A stretch of 64,000 nucleotides of DNA from an uncultured Clostridia bacterium (GTDB lineage Bacteria > Bacillota > Clostridia > UMGS1883), in assembly GCA_947626145.1 (NCBI GenBank), contig CANQRB010000004.1:29250-93249 (forward strand). Reading direction: 5' to 3'. The notes under the pieces were generated by a model that saw only the letters and a list, made by a program, of their open reading frames with translations, searched no databases and was not told the origin of the DNA. A program made the position numbers and the translations under genes. Positions 1 to 64,000 of this stretch are shown here, in pieces. Each line of letters begins with the position of its first letter. Position 1 is the stretch's first letter.

Positions 1-1929
1 GCCCGTGGTGTTAAGAAGGCCGAGGCCGCCTTTAATATAGAGAACCTTTCCGACCCCGAGAACATGAAGCTCAGCCACCACATCAATCAGGCCATCCGTG
101 CCCACGGCATCATGAAGCGGGACGTTGACTACGTTGTGAAGGACGGCGAAGTACTCATCGTTGACGAGTTCACCGGCCGTATCATGGTGGGACGGCGTTA
201 CAGCGACGGCCTCCATCAGGCCATTGAGGCCAAGGAGGGCGTGGAGGTCGCCCGTGAGAACAAGACCCTTGCCTCCATCACTTTCCAGAATTATTTCCGT
301 CTGTACGAAAAGCTCAGCGGCATGACCGGTACGGCCAAGACCGAGGAAGAGGAATTCCGTGGCATTTACGGCCTTGACGTTGTGGAAATTCCCACAAACA
401 AGCCCATCGCCCGCATAGACCAAAACGATCAGGTGTACAAAAACGTCACCGCCAAGTACAACGCCGTTGTCCGTGAGATCGAGGCGGCTCACTCTACTGG
501 CCAGCCTGTGCTGGTTGGCACCGTGTCCATTGACAAGTCTGAAATACTCAGCCGCATGCTGAAGGCCAAGGGCATAAAGCATCAGGTTCTGAACGCCAAG
601 CAGCACGAAAAAGAGGCTCAGATAATCGCTCAGGCCGGCAAGCTTGGGGCAGTTACCATTGCCACTAACATGGCGGGCCGCGGTACCGATATTTCTCTGG
701 GCGGCAACGCCGAGTATCTTGCCAAGAACGAGATGCTCCGCCGTGGCTATACCGACGAGATAATCGCCGAGGCCACAGGCTACGCCGAAACGGACAATCA
801 GGAAATACTTGACGCCCGCAAGGTCTATAACGATTTGTATAAGGAATATAGGGTGGAGGTCGAAAAGGAAGCCGAGCAGGTTCGGGCTCTCGGCGGCCTG
901 TATATCATAGGCACCGAGCGCCACGAGGCCCGGCGTATCGACAACCAGCTCCGGGGCCGAAGCGGCCGTCAGGGCGACCCGGGCAAGAGCACCTTCTTCA
1001 TCGGTCTGGACGACGACCTGATGAGGCTTTTCGGCGGCGAACGCATTGAAAAAATGGTCAGCTCCATGGGCCTGCCCGACGACGAGCCCATCGAGCAGAA
1101 GATACTCACCTCCGCCATTGAAAACGCCCAGAAAAAGGTGGAGGGCCGCAACTACAGCACCCGTAAATACGTGCTCCAATACGACGACGTTATGAACCAG
1201 CAGCGTGAGATAATCTACGGTCAGCGCCAGAAGGTGCTGGACGGCGAGGATCTGCGCGACACCATTCAGGGCATGATAGACGAGATAATCAAGTCCGCCG
1301 TGGACACCTACTGCAACGCCCCGTACCCGGACGACTGGGATCTCAACGGCTTCTACGACTATGTGGAAAAGCTCTTTGTGCCCCAGGGCGCCCTGCGCTA
1401 TACAAAGGATCAGTTCAACGACCTGACAAAGGAAAAGGTGCTTGAGGACCTTCACGACTTTGCCGACCGGCGGTACGCCGAACAGGAGGCCCTCTTCGGC
1501 CCCAATATGCGGGAGGTGGAGCGTGTCATCGTTCTCCGCGCCGTCGACACCCACTGGATGGATCACATAGATGAGATGGATCAGCTCAAGAACGGTATCA
1601 ATCTTCGGGCCTACGGCCAACACAATCCCGTGGACGAGTATAAGTTCCTTGGCTTCGATATGTTTGAGGAAATGGTGGCCGGCATCCGTGAGGACACCGT
1701 TAGATATGTAATGAACGTAAAGCCCAGAATACAGCAGATCCAGCGGGTACAGGTGGCCAAGCCCACCATGGCCGTCCACGGCGACGGCAGCCAGAGCGTT
1801 AAGCCCCGTCCTGCCCAGCGCAAGGCCGTCAAGGTGGGCCGCAACGACCCCTGTCCCTGCGGCAGCGGCAAAAAGTACAAGAATTGTTGTATGGCGAAGG
1901 ACGAGCAACAGGAGGCGGCAAATAAATGA
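1..1929 (+). CDS. secA: Preprotein translocase ATPase SecA, C-terminal part (5' end outside window)
   Basis: Frame 1 is open from base 1 ([16 protein letters not shown]...) into the 621-aa ORF. SecA motifs are seen: [49 protein letters not shown], and the C-terminal zinc motif [13 protein letters not shown]. Confidence 0.95.
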
Positions 1930-3050
1930 TAGTTGAATACGAACAGTTCAAGCAGGAGCTTGCCGGTCAGGAGGGGCCGATAAAAGAGCTGGGTTCGGCC
2001 CTGAACATCGACGGCGCCCGTGAGGAGGCCGCCGCGCTGGAAAAAAAGACCCTCGAGCCCGATTTCTATTCCGATCCGGACAAGAGCCAGAAGGTGCTTC
2101 AAAAAATAAAGCAGCTTGGCGCGAAGATAAAGCGCTACGACGACATGGTTTCCCTCTGGGAGGACACCACAACCCTTCTGGAGCTGGCTATTGCCGAGGA
2201 GGACGCCAGCGTCATGGAGGAAATTTCCTCCGGCTGTCAGCGTCTTCGGGAGACCGTGGAGGCCACCCGTCTTGAAACCCTGCTCTCCGGCCCCTACGAC
2301 AGGAGCAACGCCATCATCACCCTTCACGCCGGAGCGGGCGGCACCGAGGCTCAGGACTGGTGCAGTATGCTTTACCGTATGTACCAGATGTGGGCCGAGC
2401 GCCGTGGCTATGCCGTGTCCACCCTTGACTTCCTTGACGGGGACGAGGCCGGAATAAAAAGCATAACCATTCTTGTGGAGGGGCTCAACGCCTACGGCTA
2501 CGCCAAGTGCGAGAAGGGCGTCCACCGTCTGGTGCGCATTTCTCCCTTCGACGCGGCGGGCCGCCGGCATACCTCCTTCGCCTCGGTCGAGGTCATGCCC
2601 GACATTGAGGACGACATAGAGATAAACATCAACCCCGACGACCTTAAGATAGACACCTACCGCTCCAGCGGAGCCGGCGGCCAGCACGTCAACAAGACCA
2701 GCTCCGCCATCCGCATAACCCACATTCCCACCGGCGTTGTGGTCGCCTGTCAGAACGAGCGCAGCCAGTTCCAGAACAAGGACACCGCCATGAAGATGCT
2801 TAAGGCCAAGCTCATGGAGATTGCCGAGGCCGAGCACAAAGAAAAAATCGAGGACATCAAGGGCGTGCAAAAGGAAATAGCCTGGGGCAGCCAGATACGC
2901 TCCTATGTTTTCCACCCCTACACCATGGTCAAGGATCACCGCACCGGCTACGAGGTGGGCAACATAAGCGCCGTCATGGACGGAGATCTGGACGGCTTCA
3001 TCAACGAGTACCTGCGCAAGGCCAGTCTGGGCCAGCTGGAGCTGAAATAA
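1926..3050 (+). CDS. prfB: Peptide chain release factor 2
   Basis: 374-aa ORF with the RF2-specific SPF motif ([20 protein letters not shown]) and the GGQ motif ([11 protein letters not shown]). The ATG overlaps the secA stop (ATGA). The reading frame is uninterrupted. Confidence 0.93.
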
Positions 3051-3069
3051 AACCTTTGCCGACTGTTTT

Positions 3070-3609
3070 ATGAGTGAACTTAAGCGAAAAATCAAAGCAT
3101 GGCTTGACGACTTCCAATTCCGCCACAATTTCAATCTGGCATGGTTCATACGCTACGCCCTCGGCGGCACCGCCACGGTGATTTTGGAGTACACGGTAAT
3201 GTACCTGCTGCTGTGGTGGACCCTGCCATGGGACGTGATAGTGGCCCTCCTGCCGGAAAGGCTGCAGGCCGCCGCCGCAGGCGAGCTCAGCACCTGGGCG
3301 CTGGTTGTCAGCAACGTCATGAGCTATGTTTTCAACTATTTTGTCTCAAAATACTGGGTGTTCCGCAGCCCCGACACCAAACACAGCCGTGACGCGGCGC
3401 TGTTTTTCCTGTCCTGCGTGGTGAATTTGATCCTCGTTTCGGTCACCGGCAGGCTCGCCCTTGCGGGGCTGGAGCTTCTGCCCCTCGCCGGAAAGACGTG
3501 GGAGATGCTGAAGCCCGCCGTGGCCAAGACCGTGTCCAACATAGTAGCCTATATCTCGGTGCTGCTGTTCAAGCGGTTCATAATCTGGAACGATACCAGC
3601 AAATATTGA
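3070..3609 (+). CDS. GtrA-family small membrane protein
   Basis: 179 aa with four hydrophobic segments and a GtrA-like signature (FNYFVSKYWVF and a C-terminal FKRFIIW). Confidence 0.65.
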   Translation: MSELKRKIKAWLDDFQFRHNFNLAWFIRYALGGTATVILEYTVMYLLLWWTLPWDVIVALLPERLQAAAAGELSTWALVVSNVMSYVFNYFVSKYWVFRSPDTKHSRDAALFFLSCVVNLILVSVTGRLALAGLELLPLAGKTWEMLKPAVAKTVSNIVAYISVLLFKRFIIWNDTSKY

Positions 3610-3613
3610 TATT

Positions 3614-4198
3614 ATGTTAATAGACGAAGCCGCGAATTTGATAATGGAAAAGGCCGCCTCTCTCCGGCGCGGGGAGGGGCCGCTTGTTATTGCTCTGGAC
3701 GGCCGCTGCGCCTCGGGCAAGACCACGCTGGCCGGTAGGCTCGGGGAGCTGATGGGCTGCGCGGTTTTTCACATGGACGACTATTTCCCCCGGCCCGAAC
3801 AGCGGACGGAGCGCCGCCTTTCGGCCCCCGGCGGCAACGTGGATCACGAGCGCTTCCTGTCGGAGGTGCTTATTCCCCTGCGCTCTGGAGCGGAGGAGAT
3901 ATGCTTTCGTCCCTTTGACTGCCATAAAATGGAGCTGGCCCCGCCCGTTAAGGCGCGGGTCACGCCCACCGTGGTGGTGGAGGGCTCATATAGCTGTCAT
4001 CCGGCCCTGTGGGATTGCTATGACTTGCGGGTGTTCCTCACGGTAACTCCGGAGGAACAGCTCCGGCGCATAGCCCTGCGCAACGGCCCCGACGGGCTGA
4101 AAAGCTTCCGTGAGCGGTGGATACCCATGGAGGAGCGGTATTTTTCCGCCTTTCGGATAATGGAGCGATGTGATATTGTGGTCGGAGATCGGGAGTAA
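3614..4198 (+). CDS. P-loop nucleoside/nucleotide kinase (uridine-kinase-like)
   Basis: 194 aa with a Walker A motif ALDGRCASGKTTLA. Size and layout resemble the uridine kinase/AAA kinase family. The specific substrate was not determined. Confidence 0.55.
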   Translation: MLIDEAANLIMEKAASLRRGEGPLVIALDGRCASGKTTLAGRLGELMGCAVFHMDDYFPRPEQRTERRLSAPGGNVDHERFLSEVLIPLRSGAEEICFRPFDCHKMELAPPVKARVTPTVVVEGSYSCHPALWDCYDLRVFLTVTPEEQLRRIALRNGPDGLKSFRERWIPMEERYFSAFRIMERCDIVVGDRE

Positions 4199-4231
4199 TA
4201 GAAAATCGGCAGTAATAACTTTTCACACGAC

Positions 4232-4259
4232 AAAAACGGAACCTTTCGGTTCCGTTTTT
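4232..4259. terminator. Bidirectional intrinsic terminator after the kinase gene
   Basis: aaaaACGGAACC-tttc-GGTTCCGTtttt: a perfect 8-9 bp stem with a 4-nt loop, flanked by an A-run and a T-run. Confidence 0.8.
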
Positions 4260-4532
4260 GTTTGGCTCGGGCCGCCCTGTGGTCGAGGCAGGGCGGCCTT
4301 GTGCCTGTAATTTAAGGAAGAATTATAACCACGCTTTCTTTCAGCTCGGTTTTCCGGGCGGCAGCTTCCTCGCGCGCGCCGCCTTTTTTCTGTCCGGCTC
4401 CGCTGCAGACGGGCGGATCAGGGATGGCCTCGCCTTTGGAAAGCGGCGGTTAACTTGGGTCGGGGTGGCCGGTCTGTTGCGGCCACGGTGTGAGTGGAAT
4501 CAGTTTGCAAAAATCTGTTAACACAAAATAGT

Positions 4533-4706
4533 TTATTGTTTCTGCTTCCAAACCTTATAATCGTCAACAACAGATTTTGTATCTGTGATAACTTTTGCCC
4601 CGGTTATGCCTAAACTGGTCGCTTGGAACAGAACCCCGTCCATAACGGCCTTATCGGGAGACAGGTCTTTAATATCTATTGCGGGATTTTCAAATGCTTT
4701 TCTCAT
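4533..4706 (-). CDS. Small hypothetical protein (57 aa), not in the ORF track
   Basis: Hand translation gives MRKAFENPAIDIKDLSPDKAVMDGVLFQATSLGITGAKVITDTKSVVDDYKVWKQKQ*. GGAGG lies 9 nt upstream of the ATG, and the ORF starts 14 nt after the stop of the 1034-aa gene. No family was recognised. Confidence 0.4.
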   Translation of the reverse strand: MRKAFENPAIDIKDLSPDKAVMDGVLFQATSLGITGAKVITDTKSVVDDYKVWKQKQ

Positions 4707-4720
4707 TTTAATCTACCTCC

Positions 4721-7700
4721 TTACAGCTCGGGAATGAAGTCGACTTCCGCACCAGCGGAATCAGCTTCGGTCTCGGCGATTTCGGTACTTACAAACTCAA
4801 TCTCAACACTGTCTAGGCTGAAGATCATAGCACCATCAACGCCTTCACAAGTAACATCATTGCCATTGATAGTTATCTTATAGAACAAGCCCTCAGTTTG
4901 AGTTGCTGTTTTATCTGTGCCGTTTACATCAACAATGGTAGATACCTTGAAGCCTATACCATTATCGTAAAGGGCTTTATCCAGTTCTATCGTTGTTCCT
5001 GCTTCACTGCTTGTAACTTTAATGAATTCTTTACGAACATCGTTAATAGCGTTCTTGTCATCAAGAACAACACCGCCGGTGCTGAGAATAGCAATGGCCT
5101 GTTCAAGCTTTTTTGCATCAAATTTTTCACGATTCAAAGTATCTTTGTAGTCGCTAAGGTTGGTTTTGATATCGTTAGCAAGCAACTCATAAAGAGATGC
5201 TTCAGCTTGAGCGATGAGATAACCGCTATTTGTGTCAACAAGCCTTGCCATATAGTAAATATTGCTTCCATTGTCTTTTTTCGGAATAACAAGTACAGAC
5301 GGAGCCCCGTTACTGAGGACAGAAGTGTCTATAGTCGTATTGTCTACTCCTTTACCGCCTTTTTCATTTGTTGTTTCGTGAAGATCAATAGCTGTAACCT
5401 TTAGCGTCTGTCCATCATAAGCACCATCGGCAGTAAAAGTTATGCCCAAAGTATCCGCACTGTCTCCATCAGCAGCAAAGCCAAGTCCAGCGGTGAGTGT
5501 AGCCGTCGCAGGAACGTCCACGCCACCTGCATATACGGCAAACTTGCTGATCTCAAGGTCTCCTTCACTTGAGGGATTGTTTCCAAAGAAGGAAACACCG
5601 TCAATTCCTCCATTGTTACGGAATGGTATGCCCATCAACATTTTACCTTCACCGGATGATTCATTCCGCACGGAAAGATTATATGTGTTATTTGTAACAT
5701 CAACATCTACGATAAAAGCATATGACTGATTAAGCTCCATTGTCATAAATTCTTTCTTGGCGGCGTTGTCTCTGTAGTAAATTTTGTCGCCACCGATAGG
5801 CAAATGAATACGAAGATTTGTGCCATACGCATCTGTCCCTTTTGCGTCGTACTTAAAAAATCCGATAGCGTTGTCGCCGTTTTGTTTGGCAACAAGAGTA
5901 AATGCGACGGTAAATTTGTCTGATATTTCTTTAGGGAAACGATACATTTCACTAAATGTCCTACCCTGATTGTTGATTACTGAGTTAGAACCAACGGTCA
6001 TGCCGGCTGTAGGATCAAATGTCTTTTCATGAGTCACAACATTTGCCGTCAAGGTAAGGCCTGTATCGGCGATAGTGCCGGTAGTATCCTCCCATGTTAC
6101 GGGCAATTCCTCGGCTGTCACTGCATCACTGTCAACAGTGGTCTTAATTGCGGTGGGAAGAACATAGTTATATCCTTCGAGAGTATTAATGTCAATGCTG
6201 TCGGGGCCGGTGATGGTGGCAGTTAACTCGGCCTCAACCTCAATTTCCTTAGTAGTGGTTGCGATAATAGTATCCTGATCAGACGCCTTATTGGTATAAT
6301 ATTTATCTGCTATGCGACGATTAGTAATAATCTTGCCATCACTGGCGGCACGGCCTTGATCAACGACCTGGTTTTCTGCAACTTTTACCGTTTCGCCTAC
6401 CTTGCCGGTCTGTTTCTCGATAGTGGCTACAGTTTGACCCTTGTATTTGGCATTTATGACGTAATCCACATCGTCGTTTTCAAGATTGCTAAGTTTGGTT
6501 ATTTTGAAGTTGTCGATGATGGGCTGAGTATCGTTACCGACCCAAGCGGTCTTAAAGCCCAGTTTTGTCTGCTTGGAACCGGTCCATACAATAAACTGCT
6601 TCGTCTCAAATTGATTGAGAGTGTGCAGGGTCATCTGCTGAAGCTTTTGGCTGGTATTGTCATTTTTGTCGGCATACCAATCAGCGCAGGGGTCGTCGGC
6701 CTCGCCGGTGCCATTGGCATCGGTTACGTAAAGCCACATATACTGATCCTTTGCCTGCTTGGTTGGCATGACGTCAAAGCTCACGAGATAACGGGTATTG
6801 GGGTCAACATTCCAAGTGCCGCCGAAAACAGTTCCGGCCGCACCGGCAACGCCCTTGAGCCAAAGAGCCTGGCTTCCTTCGGTCTTTTGGTTCTCACCCT
6901 TGACTATCTCATATTCTTCATTGGGTATATTAGTCCAACCATTAATACCATTTTCAAAGCCGTCGTTGGTGCCGGTAACAGTTCCCTCGACATTTTTTAC
7001 ATGTTTGGCGGTAATGTCGTAGTTGTTATTACCTTCACTCAAAGTGATCTCTTTGATTTCGGGGAGAGCAAGTTCATAAAGCTTTTCATTTTTAACAAGG
7101 TACTTGTTGCAACTGTTGAGAGAAAACTTATCTCCGGCAAAGTATTCCTTTTTATTTCCGTTTGGATTAGACTCCTCCAAAACATTTCCGCCGTCCATTA
7201 TGCGAACATTGACAGCAGCGTCGGGAGACAAAACCTTAACATCAGCAAGGTAAGCATCCTTAAGAGAAGCTACACCCCCAGTGGCATCTCCGCCGTGGAT
7301 ATTGGAGAGCAGAAAAGCGACCTTACCACCAACTATCTTATCGGCAGGAATACGGAGCTGAGACGTCACCTCAGTCCATGAATTAGATACATTTGATGTA
7401 CTCAGTGTTCCGACAAGAACTCTGCCCTCAACAGCAGTATCGAGCAGAGCGTTGTTCTCAGCTTCAACAGCTGCAGGGTCAACAGCAAAAATGGCAGCTT
7501 TAGATATACGGTCGTTAGCACCATTGTTAGACCATGCCTGAACCTTAAAGGTAGCCCGAAGAATTTGACCGGCAGCAACATTAGTGTCTTCTGGCAGTGT
7601 GAATTCAGCAAAACCCGCACGGTTATTTGAGAAAGACACTATGGCAGACTGAGCGTCTTGAACTTTGTATTCGTCAAATGTTTGCGGACGCTTAGCATCG

Positions 7701-7825
7701 GAATTAAAATTCCAACCATAAAGCTTATCTGCGGCGATATCTCCATCAGCCGCAAAAGCTACGGGCACTACTGTCAATACCATGGCCAAAACCACAGCCA
7801 ATGACAGAACTTTTTTGATTCTCAT
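4721..7825 (-). CDS. Large secreted protein of unknown function (1034 aa) with an Ig-like/carbohydrate-binding-like flavour
   Basis: AGGAGG RBS and a signal peptide MRIKKVLSLAVVLAMVLTVVPVAFAADG. The sequence is AT-rich relative to the core. An internal segment (LPTAIKTTVDSDAVTAEELPVTWED) resembles bacterial Ig-like repeats. No LPXTG or SLH anchor was seen. Confidence 0.8.
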   Translation of the reverse strand: MRIKKVLSLAVVLAMVLTVVPVAFAADGDIAADKLYGWNFNSDAKRPQTFDEYKVQDAQSAIVSFSNNRAGFAEFTLPEDTNVAAGQILRATFKVQAWSNNGANDRISKAAIFAVDPAAVEAENNALLDTAVEGRVLVGTLSTSNVSNSWTEVTSQLRIPADKIVGGKVAFLLSNIHGGDATGGVASLKDAYLADVKVLSPDAAVNVRIMDGGNVLEESNPNGNKKEYFAGDKFSLNSCNKYLVKNEKLYELALPEIKEITLSEGNNNYDITAKHVKNVEGTVTGTNDGFENGINGWTNIPNEEYEIVKGENQKTEGSQALWLKGVAGAAGTVFGGTWNVDPNTRYLVSFDVMPTKQAKDQYMWLYVTDANGTGEADDPCADWYADKNDNTSQKLQQMTLHTLNQFETKQFIVWTGSKQTKLGFKTAWVGNDTQPIIDNFKITKLSNLENDDVDYVINAKYKGQTVATIEKQTGKVGETVKVAENQVVDQGRAASDGKIITNRRIADKYYTNKASDQDTIIATTTKEIEVEAELTATITGPDSIDINTLEGYNYVLPTAIKTTVDSDAVTAEELPVTWEDTTGTIADTGLTLTANVVTHEKTFDPTAGMTVGSNSVINNQGRTFSEMYRFPKEISDKFTVAFTLVAKQNGDNAIGFFKYDAKGTDAYGTNLRIHLPIGGDKIYYRDNAAKKEFMTMELNQSYAFIVDVDVTNNTYNLSVRNESSGEGKMLMGIPFRNNGGIDGVSFFGNNPSSEGDLEISKFAVYAGGVDVPATATLTAGLGFAADGDSADTLGITFTADGAYDGQTLKVTAIDLHETTNEKGGKGVDNTTIDTSVLSNGAPSVLVIPKKDNGSNIYYMARLVDTNSGYLIAQAEASLYELLANDIKTNLSDYKDTLNREKFDAKKLEQAIAILSTGGVVLDDKNAINDVRKEFIKVTSSEAGTTIELDKALYDNGIGFKVSTIVDVNGTDKTATQTEGLFYKITINGNDVTCEGVDGAMIFSLDSVEIEFVSTEIAETEADSAGAEVDFIPEL

Positions 7826-7878
7826 TTTTGTTACCTCCTTAAAATTTTGCTAAAAAATAAATCCTCGATTTCATGCGC

Positions 7879-7909
7879 ACTTCCTATAAGAAATGCTATC
7901 GGAAGTAAA
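7879..7909. repeat. Left copy of a 31-bp inverted repeat (itself a hairpin)
   Basis: acttccTata-agaaatgc-tatcggaagt-aaa. Its reverse complement matches 8184-8214 at 30 of 31 positions, including the 8-nt loop. Confidence 0.9.
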
Positions 7910-8022
7910 TTTATGCCGTTTTACGGCAATATTTACAACATAAAAATGAAAATTAGAAATTATTTGTTGAAATTGCACAATTACTCACAACAATTTTGTA
8001 CATTATGGATAAGGGAAAGATA

Positions 8023-8052
8023 TTGACTTTTTTATGGCAAAAGTAGTATAAT
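8023..8052 (+). promoter_or_regulatory. Near-consensus sigma-70-type promoter pointing away from the 1034-aa gene
   Basis: TTGACT (8023-8028), an 18-nt spacer, then TATAAT (8047-8052). It lies inside the segment bracketed by the inverted repeats. Confidence 0.7.
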
Positions 8053-8183
8053 TAGATTATAAAATTTCATGTGCCGATCATAGGAAAGCCTCGGAAAAAG
8101 GCCGTGTTAAGCCGGATTTGCCCGGTTGACGGCGCAGAGGTCGACTGCAAAGCCAGCCTTGGAGCGATGAATGGCCGCTCGGT

Positions 8184-8214
8184 TTTACTTCCGATAGCAT
8201 TTCTTATCGGAAGT
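8184..8214. repeat. Right copy of the 31-bp inverted repeat (perfect 10-bp-stem hairpin)
   Basis: ttt-acttccgata-gcatttct-tatcggaagt. The loop is the exact reverse complement of the left-copy loop. Confidence 0.9.
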
Positions 8215-8229
8215 TCGATGAAATCATAC

Positions 8230-8283
8230 AAAAAAGCACCTGTGACAAGCTCTTTATCGTGAGCTTGCCGCAGGTGTTTTTTT
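8230..8283. terminator. Strong bidirectional intrinsic terminator
   Basis: CACCTGTGACAAGCTC-tttatcgt-GAGCTTGCCGCAGGTG pairs at 14 of 16 positions. An A6 run precedes it and a T7 run follows. Confidence 0.85.
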
Positions 8284-8317
8284 AATGTGATGCCGTTATT
8301 TTCGATATAACGCAAAA

Positions 8318-8343
8318 AGCAGCCGATTTCGGCCGCTTTTTTT
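8318..8343. terminator. Second intrinsic terminator between the switch region and the ECF sigma gene
   Basis: aaaaAGCAGCC-gatttc-GGCCGCTttttttt, with one stem mismatch. Confidence 0.55.
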
Positions 8344-8425
8344 ATTATACGCCTACGTCGCAATCCGTTCTTTGGTATCATAGTTGTATAGGCTTGTATT
8401 TCGCATAAAAAATTTAAAATTTTCC

Positions 8426-8453
8426 TGCAACTTTTCGATCCTTTGCAACGAAT
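8426..8453 (+). promoter_or_regulatory. Candidate ECF-type (autoregulatory) promoter
   Basis: TGCAAC (8426-8431), a 17-nt spacer, then CGAAT (8449-8453), about 20 nt upstream of the sigma-factor start. The AAC ... CG pattern is typical of ECF promoters. Confidence 0.3.
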
Positions 8454-8471
8454 ATATTAAGTGGAAGGAGG

Positions 8472-9041
8472 TTGAGCGGATTGGCGGCGGAGCACGAGGA
8501 ACTTAAATGGATAAGGAAAATCAAGCTGTTCGGTTCAAAAAAAGACGCCGACAGTCTGGTTCGGTCTTATTACGATGAGATTTACAGATATGTATCCCGA
8601 CAGCTTCCCGACAGCGGGGACGCCTGGGATCTTACTCAGGAAATCTTTATATCCATGCTGCGCTCCATAAAGTCGTACAAAAAAGAACGGTCGTCCTTCC
8701 GCACATGGCTGTACCGCATCGCCACAAACAAAATTATAGACTGCCGCCGGAAAAAGGTTCCGACGACTGCCGCGCCCGACGAAGTCAATACAGCCGACGA
8801 TGCCGATTTTATAAGTCAAATCGCCCAGGCCGAGCTGCTGAAAAAAATCGAGGGCTATGTCAACCGCTTTTCGCCCGCCGTGCAGCAGATATACAGACTG
8901 CACATTTACGGGGATTTTACCTTCGCAAGCATCGCTTCAGCCCTGGACATCCCTGAGGCCACCGTAAAATCCCACTATTACAGATTGCAGAAAAAAATAA
9001 GAGAGGAGTTTGGCGATGAGTACAGAGACGTTGTCGAATGA
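8472..9041 (+). CDS. ECF-family RNA polymerase sigma factor
   Basis: Region 2 (DAWDLTQEIFISMLRSIKSYK...FRTWLYRIATNKIIDCRRKK) and region 4 HTH (FASIASALDIPEATVKSHYYRLQKKIRE). The start is TTG 8472, or more likely TTG 8481, which lies 9 nt after GGAGG. Confidence 0.9.
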   Translation: MSGLAAEHEELKWIRKIKLFGSKKDADSLVRSYYDEIYRYVSRQLPDSGDAWDLTQEIFISMLRSIKSYKKERSSFRTWLYRIATNKIIDCRRKKVPTTAAPDEVNTADDADFISQIAQAELLKKIEGYVNRFSPAVQQIYRLHIYGDFTFASIASALDIPEATVKSHYYRLQKKIREEFGDEYRDVVE

Positions 9042-9759
9042 CGAAAAGGATATTGCCATAAAAAAAATTTTGGACGCGGGCGTCGTTACCCCTTGGGACA
9101 GGGTGAAAAAAAACTTGCTGGCGCTCCGTTTCTGCGCGCCGAAGCACATATTTTTCGACATGGGCGACTGCCTGTTTTTGGGACTGCTGGCGGCAGCGGC
9201 AGGTTGGATATTGCTTTTGAATATAAACGGCGGCTTTGTCTGCTGTTCCCTGCTGCTCGCCTCCCCTTTTGCATATATGATAACCTGCCTTCTGACGGCG
9301 TGGAAGGAGCGTCAACGGCGGATGTATGAAATAAAAATGACCTGCTATTTTAATCTGCATCAGGTGACGGCCCTCCGGATGCTGTATTTCAGCGGCCTTA
9401 ATTTAATTGTAAATTTTGTCATGATTCTGCTCGAACGCCGAATTTCTATTTTGGGAGCTTTGTTCTGGCGGCTTTTGGGCATTTCCTTTTCCGGCATATT
9501 TATTTACGGAGTTTTGCTAATAGCTTTCCAAATAAAAGTCCATGGCAGAATGTCCGTTATCTTACCGCCTGTTTTTTGGCTGATGATAAACAGCGTGATA
9601 TTCATTGTATGGAACGAAAGAATAGAATTTATAATATTAAATTTATCCGTTTATATAGTATATCTTGTGACGGCGGGACTGCTCATGCTGTATATTGCGA
9701 TGCTATACACCTATATGACGAATTGGAGAGGAGAAACAGACTATGCTTTCAGTGAATAA
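9016..9759 (+). CDS. Polytopic membrane protein, candidate anti-sigma factor
   Basis: The ATG lies 7 nt after GAGAGGAG and overlaps the sigma gene end, suggesting translational coupling. A short soluble N-terminus is followed by 6 or more hydrophobic segments. No ZAS motif was seen, so the role is inferred from position only. Confidence 0.5.
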   Translation: MSTETLSNDEKDIAIKKILDAGVVTPWDRVKKNLLALRFCAPKHIFFDMGDCLFLGLLAAAAGWILLLNINGGFVCCSLLLASPFAYMITCLLTAWKERQRRMYEIKMTCYFNLHQVTALRMLYFSGLNLIVNFVMILLERRISILGALFWRLLGISFSGIFIYGVLLIAFQIKVHGRMSVILPPVFWLMINSVIFIVWNERIEFIILNLSVYIVYLVTAGLLMLYIAMLYTYMTNWRGETDYAFSE

Positions 9760-10600
9760 CGTCACAAAAAAATACGGTGATTTCACTGCGCTTCAAGACA
9801 TAAACATTGAGTTTGACCGAGGAGTTTACGGACTGCTGGCGCCCAACGGAGCCGGAAAAACCACTCTGATGAAAATGCTGGCCACCCTTTCCTTCCCAAC
9901 AAAGGGGGAGATTTTGTGGAACGGCACGGATATATTTCAACTGGACGAGGAATACCGTGATATTCTGGGCTTTTTGCCGCAGAAGTTCGGCTATTACAGG
10001 AATTATTCCCCGCGCAGGTTCTTGGGCTACATGGCGGCGTTAAAAGGCATAGAAAAAAACGGGGCGGAGGAAAAAATCGACTCACTTCTTAAAAAGGTCT
10101 TTCTCGAAGAATTTGCGGATAAAAAAATGAAGCAGTTTTCAGGGGGTATGCTCCAACGGGTAGGCATCGCTCAGGCTCTGCTCAACGACCCCGAGCTGCT
10201 TATTCTGGACGAGCCCACCGCCGGACTTGACCCAAAGGAGCGGGTTCGCTTTCGCTCCATGCTCCACTCTTTGGCCGGTGAACGCATAGTTATTCTGTCA
10301 ACTCATATCGTTTCCGACATTGAAACAATAGCTGATAAAATAATTTTGCTTAAGGATCATAAACTGCTTTGCTGTGCCGCGCCCACAAGGCTGTGCTCCG
10401 CGTTGCAGGGCAAAATTTTTGAGATACCCGCCGACAGGCATATTGACGCGCCCTGTGAAATTCTGTATGAGCGCCAGACCGGAACAGGGACCGTCCTGCG
10501 TATTTACAGCGAGTCACGCCCTGACGGAGCAACGGAAACGGCCGCGAACCTTGAGGACGTGTTCCTGACGGTTTACCGTGACGAAAGGAGACAAAAATGA
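9743..10600 (+). CDS. ABC transporter ATP-binding protein
   Basis: Walker A LLAPNGAGKTTL, ABC signature FSGGMLQRVGIAQAL, Walker B LLILDEPTAGLD. Confidence 0.93.
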   Translation: MLSVNNVTKKYGDFTALQDINIEFDRGVYGLLAPNGAGKTTLMKMLATLSFPTKGEILWNGTDIFQLDEEYRDILGFLPQKFGYYRNYSPRRFLGYMAALKGIEKNGAEEKIDSLLKKVFLEEFADKKMKQFSGGMLQRVGIAQALLNDPELLILDEPTAGLDPKERVRFRSMLHSLAGERIVILSTHIVSDIETIADKIILLKDHKLLCCAAPTRLCSALQGKIFEIPADRHIDAPCEILYERQTGTGTVLRIYSESRPDGATETAANLEDVFLTVYRDERRQK

Positions 10601-11751
10601 AACTGATAAAATCGGAAATTAAGAAGCTTGTATTTAACAAAAGCCTGTATTTTTTTCTGGCCATTTGCCTGACGTTAAATCTTGCGCTGATCGCTGTGAC
10701 GGGCGGCGAACGTTCTTATATAAAATATATTGGAGAAATCACGGCGAACGCCGGAGACAGGATCAACCGTTCTTTTCTTAATTATGTCAGCGCTTTGCCG
10801 GACAGCGAGTTCATCGACCGCCTCACAGCCGCCTGTGCCGGTGCGGGAAAAATCTTCGACAGCTTTGACGCGGCGGCATTGGGCAGAAACTGGTATTATG
10901 ATGAATACTATATAAAGTCCTCTTTCCTTCATAGAATGTTATATGAGAAATACGAAAAATTAAACAATTCAGTGAAATTGCTGAATTCCGAAAACGCCGA
11001 TCTGTCCGTTTACGGGGCCGACGCCACGGGGAATTTCCATGAGGCTCTGTTTACATATACACTCAAAGCGCTGATGATAGAGGGATTTATACTTATTTCT
11101 CTCCTTACGATCCACATAATGGGCATTGAACGTCAAAGCCTTACCGAGTCCATAATATATTCCAGCCGAAGAGGTCGGGCCCTTGTCAAAGACAAAATGT
11201 GCGCCGCCTGGATAGTGAATACCGGCTGCATCTTGCTGCTGTACGGGTCAACGCTGGCGTTTTTCTTTTCGGTATGGGATATCGGCGGCCTTTGGGAAGC
11301 CAACGTGTCAAGCTGCTTCCACCTTGTGACGGACGTTGATCTGCCGTTTCTGAAGCCTTTCCTCACTTGGACAAGCTTCACGGTAAGAGAGTATTTCACC
11401 GCGACTCTGCTTTTGGAAGCCGCATTGCTGTTGGTGTGGCAGCTCATATCCTCCTGCATCGGAATTTTGTGCGGCAGTTCCGCCAAAGGATTTCTGACGG
11501 CGGCGGCCTGCCTTACGGGTCCGTATTTTCTGCCGTTTGTTTTTAAATCGCTGAGCTGTGGGTGGTCATTTTATATTAACACCTTTTCCATCTCAATGTT
11601 AACGCTTAATCAGCATTTGTGGTTTACGGACATGGGTGTTTACGAGCTGCTGCCGTGGCAGGAAACCTTGTCGGCCGGAATACATTTATCCGTGTGTGTT
11701 CCGCTCTTTTTTACGGCAATTAAAATATTCAAAAGAAGGGAGCTGATGTAA
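10597..11751 (+). CDS. ABC-2-type permease-like membrane protein
   Basis: 384 aa. It has an N-terminal TM segment, a large loop and a C-terminal multi-TM block. Its start overlaps the ATPase stop by 4 nt. Confidence 0.65.
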   Translation: MKLIKSEIKKLVFNKSLYFFLAICLTLNLALIAVTGGERSYIKYIGEITANAGDRINRSFLNYVSALPDSEFIDRLTAACAGAGKIFDSFDAAALGRNWYYDEYYIKSSFLHRMLYEKYEKLNNSVKLLNSENADLSVYGADATGNFHEALFTYTLKALMIEGFILISLLTIHIMGIERQSLTESIIYSSRRGRALVKDKMCAAWIVNTGCILLLYGSTLAFFFSVWDIGGLWEANVSSCFHLVTDVDLPFLKPFLTWTSFTVREYFTATLLLEAALLLVWQLISSCIGILCGSSAKGFLTAAACLTGPYFLPFVFKSLSCGWSFYINTFSISMLTLNQHLWFTDMGVYELLPWQETLSAGIHLSVCVPLFFTAIKIFKRRELM

Positions 11752-12933
11752 ATGTTTGTCTGGGAGCTCAGAAAAGTTTGGACAAAGGAGCATATCTTAC
11801 TCATCGCCGCGGTCACGCTTCTTTTTTCTCTGACCTTTCTTGTACCGCCAATAAGGTCGGTGACTGTGACAGAAGAGGGCGAGGAAATCTTCTCCGCGAG
11901 GATGGGGATAATCAAGGAGTGGCTCAATAAATATGACACACAAATTACGCCTCAGGAATTTGAAGAGATAAAAAGGATCTATGATGAACGCCTTTCCGAC
12001 GGACAGGCTGTCATTTCAACGCAGCCCTATTTCGCGGAGAATAATGTGTTTACTTATGACGACTATCTTTCTTACGGTAATAACGCCCTGAACGGCGCGG
12101 AAGGCTACTCCTACGACAGCTTCCGCAAAATGCGTGAGTTCATATCCGAAGGCACCGATTATTCCGCCATGTATTATCAGGAGTATGAAGATCTCATACA
12201 TAAATATGTTGACGGCAGCTCGCGAAAAGCTCGTTATATTGAAACGCTCCTGTCCGGCAAAGCCGAAAAGGCCGCAATATCCGAGCTCGACACGCTTCGC
12301 CGAACCAAAGGCGTCGGCAGTCTGCTGCCCGGCGAACTTGTGTACGCCGCAAACCGTTACTATGTCAACCTCTCAATTTTGCTCATTATATTGGCGATGT
12401 TCATTTCCGGGCCTGTCATGGTCAACGATAATGCCAATAACATTCGGCCGGGGCAATACAGCAGCAAAATCGGTCTCAAAATATATCAGCGTCAGTATGC
12501 GGCCATGGCGGTTTCTCTTTCCGCACTTACGGCACTCATGCTCATCGGCAGCTTGACGCTTTGGCTTGCAGTCGGGGCCGGCCGCTTTTTCCAATGCGGC
12601 ATCTTTGCTTTTCAAATGATGGAAACGCCGGTGACGGGCGATCTATCGTTTGGCGTGTATTTGGTTTTGATTTCGGCGCTGATTTTTATTCTTGTAAACG
12701 GTGTTGGCGGGCTTATGTTTTATCTTTCCGGCACGAGCCGCAATTTTATCGAGATGCTGATGAAATCGATACCCGCCGCGGTTTTTGGGATAATGCTGTC
12801 GCTTTCTTTAAATGACCTGTTTCTCAATACAAACTTTCTTTTCCGTATGACAGGGATAAGAGGTGTGGAGATTTTTCCGGTTATTTTGATTTTCATATTT
12901 GGATTATTGATAAATTTAAAAGGGATACGTTAG
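11752..12933 (+). CDS. Second ABC-2-type permease-like membrane protein
   Basis: 393 aa with the same architecture as the preceding gene. It starts immediately after that gene's stop codon. Confidence 0.6.
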   Translation: MFVWELRKVWTKEHILLIAAVTLLFSLTFLVPPIRSVTVTEEGEEIFSARMGIIKEWLNKYDTQITPQEFEEIKRIYDERLSDGQAVISTQPYFAENNVFTYDDYLSYGNNALNGAEGYSYDSFRKMREFISEGTDYSAMYYQEYEDLIHKYVDGSSRKARYIETLLSGKAEKAAISELDTLRRTKGVGSLLPGELVYAANRYYVNLSILLIILAMFISGPVMVNDNANNIRPGQYSSKIGLKIYQRQYAAMAVSLSALTALMLIGSLTLWLAVGAGRFFQCGIFAFQMMETPVTGDLSFGVYLVLISALIFILVNGVGGLMFYLSGTSRNFIEMLMKSIPAAVFGIMLSLSLNDLFLNTNFLFRMTGIRGVEIFPVILIFIFGLLINLKGIR

Positions 12934-12997
12934 TAATGCGGTATGGAGAAGCTGTCTGTTGGGCTTGGCGAAGTTAGCATGGTATCACCTCAAAACG

Positions 12998-13027
12998 AAA
13001 CGGACGCTCCGCTTGGAACGTCCGTTT
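12998..13027. terminator. Bidirectional terminator between the ABC operon and the convergent toxin gene
   Basis: AAACGGACG-ctccgcttggaa-CGTCCGTTT, with T-rich sequence on both outward sides. Confidence 0.65.
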
Positions 13028-13092
13028 GATTATCTTTTTACTCTACCATTTTAACACATATATAACTCTCATTCAATCACATTTACTCTCAT

Positions 13093-13404
13093 CTATTCTA
13101 ACTTTTTTTGATAATCGCTTTTAGCATAAACGACTCTCGTAACAGTTATCAGCTTCTCGCGCTCATCCACACGATAAAACATAATATAATTCTTAATCAG
13201 CAGTTTACGGTACTCATATTTTAAAGTTTGGAGTGGGCGATAAACAGGCATGGAATACGGAAAAACTCTGATTTTTTCCGCTTCGGTTATAAACTCCTCA
13301 GCTAACCGTCCGGCCGCAATGGGATTTGATAATGTTTTGCCGATATATGTCACAATGTTAATCATATCCTGTTGGGCGATAGGCTGAAACTCCAAATCAT
13401 ACAT
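13093..13404 (-). CDS. Type II toxin, RelE/ParE superfamily
   Basis: About 103 aa (MYDLEFQPIAQQDMINIVTYI...YIMFYRVDEREKLITVTRVVY). The ATG overlaps the end of the antitoxin gene. The fold-family assignment comes from sequence resemblance. Confidence 0.8.
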   Translation of the reverse strand: MYDLEFQPIAQQDMINIVTYIGKTLSNPIAAGRLAEEFITEAEKIRVFPYSMPVYRPLQTLKYEYRKLLIKNYIMFYRVDEREKLITVTRVVYAKSDYQKKLE

Positions 13405-13675
13405 TTTCGGTTTCTCCAATCGCCTCGCGCATATTTTTCAAGACTTCTTTTGGTGAAAACCGCTTGTTTGTCATTTCCGCCTCATACTCCGCCTCCTTAA
13501 GCTTAAAGTACACTTCGCTTTCAAACTGAAGATTTTCATAAGCTTCCATACTCATAACAACCATGTCGCCAAAACCGTTTTTTGTTAAGAAAACGGGCTG
13601 CTTTGTTTCGTGGACTGTCTTGGAAATATCCGCAAATTTATTTCTTAAGTCCGAAACGGGTCTTATTAAATTCAT
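13397..13675 (-). CDS. Type II antitoxin, Phd/YefM family
   Basis: MNLIRPVSDLRNKFADISKTVHETKQPVFLTKNGFGDMVVMSMEAYENL is a typical Phd/YefM N-terminus. A GGAGG RBS precedes ATG 13675. Confidence 0.85.
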   Translation of the reverse strand: MNLIRPVSDLRNKFADISKTVHETKQPVFLTKNGFGDMVVMSMEAYENLQFESEVYFKLKEAEYEAEMTNKRFSPKEVLKNMREAIGETENV

Positions 13676-13704
13676 AAAAATTCCTCCTATCATATTATGA
13701 TTGT

Positions 13705-13733
13705 ATTTTAGCACAATTATGCTAAAATTGCAA
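13705..13733 (-). promoter_or_regulatory. TA operon promoter with embedded palindromic operator
   Basis: On the minus strand: TTGCAA, a 17-nt spacer, then TAAAAT with an upstream TGc. A perfect palindrome TTTTAGCA-6 nt-TGCTAAAA (13706-13727) fills the spacer. Confidence 0.7.
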
Positions 13734-13778
13734 GAGGAAATTTTTATTTTTATAAAGTGATTTCCTTGCTAAAGCTAC

Positions 13779-13813
13779 AAAAAATGAGCTATGGAGGGTT
13801 GGCTCCATAGCTC
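13779..13813 (-). terminator. Intrinsic terminator of the protease gene
   Basis: GAGCTATGGAG-ggttgg-CTCCATAGCTC forms a perfect 11-bp stem, followed on the minus strand by ATTTTTT. Confidence 0.85.
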
Positions 13814-13927
13814 GATAACTTACGTAGTGCCTATATTGTACAGTCTTGCGCCTGACGCACCGCGGTCGCAAAGCTTCCTATTCGAGGGCAAATGACCTGA
13901 TAAGTGATAGCCTATTGCAAATCTAAA

Positions 13928-16900
13928 TTATAAGGCTATCATACCATCAGTTTCATCATTACCATTAAGTTCTTCGTCCTTTTTGCCTGTGTTTTTATTC
14001 TCAGATATATCTCCTTCGAAAGCTGTTTCGACGGACTCTTCATTTTTAAGTTCTTTGCCTCCAAACTCATTACTGATATCCTTTATTGGCACTTTGTCTG
14101 GCAAGGATTCAATAGAAACTAGTGACTCTTCATCATGATAATTTATTAATATGCCATTAGATATTTTGAATACAGGCCAAGAGTTTCCTGATTGGTTAGA
14201 AGAAACTTTGTACACCTCAACTAAGTTATTTCCATTATATAACTCTACCTGTGCACCCGAAGTCGCCCAAGTACCTTCACCGTAGAACCAGTATACATAA
14301 TATTCATATGTGCTATTTATGTCCACTTCAAATGTAACGGTTTCCGGCCCTTCTCCATCGGTATCATCCACATCCAAATTGGCCACCAAATCTCCTGATG
14401 CATTATATCCGTTTCTGTTAGAAAAATATACATGAAAGTTTCTATGGTCTGAAAGGCTTCCAACCAAATGAGAGTCTAAGTCGCTGGGATTCATGTTCCA
14501 ACGAAGAACTGCCCTATATTGATTGCTAGTCATCGAAGGAGAAATGCTTCCATTTTGATTGGCAACTTCTCTTCCCCCAATTATTGTGACGTTGAAATAT
14601 CCGGTGGTGTATCCGTACTTTTCCATTTCTATTGTATAATACCCAGAGGATGCAGTTAGTGAATATTCACCACTACCGTTAGTTATTGTTGAAGATATTT
14701 CCTCACCTTTACTACTATTCCACCCGTTTCTCAACCTGACTATTACGCCATCAATAGGATATCCGGTTGTTGCGCTTGTAATAACGCCGCTTATTTTTCC
14801 TTCACCAGACTTTACAAGTTTAACAAGTTCTTCTGTTTGGTTGTCTTTTGTTACTGTCGCAAGCCCGTAGAAAGGCATATAACCGTCTTTTTCAATAACA
14901 ACAGAATATGTTCCCACATCAAGAGACAGTTCTTTTGCTCCCTCTGCGCCTATTTGAACTTTCCCAATCAAGAAATCATCATCAAGTATAGATATAGTTG
15001 CATCTTTTATAAATGTTTCATCTTCCGCATCAACAATTTGTATATAAAGAGTACCTCTATCCCCATATATACCAACATCATCAAATGCACGTTTTATAGT
15101 CATTTTTTCCGCTTTAGACAATCCCTGAGTATCAGCTTGAAGCAGTACATTTCTCCTTACGGTTTTAAAGTTAGAATTTGCACTGAAGCCCTTGCCCAAC
15201 GAACCATACCATAGGTCTATAAGCTTAGACATTGAAATGGCCGGAAGACTATAAGAGGGATAGCCTTGTGACATTAAATATGCAGCATGAGAAATTACTG
15301 ATGAATTCGTGTGAGCAAATACTGATTTATTACCAGTATTAGTGCACCAATTAGTTCCACCAACTTTACTGGGCTTATGGCAGGAAGATGGATCCTTAAC
15401 ATTTCTTAATGGTCGCCAGTCCTCCCCTATGGTATAGTTATTATCATCAACGAACCATCCAAAGATATCTGCGTATGCTTCGTTGATTGCATAAGATATA
15501 TGACCATTACTGTGATCGTGACTAAGTCCATTCCCTGTCTTAAACTGAACTACTCCATGAGTGTACTCATGAGCAATAATATCAAGTCCGCTGGCCGTAG
15601 TAGTTTGGAGATTACTGTCGTTATTACTATTATCATAAAAATAGAATTCTTTGTTGCCGCCTGTCCAACACGCATTACTACTGCCTCCAAATTTATGAAC
15701 AGTTACTTTAATAGGATATCCATTCCCGTCCACAGAGCGTCTGCCCAAAGTGTCCGCATACCAATTATATACATCTATCATATTGGTGTATGCAGAAATA
15801 GCCGTTTTATCTCGCCATACATTAAATTCACTGCCAACTCTACTATTAACAAGTCCCCCATCATACATTTTAATGTTTCTCTCTGAATCTTCCATATAGT
15901 AGAATAACCAATCCCATTGTTTAAATTGTACGGGGAATGACACTTCGGTATTTTTTTCATTTTCACCGCTACCAGTTACTCTTTTGTCGCCCCAGTCTAA
16001 AATATTGCTTCCAGAATAAATTACGGAACCAGTATATCCATTTATGATTACAGTTTCGTCAATATTGTCGCCAGACAAACAAATTACATATGCTACAACA
16101 GGACTTTGCTCATATTCATCAAGAGAATATATAACTACCTCTGTTGATACAACATCTACTGATTCTTGCGGGTACTGACTTTTAGCAATATTTATTGCTT
16201 CACTTTCTGATATCACGGGGTCGGTATTTACATCAACTAAGTTTGCAGATGCAACTACATCGGATGTTAATGAAGTAGATGTTCCATTATTATCTACAGA
16301 CACGGTTAAATTTCTATCATAAACGTCAAGCCCATTATATTGTTGACTAAAAGTATAATCAGTTCCGTATTTGCCAGAATTTGTCACAGATATATTTAAT
16401 TCTTTTATTGGATCGTTCATGCCAAGAATTGTTCGAACTCCGTATATTGCATAAAGAGCATCGTCTGGGGAGTTTATATCAATATCACTTATTTTACCAC
16501 TTATCGCTGTTACTTGGGATCCCTCTTCATTGTATTCTATATAAGTATCAAAATCTGCATCCTTATTCATTTGCTCTATATCGACAACTGAATTATTAGG
16601 AGACTCATTAATATTAAAGTTACTTTCTTTTATAACCGTAACTTCAAAAGATTTTGTTAAATTATAGTCTCCTTTCGATATGCTAGCGTTGAGTCTAACA
16701 TTTTTATTCTCATTTATCGGACGTGAGACGGAACCGCTTTCTGAAACTACATTAATATTGTTACTTTCCCATGATATATCTACTGTTTCAATCATTGTTG
16801 GTAAAATCAAATCATGAGTAACAGATTCTTTACAGTCACCTTTACTATATGTAATTTCAAGAGTATCATATGCATATTGAACTATCGCTTTATTAAATTC

Positions 16901-18244
16901 ATTCTCATCATATTCTACCCACCTTGCATACAAAGTTAATTTATTGTTAACGGCCAATTTAAAATCATAGATATTTTCGCAATCCCTATCAGTATACCAG
17001 CCACCAAACAAATAATCTTTACGTTCAGGGTCTTTGGGAATTGTAACATTATTTCCAGCTAAAATCTCTTGACTTTCAGGCGCATCCTCTGCCCCTTCAT
17101 AATTCAAATCAAAGGTGACAGTGTAAACGCCGTCCTCCTCAATTTCTTCTTCCCAACCAGCATACAGAGTCAAGCGCTCGGTAATTTCCGTGTTCTCAAA
17201 ATCAAACTCATAAACGCATTCCTCATCTGTGTACCAGCCCGTGAAGATATAGCCCTCTCTTTCGGGATCATCGGGACGCTCTGCATAATCGTTCTTCTTT
17301 ACTTTCTGGGTAGCCGGAGGATTTTTCGCTCCTGAATAATTCAGGTCAAATTTTACATTGTATCTCGTGGTGCCGCCGGAGCTTCCGCCACCACCGCCAC
17401 CACCGGTGGAACGACTTATCGTATATTCAACGCTCATCACATCGCTGACAAGAACATCATCTTTTACCGCGATTGCCTTCAGTGTCGCGGTAGACAGTAT
17501 ATTTATATTGCCACCTGTGTATTCCTCGCTGTCAACTGTGGGCTCTGTTCCATCGGTCGTATAGTAAATCTTAACGCCCTCGGTGTCGCTCTTAAGCGTT
17601 ACAAGCTGATTTACATAATATGTGCCCGCCTCAACGGACGCGACAGGGGCGGCTACCGTTGTGCGGAGACCGTTATAAACCATTACGGCAATGTCCCCAC
17701 GGGTAGAGGCTGATCCCTTTCTGCCCTTGAGGTTATCCGTTATACCGTTATCCTCAGCCGCTTTAATATAGCCGGCAGACCAATCATCAGGGTCGGATTC
17801 AACATCGTCGCCAAGACCGACGCCGCAAACCACCATCTTTATGGCCTCTTCATATTTGACGTCGTCATCCGGCATAAATCCGCCGCTACCGTTGCCGTTT
17901 ATTATCTCCTCTTTCGCGGCGACATTGATGTAGCCGCTGGCCCAGTGGTCGGCGGGAACATCGTCAAACTTTGTGGCGCCCTTGGAATTGCGGGCATCGT
18001 TCTCCTTGCCTATCATGCGGCATACTACCGCCGCCATTTCGGACCTTGTGATAGATTTATCCGCCCCAAATGTACCGTCGGCGTAGCCGGTGAAAATGTC
18101 GAGCTTTTCCAGAGCGAGAGCCGCCTCGGCGTAATACTCATTCCCCGTAACATCGGAAAAGACCGTGCCTGCGGCAAAAGCACCGATCGGCGCAAGCGAC
18201 AGTGTCATTGCCAAAACTAAAATGATGCTTAAAAATTTTTTCAC
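13928..18244 (-). CDS. S-layer-homology-anchored multidomain M4 (thermolysin-like) metalloprotease
   Basis: GTG start 8 nt after GGAGG, then a signal peptide. SLH-type repeats are present (FSDVTGNEYYAEAALALEKLDIFTGY..., FDDVPADHWASGYI...). A poly-Gly linker follows. Two InlB-B/Listeria-Bacteroides-type repeats are seen (YNVKFDLNYSG...GYIFTGWYTD, YTVTFDLNYEG...DYLFGGWYTD). The zinc site is IIAHEYTHGV with a downstream NEAYADIFG. C-terminal beta-sandwich-like repeats complete the protein. Confidence 0.9.
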   Translation of the reverse strand: MKKFLSIILVLAMTLSLAPIGAFAAGTVFSDVTGNEYYAEAALALEKLDIFTGYADGTFGADKSITRSEMAAVVCRMIGKENDARNSKGATKFDDVPADHWASGYINVAAKEEIINGNGSGGFMPDDDVKYEEAIKMVVCGVGLGDDVESDPDDWSAGYIKAAEDNGITDNLKGRKGSASTRGDIAVMVYNGLRTTVAAPVASVEAGTYYVNQLVTLKSDTEGVKIYYTTDGTEPTVDSEEYTGGNINILSTATLKAIAVKDDVLVSDVMSVEYTISRSTGGGGGGGSSGGTTRYNVKFDLNYSGAKNPPATQKVKKNDYAERPDDPEREGYIFTGWYTDEECVYEFDFENTEITERLTLYAGWEEEIEEDGVYTVTFDLNYEGAEDAPESQEILAGNNVTIPKDPERKDYLFGGWYTDRDCENIYDFKLAVNNKLTLYARWVEYDENEFNKAIVQYAYDTLEITYSKGDCKESVTHDLILPTMIETVDISWESNNINVVSESGSVSRPINENKNVRLNASISKGDYNLTKSFEVTVIKESNFNINESPNNSVVDIEQMNKDADFDTYIEYNEEGSQVTAISGKISDIDINSPDDALYAIYGVRTILGMNDPIKELNISVTNSGKYGTDYTFSQQYNGLDVYDRNLTVSVDNNGTSTSLTSDVVASANLVDVNTDPVISESEAINIAKSQYPQESVDVVSTEVVIYSLDEYEQSPVVAYVICLSGDNIDETVIINGYTGSVIYSGSNILDWGDKRVTGSGENEKNTEVSFPVQFKQWDWLFYYMEDSERNIKMYDGGLVNSRVGSEFNVWRDKTAISAYTNMIDVYNWYADTLGRRSVDGNGYPIKVTVHKFGGSSNACWTGGNKEFYFYDNSNNDSNLQTTTASGLDIIAHEYTHGVVQFKTGNGLSHDHSNGHISYAINEAYADIFGWFVDDNNYTIGEDWRPLRNVKDPSSCHKPSKVGGTNWCTNTGNKSVFAHTNSSVISHAAYLMSQGYPSYSLPAISMSKLIDLWYGSLGKGFSANSNFKTVRRNVLLQADTQGLSKAEKMTIKRAFDDVGIYGDRGTLYIQIVDAEDETFIKDATISILDDDFLIGKVQIGAEGAKELSLDVGTYSVVIEKDGYMPFYGLATVTKDNQTEELVKLVKSGEGKISGVITSATTGYPIDGVIVRLRNGWNSSKGEEISSTITNGSGEYSLTASSGYYTIEMEKYGYTTGYFNVTIIGGREVANQNGSISPSMTSNQYRAVLRWNMNPSDLDSHLVGSLSDHRNFHVYFSNRNGYNASGDLVANLDVDDTDGEGPETVTFEVDINSTYEYYVYWFYGEGTWATSGAQVELYNGNNLVEVYKVSSNQSGNSWPVFKISNGILINYHDEESLVSIESLPDKVPIKDISNEFGGKELKNEESVETAFEGDISENKNTGKKDEELNGNDETDGMIAL

Positions 18245-18342
18245 GATTGTAACCTCCAATTTTATTTATTCACTTTCTAATTGCAGGAAAACACCGCCAC
18301 TGTATGTCACGCCCCCTTTTGGGCGAATTTGTCCTCCGTACA

Positions 18343-18623
18343 ATAAAAAATGCGCAGCTCATCGGAGCCGCGCACGAAAAATGCTTAGCTCCGAATTTAC
18401 TGCGACATAAATTAATATAACACAAAAGAAACGCATTTTTGGCACTCGCTCATTAAAAATGCAACCAGAGCGTTACAGGAGCAGCATTTTTACCAATGCT
18501 AATGTTGCTCCGGTTAGCACTTTTATACGTTAGAATGTTAAAACAATGATAGAAAATATAGGTACTCAAAAAAGAGCGCAAAAAGCGAACTTAATAAGCG
18601 TTTCTATATTAATCTATGTCGCA
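18343..18623 (-). ncRNA. Candidate ~280-nt structured leader or ncRNA upstream of the protease gene
   Basis: The predicted TSS (~18622) coincides with the 5' arm of a long-range helix. Arm 18598-18623 pairs with arm 18401-18434 over 19+7 bp, with one G-U pair and an 8-nt bulge. The unit ends in the hairpin GCGCGGCTC-cgat-GAGCTGCGC plus T6 (18343-18373). An upstream UCGGAGC (18388-18394) can pair instead with the terminator 5' arm. Confidence 0.4.
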
Positions 18624-18628
18624 AATAA

Positions 18629-18657
18629 AGTATACCACACATTTTTCCGGTTGTAAA
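18629..18657 (-). promoter_or_regulatory. Strong sigma-70-type promoter driving the leader/ncRNA
   Basis: On the minus strand: TTTACA, a 17-nt spacer, then TATACT with an upstream TGg (extended -10). Confidence 0.65.
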
Positions 18658-19187
18658 GTGTTTTTTTTTCGTAAATGAATAATTTTTTATAACATATTCG
18701 CCGCGAAACCCATCTAGGCGCTTATCTTGCTGCTGAACGGCTCCCCGACTGTTTTACAAAAGAGTCGAACATTGCACAAATTCGTTCTTCGTAGGAAGGA
18801 GCTGCCACAACATTTCCCTCCTTTTGCTAAAAATTGTTCTTGGTCGGTTTTCCCCCCCTTTGTAATACCGGAACAATTTAAGTTATACAAAATCGGAAAT
18901 TTTTTTAAATTATCTGAAAAAGTCAAAATAAAAAGGACAGATTAATATCTATCATTCTCAGTATTCAATTACATCGCCTTTAAAAATCCCCTCCGGCGCA
19001 TGAGGGGGTTTACGCCGGAGAAAATTTTATATATCAAAGAGGCCCGTGCCTCTTAATTTTTGCGGCCGGTTATGCCTGAGTCGCGGCGTCCGTCTTGACT
19101 CTGCGGAAGCGCACCAGACCCGTACGGTGAAGGGCAACCATTATTGCCGGGATAAGCACAAGTTGAAGTATTATTCCGGGGATGGCG

Positions 19188-20000
19188 TTAAGCACCGCAG
19201 TCTGCGCAGGACAAAAAACCTGAAAAGATGTCGATTTCGCCTGACTTTGTTGGTCTATGTTGCATGGCGATCCGCTTCTGTGCAAGCTCAAAGATTTCTT
19301 CGTCAATTAACGGCTCATGCGTATTAGGTAAGAAATAGCGTTGTTCTGCCTCTTTTTCGACTTATACGAAACCTTGTGTGTTTTCTCAGTGATGATATGC
19401 CCTAAATACTTTTACCGTGTCAGGATGTCAAACAGCGTTTTCTCCGGCCATGTGTAAGGAGCGATCAAGGCTTTCTGATGTCGCGCATTCCTCGTCCGCT
19501 CATAACGTAATGCACCGATTGTCAAAACCTTGTTGTCGTCAAGCCATCGCTGAATATCGCACATCTGAGTATCCTTCACATACATGACGAAAATCTGCTT
19601 GACTATGAGATGTATCCGTATGGATATTCCCCGTTGACGTGCTCGCCCTTTTGAGTCCGCGCCTGCTTTGCGGCTCGGTGGTTGTCGCTCGGCATATTCT
19701 CTCGGATATGTGTCATGGCACACCCGCCGTATGGCTCGGCGCAAAAGGGATGTGTCCTTTGTTGCTGTTATGATGCCTCGCTGTTATCTTGCGGGCAAAT
19801 TTGTCGAGGTTCGTACAGATGGGGAGTATCGGAAAGGGGGATTTATGCGCCGCTCCAGGTCGTCGGGTCAGTTCACCTGAAAAGTCAGAATTTTTGTAAT
19901 GAGCTTCGTTTCCAGTCTGCTGATCTTCGTCTACGCACAAATGAGGATTGCCATACTCGTCGTTTTCGATGTACACTGTATGATCCAGAATACCGAAAGC
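19188..20000 (-). pseudogene. Decayed large serine recombinase (conjugative-transposon/DUF4368 type), frameshifted and 3'-truncated; bounds approximate
   Basis: Fragments in different frames resemble this family: IVKQIFVMYVKDTQMCDIQRWLDDNKVLT...YTWPEKTLFDILTR (19412-19744) and NTHEPLIDEEIFELAQKRIAMQHRPTKSGEIDIFSGFLSCADCGA* (about 19188-19325). The latter is the recombinase/Zn-ribbon region, cut right after CxxCG. Confidence 0.6.
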
Positions 20001-20366
20001 CCTGTCCTCTTTGAAATAACTGTCTCAGACTGAAAGCTGATTCATTACTTCAACAGGAAATTCGACAAAGAAAATCGCCTGCCTGCACATGGCAGGCGGG
20101 CGAAACGGAACTAACAGAAGTATTTACGTGATTTATGTGTTCATCTTCCTCGGCAGGGTATCCCGCTTGCTGGGTCAGACTTCTTTTGAGCGAAGAACCA
20201 TTGCCGGAATTTGTCGATATGGAATAGGCTTCATGGCGGCTACCTCCTGTTAGCCGCCATACCTGTTAGCCTGCAGTTTCTTCCCTTGTATCAAGAGAAA
20301 TGGCAGCCTATGAAAAACAAGCATATAACCAAGAGCAGCAGTATATAGGCTCTGCGTCTATGCGTC

Positions 20367-20513
20367 TTACTCTTTTACAACCTCGATCCGTAGGTGTTCC
20401 TCGTTAATCAGCGTTTTGCGTTTGCATTTGGGACAATACAACGGAAAGTTCTCCAGAATGGTATCTTCCAGTATTTTAATTCGTGTTTTGCTTTTACAAA
20501 CAGGACACAACAC
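20367..20513 (-). CDS. Cysteine-rich KTR-domain small protein (about 48 aa from a GTG start)
   Basis: Hand translation gives VLCPVCKSKTRIKILEDTILENFPLYCPKCKRKTLINEEHLRIEVVKE*. The CPxC...KTR...CPKC pattern is typical of small proteins found beside recombinases in clostridial mobile elements. The start codon is uncertain. Confidence 0.55.
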   Translation of the reverse strand: MLCPVCKSKTRIKILEDTILENFPLYCPKCKRKTLINEEHLRIEVVKE

Positions 20514-20716
20514 CAAAACGCTTTTATTTACTCCGATTCGAACTACTCCCTGCGAATTGCAATAAGTGTTTTAAACTATTACCCTCAACAAAGCACAACA
20601 ACCAGATATTTCCTGACGGCAATTTTTTGCGAAATGATTCCCGTAATTATCGTCGATGCATTGCTGTGAGCAGGTATTTATTTTGTAAAAAGTCGTTGCT
20701 GCCCGTATTTTAATTT

Positions 20717-21340
20717 TTACGATTTTTTGAACTTCGTTTTAAGCGCCTCAAAGTTTGCTTTCAGCTTGGCACGCTCAGCTTCCATTTTCTGCTTGCGTTC
20801 TGCGCTACGCTCAGCGTGCATCTTACGGCGAGCTTCGTCGGCAAGTTCTTTTTCTACGCGCATTGCTTCTTCTACCTCGTCCTGTACCAATGTAGCATCG
20901 CGTCGAAGAATCGTCGTTTGAAACTTATCGAACCGAAAATCCAGTGCATGATCTGTTTCCTCCTGCGCAAGGAGAAGAATCGCGACCTCACCGTCCTCCA
21001 GCTTTGATCCAACCGTTTCCAGCATTGTGTTGTTCCGATCCACATCATCAATGTCTTTGGCGCTTCCAATCAGATGACCTGTCATACCACCCAAAAGGAT
21101 GCCGAGAGGACCACCGAGAATTCCGATCAGACCGCCAATCAGACCGCCCGCGAGGGCGTCATCGCTGCTGTCCATGCCGCTTGTGAATGAGTCTATGGTG
21201 GAAATTATATTACCGTTTTTCTTTACAAGCGCCCCTTGCAATACGGTATATTGCGGCATAATTGGCTGCTTTTTGATTCCCATGTAGGCTTGATAGCCCT
21301 CGCTTTCCACATTGAACAAAATAGTTAAGACATTTTCCAT
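20717..21340 (-). CDS. Glycine-zipper membrane/stress-type protein (DUF1269-like, from memory)
   Basis: 207 aa. A central AGGLIGGLIGILGGPLGILLGGMTGHLIGS glycine zipper is followed by a K/E/R-rich coiled-coil tail. Confidence 0.65.
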   Translation of the reverse strand: MENVLTILFNVESEGYQAYMGIKKQPIMPQYTVLQGALVKKNGNIISTIDSFTSGMDSSDDALAGGLIGGLIGILGGPLGILLGGMTGHLIGSAKDIDDVDRNNTMLETVGSKLEDGEVAILLLAQEETDHALDFRFDKFQTTILRRDATLVQDEVEEAMRVEKELADEARRKMHAERSAERKQKMEAERAKLKANFEALKTKFKKS

Positions 21341-21538
21341 TCGTGAAACTTCCTTTCTTTTGTTGTTATTTTAATCACTAAATTGCTTTTGCCAATCTAT
21401 ACACGAAATCAATTATATTGCGCCTAAAAACTTTGTATATCGGTGTTTCGGGCAATAGGGGTAACCATTAACGGACGCCGCGTCATCTCGTATTTAATCG
21501 CAAGTTTTCCTCGATCAAAGAGAAACGTAATTGCCTTT

Positions 21539-21988
21539 TTATCTCCTGTTTGCTTTTTTCAGTTCCTTTTGGGCGGCTTTGATTTCCCGTTGCAGTTCGT
21601 CAAGTTCCTGTTCCAGTGCGTCGGCAATATAATCTCCGGTAATCACAGCGGCACGAATCATACAGGCGGTGCTTACAATGGCATCCTCCACCTCTTTTCC
21701 GAGTCCGAGGAGTTCCAGAGAACCTGTGCCGTTTTCATCGTACAGCACCACGTCCGGAATCCCGTTTTTATCCGTGTCTCCGAAGTACAGATTGAATTCT
21801 CCGTCGCCGGTGAGATCCACCGCCAGCGTGTCAATATCTCCGTCGCCGGTGGTATCAAGCAAAGCCAAATCCGCTTCTTTATCTCCGTCAATATCGATCA
21901 AAATCTCGTCTTTTCCACTGCGAAGCAGTGTCTTGTGCCAGTCGCGGTCAAATTTCATTTTAGTTTTCAATTTTCTGAGGGTTCCCAT
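21539..21988 (-). CDS. Acidic protein with repeated EF-hand/DxDxDG-like calcium-binding loops
   Basis: 149 aa. Loops seen: DIDGDKEAD, DTTGDGDID, DLTGDGEFN, DTDKNGIPD and DENGTG, then a C-terminal coiled coil. An AAGGAG RBS is present. Confidence 0.65.
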   Translation of the reverse strand: MGTLRKLKTKMKFDRDWHKTLLRSGKDEILIDIDGDKEADLALLDTTGDGDIDTLAVDLTGDGEFNLYFGDTDKNGIPDVVLYDENGTGSLELLGLGKEVEDAIVSTACMIRAAVITGDYIADALEQELDELQREIKAAQKELKKANRR

Positions 21989-22084
21989 AGGTCATTGCTC
22001 CTTTTCTTTTATTTTGGGCTTTTTCAGCCTTTTTTATAGGGTTATTCTGTCCGCAACACAAACAGGGGCTCTCTTTGCGGCATT

Positions 22085-22410
22085 TCTGGAGGGGATGATG
22101 CCGGCAATTTCTGACGCAACAAGCACCCCACCCCTGTGGTGGCCGGGTAGTGTTTAACTTCGAAATAAATCAATGAAATCATTAGTAATCTTATAACTTC
22201 TCCCTTGATTTATTCCGTTTCATCCGATCCCATTTTTGCAGCAGCCTCTTTATAGAAACATCCAAATATCCAATATAATTTTGCCACCGTAAAATCCGCT
22301 TATGATAGGGGCCTTCCTTTCCAAAAAACTTGTTGGATTGATACCGTCTCTGCCGCTTCTCACAAATCATGATAGCAGAGAAATCTAAACTGAAACGAAA
22401 CTGTCTTTTT
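22085..22410 (-). pseudogene. Decayed, internally deleted duplicate of the SAS-GT8-CDP-alcohol-transferase operon
   Basis: Nucleotide similarity was read by eye. Positions ~22085-22195 resemble 22830-22930 (the 5' part of the transferase gene). Positions ~22200-22290 resemble 22995-23090 (the GT8 3' end). Positions ~22300-22410 resemble 24630-24726 (the SAS start, 5'UTR and promoter box). No intact ORF remains. Confidence 0.65.
22369..22402 (-). promoter_or_regulatory. Box 1: 20-bp response-regulator-type box plus -10 hexamer
   Basis: Minus-strand sense reads AGTTTCGTTTCAGTTTAGAT-8 nt-TATCAT. The box is 22383-22402 and the -10 is 22369-22374. Confidence 0.6.
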
Positions 22411-22414
22411 TCTT

Positions 22415-22987
22415 TTATTTGTGCGGAACAGGATTGTTTTTACTCAAAATATGCTTATAGTATCGGATATAAAGGATGAGAGACATAATCATCAAACATC
22501 CGCTTATTAGAATTAGACCATTTGCTATTTTCAATGGGATATCGGGGAAAAGGATAAGCACAGATATAACAATATACAAAAAAACTGTGTTCAACTTTCC
22601 ATACCATTTTGCGCTGTTGACAGTATCTTTTCGTTTCAAAGCAAGATATCCAAGCGTGGCCATGCAGATTTCTTTTCCGATAAACAATACGATCAGAACA
22701 GACATCCACTTATACCGACTCGAAAGGCAGACAATAAGTACACATTGCGTCAATTTATCCGCTATGGGGTCTAATATCTTGCCAAGATCGGATACCATAT
22801 GGAACTTCCGTGCAATGATACCATCAGCAATGTCCGTAATTGCTGACGCGACAAGCACTCCTGTGGCTGCTTGGTAGTGTTTGACCCCGATATAAAGCCA
22901 TACGATCAGCGGGATCATCAGTAATCTTATAACGCTAAGCAAATTCGGTATGGTCAGGATTTGGTCTTTTTTGAATATCCTGTGCAT
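22415..22987 (-). CDS. CDP-alcohol phosphatidyltransferase family protein
   Basis: 190 aa, polytopic. Signature D-x2-DG-x2-AR...G-x3-D-x3-D is seen as TDIADGIIARKFHMVSDLGKILDPIADKL. A GGGAGG RBS is present. Confidence 0.9.
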   Translation of the reverse strand: MHRIFKKDQILTIPNLLSVIRLLMIPLIVWLYIGVKHYQAATGVLVASAITDIADGIIARKFHMVSDLGKILDPIADKLTQCVLIVCLSSRYKWMSVLIVLFIGKEICMATLGYLALKRKDTVNSAKWYGKLNTVFLYIVISVLILFPDIPLKIANGLILISGCLMIMSLILYIRYYKHILSKNNPVPHK

Positions 22988-23005
22988 TGAATATCCTCCC
23001 TTAAT

Positions 23006-23851
23006 CTATTCCGTTTCATCTGATCTCATTTTTGCAACAGCCTCTTTATAGAACACATCCAAATCTCCGATATAATTTTCTTTCCACGGTTTATTCCTTC
23101 CGCAGTAGTGAATTATAATGGAGTGCTTTCGTACCCAATTCAAATCAAGACTTTTTTCAAATGGACTGTGCACCCGATAAAGCCACTCTGTCATGTTATA
23201 TCGAAATGGGTCCAGCGTATAGATTTTGCTGCCATACAGGCTGCTGATAATGTCCTGATCCGGAAAGACAAGATGAGATTTTCTCTTTTCGATGAAGTGA
23301 AACACATCCGCATAGTCCTGCTCTTTCCGTAAAAGCGAGAGGTTCATGAGCAACACGCCGGAATTAATATATGGGCTGTTGTCATCCATATCCAGACGCA
23401 GTTCATTGAACTTATGGAGAAACCCAAGACTGTCAATGTGTGACGCTGCCGCATAATAGTATTCTTCCATCGAGGTCTGATACAGTGGAAGAATCGAACC
23501 ATTGAGAACAAGATCGGGGTCAAGATAGAGCACGCGGTCGAGAGTCTCCGGCAGATAGCGTGCAGCAAAAATACGGTAATAAATCTCTTGTGGATAGCGC
23601 GAAGTTGTTGGGGCCTCGTCAAGCGCCAAATAATCAGCCTTTATTGGGATCAGACATCCTCCTGCCTTAAAAAGCATTTTTTCGGTTGCTTTAAGCGCCT
23701 GCTTTGAAATTGAGGAATGAAGAAGATACACATGGAATACGCAGCCTGGGTTGGAGCGAATCAAGGTTGAAAGCATCACATTCAAATAGGGGATGTAGTT
23801 TTCATCCAAAGTAACAAGAATATTAATCGGATTTATCAATCCAGGATTCAT
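23006..23851 (-). CDS. Glycosyltransferase family 8 (GspA-like)
   Basis: LVTLDENYIPYLNVMLSTL, the DxD motif in YLDPDLV, and NSGVLLMNL. ATG 23851 lies 6 nt after GGGAGGG; the ORF-track start at 23899 is less likely. Confidence 0.85.
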   Translation of the reverse strand: MNPGLINPINILVTLDENYIPYLNVMLSTLIRSNPGCVFHVYLLHSSISKQALKATEKMLFKAGGCLIPIKADYLALDEAPTTSRYPQEIYYRIFAARYLPETLDRVLYLDPDLVLNGSILPLYQTSMEEYYYAAASHIDSLGFLHKFNELRLDMDDNSPYINSGVLLMNLSLLRKEQDYADVFHFIEKRKSHLVFPDQDIISSLYGSKIYTLDPFRYNMTEWLYRVHSPFEKSLDLNWVRKHSIIIHYCGRNKPWKENYIGDLDVFYKEAVAKMRSDETE

Positions 23852-23917
23852 TTTAATCCCTCCCTGTTTCTTATGTTGTATATAGTCTTCTTCACCCATT
23901 CACAAATCCTACCATTT

Positions 23918-24625
23918 CTATCGTGGTTTCAGAGTATTTTTATTTTGTTGGGTCTTTTTTAAGAGGTTATCCATTCTCCGATCAAGTTCCGCGCTGAGGT
24001 TTGCGCACTGATAAAGTTCCTCAGCCATTTCCGGGGTAAATGCAGAATCCTTTTTATAACGAAGCTGATGTTCAAGGCTGGCCCAGAAATCCATCGCTAT
24101 CGTGCGCAGCTGAATTTCTACTTTCATCATCCGTTTTTCATGTGCCAAAAAGATCGGAATTGCTACAATCAGATGCAGACTTCTATATCCGTTGGGTTTC
24201 GGGTTTTTTATGTAGTCCTTTTTTTCAATCAGGGTAATGTCATCCTGTATGAGCAATGCCTCTGACAGCGCATAAACATCGTCCGGAAATGAGCAGATTA
24301 CTCGAACACCGGCAATATCGTTTAGATTTTCTTCTATAGAGGAAAGTGTGGGCGGGATGCCCCGCCGCTCCAATTTTTCTTTTATGCTGCGGGGATTTTT
24401 CAGTCTGGTTTTGATACTGCTTATCGGATTACGGTCGAATTCCAAAGAATATTCTTCATTCAACACATTGAATTTTGTTTCAATCTCCATCATGGCACAT
24501 TTGTAATAGGACATCAGGCGGATAAAAGGTACAGATTTTCTCTGCATCCAGTCGATTGTCTGATCGTCCACAATAGAGAGCATTCGTGTTTTTATATTTT
24601 CATCCTCTTGATTCCATTCAGACAT
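23918..24625 (-). CDS. Small alarmone synthetase (RelQ/RelP-type GTP pyrophosphokinase, RelA_SpoT domain only)
   Basis: About 235 aa: IKTRLKNPRSIKEKLERRG...DIAGVRVICSF...KPNGYRSLHLIV...VEIQLRTIAMDFWASLEHQLRYKK. There are no hydrolase or regulatory domains. Confidence 0.9.
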   Translation of the reverse strand: MSEWNQEDENIKTRMLSIVDDQTIDWMQRKSVPFIRLMSYYKCAMMEIETKFNVLNEEYSLEFDRNPISSIKTRLKNPRSIKEKLERRGIPPTLSSIEENLNDIAGVRVICSFPDDVYALSEALLIQDDITLIEKKDYIKNPKPNGYRSLHLIVAIPIFLAHEKRMMKVEIQLRTIAMDFWASLEHQLRYKKDSAFTPEMAEELYQCANLSAELDRRMDNLLKKTQQNKNTLKPR

Positions 24626-24692
24626 TCTGATCTTCCTTTCCAAAAAACAAAGCTTGTTGGATCAATACCGGCTCTGCCGCTTTTCGCAGGTA

Positions 24693-24726
24693 ATGATAGC
24701 AGAGAAAACTAAACTGAAACAAAACA
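24693..24726 (-). promoter_or_regulatory. Box 2: 20-bp box plus -10 hexamer upstream of the SAS operon
   Basis: Sense strand reads TGTTTTGTTTCAGTTTAGTT-8 nt-TATCAT. It matches boxes 1 and 3 at 17 of 20 positions, and its 8-nt spacer (TTCTCTGC) is identical to that of box 1. Confidence 0.6.
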
Positions 24727-24818
24727 ACGACGGACCCTTCGAAAAAGAAGAATCCGTCTGACCGCTTTACGGCGGAAGTAATAAACTAATTTTATAACCA
24801 TTTCGCAAGTTGACTGTA

Positions 24819-26588
24819 TCAAGCTGCAAGGCAGCGAGCGTTGGCGCTGGATTGCTCCAGCCGGTCAGATGCTGCTTTGATTGCAGCCATCTCACTTTCA
24901 GTTACGGTTTCCGGTTTATATTTGCCAAGCAACTTTCGTAATGCAGAACAGTCTTCTTTAATCTGCTTTTTTTCTTCTTTTTCAAGCTGCTTCCCAACTT
25001 TGTGCAATGCCTGTTCAGCTTCTGATAATACCTTCCCTGCGCGATTAACCATTTCTAAAGAGTTACGGCGAACACCATCCTGTGCCGCATACTGTTCCGC
25101 ATCGCGAATCGCCTGTTCAATCTCCGCATCGGACATTTTATCATTGTTCGAAATGGTAATAGACTGTGCTTTCCCCGTATCCAAATCTCTTGCGGACACT
25201 TTTAAAATTCCATTGGCATCAATGTCGAAAGTAACTTCAATCTGCGGCACTCCTGCGGGGGCTTTCTTAATTCCGTTAAGTTTGAATTTGCCGATGGTCT
25301 TATTATCGCGTGCCATTGGCCGTTCTCCTTGTAGAACATGAATTTCCACACTGCTTTGAAACGGTGCCGCGGTTGAAAAAATCTGTGAATAGTGAATGGG
25401 CAAAGTGGAATTTCTCTCCACAAGACGTGTTGCGACACCGCCTACTGTTTCAATAGAAAGGCTGAGAGGGGTAACATCCAAAAGAAGGATACCGTTTTCC
25501 GAACCGGCAATCTGCAGCGAACCGCCAGAAAGCGTGTCTCCCTGAATGGCGGCGCCCTGAGCAACACACTCATCCGGATTGATATTCTTTGACGGTATAA
25601 TACCGGTCAATTGACGCACTTTTTCCTGAACAGCGGGAATACGGGTTGCGCCTCCGACAAGGATGACCTTGCCAAGTTCGGATGGCGCAATACCAGCATC
25701 ATTCAAGGCGTTCTGTACCGGAATTGCTGTTCGATCCACAAGATCGCGGGTCAGCTCGTTGAATTTGGCACGGGTGAGGATAGTATCAAAGTGTATTATG
25801 CCGTCCTTTTCCTGGGCCAGGTACGGCAGGCTTATCATAGCGTTCTCTGAGCCGGACAGTTCCTTTTTTGCCTGTTCAGCCGCTTCACGCACACGCTGCA
25901 ATGCTACATAATCTTTTTTTACATCTGTATGATACTGCCTCTGAATTTCCGAAATCAAATACTCAGTGATACGCTCATCAAAGTCATCGCCGCCCAAATG
26001 GTTATCACCATTTGTTGCCAGAACTTCTATAACGCCGTCTCCAATCTCAATGATGGAAACATCAAAAGTACCGCCGCCAAGGTCATATACCATGACCTTT
26101 TGCTGTGTTCCGTTATCCAGCCCGTAAGCAAGCGCGGCGCTGGTTGGCTCATTAATAATCCGTTTTACATTTAAGCCTGCAATTCGCCCGGCATCTTTTG
26201 TGGCCTGTCGCTGAATATCGTTAAAATAAGCGGGTACAGTGATGACCGCGTCCGTCACTTCCTCTCCAAGAAAGGCTTCTGCATCCTTGCGCAGTTTTCG
26301 TAGAATCATTGCACTGATCTCCTGCGGCGTAAATCTTTTACCGTCAATATTGATAGTCCAATCCGTCCCCATGTGACGTTTCACAGACGAAACGGTTCGG
26401 GACGCATTAGTAACCGCCTGTCGTCTTGCCGTTTCACCCACTAACCGTTCACCGGATGCGGTAAAAGCAACAATGCTGGGAGTGGTTCTTCCGCCTTGTT
26501 CGCTTGGAATGATAACGGGTTTGCCGCCCTCTACAAAAGCGACGCAGCTATTCGTTGTTCCAAGATCAATACCGATTGTTTTTCCCAC
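24819..26588 (-). CDS. Accessory Hsp70-family chaperone (DnaK paralogue)
   Basis: [25 protein letters not shown] and GGDDFD, followed by substrate-binding and lid regions. The likely GTG start at 26588 gives the canonical [15 protein letters not shown]-terminus; the ORF track extends to 26615. It is AT-richer than the core, and no grpE lies nearby. Confidence 0.9.
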
Positions 26589-26605
26589 AGTAATTCCATC
26601 CTTTC

Positions 26606-27406
26606 CTACATACATCTAAGGCAGCCAAATGGGCCGCATAGGAATTGCATGGCTAAAAAGCCAAAACATATTTTTTGTATATTAGTGGCTTCCATATCGA
26701 AGCCTTTTGCATTTTGTTCATAGGTTTGCTCTGAACGGCGAAATTTTTGCAAAAGCAGATGATAGGTGCGATTATTCGGCTCCATTTGTGATGCTCTCTG
26801 CATATGGTCGATTGCCTGAACGGTGTTACCAAGACCATGATTGGCAAGAGCGCTTAAATAATACCACCTTGCACCTCGTCCTACGCTCGGTATACGGGTC
26901 AAAATCCAAATTGCCTCTTGATAGCGATGGTTATTGATTTCAGTAATGGCCTGCCTGATTTCCATATTGTCGCCCGGCTCAGGCTGCGGATTCATAAAAA
27001 CGGCATCATCATTGCCGTTCCGTTCAAATCCAAATCCAAAAATATTCCCAAAGTCAAAGCCGCCAAAATCGCTCGACCAGCCACCCGGACCTCGATAACC
27101 GCCAGAGCCGCCCTGCCTTTCATATCCGGTTCCACTATAACCGCCGTTTTGATTTTCCGTATATCCCCCATATTGCCTACTCTGTCCGTAAGATTGGCGC
27201 TGCTGTGCTCGCCTTGCCTCATACTTCTGCGGATTCATCAACATATCGTAGGCTTCATTCACCGCATTCATTTTTTGGCTCGCGGTCGGATCATCGGGAT
27301 GCAAGTCAGGATGATATTGCTTTGCCTTTTGACGATATGCTTTTTTTATTTCTTCTTTAGTCGCTCCTTTAGGAACGCCCAGAGTTTGATAAGGGTCATT
27401 GACCAT
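26606..27406 (-). CDS. J-domain protein with G/F-rich linker, TPR-like region and hydrophobic Cys-rich tail
   Basis: J domain [36 protein letters not shown] (HPD motif). A Gly/Tyr/Phe-rich tract follows. The C-terminus is [21 protein letters not shown]. There is no DnaJ-type zinc-finger CxxCxGxG repeat. Confidence 0.85.
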
Positions 27407-27409
27407 GGC

Positions 27410-28228
27410 TCACTTTTTCCTTTCCGTCTGCATTTGCCGGTTATATTTGATCCAAACGCCAGAATAAAGAATGTTCCTTAAAATGTGGGCGTCCTGGACA
27501 AGCGGCAGCGATTCAAAGGCTTCAGCAGCTTCTCCGAGAATGGTCTTCAGCATGGAGCGGATTTCTTCCTGACTCAGAGTGACAGAAGAAAAAGGATTAT
27601 AACTTCCTTTTTTCTGGTCATGCCTTAAATCAATCGCGGCATCGGCAAGATAGATATACTTTCCGATATGATAACCAAACTTCTGCAAACGCGGCATCCA
27701 GTGATCCGGCTCAACCACAAAAATCGTTGACATCAATCTGCCAAAGCTGTTGGCTGCCGCATCTGGAGAGGCGAAGCAGGATTTCTCAATTTCAGAGATT
27801 TCATTTATTTCCTTTTCGATGATCGAACACTGATCTTTTCTTGCTGCTCTGACTTCTTCATAAGCCTTTTTAAGCAGAGTGGCATAGCACTTGTGGGAGA
27901 TATTTCGATCATCGTTCCAGTCGTCAAGACATTTGAAGTATGTCAAGGCTATTGTCATATCGGCGGCATAGTCTATATATTTACCGGACAGATAATTATG
28001 TTTCTTGCATGGATGCACGGCACATCGCACCGCTTTGCTGGTTTCCTCCGGTTCATACAAGGATGATAAAAACATAGCCAAGAATGTCAGATCGTATGTC
28101 AGTCCCAATCGCGACCTAAATCCATACCTTTCCCCCAACGCATGACACAATCCGCAATAAAAGGCACGATACCGTTCTTTTTCTTCATCAGTAAGACCGG
28201 ATAAATTGGCCTGTATGATTCCAAACAT
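27410..28228 (-). CDS. DUF5685-like protein
   Basis: 272 aa. The N-terminus MFGIIQANLSGLTDEEKERYRAFYCGLCHALGERYG...LTYDLTFLAMFL matches my memory of DUF5685. This was not verified by search. Confidence 0.55.
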   Translation of the reverse strand: MFGIIQANLSGLTDEEKERYRAFYCGLCHALGERYGFRSRLGLTYDLTFLAMFLSSLYEPEETSKAVRCAVHPCKKHNYLSGKYIDYAADMTIALTYFKCLDDWNDDRNISHKCYATLLKKAYEEVRAARKDQCSIIEKEINEISEIEKSCFASPDAAANSFGRLMSTIFVVEPDHWMPRLQKFGYHIGKYIYLADAAIDLRHDQKKGSYNPFSSVTLSQEEIRSMLKTILGEAAEAFESLPLVQDAHILRNILYSGVWIKYNRQMQTERKK

Positions 28229-28237
28229 AGTGCCACC

Positions 28238-28648
28238 TCATGTTTTGCGGGTTATTTTGCCTTTACATACCGGACAAGTGATTTCAATTTGCCCTTTTCC
28301 TTTCGGAACTCGTAGCCAACTTTTGCAGTTCGGACATTTATAATACCGATGCGTCTTTCGATCTCGCCACATATTTTTCCGACGTTTGAAACTCTGCTTC
28401 ACTTTGTCTGTATATTTCAAGAAAGTTTCCCGCTCCTTCTGTCGTTTTTCAAGATTGCGGGAAAAGCTGCGAAACATCGACCAAATCAACAGAATCATCG
28501 CAATCGGATATAGCAGAGGGACGAGCGGGGAAATGAGTACGAAAACCAGCACCGCAATCAATAGAAATTTGGAAAGCTCGTCATAGCCGTATCTTCCGTA
28601 CATCCATGCCTGCATTTTTTCTCCGAGCCTTTGCAACCATCGTTTCAT
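28238..28648 (-). CDS. Membrane-anchored zinc-ribbon protein
   Basis: 136 aa with two TM-like segments, then YYKCPNCKSWLRVPKGKGQIEITCPVCKGK (CxxC...CxxC). An AAAGGAG RBS is present. Confidence 0.65.
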   Translation of the reverse strand: MKRWLQRLGEKMQAWMYGRYGYDELSKFLLIAVLVFVLISPLVPLLYPIAMILLIWSMFRSFSRNLEKRQKERETFLKYTDKVKQSFKRRKNMWRDRKTHRYYKCPNCKSWLRVPKGKGQIEITCPVCKGKITRKT

Positions 28649-28688
28649 TTTCCGTTTCTCCTTTATCGGCTTACTCTTTTTACACCAA

Positions 28689-28722
28689 ATTTTACAGCAA
28701 GAATCTAAACTGAAACGAAACT
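28689..28722 (-). promoter_or_regulatory. Box 3: 20-bp box plus -10 hexamer upstream of the chaperone operon
   Basis: Sense strand reads AGTTTCGTTTCAGTTTAGAT-8 nt-TAAAAT. The box is identical to box 1 over all 20 nt. Confidence 0.6.
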
Positions 28723-28928
28723 AAGGAAGAGCTTTCTTCCAGACTATTTTTTCGGTAAGTTCAGTTCTGATAGATTTACTGAATAGCCGCAGAAGTCATA
28801 GACCTACATAAAAAAGAACCTCCACAACGAAGGCTCTCACGGTAAATCTCATATTGGAAGCGGCAGTATGCCTCACAGCACACTGCCACTTTACGCTTCT
28901 CATGCTTAATTAAATGTCCCGCACTATT

Positions 28929-29714
28929 TTATCCAATGCCTCTGAAAGCATTAACGGAAAGAATCGCCACGCCTAAAACCGTCAGCACCACACCAACAGC
29001 CCTGTTGAGCGTTTTGGCGCTGGCCTTGTTTGCGAACAATGCGGCGATCCTTGCCCACAACAGAGTAAACGCCACGCAGAGAGCGAGACACCATAGGTCG
29101 GGCATATCGCCAATGGCAAAATGACTGACGGCGCCGGTCAGCGCGGTAAAGGTCATAATAAAGACACTGGTACCCACAGCGGTTTTTAATTCATATCCCA
29201 AAATGCTGGTCAACAGAAGCAGCATCATCATTCCACCGCCTGCGCCCACAAAACCACAAATGAAGCCGACGACCATTCCGCAGACAATCGACTGAATCGT
29301 CCGCTTTTTTGCGCTTACGACAGCCATCGCCTCCTTTGTGGTCATGACAGGTTTTACAATAAATTTGATGCCCAAAAGCATCGTCATGAAGACGGAGAAG
29401 CTGCCCATAGTGGCGTTGGAGACCAGACTGGCTACCCAACTGCCTACTAAGGTGAAAAGCAAGACGGCCACCATCATAACAAGCCCGTTGCGAATGTCGA
29501 TGTTTTTGTTTTTTCCATAGGTATAGGCGCTGACCGCACTTGCCAGCACGTCACTTGCCAGAGCGATGCCTACCGCTTCATAAGCCGGCATACCCATAAA
29601 TGTGATCAGCATTGGGCTGATGACTGCGGCGGCGCTCATTCCGGCAAAACCGGTTCCCAAACCCGCTCCGATACCTGCTATAAAACAAACTAAAACTTTT
29701 ACCCACAGATTCAT
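28929..29714 (-). CDS. TSUP (TauE/SafE) family permease
   Basis: About 261 aa from ATG 29714, which has a GGAGAAAAA RBS. It is polytopic with Gly-rich helices (GAGLGTGFAGMSAAAVISP..., GFVGAGGGMMMLLLL). Confidence 0.8.
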   Translation of the reverse strand: MNLWVKVLVCFIAGIGAGLGTGFAGMSAAAVISPMLITFMGMPAYEAVGIALASDVLASAVSAYTYGKNKNIDIRNGLVMMVAVLLFTLVGSWVASLVSNATMGSFSVFMTMLLGIKFIVKPVMTTKEAMAVVSAKKRTIQSIVCGMVVGFICGFVGAGGGMMMLLLLTSILGYELKTAVGTSVFIMTFTALTGAVSHFAIGDMPDLWCLALCVAFTLLWARIAALFANKASAKTLNRAVGVVLTVLGVAILSVNAFRGIG

Positions 29715-29845
29715 TTTGCGTTTTTCTCCATATATTTTTTTATATTCTTTTCCACCCGCGTTATGTAGGACTGAAACTGCCGCTGACCTCTTTGTCAAGA
29801 TCGTCTGCGATGATATCCGCAAAATCGAAGCACTCTGATAAAAAA

Positions 29846-30940
29846 TCAGTTTTTCTGGCTTTCTTCTTCTGCATTTAGCTTTGATTTCGGCAATGTAACC
29901 GTAAACATGGTAAGATTGTTTTCGCTTTGAACCGAAACCGTTCCGTTGTGCAATTCCACCACTTTTTTGACAATTGCAAGCCCGATTCCGTTTCCCTCAC
30001 CGGAGTGTGAACTGTCAGCCTGATAAAATTTCTGAAAGATTCGTGATATACTTTCCGCAGGAATTTCCTCTCCCGAATTGATGATATCCACGGACAGGGA
30101 AGACGGTTGATTTTTAATATTGACTTCAATGACTCCTCCAGCGGGAGAAAATTTGATCGCGTTATCCAGCAGATTGATCCACACCTGTTTCAAAAGCTCC
30201 TCATTGGCAGAAATCCTGTATTCACCGAAATCCACTTTAAAGTCCAGTTGCTTTTTTTCCCACTTGTCGGCAAGCAACAGGATGGAAGACCGGATTTGTT
30301 CTGAAAGGTTAAACTTTACAACATCCGTTAAAATCGTTTGATTTTCTACCCGCGTCAGATTCAACACGTTTGTCGCCATATCAGAAAGCCGCAGAGATTC
30401 TTCTTCGATAACCGCCAAATATTCCCCTTTTTGTTCTTCTGTCAGGTTGCCTCGGCGAAGCAGCTTTGCAAAGCCGGCAATAGATACGATGGGCGTTTTG
30501 AATTCATGCGAAAAATTATTTACAAAATCCCCACGAAGCATCTCTGTATTTTTGAGTTCAGAAGCCATTCGATTGAAGCTGTGCGAAAGCTGCGAAAAAG
30601 TAGGATGTTTGGATATGGGCCATCCGAAATCCAATCGGGCACTGAAATCACCGGATGCCAGCCGATCGATTTGATAAATTACATTCCGCAGGGGGCGGGC
30701 GGATATTTTACTGGATAAATAGGCAACAATGACACCGACAATATTACTGATGACGATCATGTAGAGGATGATAATACCGATGTTTGATCGGATATCGGTA
30801 TCAAGCGTGACAACTTGAAAATGTACCAGCATATAAATAATAGAAGCGGTTATTGAAGTAATAATAAATTGAATGAAAAAAATAAGTGTCGATATTAAAA
30901 ACGTGAGCGCAAAATAATGTTTTCGATTTTGTTTGTTCAT
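29846..30940 (-). CDS. Sensor histidine kinase, intramembrane-sensing architecture
   Basis: Two TM helices are separated by only about 13 residues (FQVVTLDTDIRSN). HAMP follows, then the H-box FSHEFKTPI and an HATPase domain (NLLDNAIKF, GNGIGLAIV). Confidence 0.9.
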   Translation of the reverse strand: MNKQNRKHYFALTFLISTLIFFIQFIITSITASIIYMLVHFQVVTLDTDIRSNIGIIILYMIVISNIVGVIVAYLSSKISARPLRNVIYQIDRLASGDFSARLDFGWPISKHPTFSQLSHSFNRMASELKNTEMLRGDFVNNFSHEFKTPIVSIAGFAKLLRRGNLTEEQKGEYLAVIEEESLRLSDMATNVLNLTRVENQTILTDVVKFNLSEQIRSSILLLADKWEKKQLDFKVDFGEYRISANEELLKQVWINLLDNAIKFSPAGGVIEVNIKNQPSSLSVDIINSGEEIPAESISRIFQKFYQADSSHSGEGNGIGLAIVKKVVELHNGTVSVQSENNLTMFTVTLPKSKLNAEEESQKN

Positions 30941-31611
30941 ACTTTTTTCACCGCCTTATATCCGAGCCCGCGCACGGATTCGATATCAAATTCTTCCCAA
31001 CCCTCGAACCGTTTGCGGAGCCTGCCGATGTGAACCGTCACAGTTTCCCACCCGGTATCGCTCTCAGCGCCCCAGATTTCATCCATCAGTTGAATCCGTG
31101 TAAAAATCTTTCCGGGGTATGACAGCAATTTATAAAGTAACAAAAATTCCTTTTGCGGGAGTTCTTGTGTCTCGCCGTTTTTGGTCACGGTAAAGGAATC
31201 GTAATCCAAAATTACATTTCCAATCGTCATTTTACGTTCGTTGGCAATTTGAGCGCGGCGTAGAAGTGCTTTGATTCGCCAGAGCATTTCTTCCTCATCA
31301 ATCGGTTTTGTCATGTAGTCGTCAATCCCTAATGAAAAACCTTTATGTTTATCTTCGGGGAGCTGTTTTGCCGAAACCATAAGAATGGGAAGATTGTTCT
31401 TGCTTTCGCGGAGGATTTTTGTAAATTCATATCCGTCCATTTTCGGCATCATTATGTCGAGAATCACAAGGTCAATATACTCTTTATCCATTACATCGAG
31501 GGCGTCTTCACCGTTTTCCGCAGTAAATACAGAATAGTGCTCCGTTTCAAGCACGGCTTTGAGCAGCCGGCGTGTATTTTTATCGTCGTCTACAACAAGA
31601 ATTTGGAACAT
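30937..31611 (-). CDS. OmpR/PhoB-family response regulator
   Basis: Receiver domain (ILVVDDDKN...DLVILDIMMPKMDG...MVSAK) plus winged helix (VTVHIGRLRKRF...VRGLGYK). Its stop overlaps the kinase start by 4 nt. Confidence 0.93.
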   Translation of the reverse strand: MFQILVVDDDKNTRRLLKAVLETEHYSVFTAENGEDALDVMDKEYIDLVILDIMMPKMDGYEFTKILRESKNNLPILMVSAKQLPEDKHKGFSLGIDDYMTKPIDEEEMLWRIKALLRRAQIANERKMTIGNVILDYDSFTVTKNGETQELPQKEFLLLYKLLSYPGKIFTRIQLMDEIWGAESDTGWETVTVHIGRLRKRFEGWEEFDIESVRGLGYKAVKKV

Positions 31612-31642
31612 TGTTTACACCTCCTAATAATCAATATAAGAT

Positions 31643-31676
31643 AAGATAACATACAAATCTAAACTGAAAAGAAAGT
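31643..31676 (-). promoter_or_regulatory. Box 4: 20-bp box plus -10 hexamer upstream of the two-component system (autoregulation candidate)
   Basis: Sense strand reads ACTTTCTTTTCAGTTTAGAT-8 nt-TATCTT, preceded by TGT (extended -10). It matches box 1 at 18 of 20 positions. The -10 lies about 30 nt upstream of the regulator ATG. Confidence 0.6.
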
Positions 31677-32096
31677 GTGCGAGTTTAATCCCCAAAATTT
31701 ATTATTTCGTTCAGCAGGCTTTTTCGCGTCTTTGAGCAACAGCCACATCTTTCCCATTTTATCGACTCCTGCAATACGTCCGGCAAAACAGTAATAATTT
31801 AATCATGCGGGGAGAGATACCCCATTTTTCGCTGCCTATTTGAACGTCATGTAATTAAAATATCGCACCTCCACATATAAAATTATATTTCGTTATCTTG
31901 AAGAAAGCAAGTGCATTTGATGAACATTAGATGAATTATTTACCCTCGCTACTGAAACTGTAAAGACATATCCAAATAAAGAAAGGGACTGTAAAATGGA
32001 TCAATTTCAATAAAGCGGACAGAAAAACATAAGATGGCAGGAAATTATGTAAAATATTCAATATCCATATTTCTCATAAAGTATATCACATAAAAA

Positions 32097-32318
32097 TCAT
32101 AAAAGATATTTGTCTTGATTTTCGATTACATATTGAAGCCATTCCTCTGGAGTAGGAATGTCGTTTGAAGATGGTATTTTTTTCCACTGTGCTCTAATTT
32201 CAGGATTTGAACTGGTCATTCCAAATTTTATTCGCTCTGAAATTATAACTTTAATTTCGTCAACCGTCATATTCCTTTTCTCAGCTATTTCGGCTAATGT
32301 TATTTTTATCTGTTTCAT
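32097..32318 (-). CDS. Small hypothetical protein (73 aa)
   Basis: GGAGG RBS. It is divergent from the XRE gene. No family was recognised. Confidence 0.55.
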   Translation of the reverse strand: MKQIKITLAEIAEKRNMTVDEIKVIISERIKFGMTSSNPEIRAQWKKIPSSNDIPTPEEWLQYVIENQDKYLL

Positions 32319-32502
32319 GGACCGCCTCCTATTAATTTATTGTTTGTATTATTCCATAATATAACCGTATGCCCTTTGCGGGGCGTATATAATCTACTGA
32401 TTATGACTATTATATCACATTTTTGTGATTTAGAATAGTATTAATAGAAATTATTTTTAGAAGGTTATCTTTATGGATGTACAAAAGCGCATCAGGTAGT
32501 TG

Positions 32503-32787
32503 ATGGCGGAAAGAGGCTGGTCAGACTATAGGCTTGCAAAGGAGTCCAACCTCTCTCACTCAACTATAACGAATATATTCAACAGAAATAACGCCCCAAC
32601 GCTGCCAACATTGGAGTCCGTATGTTCCGCTTTGGGGGTAACCATGTCACAGTTTTTCACTGAAGGCGACGAACCCGTTGTGTTGAGCAGCGAACAAAAA
32701 ATAATACTTGATAGGTTCAACACGTTATCACCGACTCAGAGAAAAGTCATTATTGAACTGCCTGGCAATATGAACAAAGGCACATGA
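32503..32787 (+). CDS. XRE-family helix-turn-helix regulator (the N-terminus is preceded by an in-frame TAG)
   Basis: MAERGWSDYRLAKESNLSHSTITNIFNRNNAPTLPTLESVCSALGVTMSQFF. Upstream and in frame, ATG 32473 encodes MDVQKRIR and then TAG (32497-32499). Confidence 0.75.
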   Translation: MAERGWSDYRLAKESNLSHSTITNIFNRNNAPTLPTLESVCSALGVTMSQFFTEGDEPVVLSSEQKIILDRFNTLSPTQRKVIIELPGNMNKGT

Positions 32788-32835
32788 TGTCATAACAAGA
32801 CAGAGACCGGTCGATGAGCTTTTTTCGACATTGCT

Positions 32836-32871
32836 AAAAAACCTGCATACATTTCTGTGTGCAGGTTTTTC
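32836..32871. terminator. Bidirectional terminator after the XRE gene
   Basis: aaaaaACCTGCATACA-tttc-TGTGTGCAGGTttttt (one G-U pair). Confidence 0.75.
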
Positions 32872-32883
32872 AAATATAAAAAT

Positions 32884-32990
32884 CTAACGATTACTCAATA
32901 ATCCAACGATTACCCCAAAAAACTAACGATTTCCCATAAAACCAACGATTTCCCATAAATCCAACGATTTCCCATAAATCCAACGATTAC
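32884..32990. repeat. Six iterons with an AACGATT core at 19-20 bp spacing
   Basis: Cores lie at 32886, 32905, 32925, 32944, 32963 and 32982. The middle units are near-identical (CCAACGATTTCCCATAAAT). Confidence 0.9.
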
Positions 32991-33080
32991 ACGGCGGCGA
33001 GTTAGGATGGATAATTTCCGAAAAGCAAAAACTGCATTTATTGCCTCCGTAAGGTGCGGAAAAATTATGCCGACCATACA

Positions 33081-33106
33081 AAAAAGCCGATAATATCGGC
33101 TTTTTT
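33081..33106. terminator. Bidirectional hairpin terminator
   Basis: aaaaaGCCGAT-aat-ATCGGCtttttt. Confidence 0.6.
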
Positions 33107-33149
33107 GCACAAAGAAAGAACCTTGACTTTGTATCAAAATCAAGGTTCT
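33107..33149 (-). terminator. Terminator downstream of tRNA-Ser
   Basis: AGAACCTTGA-13 nt-TCAAGGTTCT forms a perfect 10-bp stem. On the minus strand it is followed by TTCTTTGTG. Confidence 0.6.
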
Positions 33150-33153
33150 TATT

Positions 33154-33244
33154 TGGCGGAGAGAAAGGGATTCGAACCCTTGATCGGGGTTAACCGATAC
33201 ACGATTTCCAGTCGTGCGCCTTAGACCAGCTCAGCCATCTCTCC
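33154..33244 (-). tRNA. tRNA-Ser (anticodon GGA)
   Basis: Folded by hand. The acceptor stem is GGAGAGA/TCTCTCC. The anticodon arm is CACGA-CUGGAAA-UCGUG. A long variable arm (ATCGG...CCGAT) and a T-arm (AAGGG-TTCGAAT-CCCTT) are present. The discriminator is G and CCA is encoded. Confidence 0.93.
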
Positions 33245-33259
33245 GCGCTGACAAACGGT

Positions 33260-33288
33260 ATTATAGCACATATTTTGCCGTTTGTCAA
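33260..33288 (-). promoter_or_regulatory. Consensus sigma-70 promoter of the tRNA-Ser gene
   Basis: On the minus strand: TTGACA, a 17-nt spacer, then TATAAT. The predicted TSS lies about 9 nt before the tRNA 5' end. Confidence 0.8.
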
Positions 33289-33368
33289 GGACTTTTTTCA
33301 ATTCTTATATCAAAAATTTATATCTTATATCAAAAATTTAAACAAAATTTAGAAAAGAATTAGGAAAA

Positions 33369-34067
33369 TCATTTACAGGCCTCAACGAAGCTGAGAAGGA
33401 TCTTAAACTGATCCTCATCACCGCGCCAGGAAAATTCCGGGTGCCACTGTACCGCCTGAACAAAGCGTTTCTCCGGACAGTATACGGCTTCGATCAGGCC
33501 GTCGGGAGCGGCGGCCATCGCCTTCAGCCCCGGCGCAAGAGCCTTTATGCCCTGATGATGATAGCTGTTCACACTCAGGATATCCTTCTGCAAAAGATGC
33601 CGCAGCGGTGAACCGGGCACGAGACAGACCTCGTGCCAGCCGCGGTCATAGGGCGGCACCATTTTATGACAGACGGCATCCTCCTTTTGAGACGGGATAT
33701 CCTGATACAGCGTACCGCCCAAGACCGCGTTGATAAACTGTATTCCACGGCATATGCCGAAAACAGGCCTGTCCAGCTCAAAGGCCTGACGGAACAGCTC
33801 CGTTTCCAACCGGTCACGGGGCGGATAGGGAGCGCCGCAGGAGCGCAGCCTTTTCTCACCGTAAAGCGCCGGATCCACGTCCTGACCTCCGGTAAACAGG
33901 AAGCCGGAGCACAGCTCCGCCATCTCCCCCACGCTGTCGGGGTCAAAGGGCAGGATCACGGGCAGCGCTCCGCAGGCCGTCAAGGCGTCCACATACCCCG
34001 GCAGCATCCAGATACTGTCTTTTTCCGTATCAAAAAGGGGCACAACGCCGATAACAGGTTTTTTCAC
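33369..34067 (-). CDS. Class-I glutamine amidotransferase / peptidase C26 (gamma-glutamyl-GABA hydrolase-like)
   Basis: GICRGIQFINAVLGG (nucleophile Cys) and VNSYHHQGI. Confidence 0.85.
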   Translation of the reverse strand: MKKPVIGVVPLFDTEKDSIWMLPGYVDALTACGALPVILPFDPDSVGEMAELCSGFLFTGGQDVDPALYGEKRLRSCGAPYPPRDRLETELFRQAFELDRPVFGICRGIQFINAVLGGTLYQDIPSQKEDAVCHKMVPPYDRGWHEVCLVPGSPLRHLLQKDILSVNSYHHQGIKALAPGLKAMAAAPDGLIEAVYCPEKRFVQAVQWHPEFSWRGDEDQFKILLSFVEACK

Positions 34068-34146
34068 ATAAATTACCTCGTTTCGTCGCCGCCCCTTTGC
34101 GGTCGGTATTCAGAAATTTGTATTAAATATCCATAGCGCCGGCAGG

Positions 34147-35244
34147 TCAGCCCAGCTTCTTATAGTTGCCCAGGAACCGATAGCTGGGGGCGTAGGCCTT
34201 GAGCTTGTCCAGCGTGGCGCTGACATCCATCTTGCCCACGTTGCCCTCAAGGTCCACAAAGAACAGGTACTCGCCCAGCTTGTCGGGAATGGGGCGGCTC
34301 TCTATCTTAGCCAGATTCAGGCCGGACTCCTTGAAAAAGCCCAGAGCCTCGAAAAGGGCTCCGCTGACGTGCGGCGTGGAAAACATGATGGAAATTTTGT
34401 TGTTTTGCTCATCTGTGATTGGATTTTTACTTATTATGATGAAGCGGGTGCGGTTGTTGTCGGCAAAATTGATATTTGTCTGAAGTATCTTCAGGCCGTA
34501 TATCTCGGCGGCCCGGGCGGAGCATATCGCCGCCTTGGAGGGGTCGTTCATCTCGGCCACCATGTTGGCGGCCACGGCGGTGTTCACCACCTTGGTCTGT
34601 ATCCACTCCTTGTCGGAGAGGTATTCCTTGCTCTGATAAAAGCCCTGCTCGTGGGAGTAAACCTGCTCAATGCCGTCTATTTCCGCGTCCTGAGTGCCCG
34701 CCAGACAGTGGCGCACCTCCACGTAGGTCTCGCCGGCGATATAGACCTCGTACTTTTTCAGCAGGTCAAAGACCTCCATAATGGAGCCGGTGGAGTAATT
34801 TTCCACCGGAAGCACGCCGTAGTCGGCCCGGCCGCTCTCCACCTCGCGGAACACATCTTCAAATGTAAGGACGTTGTAAATGCTGTCGCCGAACACCGCC
34901 GCCGCAGCCTCGCTGCCATAGCTGCCGTTAAGGCCCTGATAAGCCGCCGTGCCGCTGAGACGGCCCTTTTCGTAGGTGCGCATTATGCTCCGCTGGAGCT
35001 TGCGGCTCTGGGATAATATGCACTTGAATATTTCCTCAATGTGCCTGTGGTAAGCGGGGTTTTCGGCACGGGAAACACGGTCGGCCAGGATGAGCCGCTC
35101 CCGCTCGGGGTCAAGGATTTTCATGCCGTTGAGCATTTTAATGTTGCCGACCTCCTCGCTGGCGGCCATACGCTTCTCAAAAAGAGCCACCAGCTGGGTG
35201 TCCACCTCGTCGATTATTTTGCGCTGTTGTTCCAGTTCAGTCAT
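34147..35244 (-). CDS. pheA: Bifunctional chorismate mutase / prephenate dehydratase
   Basis: N-terminal CM domain (RKIIDEVDTQLVALFEKRMA...), a PDT domain, and a C-terminal ACT region (ISIMFSTPHVSGALFEALG...). Confidence 0.9.
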   Translation of the reverse strand: MTELEQQRKIIDEVDTQLVALFEKRMAASEEVGNIKMLNGMKILDPERERLILADRVSRAENPAYHRHIEEIFKCILSQSRKLQRSIMRTYEKGRLSGTAAYQGLNGSYGSEAAAAVFGDSIYNVLTFEDVFREVESGRADYGVLPVENYSTGSIMEVFDLLKKYEVYIAGETYVEVRHCLAGTQDAEIDGIEQVYSHEQGFYQSKEYLSDKEWIQTKVVNTAVAANMVAEMNDPSKAAICSARAAEIYGLKILQTNINFADNNRTRFIIISKNPITDEQNNKISIMFSTPHVSGALFEALGFFKESGLNLAKIESRPIPDKLGEYLFFVDLEGNVGKMDVSATLDKLKAYAPSYRFLGNYKKLG

Positions 35245-36331
35245 TTATCTTCTTTCCTCCCAGTAAAAAATCCATGGCGCACAGAGCGGCGCAGCTCTCG
35301 ATGACCGGCACGGCCCGGGGCACGATGCAGGCGTCGTGACGGCCCTTTATCACCAATTCGGTATCTGTGGCGGTTTTAAAATTGACGGTGCTCTGGGGCC
35401 TTGAAATGGACGGAGTGGGCTTGACGGCCACACGGAAAACAACGGGCATGCCGTTGGTTATGCCGCCGTTTATACCGCCGTTATTGTTGGTTTTGGTTCT
35501 CACTCTGCCGCCGTCCATGTAAAACTCATCGTTGGCGGCGCTGCCGGTCATTTTCGTTATGCCGAAGCCCGCGCCGAACTCCACGCCCTTTACCGCCGGA
35601 ACGGCGTACAAAAGCTCCGCGAGGCGGCTTTCAAAGGCGCCGAAGATCGGATCACCCAGACCGGCTGGCAGACCGGCAATACTGCATTCGATCACTCCGC
35701 CAACGCTGTCGAGGCTGTTTTTTGCCTCCATGGCACGGTCGTACATCAGCCTGCCTTTTTCGTCGCTGAAGGTGGGAAAGAGCTTGTCCTTGACGGCCTT
35801 CGCCTGTTCATAGGTCAGGGTTTCGATGTCCGGCCCCTCGTCCTCTATATCCATTATGCTTTTGATGTGTACGGCACAGTAAATGCCCCGCCCCTCCAAA
35901 AAGCCCGTGGCAAGCCCGCCGGCGAACACAATCGGAGCCGTGAGCCGTCCGGAGAAGTGGCCGCCGCCCCGATAATCGTTATTGCCGCCGTAGCGCACAA
36001 AGCCCGAATAGTCGGCGTGACCGGGACGGGCGTTCTCGGCAAGATTGGAATAGTCGGCGCTGTGCTGATCGCTGTTGTATATGACAAAGGCCAGCGGCGT
36101 ACCGGTGGTTTTGCCGTTAAAAACTCCGCTGAGTATCTCGGGCCTGTCCGGCTCCTTCCGGGCGGTGGTGATGGCGCTCATACCGGTGGCGCGGCGGGCC
36201 AGCATACGTTCTATCCCTTCCGTATCCACGGGGATGCCGGCGGGCAGGTCGTCAATGACGCCGCCGATGCCGCGGCTGTGGGACTCGCCGAAAACCGTCA
36301 GCTTAAAGTTCTTTCCCCAATACGAGCTCAT
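35237..36331 (-). CDS. aroC: Chorismate synthase
   Basis: FGESHSRGIGGVIDDLPAG, RPGHADY and GGGHFSGR. Confidence 0.93.
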   Translation of the reverse strand: MSSYWGKNFKLTVFGESHSRGIGGVIDDLPAGIPVDTEGIERMLARRATGMSAITTARKEPDRPEILSGVFNGKTTGTPLAFVIYNSDQHSADYSNLAENARPGHADYSGFVRYGGNNDYRGGGHFSGRLTAPIVFAGGLATGFLEGRGIYCAVHIKSIMDIEDEGPDIETLTYEQAKAVKDKLFPTFSDEKGRLMYDRAMEAKNSLDSVGGVIECSIAGLPAGLGDPIFGAFESRLAELLYAVPAVKGVEFGAGFGITKMTGSAANDEFYMDGGRVRTKTNNNGGINGGITNGMPVVFRVAVKPTPSISRPQSTVNFKTATDTELVIKGRHDACIVPRAVPVIESCAALCAMDFLLGGKKIND

Positions 36332-37500
36332 CTTATTTTACCTCCAAGCCTTTCAAATCTTTCCCAGAAATCGGGCATACTCTTGTTCACGCACTCGGCC
36401 CCGTCTATGACCAATTCGCCCTCCACATGGGGCGAAAGCGCGGCCAGAGCCATGGCGATGCGGTGGTCGTTGTGGGAGCCGCACACCGCTCCGCGCAGAG
36501 GTCTGCCGCCGCGAATGACAAGGCAGTCCTCCCCCTCTTCCACGTCCGCCCCAAGGCGGCGCAGCTCCTGAGTTATGGCGGCGAGGCGGTCGCTTTCCTT
36601 GATGCGCAGGCGGCCGGCGTTGACTATTCGGCTTTCGCCGGGGACGGTCGCCATTACGCAGGCCAGAACCGGCACAAAGTCGGGTATCTGGCCCACATCG
36701 ACCACGGCGGGAACAGCGGCGGTACCGTTTGTTGAATATCCGCCGTCAATCTCGTTTATCTCCATGCCCATCCGGCGGTATACCTCCACCGTGGCTCTGT
36801 CCCCCTGAATTGAGGCGGAGTTCAGGCCAAGGCAGTTTATCCGGCCCATAGCCATAAAAAAGCCCGCCTGAGAAAAGTCGCCCTCAACAGTGTATTCGGC
36901 GGGGCGATATTTTTGCCCCCCGCTTACGTAATATCCGTATTCCGTATTTTCTATTTTTATCCCGAATTTCTCAAGGACCTCTATCGTCATATCCACATAG
37001 CCTTTGGACTGGAGTCCGGTGGTAAGGATTATGCGGCTGTCCCCCTCAAGCAGCGGCAGGGCCAGCAACAGGCCGGTGATAAACTGGCTGCTTACGTCCC
37101 CCCGAAGCCTGTAATCCCCGGGCCTGAGCCTACCCTCGGCCCTGAGGACGGAATTTTCCGTTTTGTATTTTATGTTCTGTTCCTCAAAAATGCGGAAATA
37201 GTCGTCCAGCGGCCGCTCCATGAGCCGCCGGGAGCCCTTTATCTCCAGCCTGCCGTTGAGGGCCAGAGCGAGAGGTATCATAAAGCGCAGGGTGGAGCCG
37301 GACTCGTTCGCGTCCATGACGGCCCCTGTTTTTAGGGCTTCCATGCACTGCTTTGTTGCCCTGATGTCATCGCTGTCGCCAAGGTTCAGAGCCTGTCCGC
37401 CGCCCAGCCCGGCGCAGATAAGCGCCCGATGACTGTAGCTCTTCGACGGAGGCATGACCATCGTGCCGGACAGGGGCGAGGGGGTTATTGTGACCTTCAT
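36328..37500 (-). CDS. aroA: 3-phosphoshikimate 1-carboxyvinyltransferase (EPSP synthase)
   Basis: PPSKSYSHRALICAGL and RIKESDRLAAI. Confidence 0.93.
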   Translation of the reverse strand: MKVTITPSPLSGTMVMPPSKSYSHRALICAGLGGGQALNLGDSDDIRATKQCMEALKTGAVMDANESGSTLRFMIPLALALNGRLEIKGSRRLMERPLDDYFRIFEEQNIKYKTENSVLRAEGRLRPGDYRLRGDVSSQFITGLLLALPLLEGDSRIILTTGLQSKGYVDMTIEVLEKFGIKIENTEYGYYVSGGQKYRPAEYTVEGDFSQAGFFMAMGRINCLGLNSASIQGDRATVEVYRRMGMEINEIDGGYSTNGTAAVPAVVDVGQIPDFVPVLACVMATVPGESRIVNAGRLRIKESDRLAAITQELRRLGADVEEGEDCLVIRGGRPLRGAVCGSHNDHRIAMALAALSPHVEGELVIDGAECVNKSMPDFWERFERLGGKIR

Positions 37501-38549
37501 GCCCCATCCCCCCTGACTATGTCATTAAGAACGGATTTGTGTACCTTCATGTAATAGCCCTCTCCCATCTCGTGAACCAGCACGATGCTCAGACTGTCGC
37601 CCTTGCGCTTTTTGTCGTGAACGGCAGCGGAGGCCAGCTCGGCCCGGTGTTCGCAGTCGGTGGGAAGGCCGTATTTTTTGTTAAGGGCTTTTATGATGTC
37701 GAGGGTTCCGGCCTTGGTGTACCCCATCTTTTCGGCGTACTCGGTCATGATGCACATACCGATGGCCACGGCGGCCCCGTGGCTAAGGGTTCCGTAACCG
37801 TAGTAATTTTCCACGGCGTGGCCTATCGTGTGTCCGAAATTGAGGAGCATACGTTCGCCGGTGTCCCGCTCGTCATTCATCACTATTTCGGCCTTTATCT
37901 CGCAGCACCGGGCCACGACATCGGCCAGATCATAATCGCCGGAAAGGAGGGCCTCGCCCATCTTCTTATCCCTGATGGCGGCGTATTTGATTATTTCCGC
38001 CATGCCGCAGGCCACCTCGCGTTCGGGCAGGGTTTTGAGGGTGTCCATATCAATTATGACCGCGGAGGGCTGATAAAACGTGCCCACAAGGTTCTTGCCT
38101 ACAGGGAGATTGACGGCGGTCTTGCCGCCGACGGAGCTGTCCACCTGACTCAGCAGCGTTGTAGGCACCTGCACAAGGGTCACGCCCCGGAGCACCGTGG
38201 AAGCCACGAAGCCCGCCAAGTCCCCCACAACTCCGCCGCCAAGGGCGATAACGCAGTCCGTGCGGGAAAAGTCGTTTTCCAGTATCTCGCCGCAGACCCG
38301 CTCAAAGACGGAGATGCTCTTGCTGTTCTCCCCAGCCTCCACCACTACCTTAAACGGATTTGCTCCGGCGGCGGTGAGCTGGGCCTCCAGCGCGGAATAA
38401 TAAAGGGGCTCCACATTGGTGTCGGTTATCACGGCGGCTTTTCTGCCCTTTACTATCGGCTCGAGGATTGAGGCGCAGCCCTTCAGCAGCCCGCTCTCAA
38501 TATAGATTTTATATTCCCTGCCGGGAATGTTAACGTCAATGGTACGCAT
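37497..38549 (-). CDS. aroB: 3-dehydroquinate synthase
   Basis: ALGGGVVGDLAGFVAS, VDSSVGGKTAVN and NFGHTIGHA. Confidence 0.93.
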   Translation of the reverse strand: MRTIDVNIPGREYKIYIESGLLKGCASILEPIVKGRKAAVITDTNVEPLYYSALEAQLTAAGANPFKVVVEAGENSKSISVFERVCGEILENDFSRTDCVIALGGGVVGDLAGFVASTVLRGVTLVQVPTTLLSQVDSSVGGKTAVNLPVGKNLVGTFYQPSAVIIDMDTLKTLPEREVACGMAEIIKYAAIRDKKMGEALLSGDYDLADVVARCCEIKAEIVMNDERDTGERMLLNFGHTIGHAVENYYGYGTLSHGAAVAIGMCIMTEYAEKMGYTKAGTLDIIKALNKKYGLPTDCEHRAELASAAVHDKKRKGDSLSIVLVHEMGEGYYMKVHKSVLNDIVRGDGA

Positions 38550-38578
38550 TACATCAGATCCTTACAGTATGATATACT

Positions 38579-38607
38579 ATTTTACTATAATTTTGGTTTT
38601 TTGTCAA
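38579..38607 (-). promoter_or_regulatory. Promoter of the aroB-aroA-aroC-pheA operon
   Basis: On the minus strand: TTGACA, a 17-nt spacer, then TAAAAT. Confidence 0.7.
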
Positions 38608-38645
38608 TAGAAAAAGGGGCCGCAATTCTGCGACAAAAAAATCTA

Positions 38646-38674
38646 TTGCATTTTTCGGAAATATGTGATAGAAT
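38646..38674 (+). promoter_or_regulatory. Promoter of the YihY-family gene
   Basis: TTGCAT, a 17-nt spacer, then TAGAAT with an upstream TGa. Confidence 0.65.
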
Positions 38675-38709
38675 GTTAATGTACTGATTTTTCCAAAGGT
38701 GGCGGATGC

Positions 38710-39612
38710 GTGAAAACTCTGAGAGCTTTAAGAGATATAATACTCAGCGGGGCCAACAAGCTGGCCCACGACAGCATAGGGGCCTACTCGGCGCAGGCGG
38801 CCTTCTTTCTGCTTACCTCTCTTTTCCCGTTCATAATGCTGCTGCTGTCCCTTTTGCAGTTCTTCCCCTTCGAAATGGAGGATCTGATAAGCGCCGCCAC
38901 CGGCGTCATGCCCGACGCCATAAAGGGCTTTCTTGTGCCGGTAATAACCGAAATATACGAAAAGGGCACTCCCGCCCTCATTTCAGTGGCCGCCATTACC
39001 ACCCTGTGGTCCGCGTCCACGGGGGTAAACGCTGTCGTCCGCGGCCTGAGCCGTATCTTCGACACCGACAAAACCGAAACATGGATAAGGCTGAGGCTGG
39101 AATCCATAGTCTATATGCTCTGCCTCATCATAGTTATCATTCTGTCCCTGGGCCTGTCGGTGTTCGGCAGCTCCTTCATGGGGAAAATACTGGAGTTTTT
39201 CCCCGCCCTGAACAAGCTCGGCTTTCTCTCCCAGGGGGTGCGGCTGGTGTGCAGCTTTTCACTGCTTACGCTGATTTTTGACCTTGTGTACATCTTCGCC
39301 CCGCTGCGCAAGAGCCGGTTCACGGCCCAGCTCCCCGGAGCCATCGTGGCCGCCGTGGGCTGGATGGGATTTTCCTTTCTTTACTCCTTCTATGTTGACA
39401 ATCTGGCCAACTTCAGCGTTTACGGCAGCCTTGCGGCGGTAGTTTTCTTTATGCTGTGGATGTACGTATGCTTCTACATACTCTTTATCGGGGCGGAGAT
39501 CAACGTGTTCATCAACGTCCTGCTAAACCGGCTCAAAGCCCTGCGCCGCCCCGAATCCGAAAGCAAAAATTCCGTCAAAAAGAAAGCAGAAGAGTCTGAA
39601 GCTCGTCCATAG
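38710..39612 (+). CDS. YihY/BrkB-family membrane protein
   Basis: 300 aa, GTG start, six TM segments. The family-typical N-terminus is DSIGAYSAQAAFFLLTSLFP. Confidence 0.8.
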   Translation: MKTLRALRDIILSGANKLAHDSIGAYSAQAAFFLLTSLFPFIMLLLSLLQFFPFEMEDLISAATGVMPDAIKGFLVPVITEIYEKGTPALISVAAITTLWSASTGVNAVVRGLSRIFDTDKTETWIRLRLESIVYMLCLIIVIILSLGLSVFGSSFMGKILEFFPALNKLGFLSQGVRLVCSFSLLTLIFDLVYIFAPLRKSRFTAQLPGAIVAAVGWMGFSFLYSFYVDNLANFSVYGSLAAVVFFMLWMYVCFYILFIGAEINVFINVLLNRLKALRRPESESKNSVKKKAEESEARP

Positions 39613-40219
39613 TGCCGACCGTCCACCGGGCGCCGGCGGCCTCCAGCTCGCCCTCGGCGGCGTAGCCGAAGCCCACGCCCACGGCGCTCACTCCGTTGGC
39701 GGCCGCGCCCAGCACGTCGTGCTCCCGATCTCCTATCATGACGGCCTGCTCCGGAGCGGCCCCCAGCCTTTTCAGAACCTCGGCCACCACCTGAGCCTTG
39801 TCGGTCAGCCGGCCGTCCAGCTCGCTGCCCACTATCAAATCAAGGTACGGCGCAAGGCCGTACTTTTTTACTATCCGCTCGGCGAAGACCTGGGGCTTGC
39901 TGGTGGCGAGGGCAAGGGTTTTTCCGACGGCCTTCAGCTCCCTCAGCAGCTCAACGGCCCCGTCGTAGACCCGATTTTCGAATATGCCGACAGGCGCGAA
40001 GCGCTCCCGGTAGACCGTCACCGCCTCCTCCGCCTGCTCAGGGGTGAAGCCGCAGTAACGCATGAACTGCTCCTTGAGCGGCGGGCCGATAAAGCACACC
40101 AGCTCACCGCAGTCCCGTTCGATGCCGAAGCGGCGCAGGGCGTACTGAACGCATTTGGTTATGCCTTCTTTCGGGTCGGTGAGGGTGCCGTCAAGGTCGA
40201 AAAGAAAATATTTTATCAT
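39575..40219 (-). CDS. HAD-superfamily hydrolase (phosphoglycolate-phosphatase-like)
   Basis: Motif I FDLDGTLTD, motif II ATSK, motif IV GDREHD. Confidence 0.85.
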   Translation of the reverse strand: MIKYFLFDLDGTLTDPKEGITKCVQYALRRFGIERDCGELVCFIGPPLKEQFMRYCGFTPEQAEEAVTVYRERFAPVGIFENRVYDGAVELLRELKAVGKTLALATSKPQVFAERIVKKYGLAPYLDLIVGSELDGRLTDKAQVVAEVLKRLGAAPEQAVMIGDREHDVLGAAANGVSAVGVGFGYAAEGELEAAGARWTVGTMDELQTLLLSF

Positions 40220-40560
40220 TTGCAGCCACCGCAGGGCTTAAAAAACTCTTTAATGTTGACCGCAAGCCCGTTTTCTCCGTCCTTAAAGCCCAGCAGATAA
40301 AGGGCGGGGAACATGGTCTCATTTTTGCAGAAGCCGGTCTCAACGCCATTCAGATCAAGATGGTTCAGAGCCGCGCGGATCAAAAGCTCAAAAACGCCGT
40401 CCCTGTCCACAACGTACAGCAGCTCGCCGGTCTCCTTAAAGGCGCACCAACCCTTACAGTCCGGCCCCTCCTGAGCCCAGGCCACGCGCATATCCTCATC
40501 CGGATCGGGGTGAATGGACGCTATTACCTGTTTATTGTCAAAAATTACTACCTTTATCAC
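40216..40560 (-). CDS. Small hypothetical protein (about 114 aa)
   Basis: GTG 40560 overlaps the rluB-like stop (GTGA). The longer ORF-track version would overlap the upstream gene by 58 nt. No family was recognised. Confidence 0.5.
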   Translation of the reverse strand: MIKVVIFDNKQVIASIHPDPDEDMRVAWAQEGPDCKGWCAFKETGELLYVVDRDGVFELLIRAALNHLDLNGVETGFCKNETMFPALYLLGFKDGENGLAVNIKEFFKPCGGCK

Positions 40561-41264
40561 TTTTTCCGCCGTCCCTTCAGCTTGTTTATCTCGGCGTCGT
40601 TGAGGTGCCGCCACTTGCCCTCGGGCAGATTGCCGAGGGTCACGCCGCCCACGGCTATGCGCTTAAGGCTCAGAACCTCAGCGCCCACGGCCTCCAGCAT
40701 CTTGCGAACCTGACGGTTGCGGCCCTCGTGAATGGTTATTTTTACCTCGGGGAGCCTGCCGTGGAGCTGTTCCACTCCGGCCGGCGCGGTAAGGCGGCCG
40801 TCGATTTCCACTCCCTTGCGGAGCGCGGCCTCCTCGCTCTTGTCCAAAGGACGGTTGACACGGGCGATATAGACCTTGTCCACCGAATGGCTGGGGTGTG
40901 TGACCTGATTGGCAAAGGCCCCGTCGTTTGTCATGATCAGCAGACCCGAGGTGTCGAAGTCCAGCCGTCCCACCGGGTAAATGCGGGCGTCAATGTCCCC
41001 GACCAGCTCCATCACGGTGGGGCGGCCAAGGTCGTCGCTGACCGTGGTGACGTAATTTTTTGGCTTATTCAGGGCTATATAGTACAGCTTTTTCTCGGGG
41101 GTTATGACCTTGCCGTCAACGCTGACCTCGTCTCCCTCCCCCACCTCGCAGCCCATATAGTCCACCAGACTGCCGTTGACCTGCACCCGTCCGCTTTCGA
41201 TGAGCCGTTCCGCCGCTCTGCGGGAGGCCACGCCGCACATGGCGATATATTTTTGCAAACGCAT
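40557..41264 (-). CDS. rluB: Pseudouridine synthase, RsuA/RluB family
   Basis: An S4 domain (RLQKYIAMCGVASRRAAERLI) and the catalytic motif GRLDFDTSGLL. Confidence 0.88.
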   Translation of the reverse strand: MRLQKYIAMCGVASRRAAERLIESGRVQVNGSLVDYMGCEVGEGDEVSVDGKVITPEKKLYYIALNKPKNYVTTVSDDLGRPTVMELVGDIDARIYPVGRLDFDTSGLLIMTNDGAFANQVTHPSHSVDKVYIARVNRPLDKSEEAALRKGVEIDGRLTAPAGVEQLHGRLPEVKITIHEGRNRQVRKMLEAVGAEVLSLKRIAVGGVTLGNLPEGKWRHLNDAEINKLKGRRKK

Positions 41265-42365
41265 TTACATCAGTTCCTTCGCTATTTTTATCAGATTGTC
41301 CAGGAAGCCCTCTTCCTCCTCAATGTCACGGTCGGCCAGCAGATCCACCCCGCCCAGGAACTCTCCCTCGCAGAACATATAGAGCCGGGCCAGCTTTTGG
41401 CCTTTTTTTATGGGCAGTGTCATGTCGCCGGCCTCGGTGCGGTACTCCACGGCCCAAAGCTCGGCTCCGGTCAGTGAGGTGACAAAATCCCCGGCGCATA
41501 CCAGCCCCAGCTCGGAGCTGTCGAGGGTCACCGTCTCCCAAAGCTGGCCCGCCTTGGTGAGGGCGGCCGTTTCATAGTCGCCGAAGCCGTAATCCAGCAG
41601 CCGGGCATGATCCTGCCAGTCGTCGGGGGCGTTGAGAGTCACGGCCACAAGCTCGCGTCCGTCCCGAAGGGCCGAGGAAACAAGGCATCGGCCCGCCTTT
41701 TTGGTGAAGCCGGTCTTGACGCCGGTGCAGCCCTCGTACTGCCAAAGCAGCTTGTTATGATTTTTCAGGCTCCTGTCCCACTCGTGGCCGCTCCAAGGTA
41801 TATTTTTCTGCTTTGTGCCCGCTATTTCTCTGAATTTCGGCAACGTCATGGCATGGCGGGCCAGAACCGCCATATCATAGGCGGTGGTGTAATGGCCGTC
41901 GCCGTCCAGACCGTTCGGCGTCTCGAAGCCGGTGTTATACATTCCCAGCTCCTTCGCCTGGGCGTTCATCAAAGCGACAAAGGCGTCGACGCTTCCGGCG
42001 GTGTGCTCGGCAAGGGCAACGGCGGCGTCGTTGCCGCTGTTCAGCATAAGGCCGTACAGCAGCTGCTCCACCGTGAGCTGCTCACCGGCGGCAAGCCATA
42101 TCGACGAGCCCTCAACTCCCGAGGCCACGGGACTGACCGTGACAACGTCGGCCATGGAGCAGTTTTCTATGGCGAGGACGGCCGTCATGATTTTTGTGGT
42201 GCTGGCCATAGGCAGACGCTCGAAGCCGTTTTTCTCGTACAACAGCCGGCCCGAGGCGGCGTCCATGAGCACGGCACTGCGGGCGGAAAGGCCCTCCGGC
42301 GCCTGAGCGTGAGCCGCGGCCGTAAGAAATATTACCGTAAAGATAATTGCCGTCAGTTTTTTCAT
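41265..42365 (-). CDS. D-alanyl-D-alanine carboxypeptidase (S11, PBP5-like)
   Basis: Signal peptide, SxxK (ASTTKIM), SxN (NSGND) and KTG (VKTGFT). Confidence 0.9.
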   Translation of the reverse strand: MKKLTAIIFTVIFLTAAAHAQAPEGLSARSAVLMDAASGRLLYEKNGFERLPMASTTKIMTAVLAIENCSMADVVTVSPVASGVEGSSIWLAAGEQLTVEQLLYGLMLNSGNDAAVALAEHTAGSVDAFVALMNAQAKELGMYNTGFETPNGLDGDGHYTTAYDMAVLARHAMTLPKFREIAGTKQKNIPWSGHEWDRSLKNHNKLLWQYEGCTGVKTGFTKKAGRCLVSSALRDGRELVAVTLNAPDDWQDHARLLDYGFGDYETAALTKAGQLWETVTLDSSELGLVCAGDFVTSLTGAELWAVEYRTEAGDMTLPIKKGQKLARLYMFCEGEFLGGVDLLADRDIEEEEGFLDNLIKIAKELM

Positions 42366-42419
42366 ACCCTTATCCCCTTCACAAAATGCTACTATCATTT
42401 TATGAGGGCTTGTTCGGTT

Positions 42420-43799
42420 TTATTTAAGATTTTCCAGAGTCTCCTTCGCCGCCGCGATGGATTTTGCCACAGCCGACGGAGCCGGCCCGCCGGTGACGGT
42501 GCGGCCGTTCACACAGGTCTCAAGGCTTATTTCCCCGTAAATGTCCTCGCCGATGAGGGGGCTGCACTCCCTCAGCTCCTCAAGGCTCAGCTCATCGATG
42601 CCGACGCCCTTCTTTTCGGCGACAAGCACCATATGTCCCACCACGGCGTGGGCCTCACGGAAGGGCAGGCCGTGCTTCACAAGGTAGTCGGCCACATCGG
42701 TGGCGTTGGTAAAGCCGCCGTTGGCGCCCCTGTACATATTTTCGCCGTTTATCTTCATTGTCGCCACCATGCGGGTGAACACCGGCAGGCAGAGCTTAAC
42801 CGTGTCTATGGCGTCGAACAGAGCTTCCTTGTCCTCCTGCATATCCTTGTTATAAGCCAGAGGCAGACCCTTCATCACCGTGAGCAGGGCCGTCAGATCC
42901 CCGTAGACCCGTCCGGTCTTGCCACGTATCAGCTCGGCAAAATCCGGATTTTTCTTCTGGGGCATGATGGAGCTGCCGGTGCTGTAGGCGTCGTCCATGG
43001 TGACGAAGCGGAACTCGTTGCTGCTCCAAAGTATAAGCTCCTCGCAGAACCGTGAAAGGTGCATCATTATCACCGAGCAGTCAAACATGGTCTCCAGAGC
43101 AAAGTCCCTGTCGGACACTCCGTCCAGAGAGTTCATGGTTATCGCCGAAAAGCCCAGCTTCTCCGCCACAAATTCCCTGTCAAGGGGGTAAGTAGTGCCG
43201 GCCAGAGCCCCGCTGCCAAGAGGCATAACGTCGGTGCGTTCATAGCAGTCGCCCAGCCTGTCCATATCCCGCAGGAACATATTCACATAGGCCATGAGGT
43301 GGTGGGCCAGGGTGATGGGCTGAGCCTTTTGAAGGTGGGTATAGCCGGGCATAATAGTGCTGAGGTTTTCCCCGGCCAACTTGATAAGCGTTTCGACAAG
43401 CTCCGCCAGCATGGCTTTGATTTCGTTTATAGCGTCCTTGGTGTACATTCTCACGTCCAGCGCCACCTGATCGTTACGGCTGCGGCCGGTGTGGAGGCGT
43501 TTGCCCGCCTCGCCTATACGGTCGGTGAGGATTTTCTCTATATTCATATGGATGTCCTCGGCGTCAACGAGGAACTCCACCTTTCCGGCCTCGATGTCCT
43601 CAAGTATACCGCCGAGGGCCTCGACTATCCGGCGGCTGTCCTCCCCGGGGATTATACCCTGACGGCCCAGCATCTCGGCGTGGGCCATGGAACCCATTAT
43701 ATCCTGACGGTACATCCTTTGGTCAAAGCGTATTGACGACTGAAAGTCGTTGGCCTGAGCGTCGGTGGCCTTTTCAAAGCGTCCGCCCCAAAGCTTCAT
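42420..43799 (-). CDS. argH: Argininosuccinate lyase
   Basis: [18 protein letters not shown] and [12 protein letters not shown]. Confidence 0.95.
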
Positions 43800-43864
43800 A
43801 AAAATTTCCCCTTTGCTGCAACTCCCCGGCACGTGTGCGCCGGGGAGTGATGATATTTATTTGT

Positions 43865-45082
43865 TTATTTGTTTTCCTGATTTTGCTTCATGAGCGCGCG
43901 AACCTTGAGGGGCAGGCCGAACAGGTTGATGAAGCCCTCGGAATCCTTATGGCTGTAAAGCTCGTGGCTGTCGCCGAAGCTGGCGATGGTCTCGTTATAA
44001 AGAGAATAGGGGCTCCTGGCGCCGGCGGAGGAAATGCCGCCCTTATAAAGCTTGAGGCGCACCTCGCCGGTGACGGTCTCCTGAGTGCTGTCCACAAAGG
44101 CGGAAATAGCCTCACGGAGAGGGGTGTACCATTTGCCGTCGTAAACCAGCTCGGCAAGCTTGATGGCCACATGACGCTTGAAGGCCTGAGTGTCACGGTC
44201 AAGGCAGAGGTACTCCAGCTCGTTGTGAGCGTAGTAAAGTATCGTGCCGCCGGGGGTCTCGTAGACGCCGCGGCTCTTCATGCCCACAAGACGGTCCTCA
44301 ACTATGTCGGCTATGCCGATGCCGTAGGCGCCGCCTATCTCGTTGAGCTTTTCCACAAGAGCTCTGGGGGCCATTTTTTCACCGTCAAGGGAAACGGCCT
44401 CGCCCTTTTCAAAGCCTATGGTGATATACTTGGGCTCGTCAGGGGTCTTCTCCGGCGGAACGGTGAGCTTGAGCAGATTGTCAAGCTGAGGCTCGTTGGC
44501 GGGATCCTCAAGATCCATGCCCTCGTGGCTGATGTGCCAGATGTTGCGGTCGCGGGAGTAGAGATCCTTCTTGGTAACGGGAACCTGAATGTGATGGGCC
44601 TCGGCGTAGTCCACCGCGTCCTCACGGGACTTGATGTCCCAAATTCTCCAGGGAGCGATTATCTTCAGCTGAGGAGCGAGGGCCTTGATGGTCAGCTCAA
44701 AGCGAACCTGATCGTTGCCCTTTCCGGTGGCGCCATGGCAGATAGCCGTGGCTCCCTCCGCCAGAGCTATCTCAACAAGTCTCTTGGCGATGATGGGGCG
44801 GGCGTGGCTGGTGCCAAGCAGGTACTTGCCCTCATAAACGGCCCCGGCCTTGACCACGGGATAAATGAAGTCCTCAACGTATTCGTCTCTCAGATCCTCA
44901 AGGTAGAGCTTGGAAGCGCCGGCCGCCTTGGCCCGCTGTTCAAGGCCCTCGGTCTCCTTGCCCTGTCCCACGTCGCCGCAGACGGCAATAACCTCGCAGC
45001 CCTCATAGTTCTCCTTGAGCCAGCTTATAATGATGGAGGTGTCAAGACCGCCGGAATAAGCCAGTACGATTTTTTCTGCCAT
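43865..45082 (-). CDS. argG: Argininosuccinate synthase
   Basis: [22 protein letters not shown] and the expected length. Confidence 0.95.
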
Positions 45083-45117
45083 TGAAATTCCTCCTAAACA
45101 GTTTTTACGATGTAGTA

Positions 45118-45146
45118 ATTATACATCAAAATGCAAAATTATGCAA
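45118..45146 (-). promoter_or_regulatory. argG-argH promoter, possibly overlapped by an ARG-box-like repeat
   Basis: On the minus strand: TTGCAT, a 17-nt spacer, then TATAAT with an upstream TGt. TTGCATAATTTTGCAT contains a TGCAT-N6-TGCAT repeat. The ArgR/AhrC assignment is speculative. Confidence 0.6.
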
Positions 45147-45169
45147 TACCTTTTTATAAAATTTTTCGG

Positions 45170-45766
45170 CTATTTTAACAGCCCTTTTTGTATACCCTGA
45201 CATATTATCCAGTCGGCAAGGGCAGCGGTCTCGTCGTCCATGGCCGCCTTTACGGGTTCCATGCGCCTGTACACCTGCTCGGCACGGACGTTTCCCTTCT
45301 TCCATGTGTGGTAGTTGGTGAGGTGGTTGTTTATCAGGGGCTGGAGCCGGTCGATGGCGGCGGCGTAGGCCGCGTCGGGAGTGGCTTTTTCGTCAAATTC
45401 CTCCCACAGCAGGCGGTACTCCCGTCCCTGCTCCTCGGGCAAAAGGCCAAAGAGCCGGTCGGCGGCGGCCTTTTCACGGGCGACCTTGTCCCTGCCGGCC
45501 TCCTCGTCGTAGCAGAAGGTATCGCCGGCGTAGACCTCCACAAGGTCGTGTACAAGGGCCATTCTTATCACCATGTCAAGATCGATCTTATCCTTGTCCC
45601 GGGCGTGGTCAAAGAGGGTCAGGGCCATGAGGGCGAAATGCCAGGAATGCTCGGCGTCGGTCTCCTGACGGGAACCGTCGGCAATCAGGGTCTGACGCAG
45701 GACGTTTTTCATTTTGTCCGCCTCGACGAGGAAGCGGAGCTGCTTTTCATAATCCCCGCTTATCAC
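45170..45766 (-). CDS. HD-domain phosphohydrolase (YfbR-like)
   Basis: DAEHSWHFALMAL and LVHDLVEVYAGD. GTG 45766 overlaps the upstream stop (GTGA). Confidence 0.8.
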   Translation of the reverse strand: MISGDYEKQLRFLVEADKMKNVLRQTLIADGSRQETDAEHSWHFALMALTLFDHARDKDKIDLDMVIRMALVHDLVEVYAGDTFCYDEEAGRDKVAREKAAADRLFGLLPEEQGREYRLLWEEFDEKATPDAAYAAAIDRLQPLINNHLTNYHTWKKGNVRAEQVYRRMEPVKAAMDDETAALADWIICQGIQKGLLK

Positions 45767-47544
45767 CGGCACACCTCCCGGGTATACCGTGTCAGCCAGT
45801 CCTGCTCCTCCTGAGAGAGCCGGGGCATGAGGCGCTTGCGGCACTCAAGGTGATAGCGGTTTATCCATTCTATCTCCTCGTCGGTGAGCAGAGAGGGATC
45901 AATGCCGTTTACGTCAATAGGCACGAAGGACAGCAGTCCGAAGCCGTAAAACTCGCCGTGCCCGGTGGTCTTCCACGGCACGACGACAACGTCGTTCTCG
46001 GTGCGGATGCCGTATTTGCCCTCTATGTAAACGCCTGGCTCGATAGTGATGTTCATGCCCGGCTCAAAGGGGATGGAGCGCAGGTTCTGGCTCATGTTCT
46101 GGGGACCTTCGTGTACGTTGAGATAGAAGCCCACACCGTGACCGGTGCCGCACTTGTAGTCGATGCCCTCCCTCCACAGGGGCTCACGGGCCAGAATATC
46201 CAGATTTGCGCCCGCGGCGCCCTTAAGGAAGCGGGCGGAGATAAGGGCTATGCTGGACTTGAGCACAAGGGTGAAATTGCGGCGCTCCTCCTCGGTTATG
46301 GGGCCAAGAACCAAAGTTCTTGTTATATCGGTGCTTCCGTTCAGGTAGTGGCCGCCGGAGTCGATGAGGAGCATACCCTCGGCCTTAAGAACGGCGTTGT
46401 TTTCGGGAGTGGGACTGTAGTGCATCATGGCCGCGTTGCCCCTGTAAGCGGCAATGGTCTCAAAGCTGGGCCCCATGTTGTAGGGCTGCTGAGCCCGAAG
46501 CTCCAGCAGCTTTTCGCACACGTCAAGCTCGGTAATTGGACGGCCGCCGCTGAGGCAGTCATAAATATAGTAAAAGCCCTTGACCAGCGCCACGGCGTCG
46601 TTTTCGTAGCACTCCACAAGATTTTGATTTTCGGTCTTGTTTTTCACGGCCTTGAAGGGCGTCACTATGTCCCAGATGTACTTAAGGCTGCACTTTTGGG
46701 CGGCGGCCGCGAGAGCGCTGTTGTTTATGTCGAAATCCATGCCAAGGGTGCAGTCCTCGCCCAGGGCGGCAATATCGCCGTAAATACCGCCGTATTCATA
46801 CAGGCTGATGCCCTGCTGCTCAAGAGCGTAGCGCTCGTTCTCGCCCACCTTGGCGGGGTCGATATAGAGACGGACGCCGCCGGGGCCGACGAGCAGATAG
46901 CTGAGAGCGAAGGGGCAGCAGTGGATGTCGGAGCCGCGTATATTGCAGAGCCACATGATGCAGTCCAGCTTGCCAACGGCGTAATGGGTGAGGCCGAGCT
47001 TGCTCATCTCCTCGCGGACACGGGCGATCTTGCTCGAGGCGCTCTCCCCGCACCACTTTTCGTCGTGGAGGATTATTTTTCCGTCGGGAATGGGAGGCCG
47101 GTCCTGCCAGATGACTGACAAATCCACGGAGCTGTCCAAAACCAGCTTTTTCTCCCCGAATTTTTTCTTCATATCATTTATCGACGACTGGGAAAACAGC
47201 TTTCCGTTTACGCCTATTTTCGCGCCCTCGGGCAGCTCGTCGCAAAGGAACTGAACGTAGCTCTTCACGCCGGGGTCATAGGCCCGGAACAGCGCTATCT
47301 CGCTGCCGGAGAGCTGGTTTTCCGCCTGAATGTAGTAGCGTCCGTCTGTCCAAAGGCCGCTCCTGTCCTTTGTGACGGCCACGGTTCCGGCGCTGCCGGT
47401 GAAGCCCGAAAGCCAGCGGCGGAACTGATAGTGCTCCGGCACATACTCGCTCAGGTGCGGATCCGCCGAGGGCACAATGCAGGCGTCAAGGCCGTTTTTC
47501 TCCATTTCCTGCCGCAGGAGGGCAAGCTTTTCGTTAACTGTCAT
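45763..47544 (-). CDS. Xaa-Pro aminopeptidase (M24B family)
   Basis: 593 aa with a creatinase-like N-domain and the M24 core (DSGGHY..., TGHGVGFYLNVHEGP, EPGVYIEG). Confidence 0.88.
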   Translation of the reverse strand: MTVNEKLALLRQEMEKNGLDACIVPSADPHLSEYVPEHYQFRRWLSGFTGSAGTVAVTKDRSGLWTDGRYYIQAENQLSGSEIALFRAYDPGVKSYVQFLCDELPEGAKIGVNGKLFSQSSINDMKKKFGEKKLVLDSSVDLSVIWQDRPPIPDGKIILHDEKWCGESASSKIARVREEMSKLGLTHYAVGKLDCIMWLCNIRGSDIHCCPFALSYLLVGPGGVRLYIDPAKVGENERYALEQQGISLYEYGGIYGDIAALGEDCTLGMDFDINNSALAAAAQKCSLKYIWDIVTPFKAVKNKTENQNLVECYENDAVALVKGFYYIYDCLSGGRPITELDVCEKLLELRAQQPYNMGPSFETIAAYRGNAAMMHYSPTPENNAVLKAEGMLLIDSGGHYLNGSTDITRTLVLGPITEEERRNFTLVLKSSIALISARFLKGAAGANLDILAREPLWREGIDYKCGTGHGVGFYLNVHEGPQNMSQNLRSIPFEPGMNITIEPGVYIEGKYGIRTENDVVVVPWKTTGHGEFYGFGLLSFVPIDVNGIDPSLLTDEEIEWINRYHLECRKRLMPRLSQEEQDWLTRYTREVCR

Positions 47545-47578
47545 ATTAAATTACCCCTTTCCTCTGTCTAATCTTTAT

Positions 47579-48577
47579 TTATTCCAGTCTCAGCTGAGGC
47601 TCGGCGTTCAGTGTCAGGTCGGCCCGCATACCGGCGGCGTAGTTCAGGTACCCGGCGCAGGAGATCATGGCTCCGTTGTCGGTACACAGGTCTATGGGCG
47701 GGCAGTACATTTTCATGCCCGCGGCCCTGGCGGCGGCTTCAAGGGCCGAGCGCAGGGCGGTGTTGGCGGCCACTCCGCCGGCAAGGCAAACGGTTTTGCA
47801 GCCCGCCTGCTTTGCGGCGCCTACGGTGTTCTCCACCAGCACGTCCACGACCGCCTGCTGGAAGGAGGCGGCAATATCCGCCCGATTGAATTCCTCCCCC
47901 TTCTGTTCGGCGGTGTGAACATAGTTTATCACCGCCGTCTTCAGGCCGCTGAAGCTGAAGTCAAAGCCGTGATGGGGCCGGGGGAAGGCTATGGCGTTGG
48001 GGTCACCCTCCTTCGCCAGAGCGTTGACCTTCGGCCCGCCGGGATAGCCAAGTCCCAGCACACGGGCCACCTTGTCAAAAGCCTCGCCGGCGGCGTCGTC
48101 GGTGGTGGCGCCCAGCACCTCAAACTCGTGATAGTCCTTCACATGGAGGATGTGGCTGTGCCCGCCGGAGGCCACAAGGCAGACAAAGGGCGGTTCAAGC
48201 TCCGGATGGGCGATGTAGTTGGCGGCGATATGGCCCTGAATGTGGTTCACGGGCACGAGGGGCCTGTTTATGCCGTAGGCGAAGGCCTTTGCCACGCTTA
48301 CCCCAACCAGCAGGGCCCCCACAAGGCCGGGATTGTAGGTCACGGCCACGGCGTCCAGCTCTTTTTTGTCTATGCCGGCCTCCTTCAGAGCGGCGTCAAT
48401 TACGTATATAATCTTGTCGATATGCCTGCGGGAGGCTATCTCCGGCACAACGCCGCCGTAGACCTCGTGCAGGGCTATCTGAGTATATATAACGTTGGAG
48501 AGGACCTCCCGCCCGTCACGGGTGACGGAGGCCGCGGTCTCGTCGCAGGAAGTTTCGATGCCTAAAACCAATGCCAT
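47579..48577 (-). CDS. tsaD: tRNA N6-adenosine threonylcarbamoyltransferase
   Basis: [20 protein letters not shown] and GGVAAN. Confidence 0.95.
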
Positions 48578-48578
48578 A

Positions 48579-48989
48579 CTATCTTCTCCATTTCATAACT
48601 ACCGCGTCCTCGCCGCCGCCATAGTAGTTTTTTCTTATGCCGATCTTTTCAAAGCCCAGCTCCGTATAAAGGGCCATGGCGGGCAGATTGCTGACGCGCA
48701 CGTCCAGAAAGGCCTCGTCGGCGTCCTTTAACGCCTCGCAAACGAGGGCGCGGCCGATCCCCCTGCGGCGCCCGTCGGGAGCGACGGCGATGTTGTATAT
48801 CTCCGCCTCGCCGCAGATACAGGAAAAAATCACGTAGCCGCCGACCTTTCCCCCGTCCCACACAAGAAAGCTCACCCCCGGATGCTCCAGAAAGCTCCGG
48901 AAATCCTCCTCGATCCATGGGTCGTCAAAGGATGCGGCTTCAATACGTACTATTTCGTCCAAGTCGCTGTCATTTGCGGCACGTATCAT
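48579..48989 (-). CDS. rimI: Ribosomal-protein-alanine N-acetyltransferase (GNAT)
   Basis: GNAT motif A ([16 protein letters not shown]). Conserved position between tsaD and the Sua5-type gene. Confidence 0.85.
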
Positions 48990-49960
48990 ATAACCTTACC
49001 TCCGGCGGATTTCAAAAGCCTGTTGCGCACCGCGACTCCGATGCCCTTATTTTCCGGCAGACGTGCATAAAGGGTATCTATCCCGTCCTCGTCGGCCTTG
49101 CGGAGGAAGTAAAAGAGCTTGGCGGCATAGTCCTCCACCGTCCCGCCGGCGTCGTACACCGGACGGTCGAAGCTGCCCCCGCCGTAAGTGAGTATGGCGG
49201 AATTTTCCGCAAAGGGTATCTTTGTCATGTCGCTGACGGCCCAGACCTTGGCTTTTGGACTGTAATGGGTGTACTTCATGCCGGGGCACTTGGGGGCGTT
49301 GGCGTAATCCCCGCCGTAAACGCAGTCCCCGGCCACGGCGGCAATATCCTCGGCGGTTATTGCGCCGGGCCGCAGCACCGTTGGCACGTCAAGGGTCATA
49401 TCCACCACAGTGGACTCCACCCCTATGAAGCTGTCGCCCCCGTCGATTATCATATCCACCCTGCCGTCCATGTCGTCTATGGCGTGGCGGGCGGCGGTGG
49501 GACTGGGACTGCCGCTGAGGTTGGCGCTGGGGGCGGCGATGGGCACGCCGGCGCGCCGTATCAGCTCATAGGCCACGGCGTGGCTGGGGAAACGTATGCT
49601 CACCGTGTCCAGTCCGGCGGAAACTATGTCCGGCACCTCGGGCCGGCGCTTAAGTATCACCGTCAGCGGCCCGCCCCAGAAGTGCTCCATGAGCCTCCGT
49701 GCCCGGTCGGGTATCTCCGAGGCCAGTTCCTCCGCCTGCTCAAGAGAGCAGATGTGGGAAATCAGGGGGTTGTCGGCGGGGCGGCCCTTGGCGGCGTAAA
49801 TTTTCGCCACAGCCGCCGGGTCAAAGGTGTTTGCCCCAAGCCCGTAAACCGTCTCGGTGGGGAAAACCACCAGTCCGCCCCGCAAAATAACCTCCGCCGC
49901 CCTGTCCATGAGCGCCGCGTCAATATTTTTCGGGTCTGTTTTTATGATCTCGGTGTTCAA
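48986..49960 (-). CDS. tsaC: L-threonylcarbamoyladenylate synthase (Sua5/YwlC type)
   Basis: VVFPTETVYGLGAN, SANLSG and a C-terminal Sua5 domain. Confidence 0.9.
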   Translation of the reverse strand: MNTEIIKTDPKNIDAALMDRAAEVILRGGLVVFPTETVYGLGANTFDPAAVAKIYAAKGRPADNPLISHICSLEQAEELASEIPDRARRLMEHFWGGPLTVILKRRPEVPDIVSAGLDTVSIRFPSHAVAYELIRRAGVPIAAPSANLSGSPSPTAARHAIDDMDGRVDMIIDGGDSFIGVESTVVDMTLDVPTVLRPGAITAEDIAAVAGDCVYGGDYANAPKCPGMKYTHYSPKAKVWAVSDMTKIPFAENSAILTYGGGSFDRPVYDAGGTVEDYAAKLFYFLRKADEDGIDTLYARLPENKGIGVAVRNRLLKSAGGKVI

Positions 49961-49972
49961 GCTATCACTCTC

Positions 49973-51571
49973 TCAGATGACAAAATAAAATTCCACTCCG
50001 CCGTCCCGGTTCTCGAAGCCGCAGCTGCCCCCGTGGAGCTCCACGCACTTCTTCACTATAGTGAGGCCCAGACCGCTGCCGCCGTAGGCCCTTGTCCGGG
50101 CCTTGTCCAGCTTGCCGAAGCTCTCCCAGATCTGATCCGCCCCGCTGTCCGGTATGGGCGCGCCGCTGTTGTACACACCAAAACGCGCCCTCTCCCCTTC
50201 ACGGCGAAGGCTGACCCTGATAAGGCCCCTTTCGTCCACGTGATGGAGGGCGTTGGTTATGTAATTGTCTATCGCCTGGGTCACGGCGTTCTCATCGGCG
50301 GTTATTTCGATTTTTTCCGGGCAGTCCAGCTCAACGGAAGCACCCTGGCGCCTGGCAAGAATGTCAAAGCCCCGAACCTCTCTTTCCACCAGAGCGGAAA
50401 GGTCGAGAGCCGTCCTCTCGGGCTCGCCGCCCTCGGCGGCCTCCAGCTCGGCGACTGTCAGCATCTGCCGTATTATCTTATCCATACGCCCGGCCTCGTC
50501 GATGATAACGTCGCAGTAATAGTTTCTGTCCTCGGCGCTGGCGGCTATATTTTCCTTCAGGCCCTCGGCGTAACCGCCGATTAGGGCTACCGGCGTCTTA
50601 AGCTCGTGGGAGGCGGCGGCGATGAACTCCTTGCGCATACGGTCGATGGAGTTCTTGAGCTCGATGTCCTTTTCCAGACGGGCGTTTTTCTCCCGCAGCT
50701 CGTTGATGTTTTCCTCAAGGCGGGCGCTCATTATGTTGACGCTGCGGCCAAGATCGCCCACCTCGTCACCGGACTTGCCCTCGTATTTTCGGCTGAAATC
50801 CAGAGCGGACACGGCACCGGCTATTTCCGTAAGCTGACGGATGGGACGGGTGGCGGCGCCGGAGGCCGCAAAAACAATGGCGATGCCAAGCACAAGGGCC
50901 ACAACGCCGATAAACATCAGCAGTTCGTTGGCGGTACGCGCCGCCTCGTCCACCGGAGCCATGGCTGTCTGTAAAAACAGATAGTTTCCGTTGTCAAGAC
51001 GTGCGGTAAGACTGAGTACGGCGCCGCCCAGCCGCTCGTCATGGCGGGGGCTGAGGACGTATTTTTCATCGCCGAGGATCCTTCCGGCAATTTCGGCAAC
51101 GGGGATTTTTTTCTCCCAGCCGTGCCGGTCGCCCTCGGGAGGCGGGCCGCCGCCGCTTTCGTCCTCTCCGTCAGCCGGAGCCGGAGGCTCCGGAGGGCGG
51201 CGCCAGTCTTCGCCGCCCTCCTCCCAGGGATTTATGCCCTCACGGTCAAAAAGGCCCTCACGCAGCATGAAGAAAATATTCTGGGCGTTACGGACGGAGG
51301 CGAAGATCTCCTCGCCGTTCCCGTCACAGATAAATATGTCTATCCCCTCAACGGAGGAAATTTTGTCCAGCTCCAGCTCGTTCTCGACGGAGGACAGGGA
51401 GTTGACGGTGTTGTAGGCGTCCGTCAGGGCCACGCGCTTGTCCCGCTCGTAAAGCCGGGACAGCAGGATACGGTTGGCCACCGCTATCCCGCCGATGGTG
51501 ATAAGCAGTATCGCCGCAAAAATCAGCACAAATTTGGCCCTGAGGGTAACGCGGAATTTTTTATTTTTCAA
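49973..51571 (-). CDS. Sensor histidine kinase (extracytoplasmic sensor domain)
   Basis: Two TM segments flank a loop of about 170 aa. HAMP follows, then the H-box ASHELKTPV and an HATPase domain (GGSGLGLTIV). Confidence 0.9.
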   Translation of the reverse strand: MKNKKFRVTLRAKFVLIFAAILLITIGGIAVANRILLSRLYERDKRVALTDAYNTVNSLSSVENELELDKISSVEGIDIFICDGNGEEIFASVRNAQNIFFMLREGLFDREGINPWEEGGEDWRRPPEPPAPADGEDESGGGPPPEGDRHGWEKKIPVAEIAGRILGDEKYVLSPRHDERLGGAVLSLTARLDNGNYLFLQTAMAPVDEAARTANELLMFIGVVALVLGIAIVFAASGAATRPIRQLTEIAGAVSALDFSRKYEGKSGDEVGDLGRSVNIMSARLEENINELREKNARLEKDIELKNSIDRMRKEFIAAASHELKTPVALIGGYAEGLKENIAASAEDRNYYCDVIIDEAGRMDKIIRQMLTVAELEAAEGGEPERTALDLSALVEREVRGFDILARRQGASVELDCPEKIEITADENAVTQAIDNYITNALHHVDERGLIRVSLRREGERARFGVYNSGAPIPDSGADQIWESFGKLDKARTRAYGGSGLGLTIVKKCVELHGGSCGFENRDGGVEFYFVI

Positions 51572-52241
51572 ACCTGTATCCCACTCCCCTCACCGTTTGC
51601 AGCATATCCCCCCACTGACCCAGCTTTTTCCTCAGCTTGGTCACATGGGTGTCAATGGTGCGGGCGTCGCCGAAGTAGTCATAGTTCCAAACGTTGTCAA
51701 GAATTTTCTCACGGGTCAGGGTGGAGCCCCGATTCTCCATGAGGTACAGGAGCAGGTCATACTCCTTCAGGCTCATATATATCTCCTCGCCGTCCACATA
51801 GACGGTGTGGGCCTCCCTGTCCACCCTTATCCCGCCGACGGTAAGCTCGCTGCCCCCGTCGGAAGAGGCCGTGCGCCGGAGCATGGCCTCGACCCGGGCC
51901 ACAAAGACCTTGGGCGAAAAGGGCTTGGTCACATAATCGTCCGCCCCGGCCTCGAAGCCCTCCACCTCGTCGCTCTCCTGCGAAAGGGCGGTGAGCATGA
52001 TAACGGGTACGTCCGAGGTTTTGCGCACCTCGCGGCAGACCTCCCAGCCGCTCAGCCCGGGCATCATCACGTCAAGGATCAGCAGCTTTATTTCCTTTGG
52101 CTGGGCGTTGTACAGCTCCAGCGCCCGGCTGCCGTTCTCCGCCTCGACAACGCTGTAGCCCGCCGCCTCAAGGAAGTCCCTGATAAGCCGCCGCATCCTG
52201 TCCTCGTCGTCGGCGACGAGAATTTTGATTTTAGAGCTCAT
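51561..52241 (-). CDS. OmpR-family response regulator
   Basis: ILVADDEDR...LLILDVMMPGLSG, and the winged helix TIDTHVTKLRKKL...VRGVGYRF. Confidence 0.93.
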   Translation of the reverse strand: MSSKIKILVADDEDRMRRLIRDFLEAAGYSVVEAENGSRALELYNAQPKEIKLLILDVMMPGLSGWEVCREVRKTSDVPVIMLTALSQESDEVEGFEAGADDYVTKPFSPKVFVARVEAMLRRTASSDGGSELTVGGIRVDREAHTVYVDGEEIYMSLKEYDLLLYLMENRGSTLTREKILDNVWNYDYFGDARTIDTHVTKLRKKLGQWGDMLQTVRGVGYRFEK

Positions 52242-52253
52242 GCTTTACCTCCC

Positions 52254-53000
52254 TCAGTCCAGATCACCCGAAGCCTTGGCGGCGTTGTAGCTGTTGGCGG
52301 TCTCGTTGACCGTTTCGTTTATTTCATTGGCGGCGTTCTGAATATCGCCCAGCATGGCGTTGAGCAGCTCGGGAGTCAGGGCCGGACGAAGGACGCCGTC
52401 GCTGCCGGTATCCAGCCGAATATACACGTCCGTGGAAGTGTTGTTTATCTCGCCCGACTCCAGCACCTCCACAAGAGCCCGGTCGTTGAACTCGGCGGCC
52501 TCCTCGCTGGTGGCAACCTCTCCGTTCATCATGGCGTCGTTCATGCGTATGAACACCTGACCGTAGACCTCGCGCATGGAAGGGGCCGATATTTTGGCGC
52601 TGATATAATTGACGCCGTTTTCGGTAAGGCTCTCGCCCAGCTCGTAGCTCATACGGGGCAGCAGAGCGGCATAGGCCACATTGTTACGCGCGCTTTCCAC
52701 GTCCATCAACTGACGGTCCTCCTCACGGGCGTTGGCAAGAGCGCCCTCATAGTCCAGCTTTTGGAAGCAGTCCAGCATAGCCGAGGCGGCGGCGCGGTTG
52801 GCGGCGATAACCTCCTCGTCCGTCACCGGCTGAAATTCGTGTTCCTCCTCTTCCGGCAGGGCGTCCTCAGTCCCGGTCTGCTGTGCCGCACTGCCGTTAT
52901 AGCTGTTGCTGATTTGTTCGTCGGGCTTGTCGGCCTGCTTCCTCCCGCATCCGGCGAGGGCAAGGACGAGCACAAGGGCGATGATCACATTCTTTTTCAT
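52254..53000 (-). CDS. Lipoprotein of unknown function
   Basis: Lipobox LALAGC after MKKNVIIALVLV. It lies directly upstream of, and is co-oriented with, the two-component genes. Confidence 0.8.
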   Translation of the reverse strand: MKKNVIIALVLVLALAGCGRKQADKPDEQISNSYNGSAAQQTGTEDALPEEEEHEFQPVTDEEVIAANRAAASAMLDCFQKLDYEGALANAREEDRQLMDVESARNNVAYAALLPRMSYELGESLTENGVNYISAKISAPSMREVYGQVFIRMNDAMMNGEVATSEEAAEFNDRALVEVLESGEINNTSTDVYIRLDTGSDGVLRPALTPELLNAMLGDIQNAANEINETVNETANSYNAAKASGDLD

Positions 53001-53153
53001 AAAAATCCTTCCTTTTACTGTTCAACATTACACACAAAAAGCCCTGAATGGGCTTTTCGGAGCGGGGCCGCGCTCCCGTAACAGACGGCCGGCCCCGCCT
53101 CACATTATCCCCGCAGGAGCCTTGTAATTTTCAAATACTGACATATGACAAAT

Positions 53154-53423
53154 TTAACCCTTATTTTCTCCGTGTACATCCTCAAACGGTTTGGGGCAGT
53201 CAGGGTCAAGGTCACAACAGAACAGAAGAAATTCCGAAGAACTGGGTGAGTTTTCTTTTATAAACTCTATCATTTTTTGTGCCGTGCCAAGCCTTTTTGC
53301 GTCTATGCACGCACCTATTTCAAGGCCCTCATAACATCTCGGTATTGTCCTGACCCATTTTAACAGCTCCTGAAATTCTTCCCGCTCAAGCAGCGGGACT
53401 TTTTTCGTTTCTTTATTTTTCAT
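53154..53423 (-). CDS. Small Cys-containing hypothetical protein, paralogue B (89 aa)
   Basis: MKNKETKKVPLLEREEFQELLKWVRTIP... is a close paralogue of the adjacent gene. The true start is the internal ATG of the 129-aa track ORF. Confidence 0.65.
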   Translation of the reverse strand: MKNKETKKVPLLEREEFQELLKWVRTIPRCYEGLEIGACIDAKRLGTAQKMIEFIKENSPSSSEFLLFCCDLDPDCPKPFEDVHGENKG

Positions 53424-53676
53424 TTTGTATATCCTCGAACGGTTTGGGGCGTTTGGGGTCAAGGCCATAACAGAACAAAACGAGTTCTGAAGAGCTGGGG
53501 GAGTTTTCCTTGATGTAGTCAACGATTTCCTTCGTCTTGCCAAATTTTTTTGCTTCTATGCAAGTACCTATTTCAAGATCCACGTAACAGTCCGGTATCG
53601 TTCTGACCCACTTTAACAGCTCCTGAAATTCTTCCTGCTCAAGCAGCGGTATTTTTTTCGTTTCTTTATTTTTCAT
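53413..53676 (-). CDS. Small Cys-containing hypothetical protein, paralogue A (87 aa)
   Basis: MKNKETKKIPLLEQEEFQELLKWVRTIP... is the tandem duplicate of paralogue B and overlaps it by 11 nt. Confidence 0.65.
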   Translation of the reverse strand: MKNKETKKIPLLEQEEFQELLKWVRTIPDCYVDLEIGTCIEAKKFGKTKEIVDYIKENSPSSSELVLFCYGLDPKRPKPFEDIQNEK

Positions 53677-53730
53677 TATTTATCATCCATTCTTAAACAT
53701 TTTCAATGCGGCAAATCGGGCCTTACCGGC

Positions 53731-55209
53731 CTATTCCGTAACGGGCTCATACCTGTCCGCCGGGCAAAGAGGTTCGAGTTTGTCCATCATCCAGACCATG
53801 TGAGTCACCGGATCAAGGGACATATAATCCTTCGTGGTGACCGAGCTGCGCGGGGCAAGGGTTACGGCGGAGGTTTTCTGATTATACTGAACGCCGTTAT
53901 TGCTCGCCGCCCATATATCCGTCACGGTATAGCTGTCAAAGCCGCTGTTGGTTATGGTCGCGGATGCGGTGAAGCTGTCGCTGTCAAAGCTTATGCCGCT
54001 GACGGTTATTTTCCTGCCCAGAAGGGTATCCATCATCCTGCCGACGTCCACGATGCCGAAGCCGTAAAAGGTGTCCCAGCCGGGAGCCCCCATATCACGG
54101 GACGTGGCCTGAATAAGGGAGCGGAACCGGTTCACGTCCGCCTCGGGCTCGATCTGCTTGACAAGAGCCGCCACGGAGGCTATGTATGGCGAGGAAAACG
54201 ACGTGCCGCTGTTTTGCCCGAAGCCCATATTCGACAGGTCTTTGAAATTGAGGACGGAGACGCTTCCGCCGCAGGCGGCCACATCCACCTGACTGTTATG
54301 GTACGAAAAGCTGGAATAGTTGCCGTTGCTGTCCACCGAGGCCACGCTTATCACGTTGTTAAAAGCGCCGGGGTACATAAAGGGGCTGTCCTTATTCAGA
54401 TCGTTTTTGTTGTTGGTCGTACTGTCGTGATTGCCCGCGGCGGCCACCACTATGATGCCCCTGTTGGCGGCGTTGTCAATAATTTCCTTCATGGACTTTA
54501 TGGCGGCGGCATTGTTGGCGTCTTCCTTCGCGCCAACACTCATATTTATAACGTCGCAGCCCTGCCTTACGGCGTAGTCCAAGCCGAGGATGAGGTTGCT
54601 GACGGCGGTGGTGTTTGAGTTGCCGGGGAAGGCCTTTATCACCACGAGATCAACGCCGTCGGCCAGGCTGGAAAGTCCCCTGCTGTTGTTGGTCGCGGCG
54701 CATATCATCCCGGCCACAGAGGTGCCGTGGCCCTGATAATCGGTGACATCCTCCGCCTTGGGGTCAGTCTCCTTGACGGTCACATCCCGCCGTCCGACGA
54801 CCTTGGCGTAGTTGATATCCGGATGGCCGTTGGCGATGCCCGTATCAATGATACCCACCTTGACGCCGGAGCCGTTATACGTTCCGTTGTTAACCACGCC
54901 GATAGCGTTTGTGAGCCGGAACTCATAGCTCCGCTGGCGCTCGTAGCCCGTGTCGTCGGCGGCATCCATGAGCTCCACCGAGGCGTCGGGGCCGTAATAT
55001 TCAATTATGCCCGCCTCATACAGGCGCTGAAGCTCCTCAAGGTCGTCGCTGAGATAGATGGCCCCGCTTAGGTGGTTCTGCTCCATCTCAAGGCTCATTG
55101 GCATAACAAGGCCGTCCCTGTACCGGAATATGTAGTCCTGGGCATACGCGGCAGAGCAGAACAGCAGCGCCATCAGCCCGGTCAGAAAAAAACTTTTGAC
55201 AAATTTCAT
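53731..55209 (-). CDS. Secreted S8 (subtilisin-like) serine peptidase
   Basis: Signal peptide. The catalytic triad contexts are VGIIDTGI (Asp), HGTSVAGMI (His) and SGTSFSSPYIASVAAL (Ser). Confidence 0.9.
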   Translation of the reverse strand: MKFVKSFFLTGLMALLFCSAAYAQDYIFRYRDGLVMPMSLEMEQNHLSGAIYLSDDLEELQRLYEAGIIEYYGPDASVELMDAADDTGYERQRSYEFRLTNAIGVVNNGTYNGSGVKVGIIDTGIANGHPDINYAKVVGRRDVTVKETDPKAEDVTDYQGHGTSVAGMICAATNNSRGLSSLADGVDLVVIKAFPGNSNTTAVSNLILGLDYAVRQGCDVINMSVGAKEDANNAAAIKSMKEIIDNAANRGIIVVAAAGNHDSTTNNKNDLNKDSPFMYPGAFNNVISVASVDSNGNYSSFSYHNSQVDVAACGGSVSVLNFKDLSNMGFGQNSGTSFSSPYIASVAALVKQIEPEADVNRFRSLIQATSRDMGAPGWDTFYGFGIVDVGRMMDTLLGRKITVSGISFDSDSFTASATITNSGFDSYTVTDIWAASNNGVQYNQKTSAVTLAPRSSVTTKDYMSLDPVTHMVWMMDKLEPLCPADRYEPVTE

Positions 55210-55370
55210 AGCTTTATCCCCTGAAATCAACAATCAATAATATTACATTTTCTATTGTACAATAAAAAAGGAAATTTGTCAAATGAATTTTTTGTTATTT
55301 TTATTTTAAACTAATCCCAAATTAAAATCATAAATATGTGAGTTCATTATGGTAACAATGACAGATTAAA

Positions 55371-55526
55371 AAGGCTTCCCCTCGAGGGGAAGCTGTCAGC
55401 GACAGCTGACTGATGAGGTGTAGCCGCTGTGCGGCGTTAGCATAGCCGTAAACGTATAACGGATGCTTCGCATCCTACACCTCATCCGGCACTTCGTGCC
55501 ACCTTCCCCTCAAAGGGGAAGGCTTT
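55371..55526. repeat. About 156-bp multi-hairpin palindromic element
   Basis: A 12-bp long-range stem GATGAGGTGTAG (55412-55423) pairs with CTACACCTCATC (55485-55496). Local hairpins are nested and flanking: CTTCCCCT-cg-AGGGGAAG, GTCAGC-gaca-GCTGAC, GCCGC-tgt-GCGGC, GGATGC-ttc-GCATCC, GGCAC-ttc-GTGCC and CTTCCCCT-caa-AGGGGAAG. Confidence 0.85.
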
Positions 55527-55708
55527 ATTATCTGCTATATTTAATACTACTTTCTAATTAAAATCATCAATTCACGGCAGTCTTTTTGGTCTCTTCCTTG
55601 TCTGACACGAAAAATCCTCGCCACTCGGTGTCTGCTTTTAATAGATTAGTATTAAATAAATAAGGGGACAGGCTTTCAGATCAAACCGAAAACCCGTCCC
55701 CGCTCCGC

Positions 55709-56059
55709 TCACCTTCCGCTCAGCCCGAAGCTGACGGATATGGCGTCGTTGACCTTTACCATCTGCAATTCATCCAAACGGCCTATCTTTTCACGAAGGC
55801 GCTTTTTATCTATGGTCCGTATCTGCTCCAGAAGGACGACGCTGTCCTTTTGGAGGCCGTACTGGGCCGCCTCTATCTCAATGTGCGTGGGGAGCTTGGC
55901 CTTGTTGATGCGGCTGGTTATGGCGGCGGCTATGACCGTGGGGCTGTACTTGTTGCCCACGTCGTTCTGCACCACCAGCACCGGCCTGACGCCGCCCTGC
56001 TCTGAACCCACCACCGGACTAAGATCCGCGTAAAAAATGTCGCCTCGCTTGACAATCAC
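55709..56059 (-). CDS. mazF: MazF/PemK-family endoribonuclease toxin (EndoA-like)
   Basis: [36 protein letters not shown]. It lies downstream of alr, as in Bacillus ndoAI-ndoA. Confidence 0.93.
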
Positions 56060-56065
56060 TAAACT

Positions 56066-56341
56066 TCACTCTCCGATAAAATTTTCGTAGGCGTACAACG
56101 CGATTTCATCAGTTGGAAGGGCTTCATTAGCGATTTTCAGATTTATCTCGGCCATCTCGAGATACCCCGACCGCATAAGGGACTTAAGCTCCAGCCGCCG
56201 CTTTTCCCTCAGGTAAGAGCGGACGATCTGGACGATAAAGTCGCTGCGGCTGTTGCGTCCGGGACCGGCGAGAAGGTCTATCTCGGACAGCATGGAATCG
56301 GGTATACTCAGTGAGATCTCCTTTTCACAGCGCTGTGGCAT
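56066..56341 (-). CDS. Ribbon-helix-helix antitoxin (MazE/EndoAI-like)
   Basis: 91 aa, with RSDFIVQIVRSYL resembling CopG/RHH. It lies immediately upstream of mazF. Confidence 0.8.
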   Translation of the reverse strand: MPQRCEKEISLSIPDSMLSEIDLLAGPGRNSRSDFIVQIVRSYLREKRRLELKSLMRSGYLEMAEINLKIANEALPTDEIALYAYENFIGE

Positions 56342-56443
56342 ATCTGTTCCTCCTTCACATACGGGAGCTGACCCCTATTATATATGAATATTATACAACA
56401 AATATGCCCGGGCGTCAAACCACAAACTCCGGAAAACGTGCCG

Positions 56444-57580
56444 CTATATGTAAATTCGGGGAACGCGCTTTCCGACGGTACAGATGACCTCATAGTTTAT
56501 TGTGCCCATAATTTCCGCAAGCTCTTCCACCGGCACGGTCTGTCCTCCGTCGCTGCCGAACAGAACCACACTGTCGCCTACAGAAATATTTTGGACATTT
56601 CTCAGGTCAATCATACATTGATCCATACAAATTCTGCCCAGGACGGCCTTTTTTTCTCCGCCGACAATGACCCGGGCTCTGCCGCTGAGGGCGCGGGAGT
56701 AGCCGTCGGCGTAGCCGGCGCTGACCGTGCCGATTTTCATATCCTCGGGAGTGGTGTAAGCTCCGCCGTAGCTGACGAGGCTGCCCTCTGGCACGGTCTT
56801 TATTTCGGAAATGCGGGCCCTCATGCTCATGACGGGCCTCAGCGGCAGGCGGCTCCTGTCCACCTCATCCGAGGGATACAGGCCGTAAAGCACTATCCCC
56901 GCCCGCACCATGTCAAGGTGCATCTCCGGAGCGTTCATTATGGCCGCGCTGTTGCAGCAGTGCCGAACCTTTATATGCACTCCGGCGGCCTCTATCCTGT
57001 CCAGACAGTCCATGAAGCGCCGGAACTGCAGCTTTTGATACGTGTTGTCCCGCTCGTCCGCCTTGGAAAAATGGGTGAAGGCTCCCTCCACCTCTATGCC
57101 GGGCAGATCGGCTATTTCCCTGACCCTGGCGGCAAGCTCCGGATCGGAATAGTACAGGCCCAGCCGGTTCATGCCGGTGTCCAGCTTGATATGCACCTTC
57201 ACGCTCTTATCCTGTGCGGCGGCCTCACGGCTCAGCACCCGGGCAAGGGCGAGGTCAAATACCGCCGGTATCACATCCAGCCGCACAATGTCGGCGGCGT
57301 TTTCCTCGTCGGCCCCGCTGAGCATGTGTATCGGGGTCTCGGGGAAGCGCGCCCGCAGCTGAGCGGCCTCGTCCACGGTGGCCACCGCAAGCCGGTCGGC
57401 CCCGTTTTTAAGCAGCACCTTTGACACCTCAACCGCGCCGTGGCCGTAGCCGTCGGCCTTGACCACGCCCATGACCATGGCCCGGGGGTCGGTTATGCTC
57501 CGCACGTTCCTCATATTTTCGGCAAGGGCGCCCAAATCTATCTCAGTCCAGACTCTTCCGTGACCGCTCACTGTTATCAA
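56444..57580 (-). CDS. alr: Alanine racemase
   Basis: PLP-lysine context VVKADGYGHG and the expected length. The start is TTG 57580 or GTG 57571. Confidence 0.93.
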   Translation of the reverse strand: MITVSGHGRVWTEIDLGALAENMRNVRSITDPRAMVMGVVKADGYGHGAVEVSKVLLKNGADRLAVATVDEAAQLRARFPETPIHMLSGADEENAADIVRLDVIPAVFDLALARVLSREAAAQDKSVKVHIKLDTGMNRLGLYYSDPELAARVREIADLPGIEVEGAFTHFSKADERDNTYQKLQFRRFMDCLDRIEAAGVHIKVRHCCNSAAIMNAPEMHLDMVRAGIVLYGLYPSDEVDRSRLPLRPVMSMRARISEIKTVPEGSLVSYGGAYTTPEDMKIGTVSAGYADGYSRALSGRARVIVGGEKKAVLGRICMDQCMIDLRNVQNISVGDSVVLFGSDGGQTVPVEELAEIMGTINYEVICTVGKRVPRIYI

Positions 57581-59045
57581 CCTCCATAAATGCGTATTTA
57601 AGATTATCTATGATGTCGTCGGCGGTGACGGAATACGCACCGATGCTTTTCTCGCAGAACATTCCGCTCCGTCCGTGGAGCCAGACCGCGAGAACAGCCG
57701 CCCGGTCAGCCGGTATGCCCTGGGCGCAGAGGGAGCCTACAAGCCCCGCCAGAATGTCGCCGCTGCCGCCCCGTGCCAGAGCCGAGGTGGCCGACAGCGA
57801 GACCCAGGCCTCCCCATCGGGCCGGGCGACAACCGTCCTCGCCCCCTTCAGCAGCACCGTGACGCCGTATTCGGAGGCAAAGCTCCGGGCGGCGCCCAGC
57901 CGGTCGGCCTCTATATCCTCAACACTATGCCCCGTAAGGCGGGAAAATTCCATTGGGTGGGGCGTTATCAGCACTTTCCCTCCGCGCAGAAGCTCCGGAC
58001 GCCCCTTCAGTGCGTTGAGGGCGTCGGCGTCCAGTATCACCGGCCCGCCGGCGGCCTTTATCACACCGGAAATAAAGCCCGGCGCCAGGGTACCGCCGCT
58101 GCCGCAGCCCATTACCGCGGCGGAGGCCGACCTCACGGCCTTTTCCAGCCTTTCGTCGCTAAAATCGTATTTTTTCACCGGCAGCGCCACGGCCTGGGGG
58201 GCCATGAGGTTCATAAAATTCTCCGTTCCGTCGGGGCAGGCCGCCGTCACCAGTCCGCAGCCGCCGCGGAGCGCGGCCCGTGCCGCCATGGACGCGGCTC
58301 CCATCATGCCGTGACTGCCTGTGACCAGCAGCAGACGCCCGAAGGTTCCCTTGTGGGAAAACCGGGGACGCCGCGGGAGTATCTCCGCAGCAAGGCCGGG
58401 AGTTATGGGTATGGGCTGCTCCGCCGGAACCTCGCCCCAGTCCACCGGTATGCCGGCGTCACGGACAACCGTTTCGCCGCAGGGCTCCACGCTTTCACTG
58501 TTTAAAAATCCGGTCTTCGGCGCCGTAAAGGTGACGGTCTTATCCGCCATGACGCAGACCCCGCAGGGCCGTCCGCCGTCGGCGTCCAGTCCGCTGGGTA
58601 TATCCGCCGACAGGACGTAAGCGTCCATGGAATTTATGTAGTCGATGGCCTCCCGTGCCGGGCCGACCACCCCTCCCCTGATGCCGATGCCGAAAATGGC
58701 GTCAACGACAGCGTCACAGATGGGCTTTTCCATATTTTTGTCAAATGACTTTATGGCAATGCCGGCTCTGCGGCACTCCTCCGCCAGCGTCCTGCACTCC
58801 GGAGTGAAGGGCTCGGCCACGCTGACGACGCCCACTCTTTTTCCCATGTCCGCCAACAGCTTCGCCGTCCTGTAGCCGTCGGCGCCGTTGTTGCCCTTGC
58901 CGCAAAAAACGCAAACCGCGTCAAAGAGCCTCAGCTCCCTGACGCAGGCGCGGGCGGCGTTGTCTATGAGCTCAAGGGAGGCCTCGGGGCCGGTTATGAC
59001 CCGGCTCTCGAAATCCCTTATCTGACCTGAAGTCAAAAAACGCAT
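57543..59045 (-). CDS. nnr: Bifunctional NAD(P)H-hydrate repair enzyme (epimerase/dehydratase)
   Basis: An N-terminal YjeF_N domain (CGKGNNGADG) and a C-terminal carbohydrate-kinase domain (GGSGDILAG). ATG 59045 lies 6 nt after AAGGTG. Confidence 0.9.
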   Translation of the reverse strand: MRFLTSGQIRDFESRVITGPEASLELIDNAARACVRELRLFDAVCVFCGKGNNGADGYRTAKLLADMGKRVGVVSVAEPFTPECRTLAEECRRAGIAIKSFDKNMEKPICDAVVDAIFGIGIRGGVVGPAREAIDYINSMDAYVLSADIPSGLDADGGRPCGVCVMADKTVTFTAPKTGFLNSESVEPCGETVVRDAGIPVDWGEVPAEQPIPITPGLAAEILPRRPRFSHKGTFGRLLLVTGSHGMMGAASMAARAALRGGCGLVTAACPDGTENFMNLMAPQAVALPVKKYDFSDERLEKAVRSASAAVMGCGSGGTLAPGFISGVIKAAGGPVILDADALNALKGRPELLRGGKVLITPHPMEFSRLTGHSVEDIEADRLGAARSFASEYGVTVLLKGARTVVARPDGEAWVSLSATSALARGGSGDILAGLVGSLCAQGIPADRAAVLAVWLHGRSGMFCEKSIGAYSVTADDIIDNLKYAFMEVDNSERSRKSLD

Positions 59046-59059
59046 AACAAACACCTTAT

Positions 59060-59566
59060 TTATCTGAAAATTCTGCTCCTCACATAAACCGACATTCCGT
59101 CCAGTATTTTGTCGTTGGGCTCGAACACCAGCATACAGCTGCCGCCCTCGCCGGCAAACACGGCGAACATAGCGCCGGAAGCATCGGGAGCGGACGCCGC
59201 CTGTATCACCTTGGCGAAGCTCCGCTTCATCTCCCCCTTTTTGTCCGGATCGTCAACCCGGGCGCAGAGCTCCATGGCCTCCATATCGAAGCCGCAGAGC
59301 CGCCGGCGGTTCCTGCCGCCGATTATCACGTCCACGTCCAGATGGTCGTTGGTGAGGATATATTCAAATTCTCTTTTTATGCCGGAGGCCAGCCACCAGG
59401 CCCCATAGCCTCCCAGCACCAGAAGCACCAAAGCGCTGGCAAAGCCCAGCCACAGTCCGGCTCCGCCGCATATCACGAACAGAGCCAGGATTATGAGACA
59501 GTATTTGAGCATATCGCTTCGGTCGAATTTTTTCTTTACAAGATATTCAGTATAGTTTTCCATCAA
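59060..59566 (-). CDS. Membrane protein of unknown function
   Basis: 168 aa with two N-terminal TM helices. Its start overlaps the PBP stop by 4 nt. Confidence 0.6.
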   Translation of the reverse strand: MMENYTEYLVKKKFDRSDMLKYCLIILALFVICGGAGLWLGFASALVLLVLGGYGAWWLASGIKREFEYILTNDHLDVDVIIGGRNRRRLCGFDMEAMELCARVDDPDKKGEMKRSFAKVIQAASAPDASGAMFAVFAGEGGSCMLVFEPNDKILDGMSVYVRSRIFR

Positions 59567-62286
59567 AAGCCTCCGTCGCTTACGACCTCGCCGCCGGAAG
59601 GAGCGGTTCCGCCGCCGTCACCGCCGCCGGAGGGAGCCACGCTGCCGCCGCCACCGCCGGAGGGCGTTACACTGCCGCCGCCCGAAGGCGTTACGCTGCC
59701 GCCACCGCCGCCGGAAGGTGTTACGCTGCCGCTGTCGCCGCCGCCGGAAGGCGTTACGCTGCCGCTGTCACCACCGCCGGAAGGCGTTACGCTGCCGCTG
59801 TCGCCGCCGCCCGAAGGCGTTACGCTGCCGCCACCGCCGGAGGGTGTTGTGCTGCCGCTGTCGCTGCCGCCGGAGGGCGTTGTGCTGCCGCTGCCGTCGC
59901 CGCCGCCGGAGCCATCACCGCCCGCGGGCTCGGCGGAAACCGTTTCGCCGCCTTCGCCCGAGGTCGTTTCGCCTGAGCCGGAGCCGGAGCTTCCGGAATC
60001 GTCATCATCGTCGGAGCTGCTGCCGGAACTCGTATTACGCCTTGACGACGAGCCGCTGCTGCTTGTCGCCTTGCCCTCGCTGAGGACATTCTTGCTGCCG
60101 GTCACAAGGGGATGGAGCTTGCAGCGCGTAGTGGGGATGCTGCCGCTCTTGAAAATCTGACTCTCCACACGGTCACAGCCCGGATTGGCCCGCTGTCCGC
60201 TGTCGGAGCAGATCATCACCGAGACCTCCTTGCCGGGTCTCTCGAAATCCTTATATTTCAGATCCTCGTGAATGGGCATCATCACCTTGCGCCAGGTGAG
60301 GGCCGCCGGGTTGGAAGAAAATCCGCTGAGGTTCCGGGGCTGGTCATAGCCGAACCACACCGCGCCCACATAATAGGGTGTCATACCCACGAACCAGCGG
60401 TCATTGCTGGTGGTGGTGCCGGTGGTGCCGGTCTTGCCGGCTATTTCCATTCCGCTGAAGTTGGCCATCTTGCCGCTGCCGTAGCTGACAACGTCCTTAA
60501 GCATCGAGATCATGTCGGCGGCGGTCTTTTCGCTCATGGCTATCTCATGGGTGGGCTCGCCGCTGAGGATAACGCCGCCGTTGGCGTCCAGCACCCTGGT
60601 GTAAAGGGTGGGCTTGTTGTAAAAGCCGTCGTTGACAAAGGAGCAGTAGGCCGCCGTGAGCTCAAGCACGCTGACGCCGTCGGTAAGGCCGCCGAGGGCC
60701 AGAGGCGCCAGATCCTTATCGGAGAAGGTCTTGCCGTTGCGCTCCTCAAAATCCACAAGGGTGGAAATGTGCATACGCTCGGTCATATAGTCGAAGGAAT
60801 TGTCCACGCCGAGGTAACGGCACACCTTGACGGCGGGCACGTTACGGGAATTGGCAAGGGCGCTGCGAACCGAAACGTTGCCCACAAAGCGGTTGTCCAC
60901 GTTTTTCGGGGACCAGCCGTTATAGGTGACGGGGGCGTCCTTTACCGTGGAGGTGGGCGTTATGAGGCCGTATTCCATGGCCGGACCGTAAACGCCGATG
61001 GGCTTGATCGTGGAACCCGGCTGGCGCAGGGACTGAGTGGCACGGTTAAGTGTGAGGTTGCCCTCCTTATCTCCGCGTCCGCCCACAAGGGCCTTTACCT
61101 GGCCGGTATAGGGATCCATTATGACCATGGCGGACTCGGGCTGTACCTCGCCCCTGCCCTTGGGGAACGCCGACTCGTCGGCGTACACGTCGTCCATGAT
61201 CTGCTGGAGGTTCATATCCTGAGCCAGATATATCTTGAGGCCGCCGTTAAATAGAACGCGCTGGGCTATATCCTTTGTATAGTTATACTGGGTCATAAGA
61301 TCGTCAATGATCTGGTTTATGGCCGCGTCAACATAGTAGCTCTGATAAACTATCTCATCCTGAGTCTTAAGGGGCACAAAATGGAGCTCCTGCGCCACGG
61401 CATCCTCATACTGAGCCTGAGTGATGTGGCCCAGCTCAAGCATTTTTCCAAGGACTACCTCCTGCCGCTCCTTATTGTTTTGGGGATTTGCGTAGGGGTC
61501 GTACTTGGAAGGGGACTGGGTTATGCCGGCTATGCAGGCGCACTCGGCCAGAGACAGCTCCGATACGGGCTTGCCGAAATATACGTTGGCCGCCGAGGAA
61601 ACGCCGTTGCACTGCTGACTCAGGAAAATGGTATTAAGGTAATATTCGAGGATTTCTTCCTTGGACAGCTCATCCTCCAGCTTGAAGGCCCGGTATATCT
61701 CCTGAATTTTTCTTTCAACGCTGTAGCCCTTTTCGCCGGTAATGTTCTTTATGAGCTGCTGTGTCAAGGTGCTTCCGCCGAAGGTACGGTCGCTGGTGCC
61801 CCTGATCTTGCCGTAGACATAGGTTACCGTCGCGCCTATGGTACGCTTGATGTCAACGCCCTTATGGCTCCAGAAGCGCTCGTCCTCAATGTCAATGAAG
61901 GCGTTCTGAAGGTCCTTGGGTATATCGTCAAGGTCCACCCAGATGCGGTTTTCGTTGTCATAGAGCCGCTGCACCTCAACGGTGTTGCCGTCGGGGTCGG
62001 TGCCGTAAACAAAGGACGTCATGTTCAGCTTTATGTTGTTCACGTCGATGGTGTCCACGGTCTCAACATAGCCGAACAGGGCTCCCGCCACTATACCGGC
62101 GCCGATAATGCCGATGAGCAGCACAATGAGCAGCAGCGCCAGAAAGACGTTCCTGAACGACAGGAGAATCGCCATTCCGACGCTTCTCTTCTTTTTGCCG
62201 GAAGAGGTTCCCCTCCGAGTTCTGTCATTTGCCATAAAAAGCGCACCTCCGAAGTTATTTGAGGAGTAGTAATTATAGAAAGACAT
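59563..62286 (-). CDS. Class A penicillin-binding protein (PBP1A-type transglycosylase/transpeptidase) with a low-complexity tail
   Basis: GT51 motifs EDERFWSHKGVD and GGSTLTQQL. Transpeptidase motifs STIKP, SRN and KTGTT. The C-terminal ~130 aa are Gly/Ser/Thr/Pro repeats. Confidence 0.93.
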   Translation of the reverse strand: MSFYNYYSSNNFGGALFMANDRTRRGTSSGKKKRSVGMAILLSFRNVFLALLLIVLLIGIIGAGIVAGALFGYVETVDTIDVNNIKLNMTSFVYGTDPDGNTVEVQRLYDNENRIWVDLDDIPKDLQNAFIDIEDERFWSHKGVDIKRTIGATVTYVYGKIRGTSDRTFGGSTLTQQLIKNITGEKGYSVERKIQEIYRAFKLEDELSKEEILEYYLNTIFLSQQCNGVSSAANVYFGKPVSELSLAECACIAGITQSPSKYDPYANPQNNKERQEVVLGKMLELGHITQAQYEDAVAQELHFVPLKTQDEIVYQSYYVDAAINQIIDDLMTQYNYTKDIAQRVLFNGGLKIYLAQDMNLQQIMDDVYADESAFPKGRGEVQPESAMVIMDPYTGQVKALVGGRGDKEGNLTLNRATQSLRQPGSTIKPIGVYGPAMEYGLITPTSTVKDAPVTYNGWSPKNVDNRFVGNVSVRSALANSRNVPAVKVCRYLGVDNSFDYMTERMHISTLVDFEERNGKTFSDKDLAPLALGGLTDGVSVLELTAAYCSFVNDGFYNKPTLYTRVLDANGGVILSGEPTHEIAMSEKTAADMISMLKDVVSYGSGKMANFSGMEIAGKTGTTGTTTSNDRWFVGMTPYYVGAVWFGYDQPRNLSGFSSNPAALTWRKVMMPIHEDLKYKDFERPGKEVSVMICSDSGQRANPGCDRVESQIFKSGSIPTTRCKLHPLVTGSKNVLSEGKATSSSGSSSRRNTSSGSSSDDDDDSGSSGSGSGETTSGEGGETVSAEPAGGDGSGGGDGSGSTTPSGGSDSGSTTPSGGGGSVTPSGGGDSGSVTPSGGGDSGSVTPSGGGDSGSVTPSGGGGGSVTPSGGGSVTPSGGGGGSVAPSGGGDGGGTAPSGGEVVSDGGF
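59590..59925. repeat. Imperfect in-frame tandem repeats (mostly 42-bp units) encoding the PBP tail
   Basis: Units such as ccggaaggcgttacgctgccgctgtcgccgccg recur. They translate on the minus strand as (G)GGDSGSVTPSGG. Confidence 0.85.
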
Positions 62287-62406
62287 AATTAACTTATTAT
62301 ATTTTACATCAAAACCGTTAAAAAAGTATTACAAAATCCCCTTTTTCCACTTTTATTTTGCGGGAAATTGCATTTTGAATTTTTACTGCGCATATTGCAC
62401 AAAAAC

Positions 62407-62435
62407 ATTGTAAAATTATTGTATAATTCTGACAA
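62407..62435 (-). promoter_or_regulatory. Candidate PBP1A promoter
   Basis: On the minus strand: TTGTCA, a 17-nt spacer, then TACAAT. It sits back-to-back with the first sRNA-like unit's promoter. Confidence 0.55.
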
Positions 62436-62478
62436 AATGCTTCTTGCAAAACCTGAAACCCTGTGGTAAGATATATAC

Positions 62479-62558
62479 GTACTCGATGAGAGTGCAAAAA
62501 CTTTTTTCATTTTCCCTCCTTTTTTAGTGGCAGATACACAGTGTCTGTCATTTTTTTT
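62479..62558 (+). ncRNA. Candidate sRNA or leader unit 1 (~80 nt) with a CCCUCC motif
   Basis: Promoter: TTGCAA (62444), a 17-nt spacer, then TAAGAT (62467) with an upstream TGg. A conserved block at 62489-62560 contains UUUUCCCUCCUUUUUU. The terminator is GGCAGATAC-aca-GTGTCTGTC plus T8. Confidence 0.45.
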
Positions 62559-62669
62559 GCGCTCTGCCGCCGTTATTATAAGTTTTGCACAAAACCTCGC
62601 CGCTTTCTTTATAAAAATTGAATAAAATTACCGTTGATATGGCGCTTTAAAAGCTGATATAATAACAGT

Positions 62670-62748
62670 GCGCCAGTAGAGTGCATAAGTTTTTTTCATT
62701 TTCCCTCCTTTTTTAGTGGCAGATACAACGTGTCTGTCATTTTTTTTG
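62670..62748 (+). ncRNA. Candidate sRNA or leader unit 2 (~79 nt), a duplicate of unit 1
   Basis: Promoter: TTGATA (62634), an 18-nt spacer, then TATAAT (62658). The conserved block 62678-62749 is near-identical to 62489-62560. Its terminator ends 30 nt before the ATG of the downstream ATPase gene. Confidence 0.45.
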
Positions 62749-62778
62749 CAATAATACTACCTTAAAAGAGGTGCCGTC

Positions 62779-63975
62779 ATGAACAGATACGCTTATTTAA
62801 ACTCCCGTCTGGGTACGCTGACCGTATTCCGCAATATCCTCGGCGAGCCCGTGATAGCAAGGCTAAGGGAGCTTCTCTCCTGCGAGGACTGGGACAAGCT
62901 CCGTCTGGCCGAGCTGTACTGCGGCTTTGTACACGAGCTGTACCTCACCGGAGACAGCCTTACCGACTGGGTGCTGCGGTACATATCCGGCGACGAAAAC
63001 CCATACGTGGGCCGCATTATTTCCGGCGGGGTTCCGGGTAAGTTAATGGAAGAGAGCCTGACAAACGAGCTGAAAATTCTTGAAGAGCTGGCCGCGCTGG
63101 ACTGCGGAGAGGTTGCGGAGGCCATTAACTGCGGGCTTGAGCTGCCCCGCTGGGAGAGCCGCCGCGAGGATCTGACCGCCGCCTGCCGCCGGAGAATTGC
63201 CGAGATACCCACCAGGGGCTACGGTATATTTGCCAAATATCATATGTTCACCCTGGACGGCGACGGAAATCTCGTGCCCGTCCGCCATCCCGACCCACAG
63301 ACTCTTGACAGCCTCTACGGCTATCAGCGGGAGAGGGAGACCGTAATGCGCAACACCCTCGCCCTTATCGAGGGCCGGGGCGCCAACAACGTCCTCCTCT
63401 ACGGGGACGCCGGCACCGGTAAGAGCTCCACGGTCAAGGCCATCGCCAACGCCCTTAAGGACAGGGGTCTGCGCCTTATCGAGGTCAGGAAAAACCAGCT
63501 CTACCTGCTGCCGGGGCTGATGGACAGCCTTGAGGGCAGCCCGCTGAAATACATCATATTTATTGACGATCTGAGCTTCGGCGGCGGGGACGCCGACTTT
63601 GCCGCCCTGAAGGCCATACTGGAGGGCAGCGTCAGCAGCCGCGGCACAAACGTGGCCGTTTACGCCACCAGCAACCGCCGCCATCTGCTTAAGGAGAGCA
63701 TGAGCGACCGTGACGGGGACGACATTCACGCCTCCGACACCCGTCAGGAGCAGCTGAGCCTTTCCGCCCGCTTCGGCCTGACGGTGACCTTCCTCCGGCC
63801 GGAGCATGAGCTTTACTGCGAAATAGTGGAAAAGCTGGCCCGTGAGCACGGCATAACCATGGACAGGGATCGGCTTCTGGTCAAGGCTGAGGCCCACGCC
63901 ATCAGGAACGGCGGCCGCAGCCCCCGCACCGCCAAGCAGTTTGTGGAAATGCTCAGTCAGGGAGTTATAGAATAA
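62779..63975 (+). CDS. AAA-type ATP-binding protein (DUF815-like)
   Basis: 398 aa with Walker A LLYGDAGTGKSSTVKA and Walker B YIIFIDDLSF. The family name is recalled from memory. Confidence 0.75.
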   Translation: MNRYAYLNSRLGTLTVFRNILGEPVIARLRELLSCEDWDKLRLAELYCGFVHELYLTGDSLTDWVLRYISGDENPYVGRIISGGVPGKLMEESLTNELKILEELAALDCGEVAEAINCGLELPRWESRREDLTAACRRRIAEIPTRGYGIFAKYHMFTLDGDGNLVPVRHPDPQTLDSLYGYQRERETVMRNTLALIEGRGANNVLLYGDAGTGKSSTVKAIANALKDRGLRLIEVRKNQLYLLPGLMDSLEGSPLKYIIFIDDLSFGGGDADFAALKAILEGSVSSRGTNVAVYATSNRRHLLKESMSDRDGDDIHASDTRQEQLSLSARFGLTVTFLRPEHELYCEIVEKLAREHGITMDRDRLLVKAEAHAIRNGGRSPRTAKQFVEMLSQGVIE

Positions 63976-64000
63976 AAAAAGAATAATTTGCGAAAAAGCG

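Follow-up and report, generated by a model that had tools for sequence, protein, structure and literature searches.

Two near-identical blocks of DNA, both contained in a 543-nt intergenic region, separate a pair of divergently oriented genes towards the end of the window, by which we mean the whole 64-kb stretch of DNA analysed here. The two neighbours are:

59563-62235, minus strand: gene for a class A penicillin-binding protein (PBP1A-type; Pfam Transgly and Transpeptidase), the divergent neighbour
62779-63975, plus strand: gene for a DUF815 AAA+ ATPase (Pfam DUF815, E = 3.7e-82), the conserved downstream neighbour

The PBP1A-type product has 890 aa (gene call, L001). A function search with DUF815 returned generic AAA+ similarity only (clamp-loader/initiator proteins), and structure comparison found no solved structure of a close relative. 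In a cyanobacterium, a DUF815 protein was co-purified with YlxR/RnpM, which binds RNA (PMC11622646), a record that is too remote to be used for the ATPase of the window. The blocks themselves form a 72-nt direct repeat (62489-62560 and 62678-62749; 93% identity, 189-nt spacing) in a repeat search of the window, and the nearly exact repetition of a ~72-bp block described in an earlier note on this DNA is thus borne out. They are found nowhere else in the window: a 35-nt core, searched for with up to 3 mismatches, has two copies in the 64 kb (0 expected), both identical with the repeat blocks, and a covariance-model scan of the same 64 kb returns these two (108.7 bits for copy 1, 93.4 bits for copy 2) and no others. 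A further repeat, TTGCACAAAA, which is part of a conserved motif upstream of the promoters, occurs at 62395-62404 and 62585-62594. Because it recurs at the matching spacing of ~190 nt, the duplicated unit exceeds 72 nt and is a gene unit of ~190 bp, with the 72-nt block as its transcribed part. The parts of the two units are as follows:

62386-62404, plus strand: upstream motif of unit 1, CTGCGCATATTGCACAAAA, an imperfect TTGTGCA-N3-TGCACAA; candidate operator ~40 nt upstream of the -35
62444-62472, plus strand: promoter of unit 1, read from the sequence; TTGCAA (62444-62449), 17-nt spacer, extended -10 TG-G-TAAGAT (62464-62472)
62477-62558, plus strand: predicted sRNA copy 1, ~80 nt, from fold, terminator scan and covariance model
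62479-62495, plus strand: 5' hairpin of copy 1
62496-62525, plus strand: CU-rich unpaired core of copy 1, with the anti-AUG triplet CAU (62508-62510) and CCCUCC (62514-62519)
62526-62552, plus strand: terminator of copy 1, with U8 at 62551-62558
62576-62594, plus strand: upstream motif of unit 2, TTATAAGTTTTGCACAAAA; candidate operator, from the 190-nt repeat and the family alignment
62634-62663, plus strand: promoter of unit 2; TTGATA (62634-62639), 18-nt spacer, TATAAT (62658-62663), TG upstream; 11 of 12 positions in the promoter scan
62668-62747, plus strand: predicted sRNA copy 2, ~80 nt, from fold, terminator scan and covariance model
62668-62686, plus strand: 5' hairpin of copy 2, a variant sequence, GUGCGCC...GAGUGCAU
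62687-62714, plus strand: unpaired core of copy 2
62715-62741, plus strand: terminator of copy 2, with U8 at 62740-62747

Both promoters that the earlier note had read from the sequence (TTGCAA-17-TGgTAAGAT and TTGATA-18-TATAAT) lie where it had placed them, and so do the hairpins with T8 that it saw at the end of each copy: the terminator scan finds both on the plus strand, at 62526-62552 and at 62715-62741, with a 12-pair stem and T8 behind it in either case. The second T-run is separated from the ATPase ATG at 62779 by 30-31 nt, in agreement with the 30 nt given before.

Relatives of the blocks were collected by scanning for the exact 22-nt core in one genome per GTDB species, by fetching further loci via homologues of the ATPase protein, i.e. 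independently of the RNA sequence, and by running a covariance model built from 12 copies over the ATPase-homologue loci. The 22-mer scan returned eight loci, all in Oscillospiraceae or 'Clostridia' MAGs and several of them from rabbit gut; a looser pattern in metagenomes contributed 6 additional, divergent members with a shorter U-run, and the family now stands at 28 matches or 26 distinct sequences. All relatives examined that have at least 64% ATPase identity and sufficient upstream sequence carry the RNA upstream of the ATPase gene, and the covariance-model search found no RNA in three loci at 56-58% ATPase identity. Linkage between PBP1A and the RNA is not universal, araA being the upstream neighbour in L017. 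Genomes hold between one and three copies, as tandem pairs (the window, L004, L007, L008, L010, L013, L015) or as single copies (L005, L011, L016, L017); a third copy, with an extra hairpin, resides elsewhere in the genome of one MAG (Lapin-021__bin62; L009), and the copy in L036 is 5'-truncated. Checking Rfam and blastn for further copies, as the earlier note had suggested, yielded no Rfam family at threshold and no blastn matches in plasmid and phage collections, next to the 26 distinct homologous copies reported here. The Rfam gathering score was reached by tRNA only (window and six divergent loci), and at E <= 10 the repeat blocks match ncr1241 alone, below threshold; weak Rfam matches to snoR72, L10_leader and BTnc005 in the region look like chance and were discarded. 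The strict core pattern had no matches in JGI metagenomes or viral contigs, and a literature search on the core sequence returned unrelated papers only. The two copies are, in short, a tandem sibling pair from a previously uncatalogued family of predicted sRNAs of the CU-rich anti-Shine-Dalgarno (SD) kind.

Alignment of the regions upstream of 24 copies demonstrates a conserved architecture of ~100 nt. Its distal element, TTGTGCA-N3-TGCACAA, is an imperfect palindrome of 17 bp. The right half of it, TGCACAAAA, hardly varies and stands at a fixed distance from the promoter in nearly all of the 24 promoter regions, including those of the divergent clade; an A/T-rich, UP-like tract lies between palindrome and promoter. 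The promoter itself, TTGnnn-17/18-TGnTATAAT with an extended -10 of the form TGcTATAAT, ends 5-8 nt ahead of the 5' hairpin in 23/24 promoter regions (all but that of the truncated L036), so that transcripts are expected to start at the hairpin foot. At the other end, a terminator hairpin plus U-run folds in each of the 26 distinct members. The palindromic site probably binds a regulator.

On the plus strand, both window copies are predicted to fold into a 5' hairpin, an unpaired tract and a terminator at -22.2 kcal/mol (copy 1; z = -4.37) and -18.9 kcal/mol (copy 2; z = -4.28), which none of 200 shuffles matched in stability; the minus strand of the blocks is no better structured than shuffles. 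The core is accessible throughout, with unpaired probabilities of 0.97 (copy 1), 0.99 (copy 2) and 0.94-1.00 across full-length members. Family-wide, the 5' hairpin has 5-7 bp (usually GUACUC-GAUGA-GAGUAC), the middle is a G-free tract of ~30 nt, AAACUUUUUUCAUUUUCCCUCCUU(U0-3)UUA, and the terminator combines an outer stem conserved in sequence (GUGGCAGA/UCUGYCAU) with an inner stem and loop that vary yet fold, followed by U6-10. In the family alignment, 98.7% of the modelled pairs are canonical versus 23-55% when the partners are slid, and helix 1 undergoes compensatory changes from CUC/GAG to CC/GG and CUU/AAG. Covariation is modest (5 double-change cells) because the stems themselves are largely conserved in sequence.

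Could the blocks encode small proteins instead? Both copies do read, as pointed out before, GGAGGG and then ATGAAAAAA on the opposite strand, and with a spacer of 3-4 nt this amounts to a strong SD plus ATG that opens ORFs of 68 and 23 codons. Similarity between the two ends ~7 codons in, however, and neither gives a Pfam match; the argument drawn earlier from this loss of similarity against a minus-strand peptide holds up, with T6/T7 length differences that shift the frame between the copies. A plus-strand leader peptide of ~13 aa, running from an AUG in the hairpin loop to a conserved UAG, would be in frame (AUG AGA GUG ... UAG) in window copy 1, L006 and L004 copy 1, but L004 copy 2, L007, L016 and L005 have lost the frame, L011, L017, L025, L028 and L041 lack the AUG, and there is no SD. 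With U/A-run indels that shift frames and an AUG that is missing from several members, we reject small proteins on either strand and regard this reading as very improbable.

Conservation of the RNA is extreme. The core, AAACUUUUUUCAUUUUCCCUCCUU..UUAGUGGCAGA, is invariant in the 26 sequences except for the length of one U-run 3' of CCUCC (4 to 7 nt), and together with the outer stem of the terminator the invariant stretch extends over ~45 consecutive nt. In the DUF815-linked genomes, identity is as low as 61% for the ATPase and 35-59% for PBP1A; promoter and spacer DNA within the units is 65% identical (61% in shuffles), and the RNA proper retains 85-89% identity with differences limited to hairpin loops. 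That core invariance is an artefact of the search pattern can be dismissed, since it is also kept in loci found via the ATPase protein (L011, L013, L015, L016, L017). An invariant core between flanks that are near shuffle level argues that the RNA is under purifying selection rather than in neutral decay. The terminator loops, in addition, are more alike within genomes (85%) than between them (75%), a pattern suggestive of gene conversion within the pair or of recurrent duplication.

These data also bear on the view that the blocks are the remnant of a dispersed repeat or mobile element (REP/MITE-like) without function, to which repetition within the locus, the third copy elsewhere in Lapin-021__bin62 (L009) and the 5'-truncated copy of L036 might be taken to point. 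Against this, the one to three copies per genome occupy syntenic positions, terminal inverted repeats and target duplications are absent, viral, phage and plasmid collections returned no matches, and invariant sequence amid change-saturated flanks is the opposite of neutral decay. Hence, we consider such a remnant hardly credible. The earlier note had named a common dispersed repeat, or lack of conservation in relatives, as findings that would speak against its interpretation; what we see is a core invariant in 26 distinct copies and one to three syntenic copies per genome.

As judged from the sequences compared, conservation of the RNA is independent of the flanking genes. There are at least five gene contexts besides DUF815 (at least seven genomic contexts overall), and the genes downstream include, apart from DUF815, a LUD-like gene (L009), nrdD (L025), DUF3794/SipL-like genes (L027, L037), a PNP/UDP-type phosphorylase gene (L028), spoIVA (L036) and, in L041, a gene in convergent orientation. 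Between terminator and next gene, L004, L006, L010, L013 and L016 have a separate sigma-A-like promoter (TTGAAA-17-TAgAAT type), and L027, L028, L036 and L037 share a sigma-E-like block, GCATATT-N14-CATATATT. Unrelated downstream genes and separate promoters, combined with the lack of an antiterminator (see below), favour an independent small RNA gene. Comparative evidence - 26 copies with unrelated neighbours - therefore supports what the earlier note had put first, namely that the window holds genes for two ~80-nt RNAs, each of which would be transcribed independently.

Its second choice, an attenuating leader, requires more discussion. According to this model, the unit next to the ATPase gene is a 5' leader in which transcription mostly stops at U8, regulated read-through sets the ATPase level, and the CU-rich tract on the read-through RNA covers the ribosome-binding site of the ATPase gene; read-through might be signalled by a protein on the pyrimidine tract or by pausing in the U/C runs that depends on UTP/CTP. 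In line with such a model, the gap of 27-47 nt between terminator and ATPase gene has no consensus promoter in the window, L007, L008, L011, L015 and L017, in 6/7 independent contexts a gene of the same orientation follows the element closely, and L017 keeps the linkage of RNA and ATPase gene even though araA replaces PBP1A. Moreover, the read-through RNA is predicted to pair CCUUUUUUA with UAAAAGAGG, the SD of the ATPase, and UUCAU with AUGAA, and 7-12 pairs are expected between the core and this translation initiation region (TIR) in the window, L007, L008 and L011. Yet an alternative antiterminator fold is absent from MFE and ensemble folds, no segment is complementary to the 5' arm of the terminator, and the tract is unpaired in full-length members. 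The distal copy of a tandem, with its own promoter and terminator, has no gene to control, and at five DUF815 and four sporulation-gene loci the next gene has the separate post-terminator promoter described above; downstream genes are unrelated to each other and one (L041) is convergent. Nor is the predicted pairing exceptional: the ATPase initiation region has 13.8 expected pairs with the core on the read-through RNA, compared to 7.7 +/- 5.4 for 48 other initiation regions of the window placed at the same position, 12% of which pair as well, and we therefore reject it as a special partner of the core. Finally, the ATPase gene could be served by a weak extended -10-like sequence (TGCAATAAT / TGTAATAAT), which overlaps the U-tract in the window, L007 and L008. 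What stands of the leader proposal is that copy 2 is followed by no clear promoter ahead of the ATPase start; what falls is the classical antiterminator leader, which we reject as there is no structure competing with the terminator and downstream genes differ elsewhere, often with promoters of their own. All in all, control of the ATPase gene in cis appears unlikely to us as the main role of the unit.

This leaves the tract itself. The core, 5'-AAACUUUUUUCAUUUUCCCUCCUUUUUUA-3', is exactly complementary to an ideal start site for translation, 5'-AAAAAAGGAGGGAAAAUGAAAAAAG-3', in which an SD sequence is followed, after a short spacer, by AUG and two codons for lysine; within the core, CAU is held at a fixed distance of 4 nt on the 5' side of CCCUCC, and it contains CCUCCUUU, which we take to be the anti-SD sequence of the 16S rRNA 3' tail. 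Complementarity to a GGAGG ribosome-binding site, as proposed before, is thereby confirmed and found to extend over SD, spacer, AUG and two Lys codons. Our preferred reading, which we consider probable though by no means secure, is that the window encodes two sibling sRNAs acting in trans that occlude SD and AUG of target mRNAs; here, we infer transcription, action in trans and target class. Each block would be the gene for a regulatory RNA of ~80 nt, transcribed from its own sigma-A-type extended -10 promoter up to its own intrinsic terminator, with an UP-like tract and a palindromic, probably regulator-bound site upstream of the promoter. In the RNA, a short 5' hairpin would be protective, the G-free tract would be exposed and the terminator hairpin would close the molecule. 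The core tract may then pair in trans with ribosome-binding regions of target mRNAs, and such pairing would keep the 30S subunit from binding, with less translation and/or a less stable mRNA as the outcome. Since the complementarity includes AUG-AAA-AAA, plausible preferred targets would be the mRNAs of exported or envelope proteins with a Met-Lys-Lys start. If part of the ATPase mRNA comes from read-through of the copy-2 terminator, the same tract could, besides, mask the ATPase ribosome-binding site in cis.

How does this compare with known sRNAs? C-rich anti-SD sRNAs such as RoxS/RsaE keep ribosomes off their targets by means of an exposed C-rich motif that can pair with GGAGG; RoxS/RsaE are about 90-115 nt in length and have several CCCC regions in loops. 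The seed logic of RoxS/RsaE (Rfam RF01820), FsrA, RNAIII and SprD is common to the window RNA, and to this extent the earlier likening to RoxS/RsaE is justified by the C-rich anti-GGAGG motif; it does not carry over to family membership, with no covariance-model match at E <= 10, and the complementarity of the window RNA differs in reaching over SD, spacer, AUG and two Lys codons. With regard to gene organisation, PrrF1/PrrF2, OmrA/OmrB and AbcR1/AbcR2 are head-to-tail sRNA duplicates in one intergenic region, with their own promoters and terminators. Their tandem layout is that of the window, whose family also shows signs of concerted evolution of copies, but these pairs are proteobacterial and Hfq-dependent, use other seeds and are not homologous to the RNAs described here.

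CU-rich, UCCC-type motifs that pair with the SD are characteristic of translation-blocking sRNAs in low-GC Gram-positives, among them RsaE, RNAIII, SprD and FsrA (PMC4132741). LhrC of Listeria monocytogenes (LhrC1-5), too, is a multicopy sRNA, which is induced by envelope stress via LisRK, has targets including the surface adhesin LapB and carries three redundant CU-rich UCCC sites, in loop A, the linker and the terminator loop (PMC4132741). It resembles the window RNA in that near-identical copies each have promoter and terminator, in that the RNA is G-poor, and in a CU-rich UCCC-type sequence followed by U-runs, which in LhrC pairs with the target SD and blocks translation; its link to envelope stress and a surface target, furthermore, parallels the Met-Lys-Lys/envelope bias suggested for the window RNA. 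Differences are that the two have no sequence or covariance-model similarity (no Rfam match), that one long unpaired tract, also spanning the start codon, takes the place of LhrC's three sites - the hairpin loops of the window family, GAUGA and the variable terminator loops, are without UCCC - and that the window family belongs to another phylum-level lineage (Oscillospiraceae).

The best Rfam match, ncr1241 (RF02451, Bacillus), is an RNA from the yugI/alaT intergenic region of B. subtilis whose function is unknown (PMC2965217); it scores 27.0 and 21.9 bits with the two copies against a gathering score of 60. Similar are the small 5' stem, the C-rich unpaired stretch (UUCCCCCC) and the terminator with U-tail; the 5' stem of the model, however, is not formed in the window copies, which would have non-canonical pairs there. 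CsfG, which corresponds to the Rfam ylbH motif read on the reverse strand, is an sRNA with strong conservation among spore-forming Firmicutes, and both its loops and its interhelical regions contain CU-rich stretches (PMC3574147); it comes to mind as some members of our family adjoin spoIVA or a SipL-like gene. But CsfG has ~136 nt and several helices, neither strand of the blocks matches Rfam ylbH, and promoters of the window family look sigma-A-type (TTGnnn-17-TGnTATAAT) and not forespore sigma-F/G-type. Membership of the RsaE/RoxS, LhrC, CsfG/ylbH and ncr1241 families was rejected for want of a covariance-model match at threshold.

Turning to possible targets, sliding RNAduplex over the 64-kb window gave energies equal to those of a reversed-sequence control (0.1% quantile, -21.5 vs -21.4 kcal/mol), and the only near-perfect complements of the core in all collected loci are the antisense strands of the RNA genes themselves. 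Among the initiation regions of the window, those that pair best are mostly from genes for exported or surface proteins starting with MKK or MRIKK, including a D-alanyl-D-alanine carboxypeptidase-like protein, a bias that is to be expected from an A-rich complement and is statistically indistinguishable from the reversed-sequence control.

A seed typically needs less than ~45 invariant nt, and the excess could point to a protein or ribosome partner, which raises the question of whether pairing alone suffices as an explanation. One such model sees the RNA as a decoy whose G-free pyrimidine tract, presented between two hairpins, titrates an RNA-binding protein - a KH-domain protein of the KhpA/KhpB type, Hfq, a cold-shock protein or ribosomal protein S1 being candidates - or docks on the ribosome. 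It is consistent with an invariant stretch that includes GUGGCAGA/UCUGYCAU and exceeds seed constraint while ATPase (to 61%) and PBP1A (35-59%) diverged, with the fact that no specific target stands out in the window, and with a multicopy gene behind a strong-looking promoter with UP-like tract, as would befit a stoichiometric titrator. On the other hand, no candidate protein is genetically linked, protein binding alone leaves the exact SD-spacer-AUG complement at fixed spacing unexplained, and the variable length (4 to 7 nt) of the U-run that follows CCUCC suits segmental pairing better than a rigid protein site. To our minds, the decoy model is thus a doubtful one.

Staying with pairing to initiation sites, a bolder reading may be envisaged, in which the RNA, rather than regulating a few mRNAs, works in bulk as a general 'initiation-site mask' that competes with 30S for the strongest A-rich SD-AUG-AAA-AAA sites. 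We think this improbable; it builds on the presence of CCUCCUUU and the initiator anticodon triplet CAU on one strand at ribosome-like spacing. If true, secretome and cell-envelope mRNAs would be hit, and translation would be re-programmed globally by an RNA whose one to three genes have strong promoters and are controlled by a conserved palindromic operator. Equally unconventional is the alternative that the RNA may dock on a conserved protein or the ribosome, which would explain the ~45-nt invariance.

Oscillospiraceae are abundant gut anaerobes and, to our knowledge, almost nothing is known about their RNA regulators. In this context, the family is a clean candidate: all parts of its gene unit (operator, promoter, RNA, terminator) are defined, and its conservation is extreme. 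If confirmed, it would be a regulator of translation that is specific to this lineage and whose target code can be read, the covariance model could be used to annotate the RNA in MAGs, and the conserved operator would offer a route to the transcription factor. As for the operator palindrome in the window at large, sites are not more numerous than in shuffles, and the one found elsewhere, with two mismatches, is located at 7964-7980 upstream of a large surface-protein gene.

Ahead of each of the two tandem sRNA units stands an imperfect palindrome of 17 bp, TTGTGCA-N3-TGCACAA, which is probably the operator site of a regulator:

Window 62386-62402: palindrome before unit 1
Window 62576-62592: palindrome before unit 2

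Comparison of upstream regions recovers it in a range of other loci as well (L004, L005, L007, L009-L011, L015-L017, L025, L037 and L041), and in nearly all sRNA units it precedes the -35 element by about 40 nt, with a right half (TGCACAAAA) that is almost invariant among them. Even units that differ in genomic context retain it. Across the window the number of palindrome matches shows no excess over shuffles. One palindrome-like site with two mismatches (TTGTTGAAATTGCACAA, window 7964-7980) precedes, by about 140 nt, the start (7825) of a minus-strand gene for a very large surface protein, and the initiation region of this gene ranks among the best partners of the unpaired sRNA core in our pairing comparison.

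On the PBP1A side of the intergenic region, two features of the other strand come into view:

Window 62407-62435, minus strand: promoter-like site TTGTCA-17-TACAAT, 10/12 positions, directed at PBP1A
Window 62317-62336, other strand: conserved motif (G/A)TTAAAAAAGTATTACAAAA; also L004 2655-2680, L005 1055-1080, and in L007, L010 and L016

Since the predicted promoter-like site overlaps the UP-like region of unit 1, the divergent promoters of this sRNA unit and of PBP1A may interfere with each other. The conserved motif sits some 80-100 nt ahead of the PBP1A start and may belong to the promoter or the 5' UTR of this gene.

Differences within the tandem region appear in L002, a closely related strain whose ATPase is 100% identical. 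Compared with window positions 62530 and 62538, its terminator 1 (that of unit 1) has an A-U in place of the G·U pair G62530-U62548 and one altered base in the loop; in addition, 5 nt (GCAAT) are duplicated between terminator 2 and the Shine-Dalgarno sequence of the ATPase gene. When both copies of the window, L004, L007, L010 and L015 were compared with each other, the variable terminator loops proved to be 85% alike within a genome versus 75% between genomes, while the promoter regions stayed near shuffle level (65% versus 61% for shuffles). Taken as a sequence pattern, this points to concerted evolution of the transcribed part, which would proceed by gene conversion.

The genome (MAG) Lapin-021__bin62 carries a third copy:

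L009 6984-7095: third sRNA copy

The genes on either side of it are unrelated, the downstream one being LUD-like, and an additional 29-nt hairpin (GGCGCUGUUUUGAAUAGCGCU) is inserted 5' of its terminator. L027, L028, L036 and L037 share a block within the ~55-65 nt directly 3' of the sRNA terminator, composed of a sigma-E-like promoter (GCATATT-N14-CATATATT), GTAAGGAGG and ATGGAA. As the gene that follows this block varies between spoIVA, a DUF3794/SipL-like gene and one for a PNP/UDP phosphorylase, and as the L036 sRNA copy is without 5' hairpin and promoter, our data suggest that an RNA-plus-promoter module was copied or recombined between loci.

Two more features belong to the same genome:

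Window 33157-33244, minus strand: long-arm tRNA, 88 nt
L001 2931-3563: MazE/PemK-type toxin-antitoxin pair, beyond the PBP1A cluster

The tRNA is the sole gathering-level match in an Rfam scan of the 64-kb window. The neighbours of the toxin-antitoxin pair, which lies downstream of the PBP1A-DUF6106 genes, are alr and yjeF; this gene order is retained in L013 and L016.
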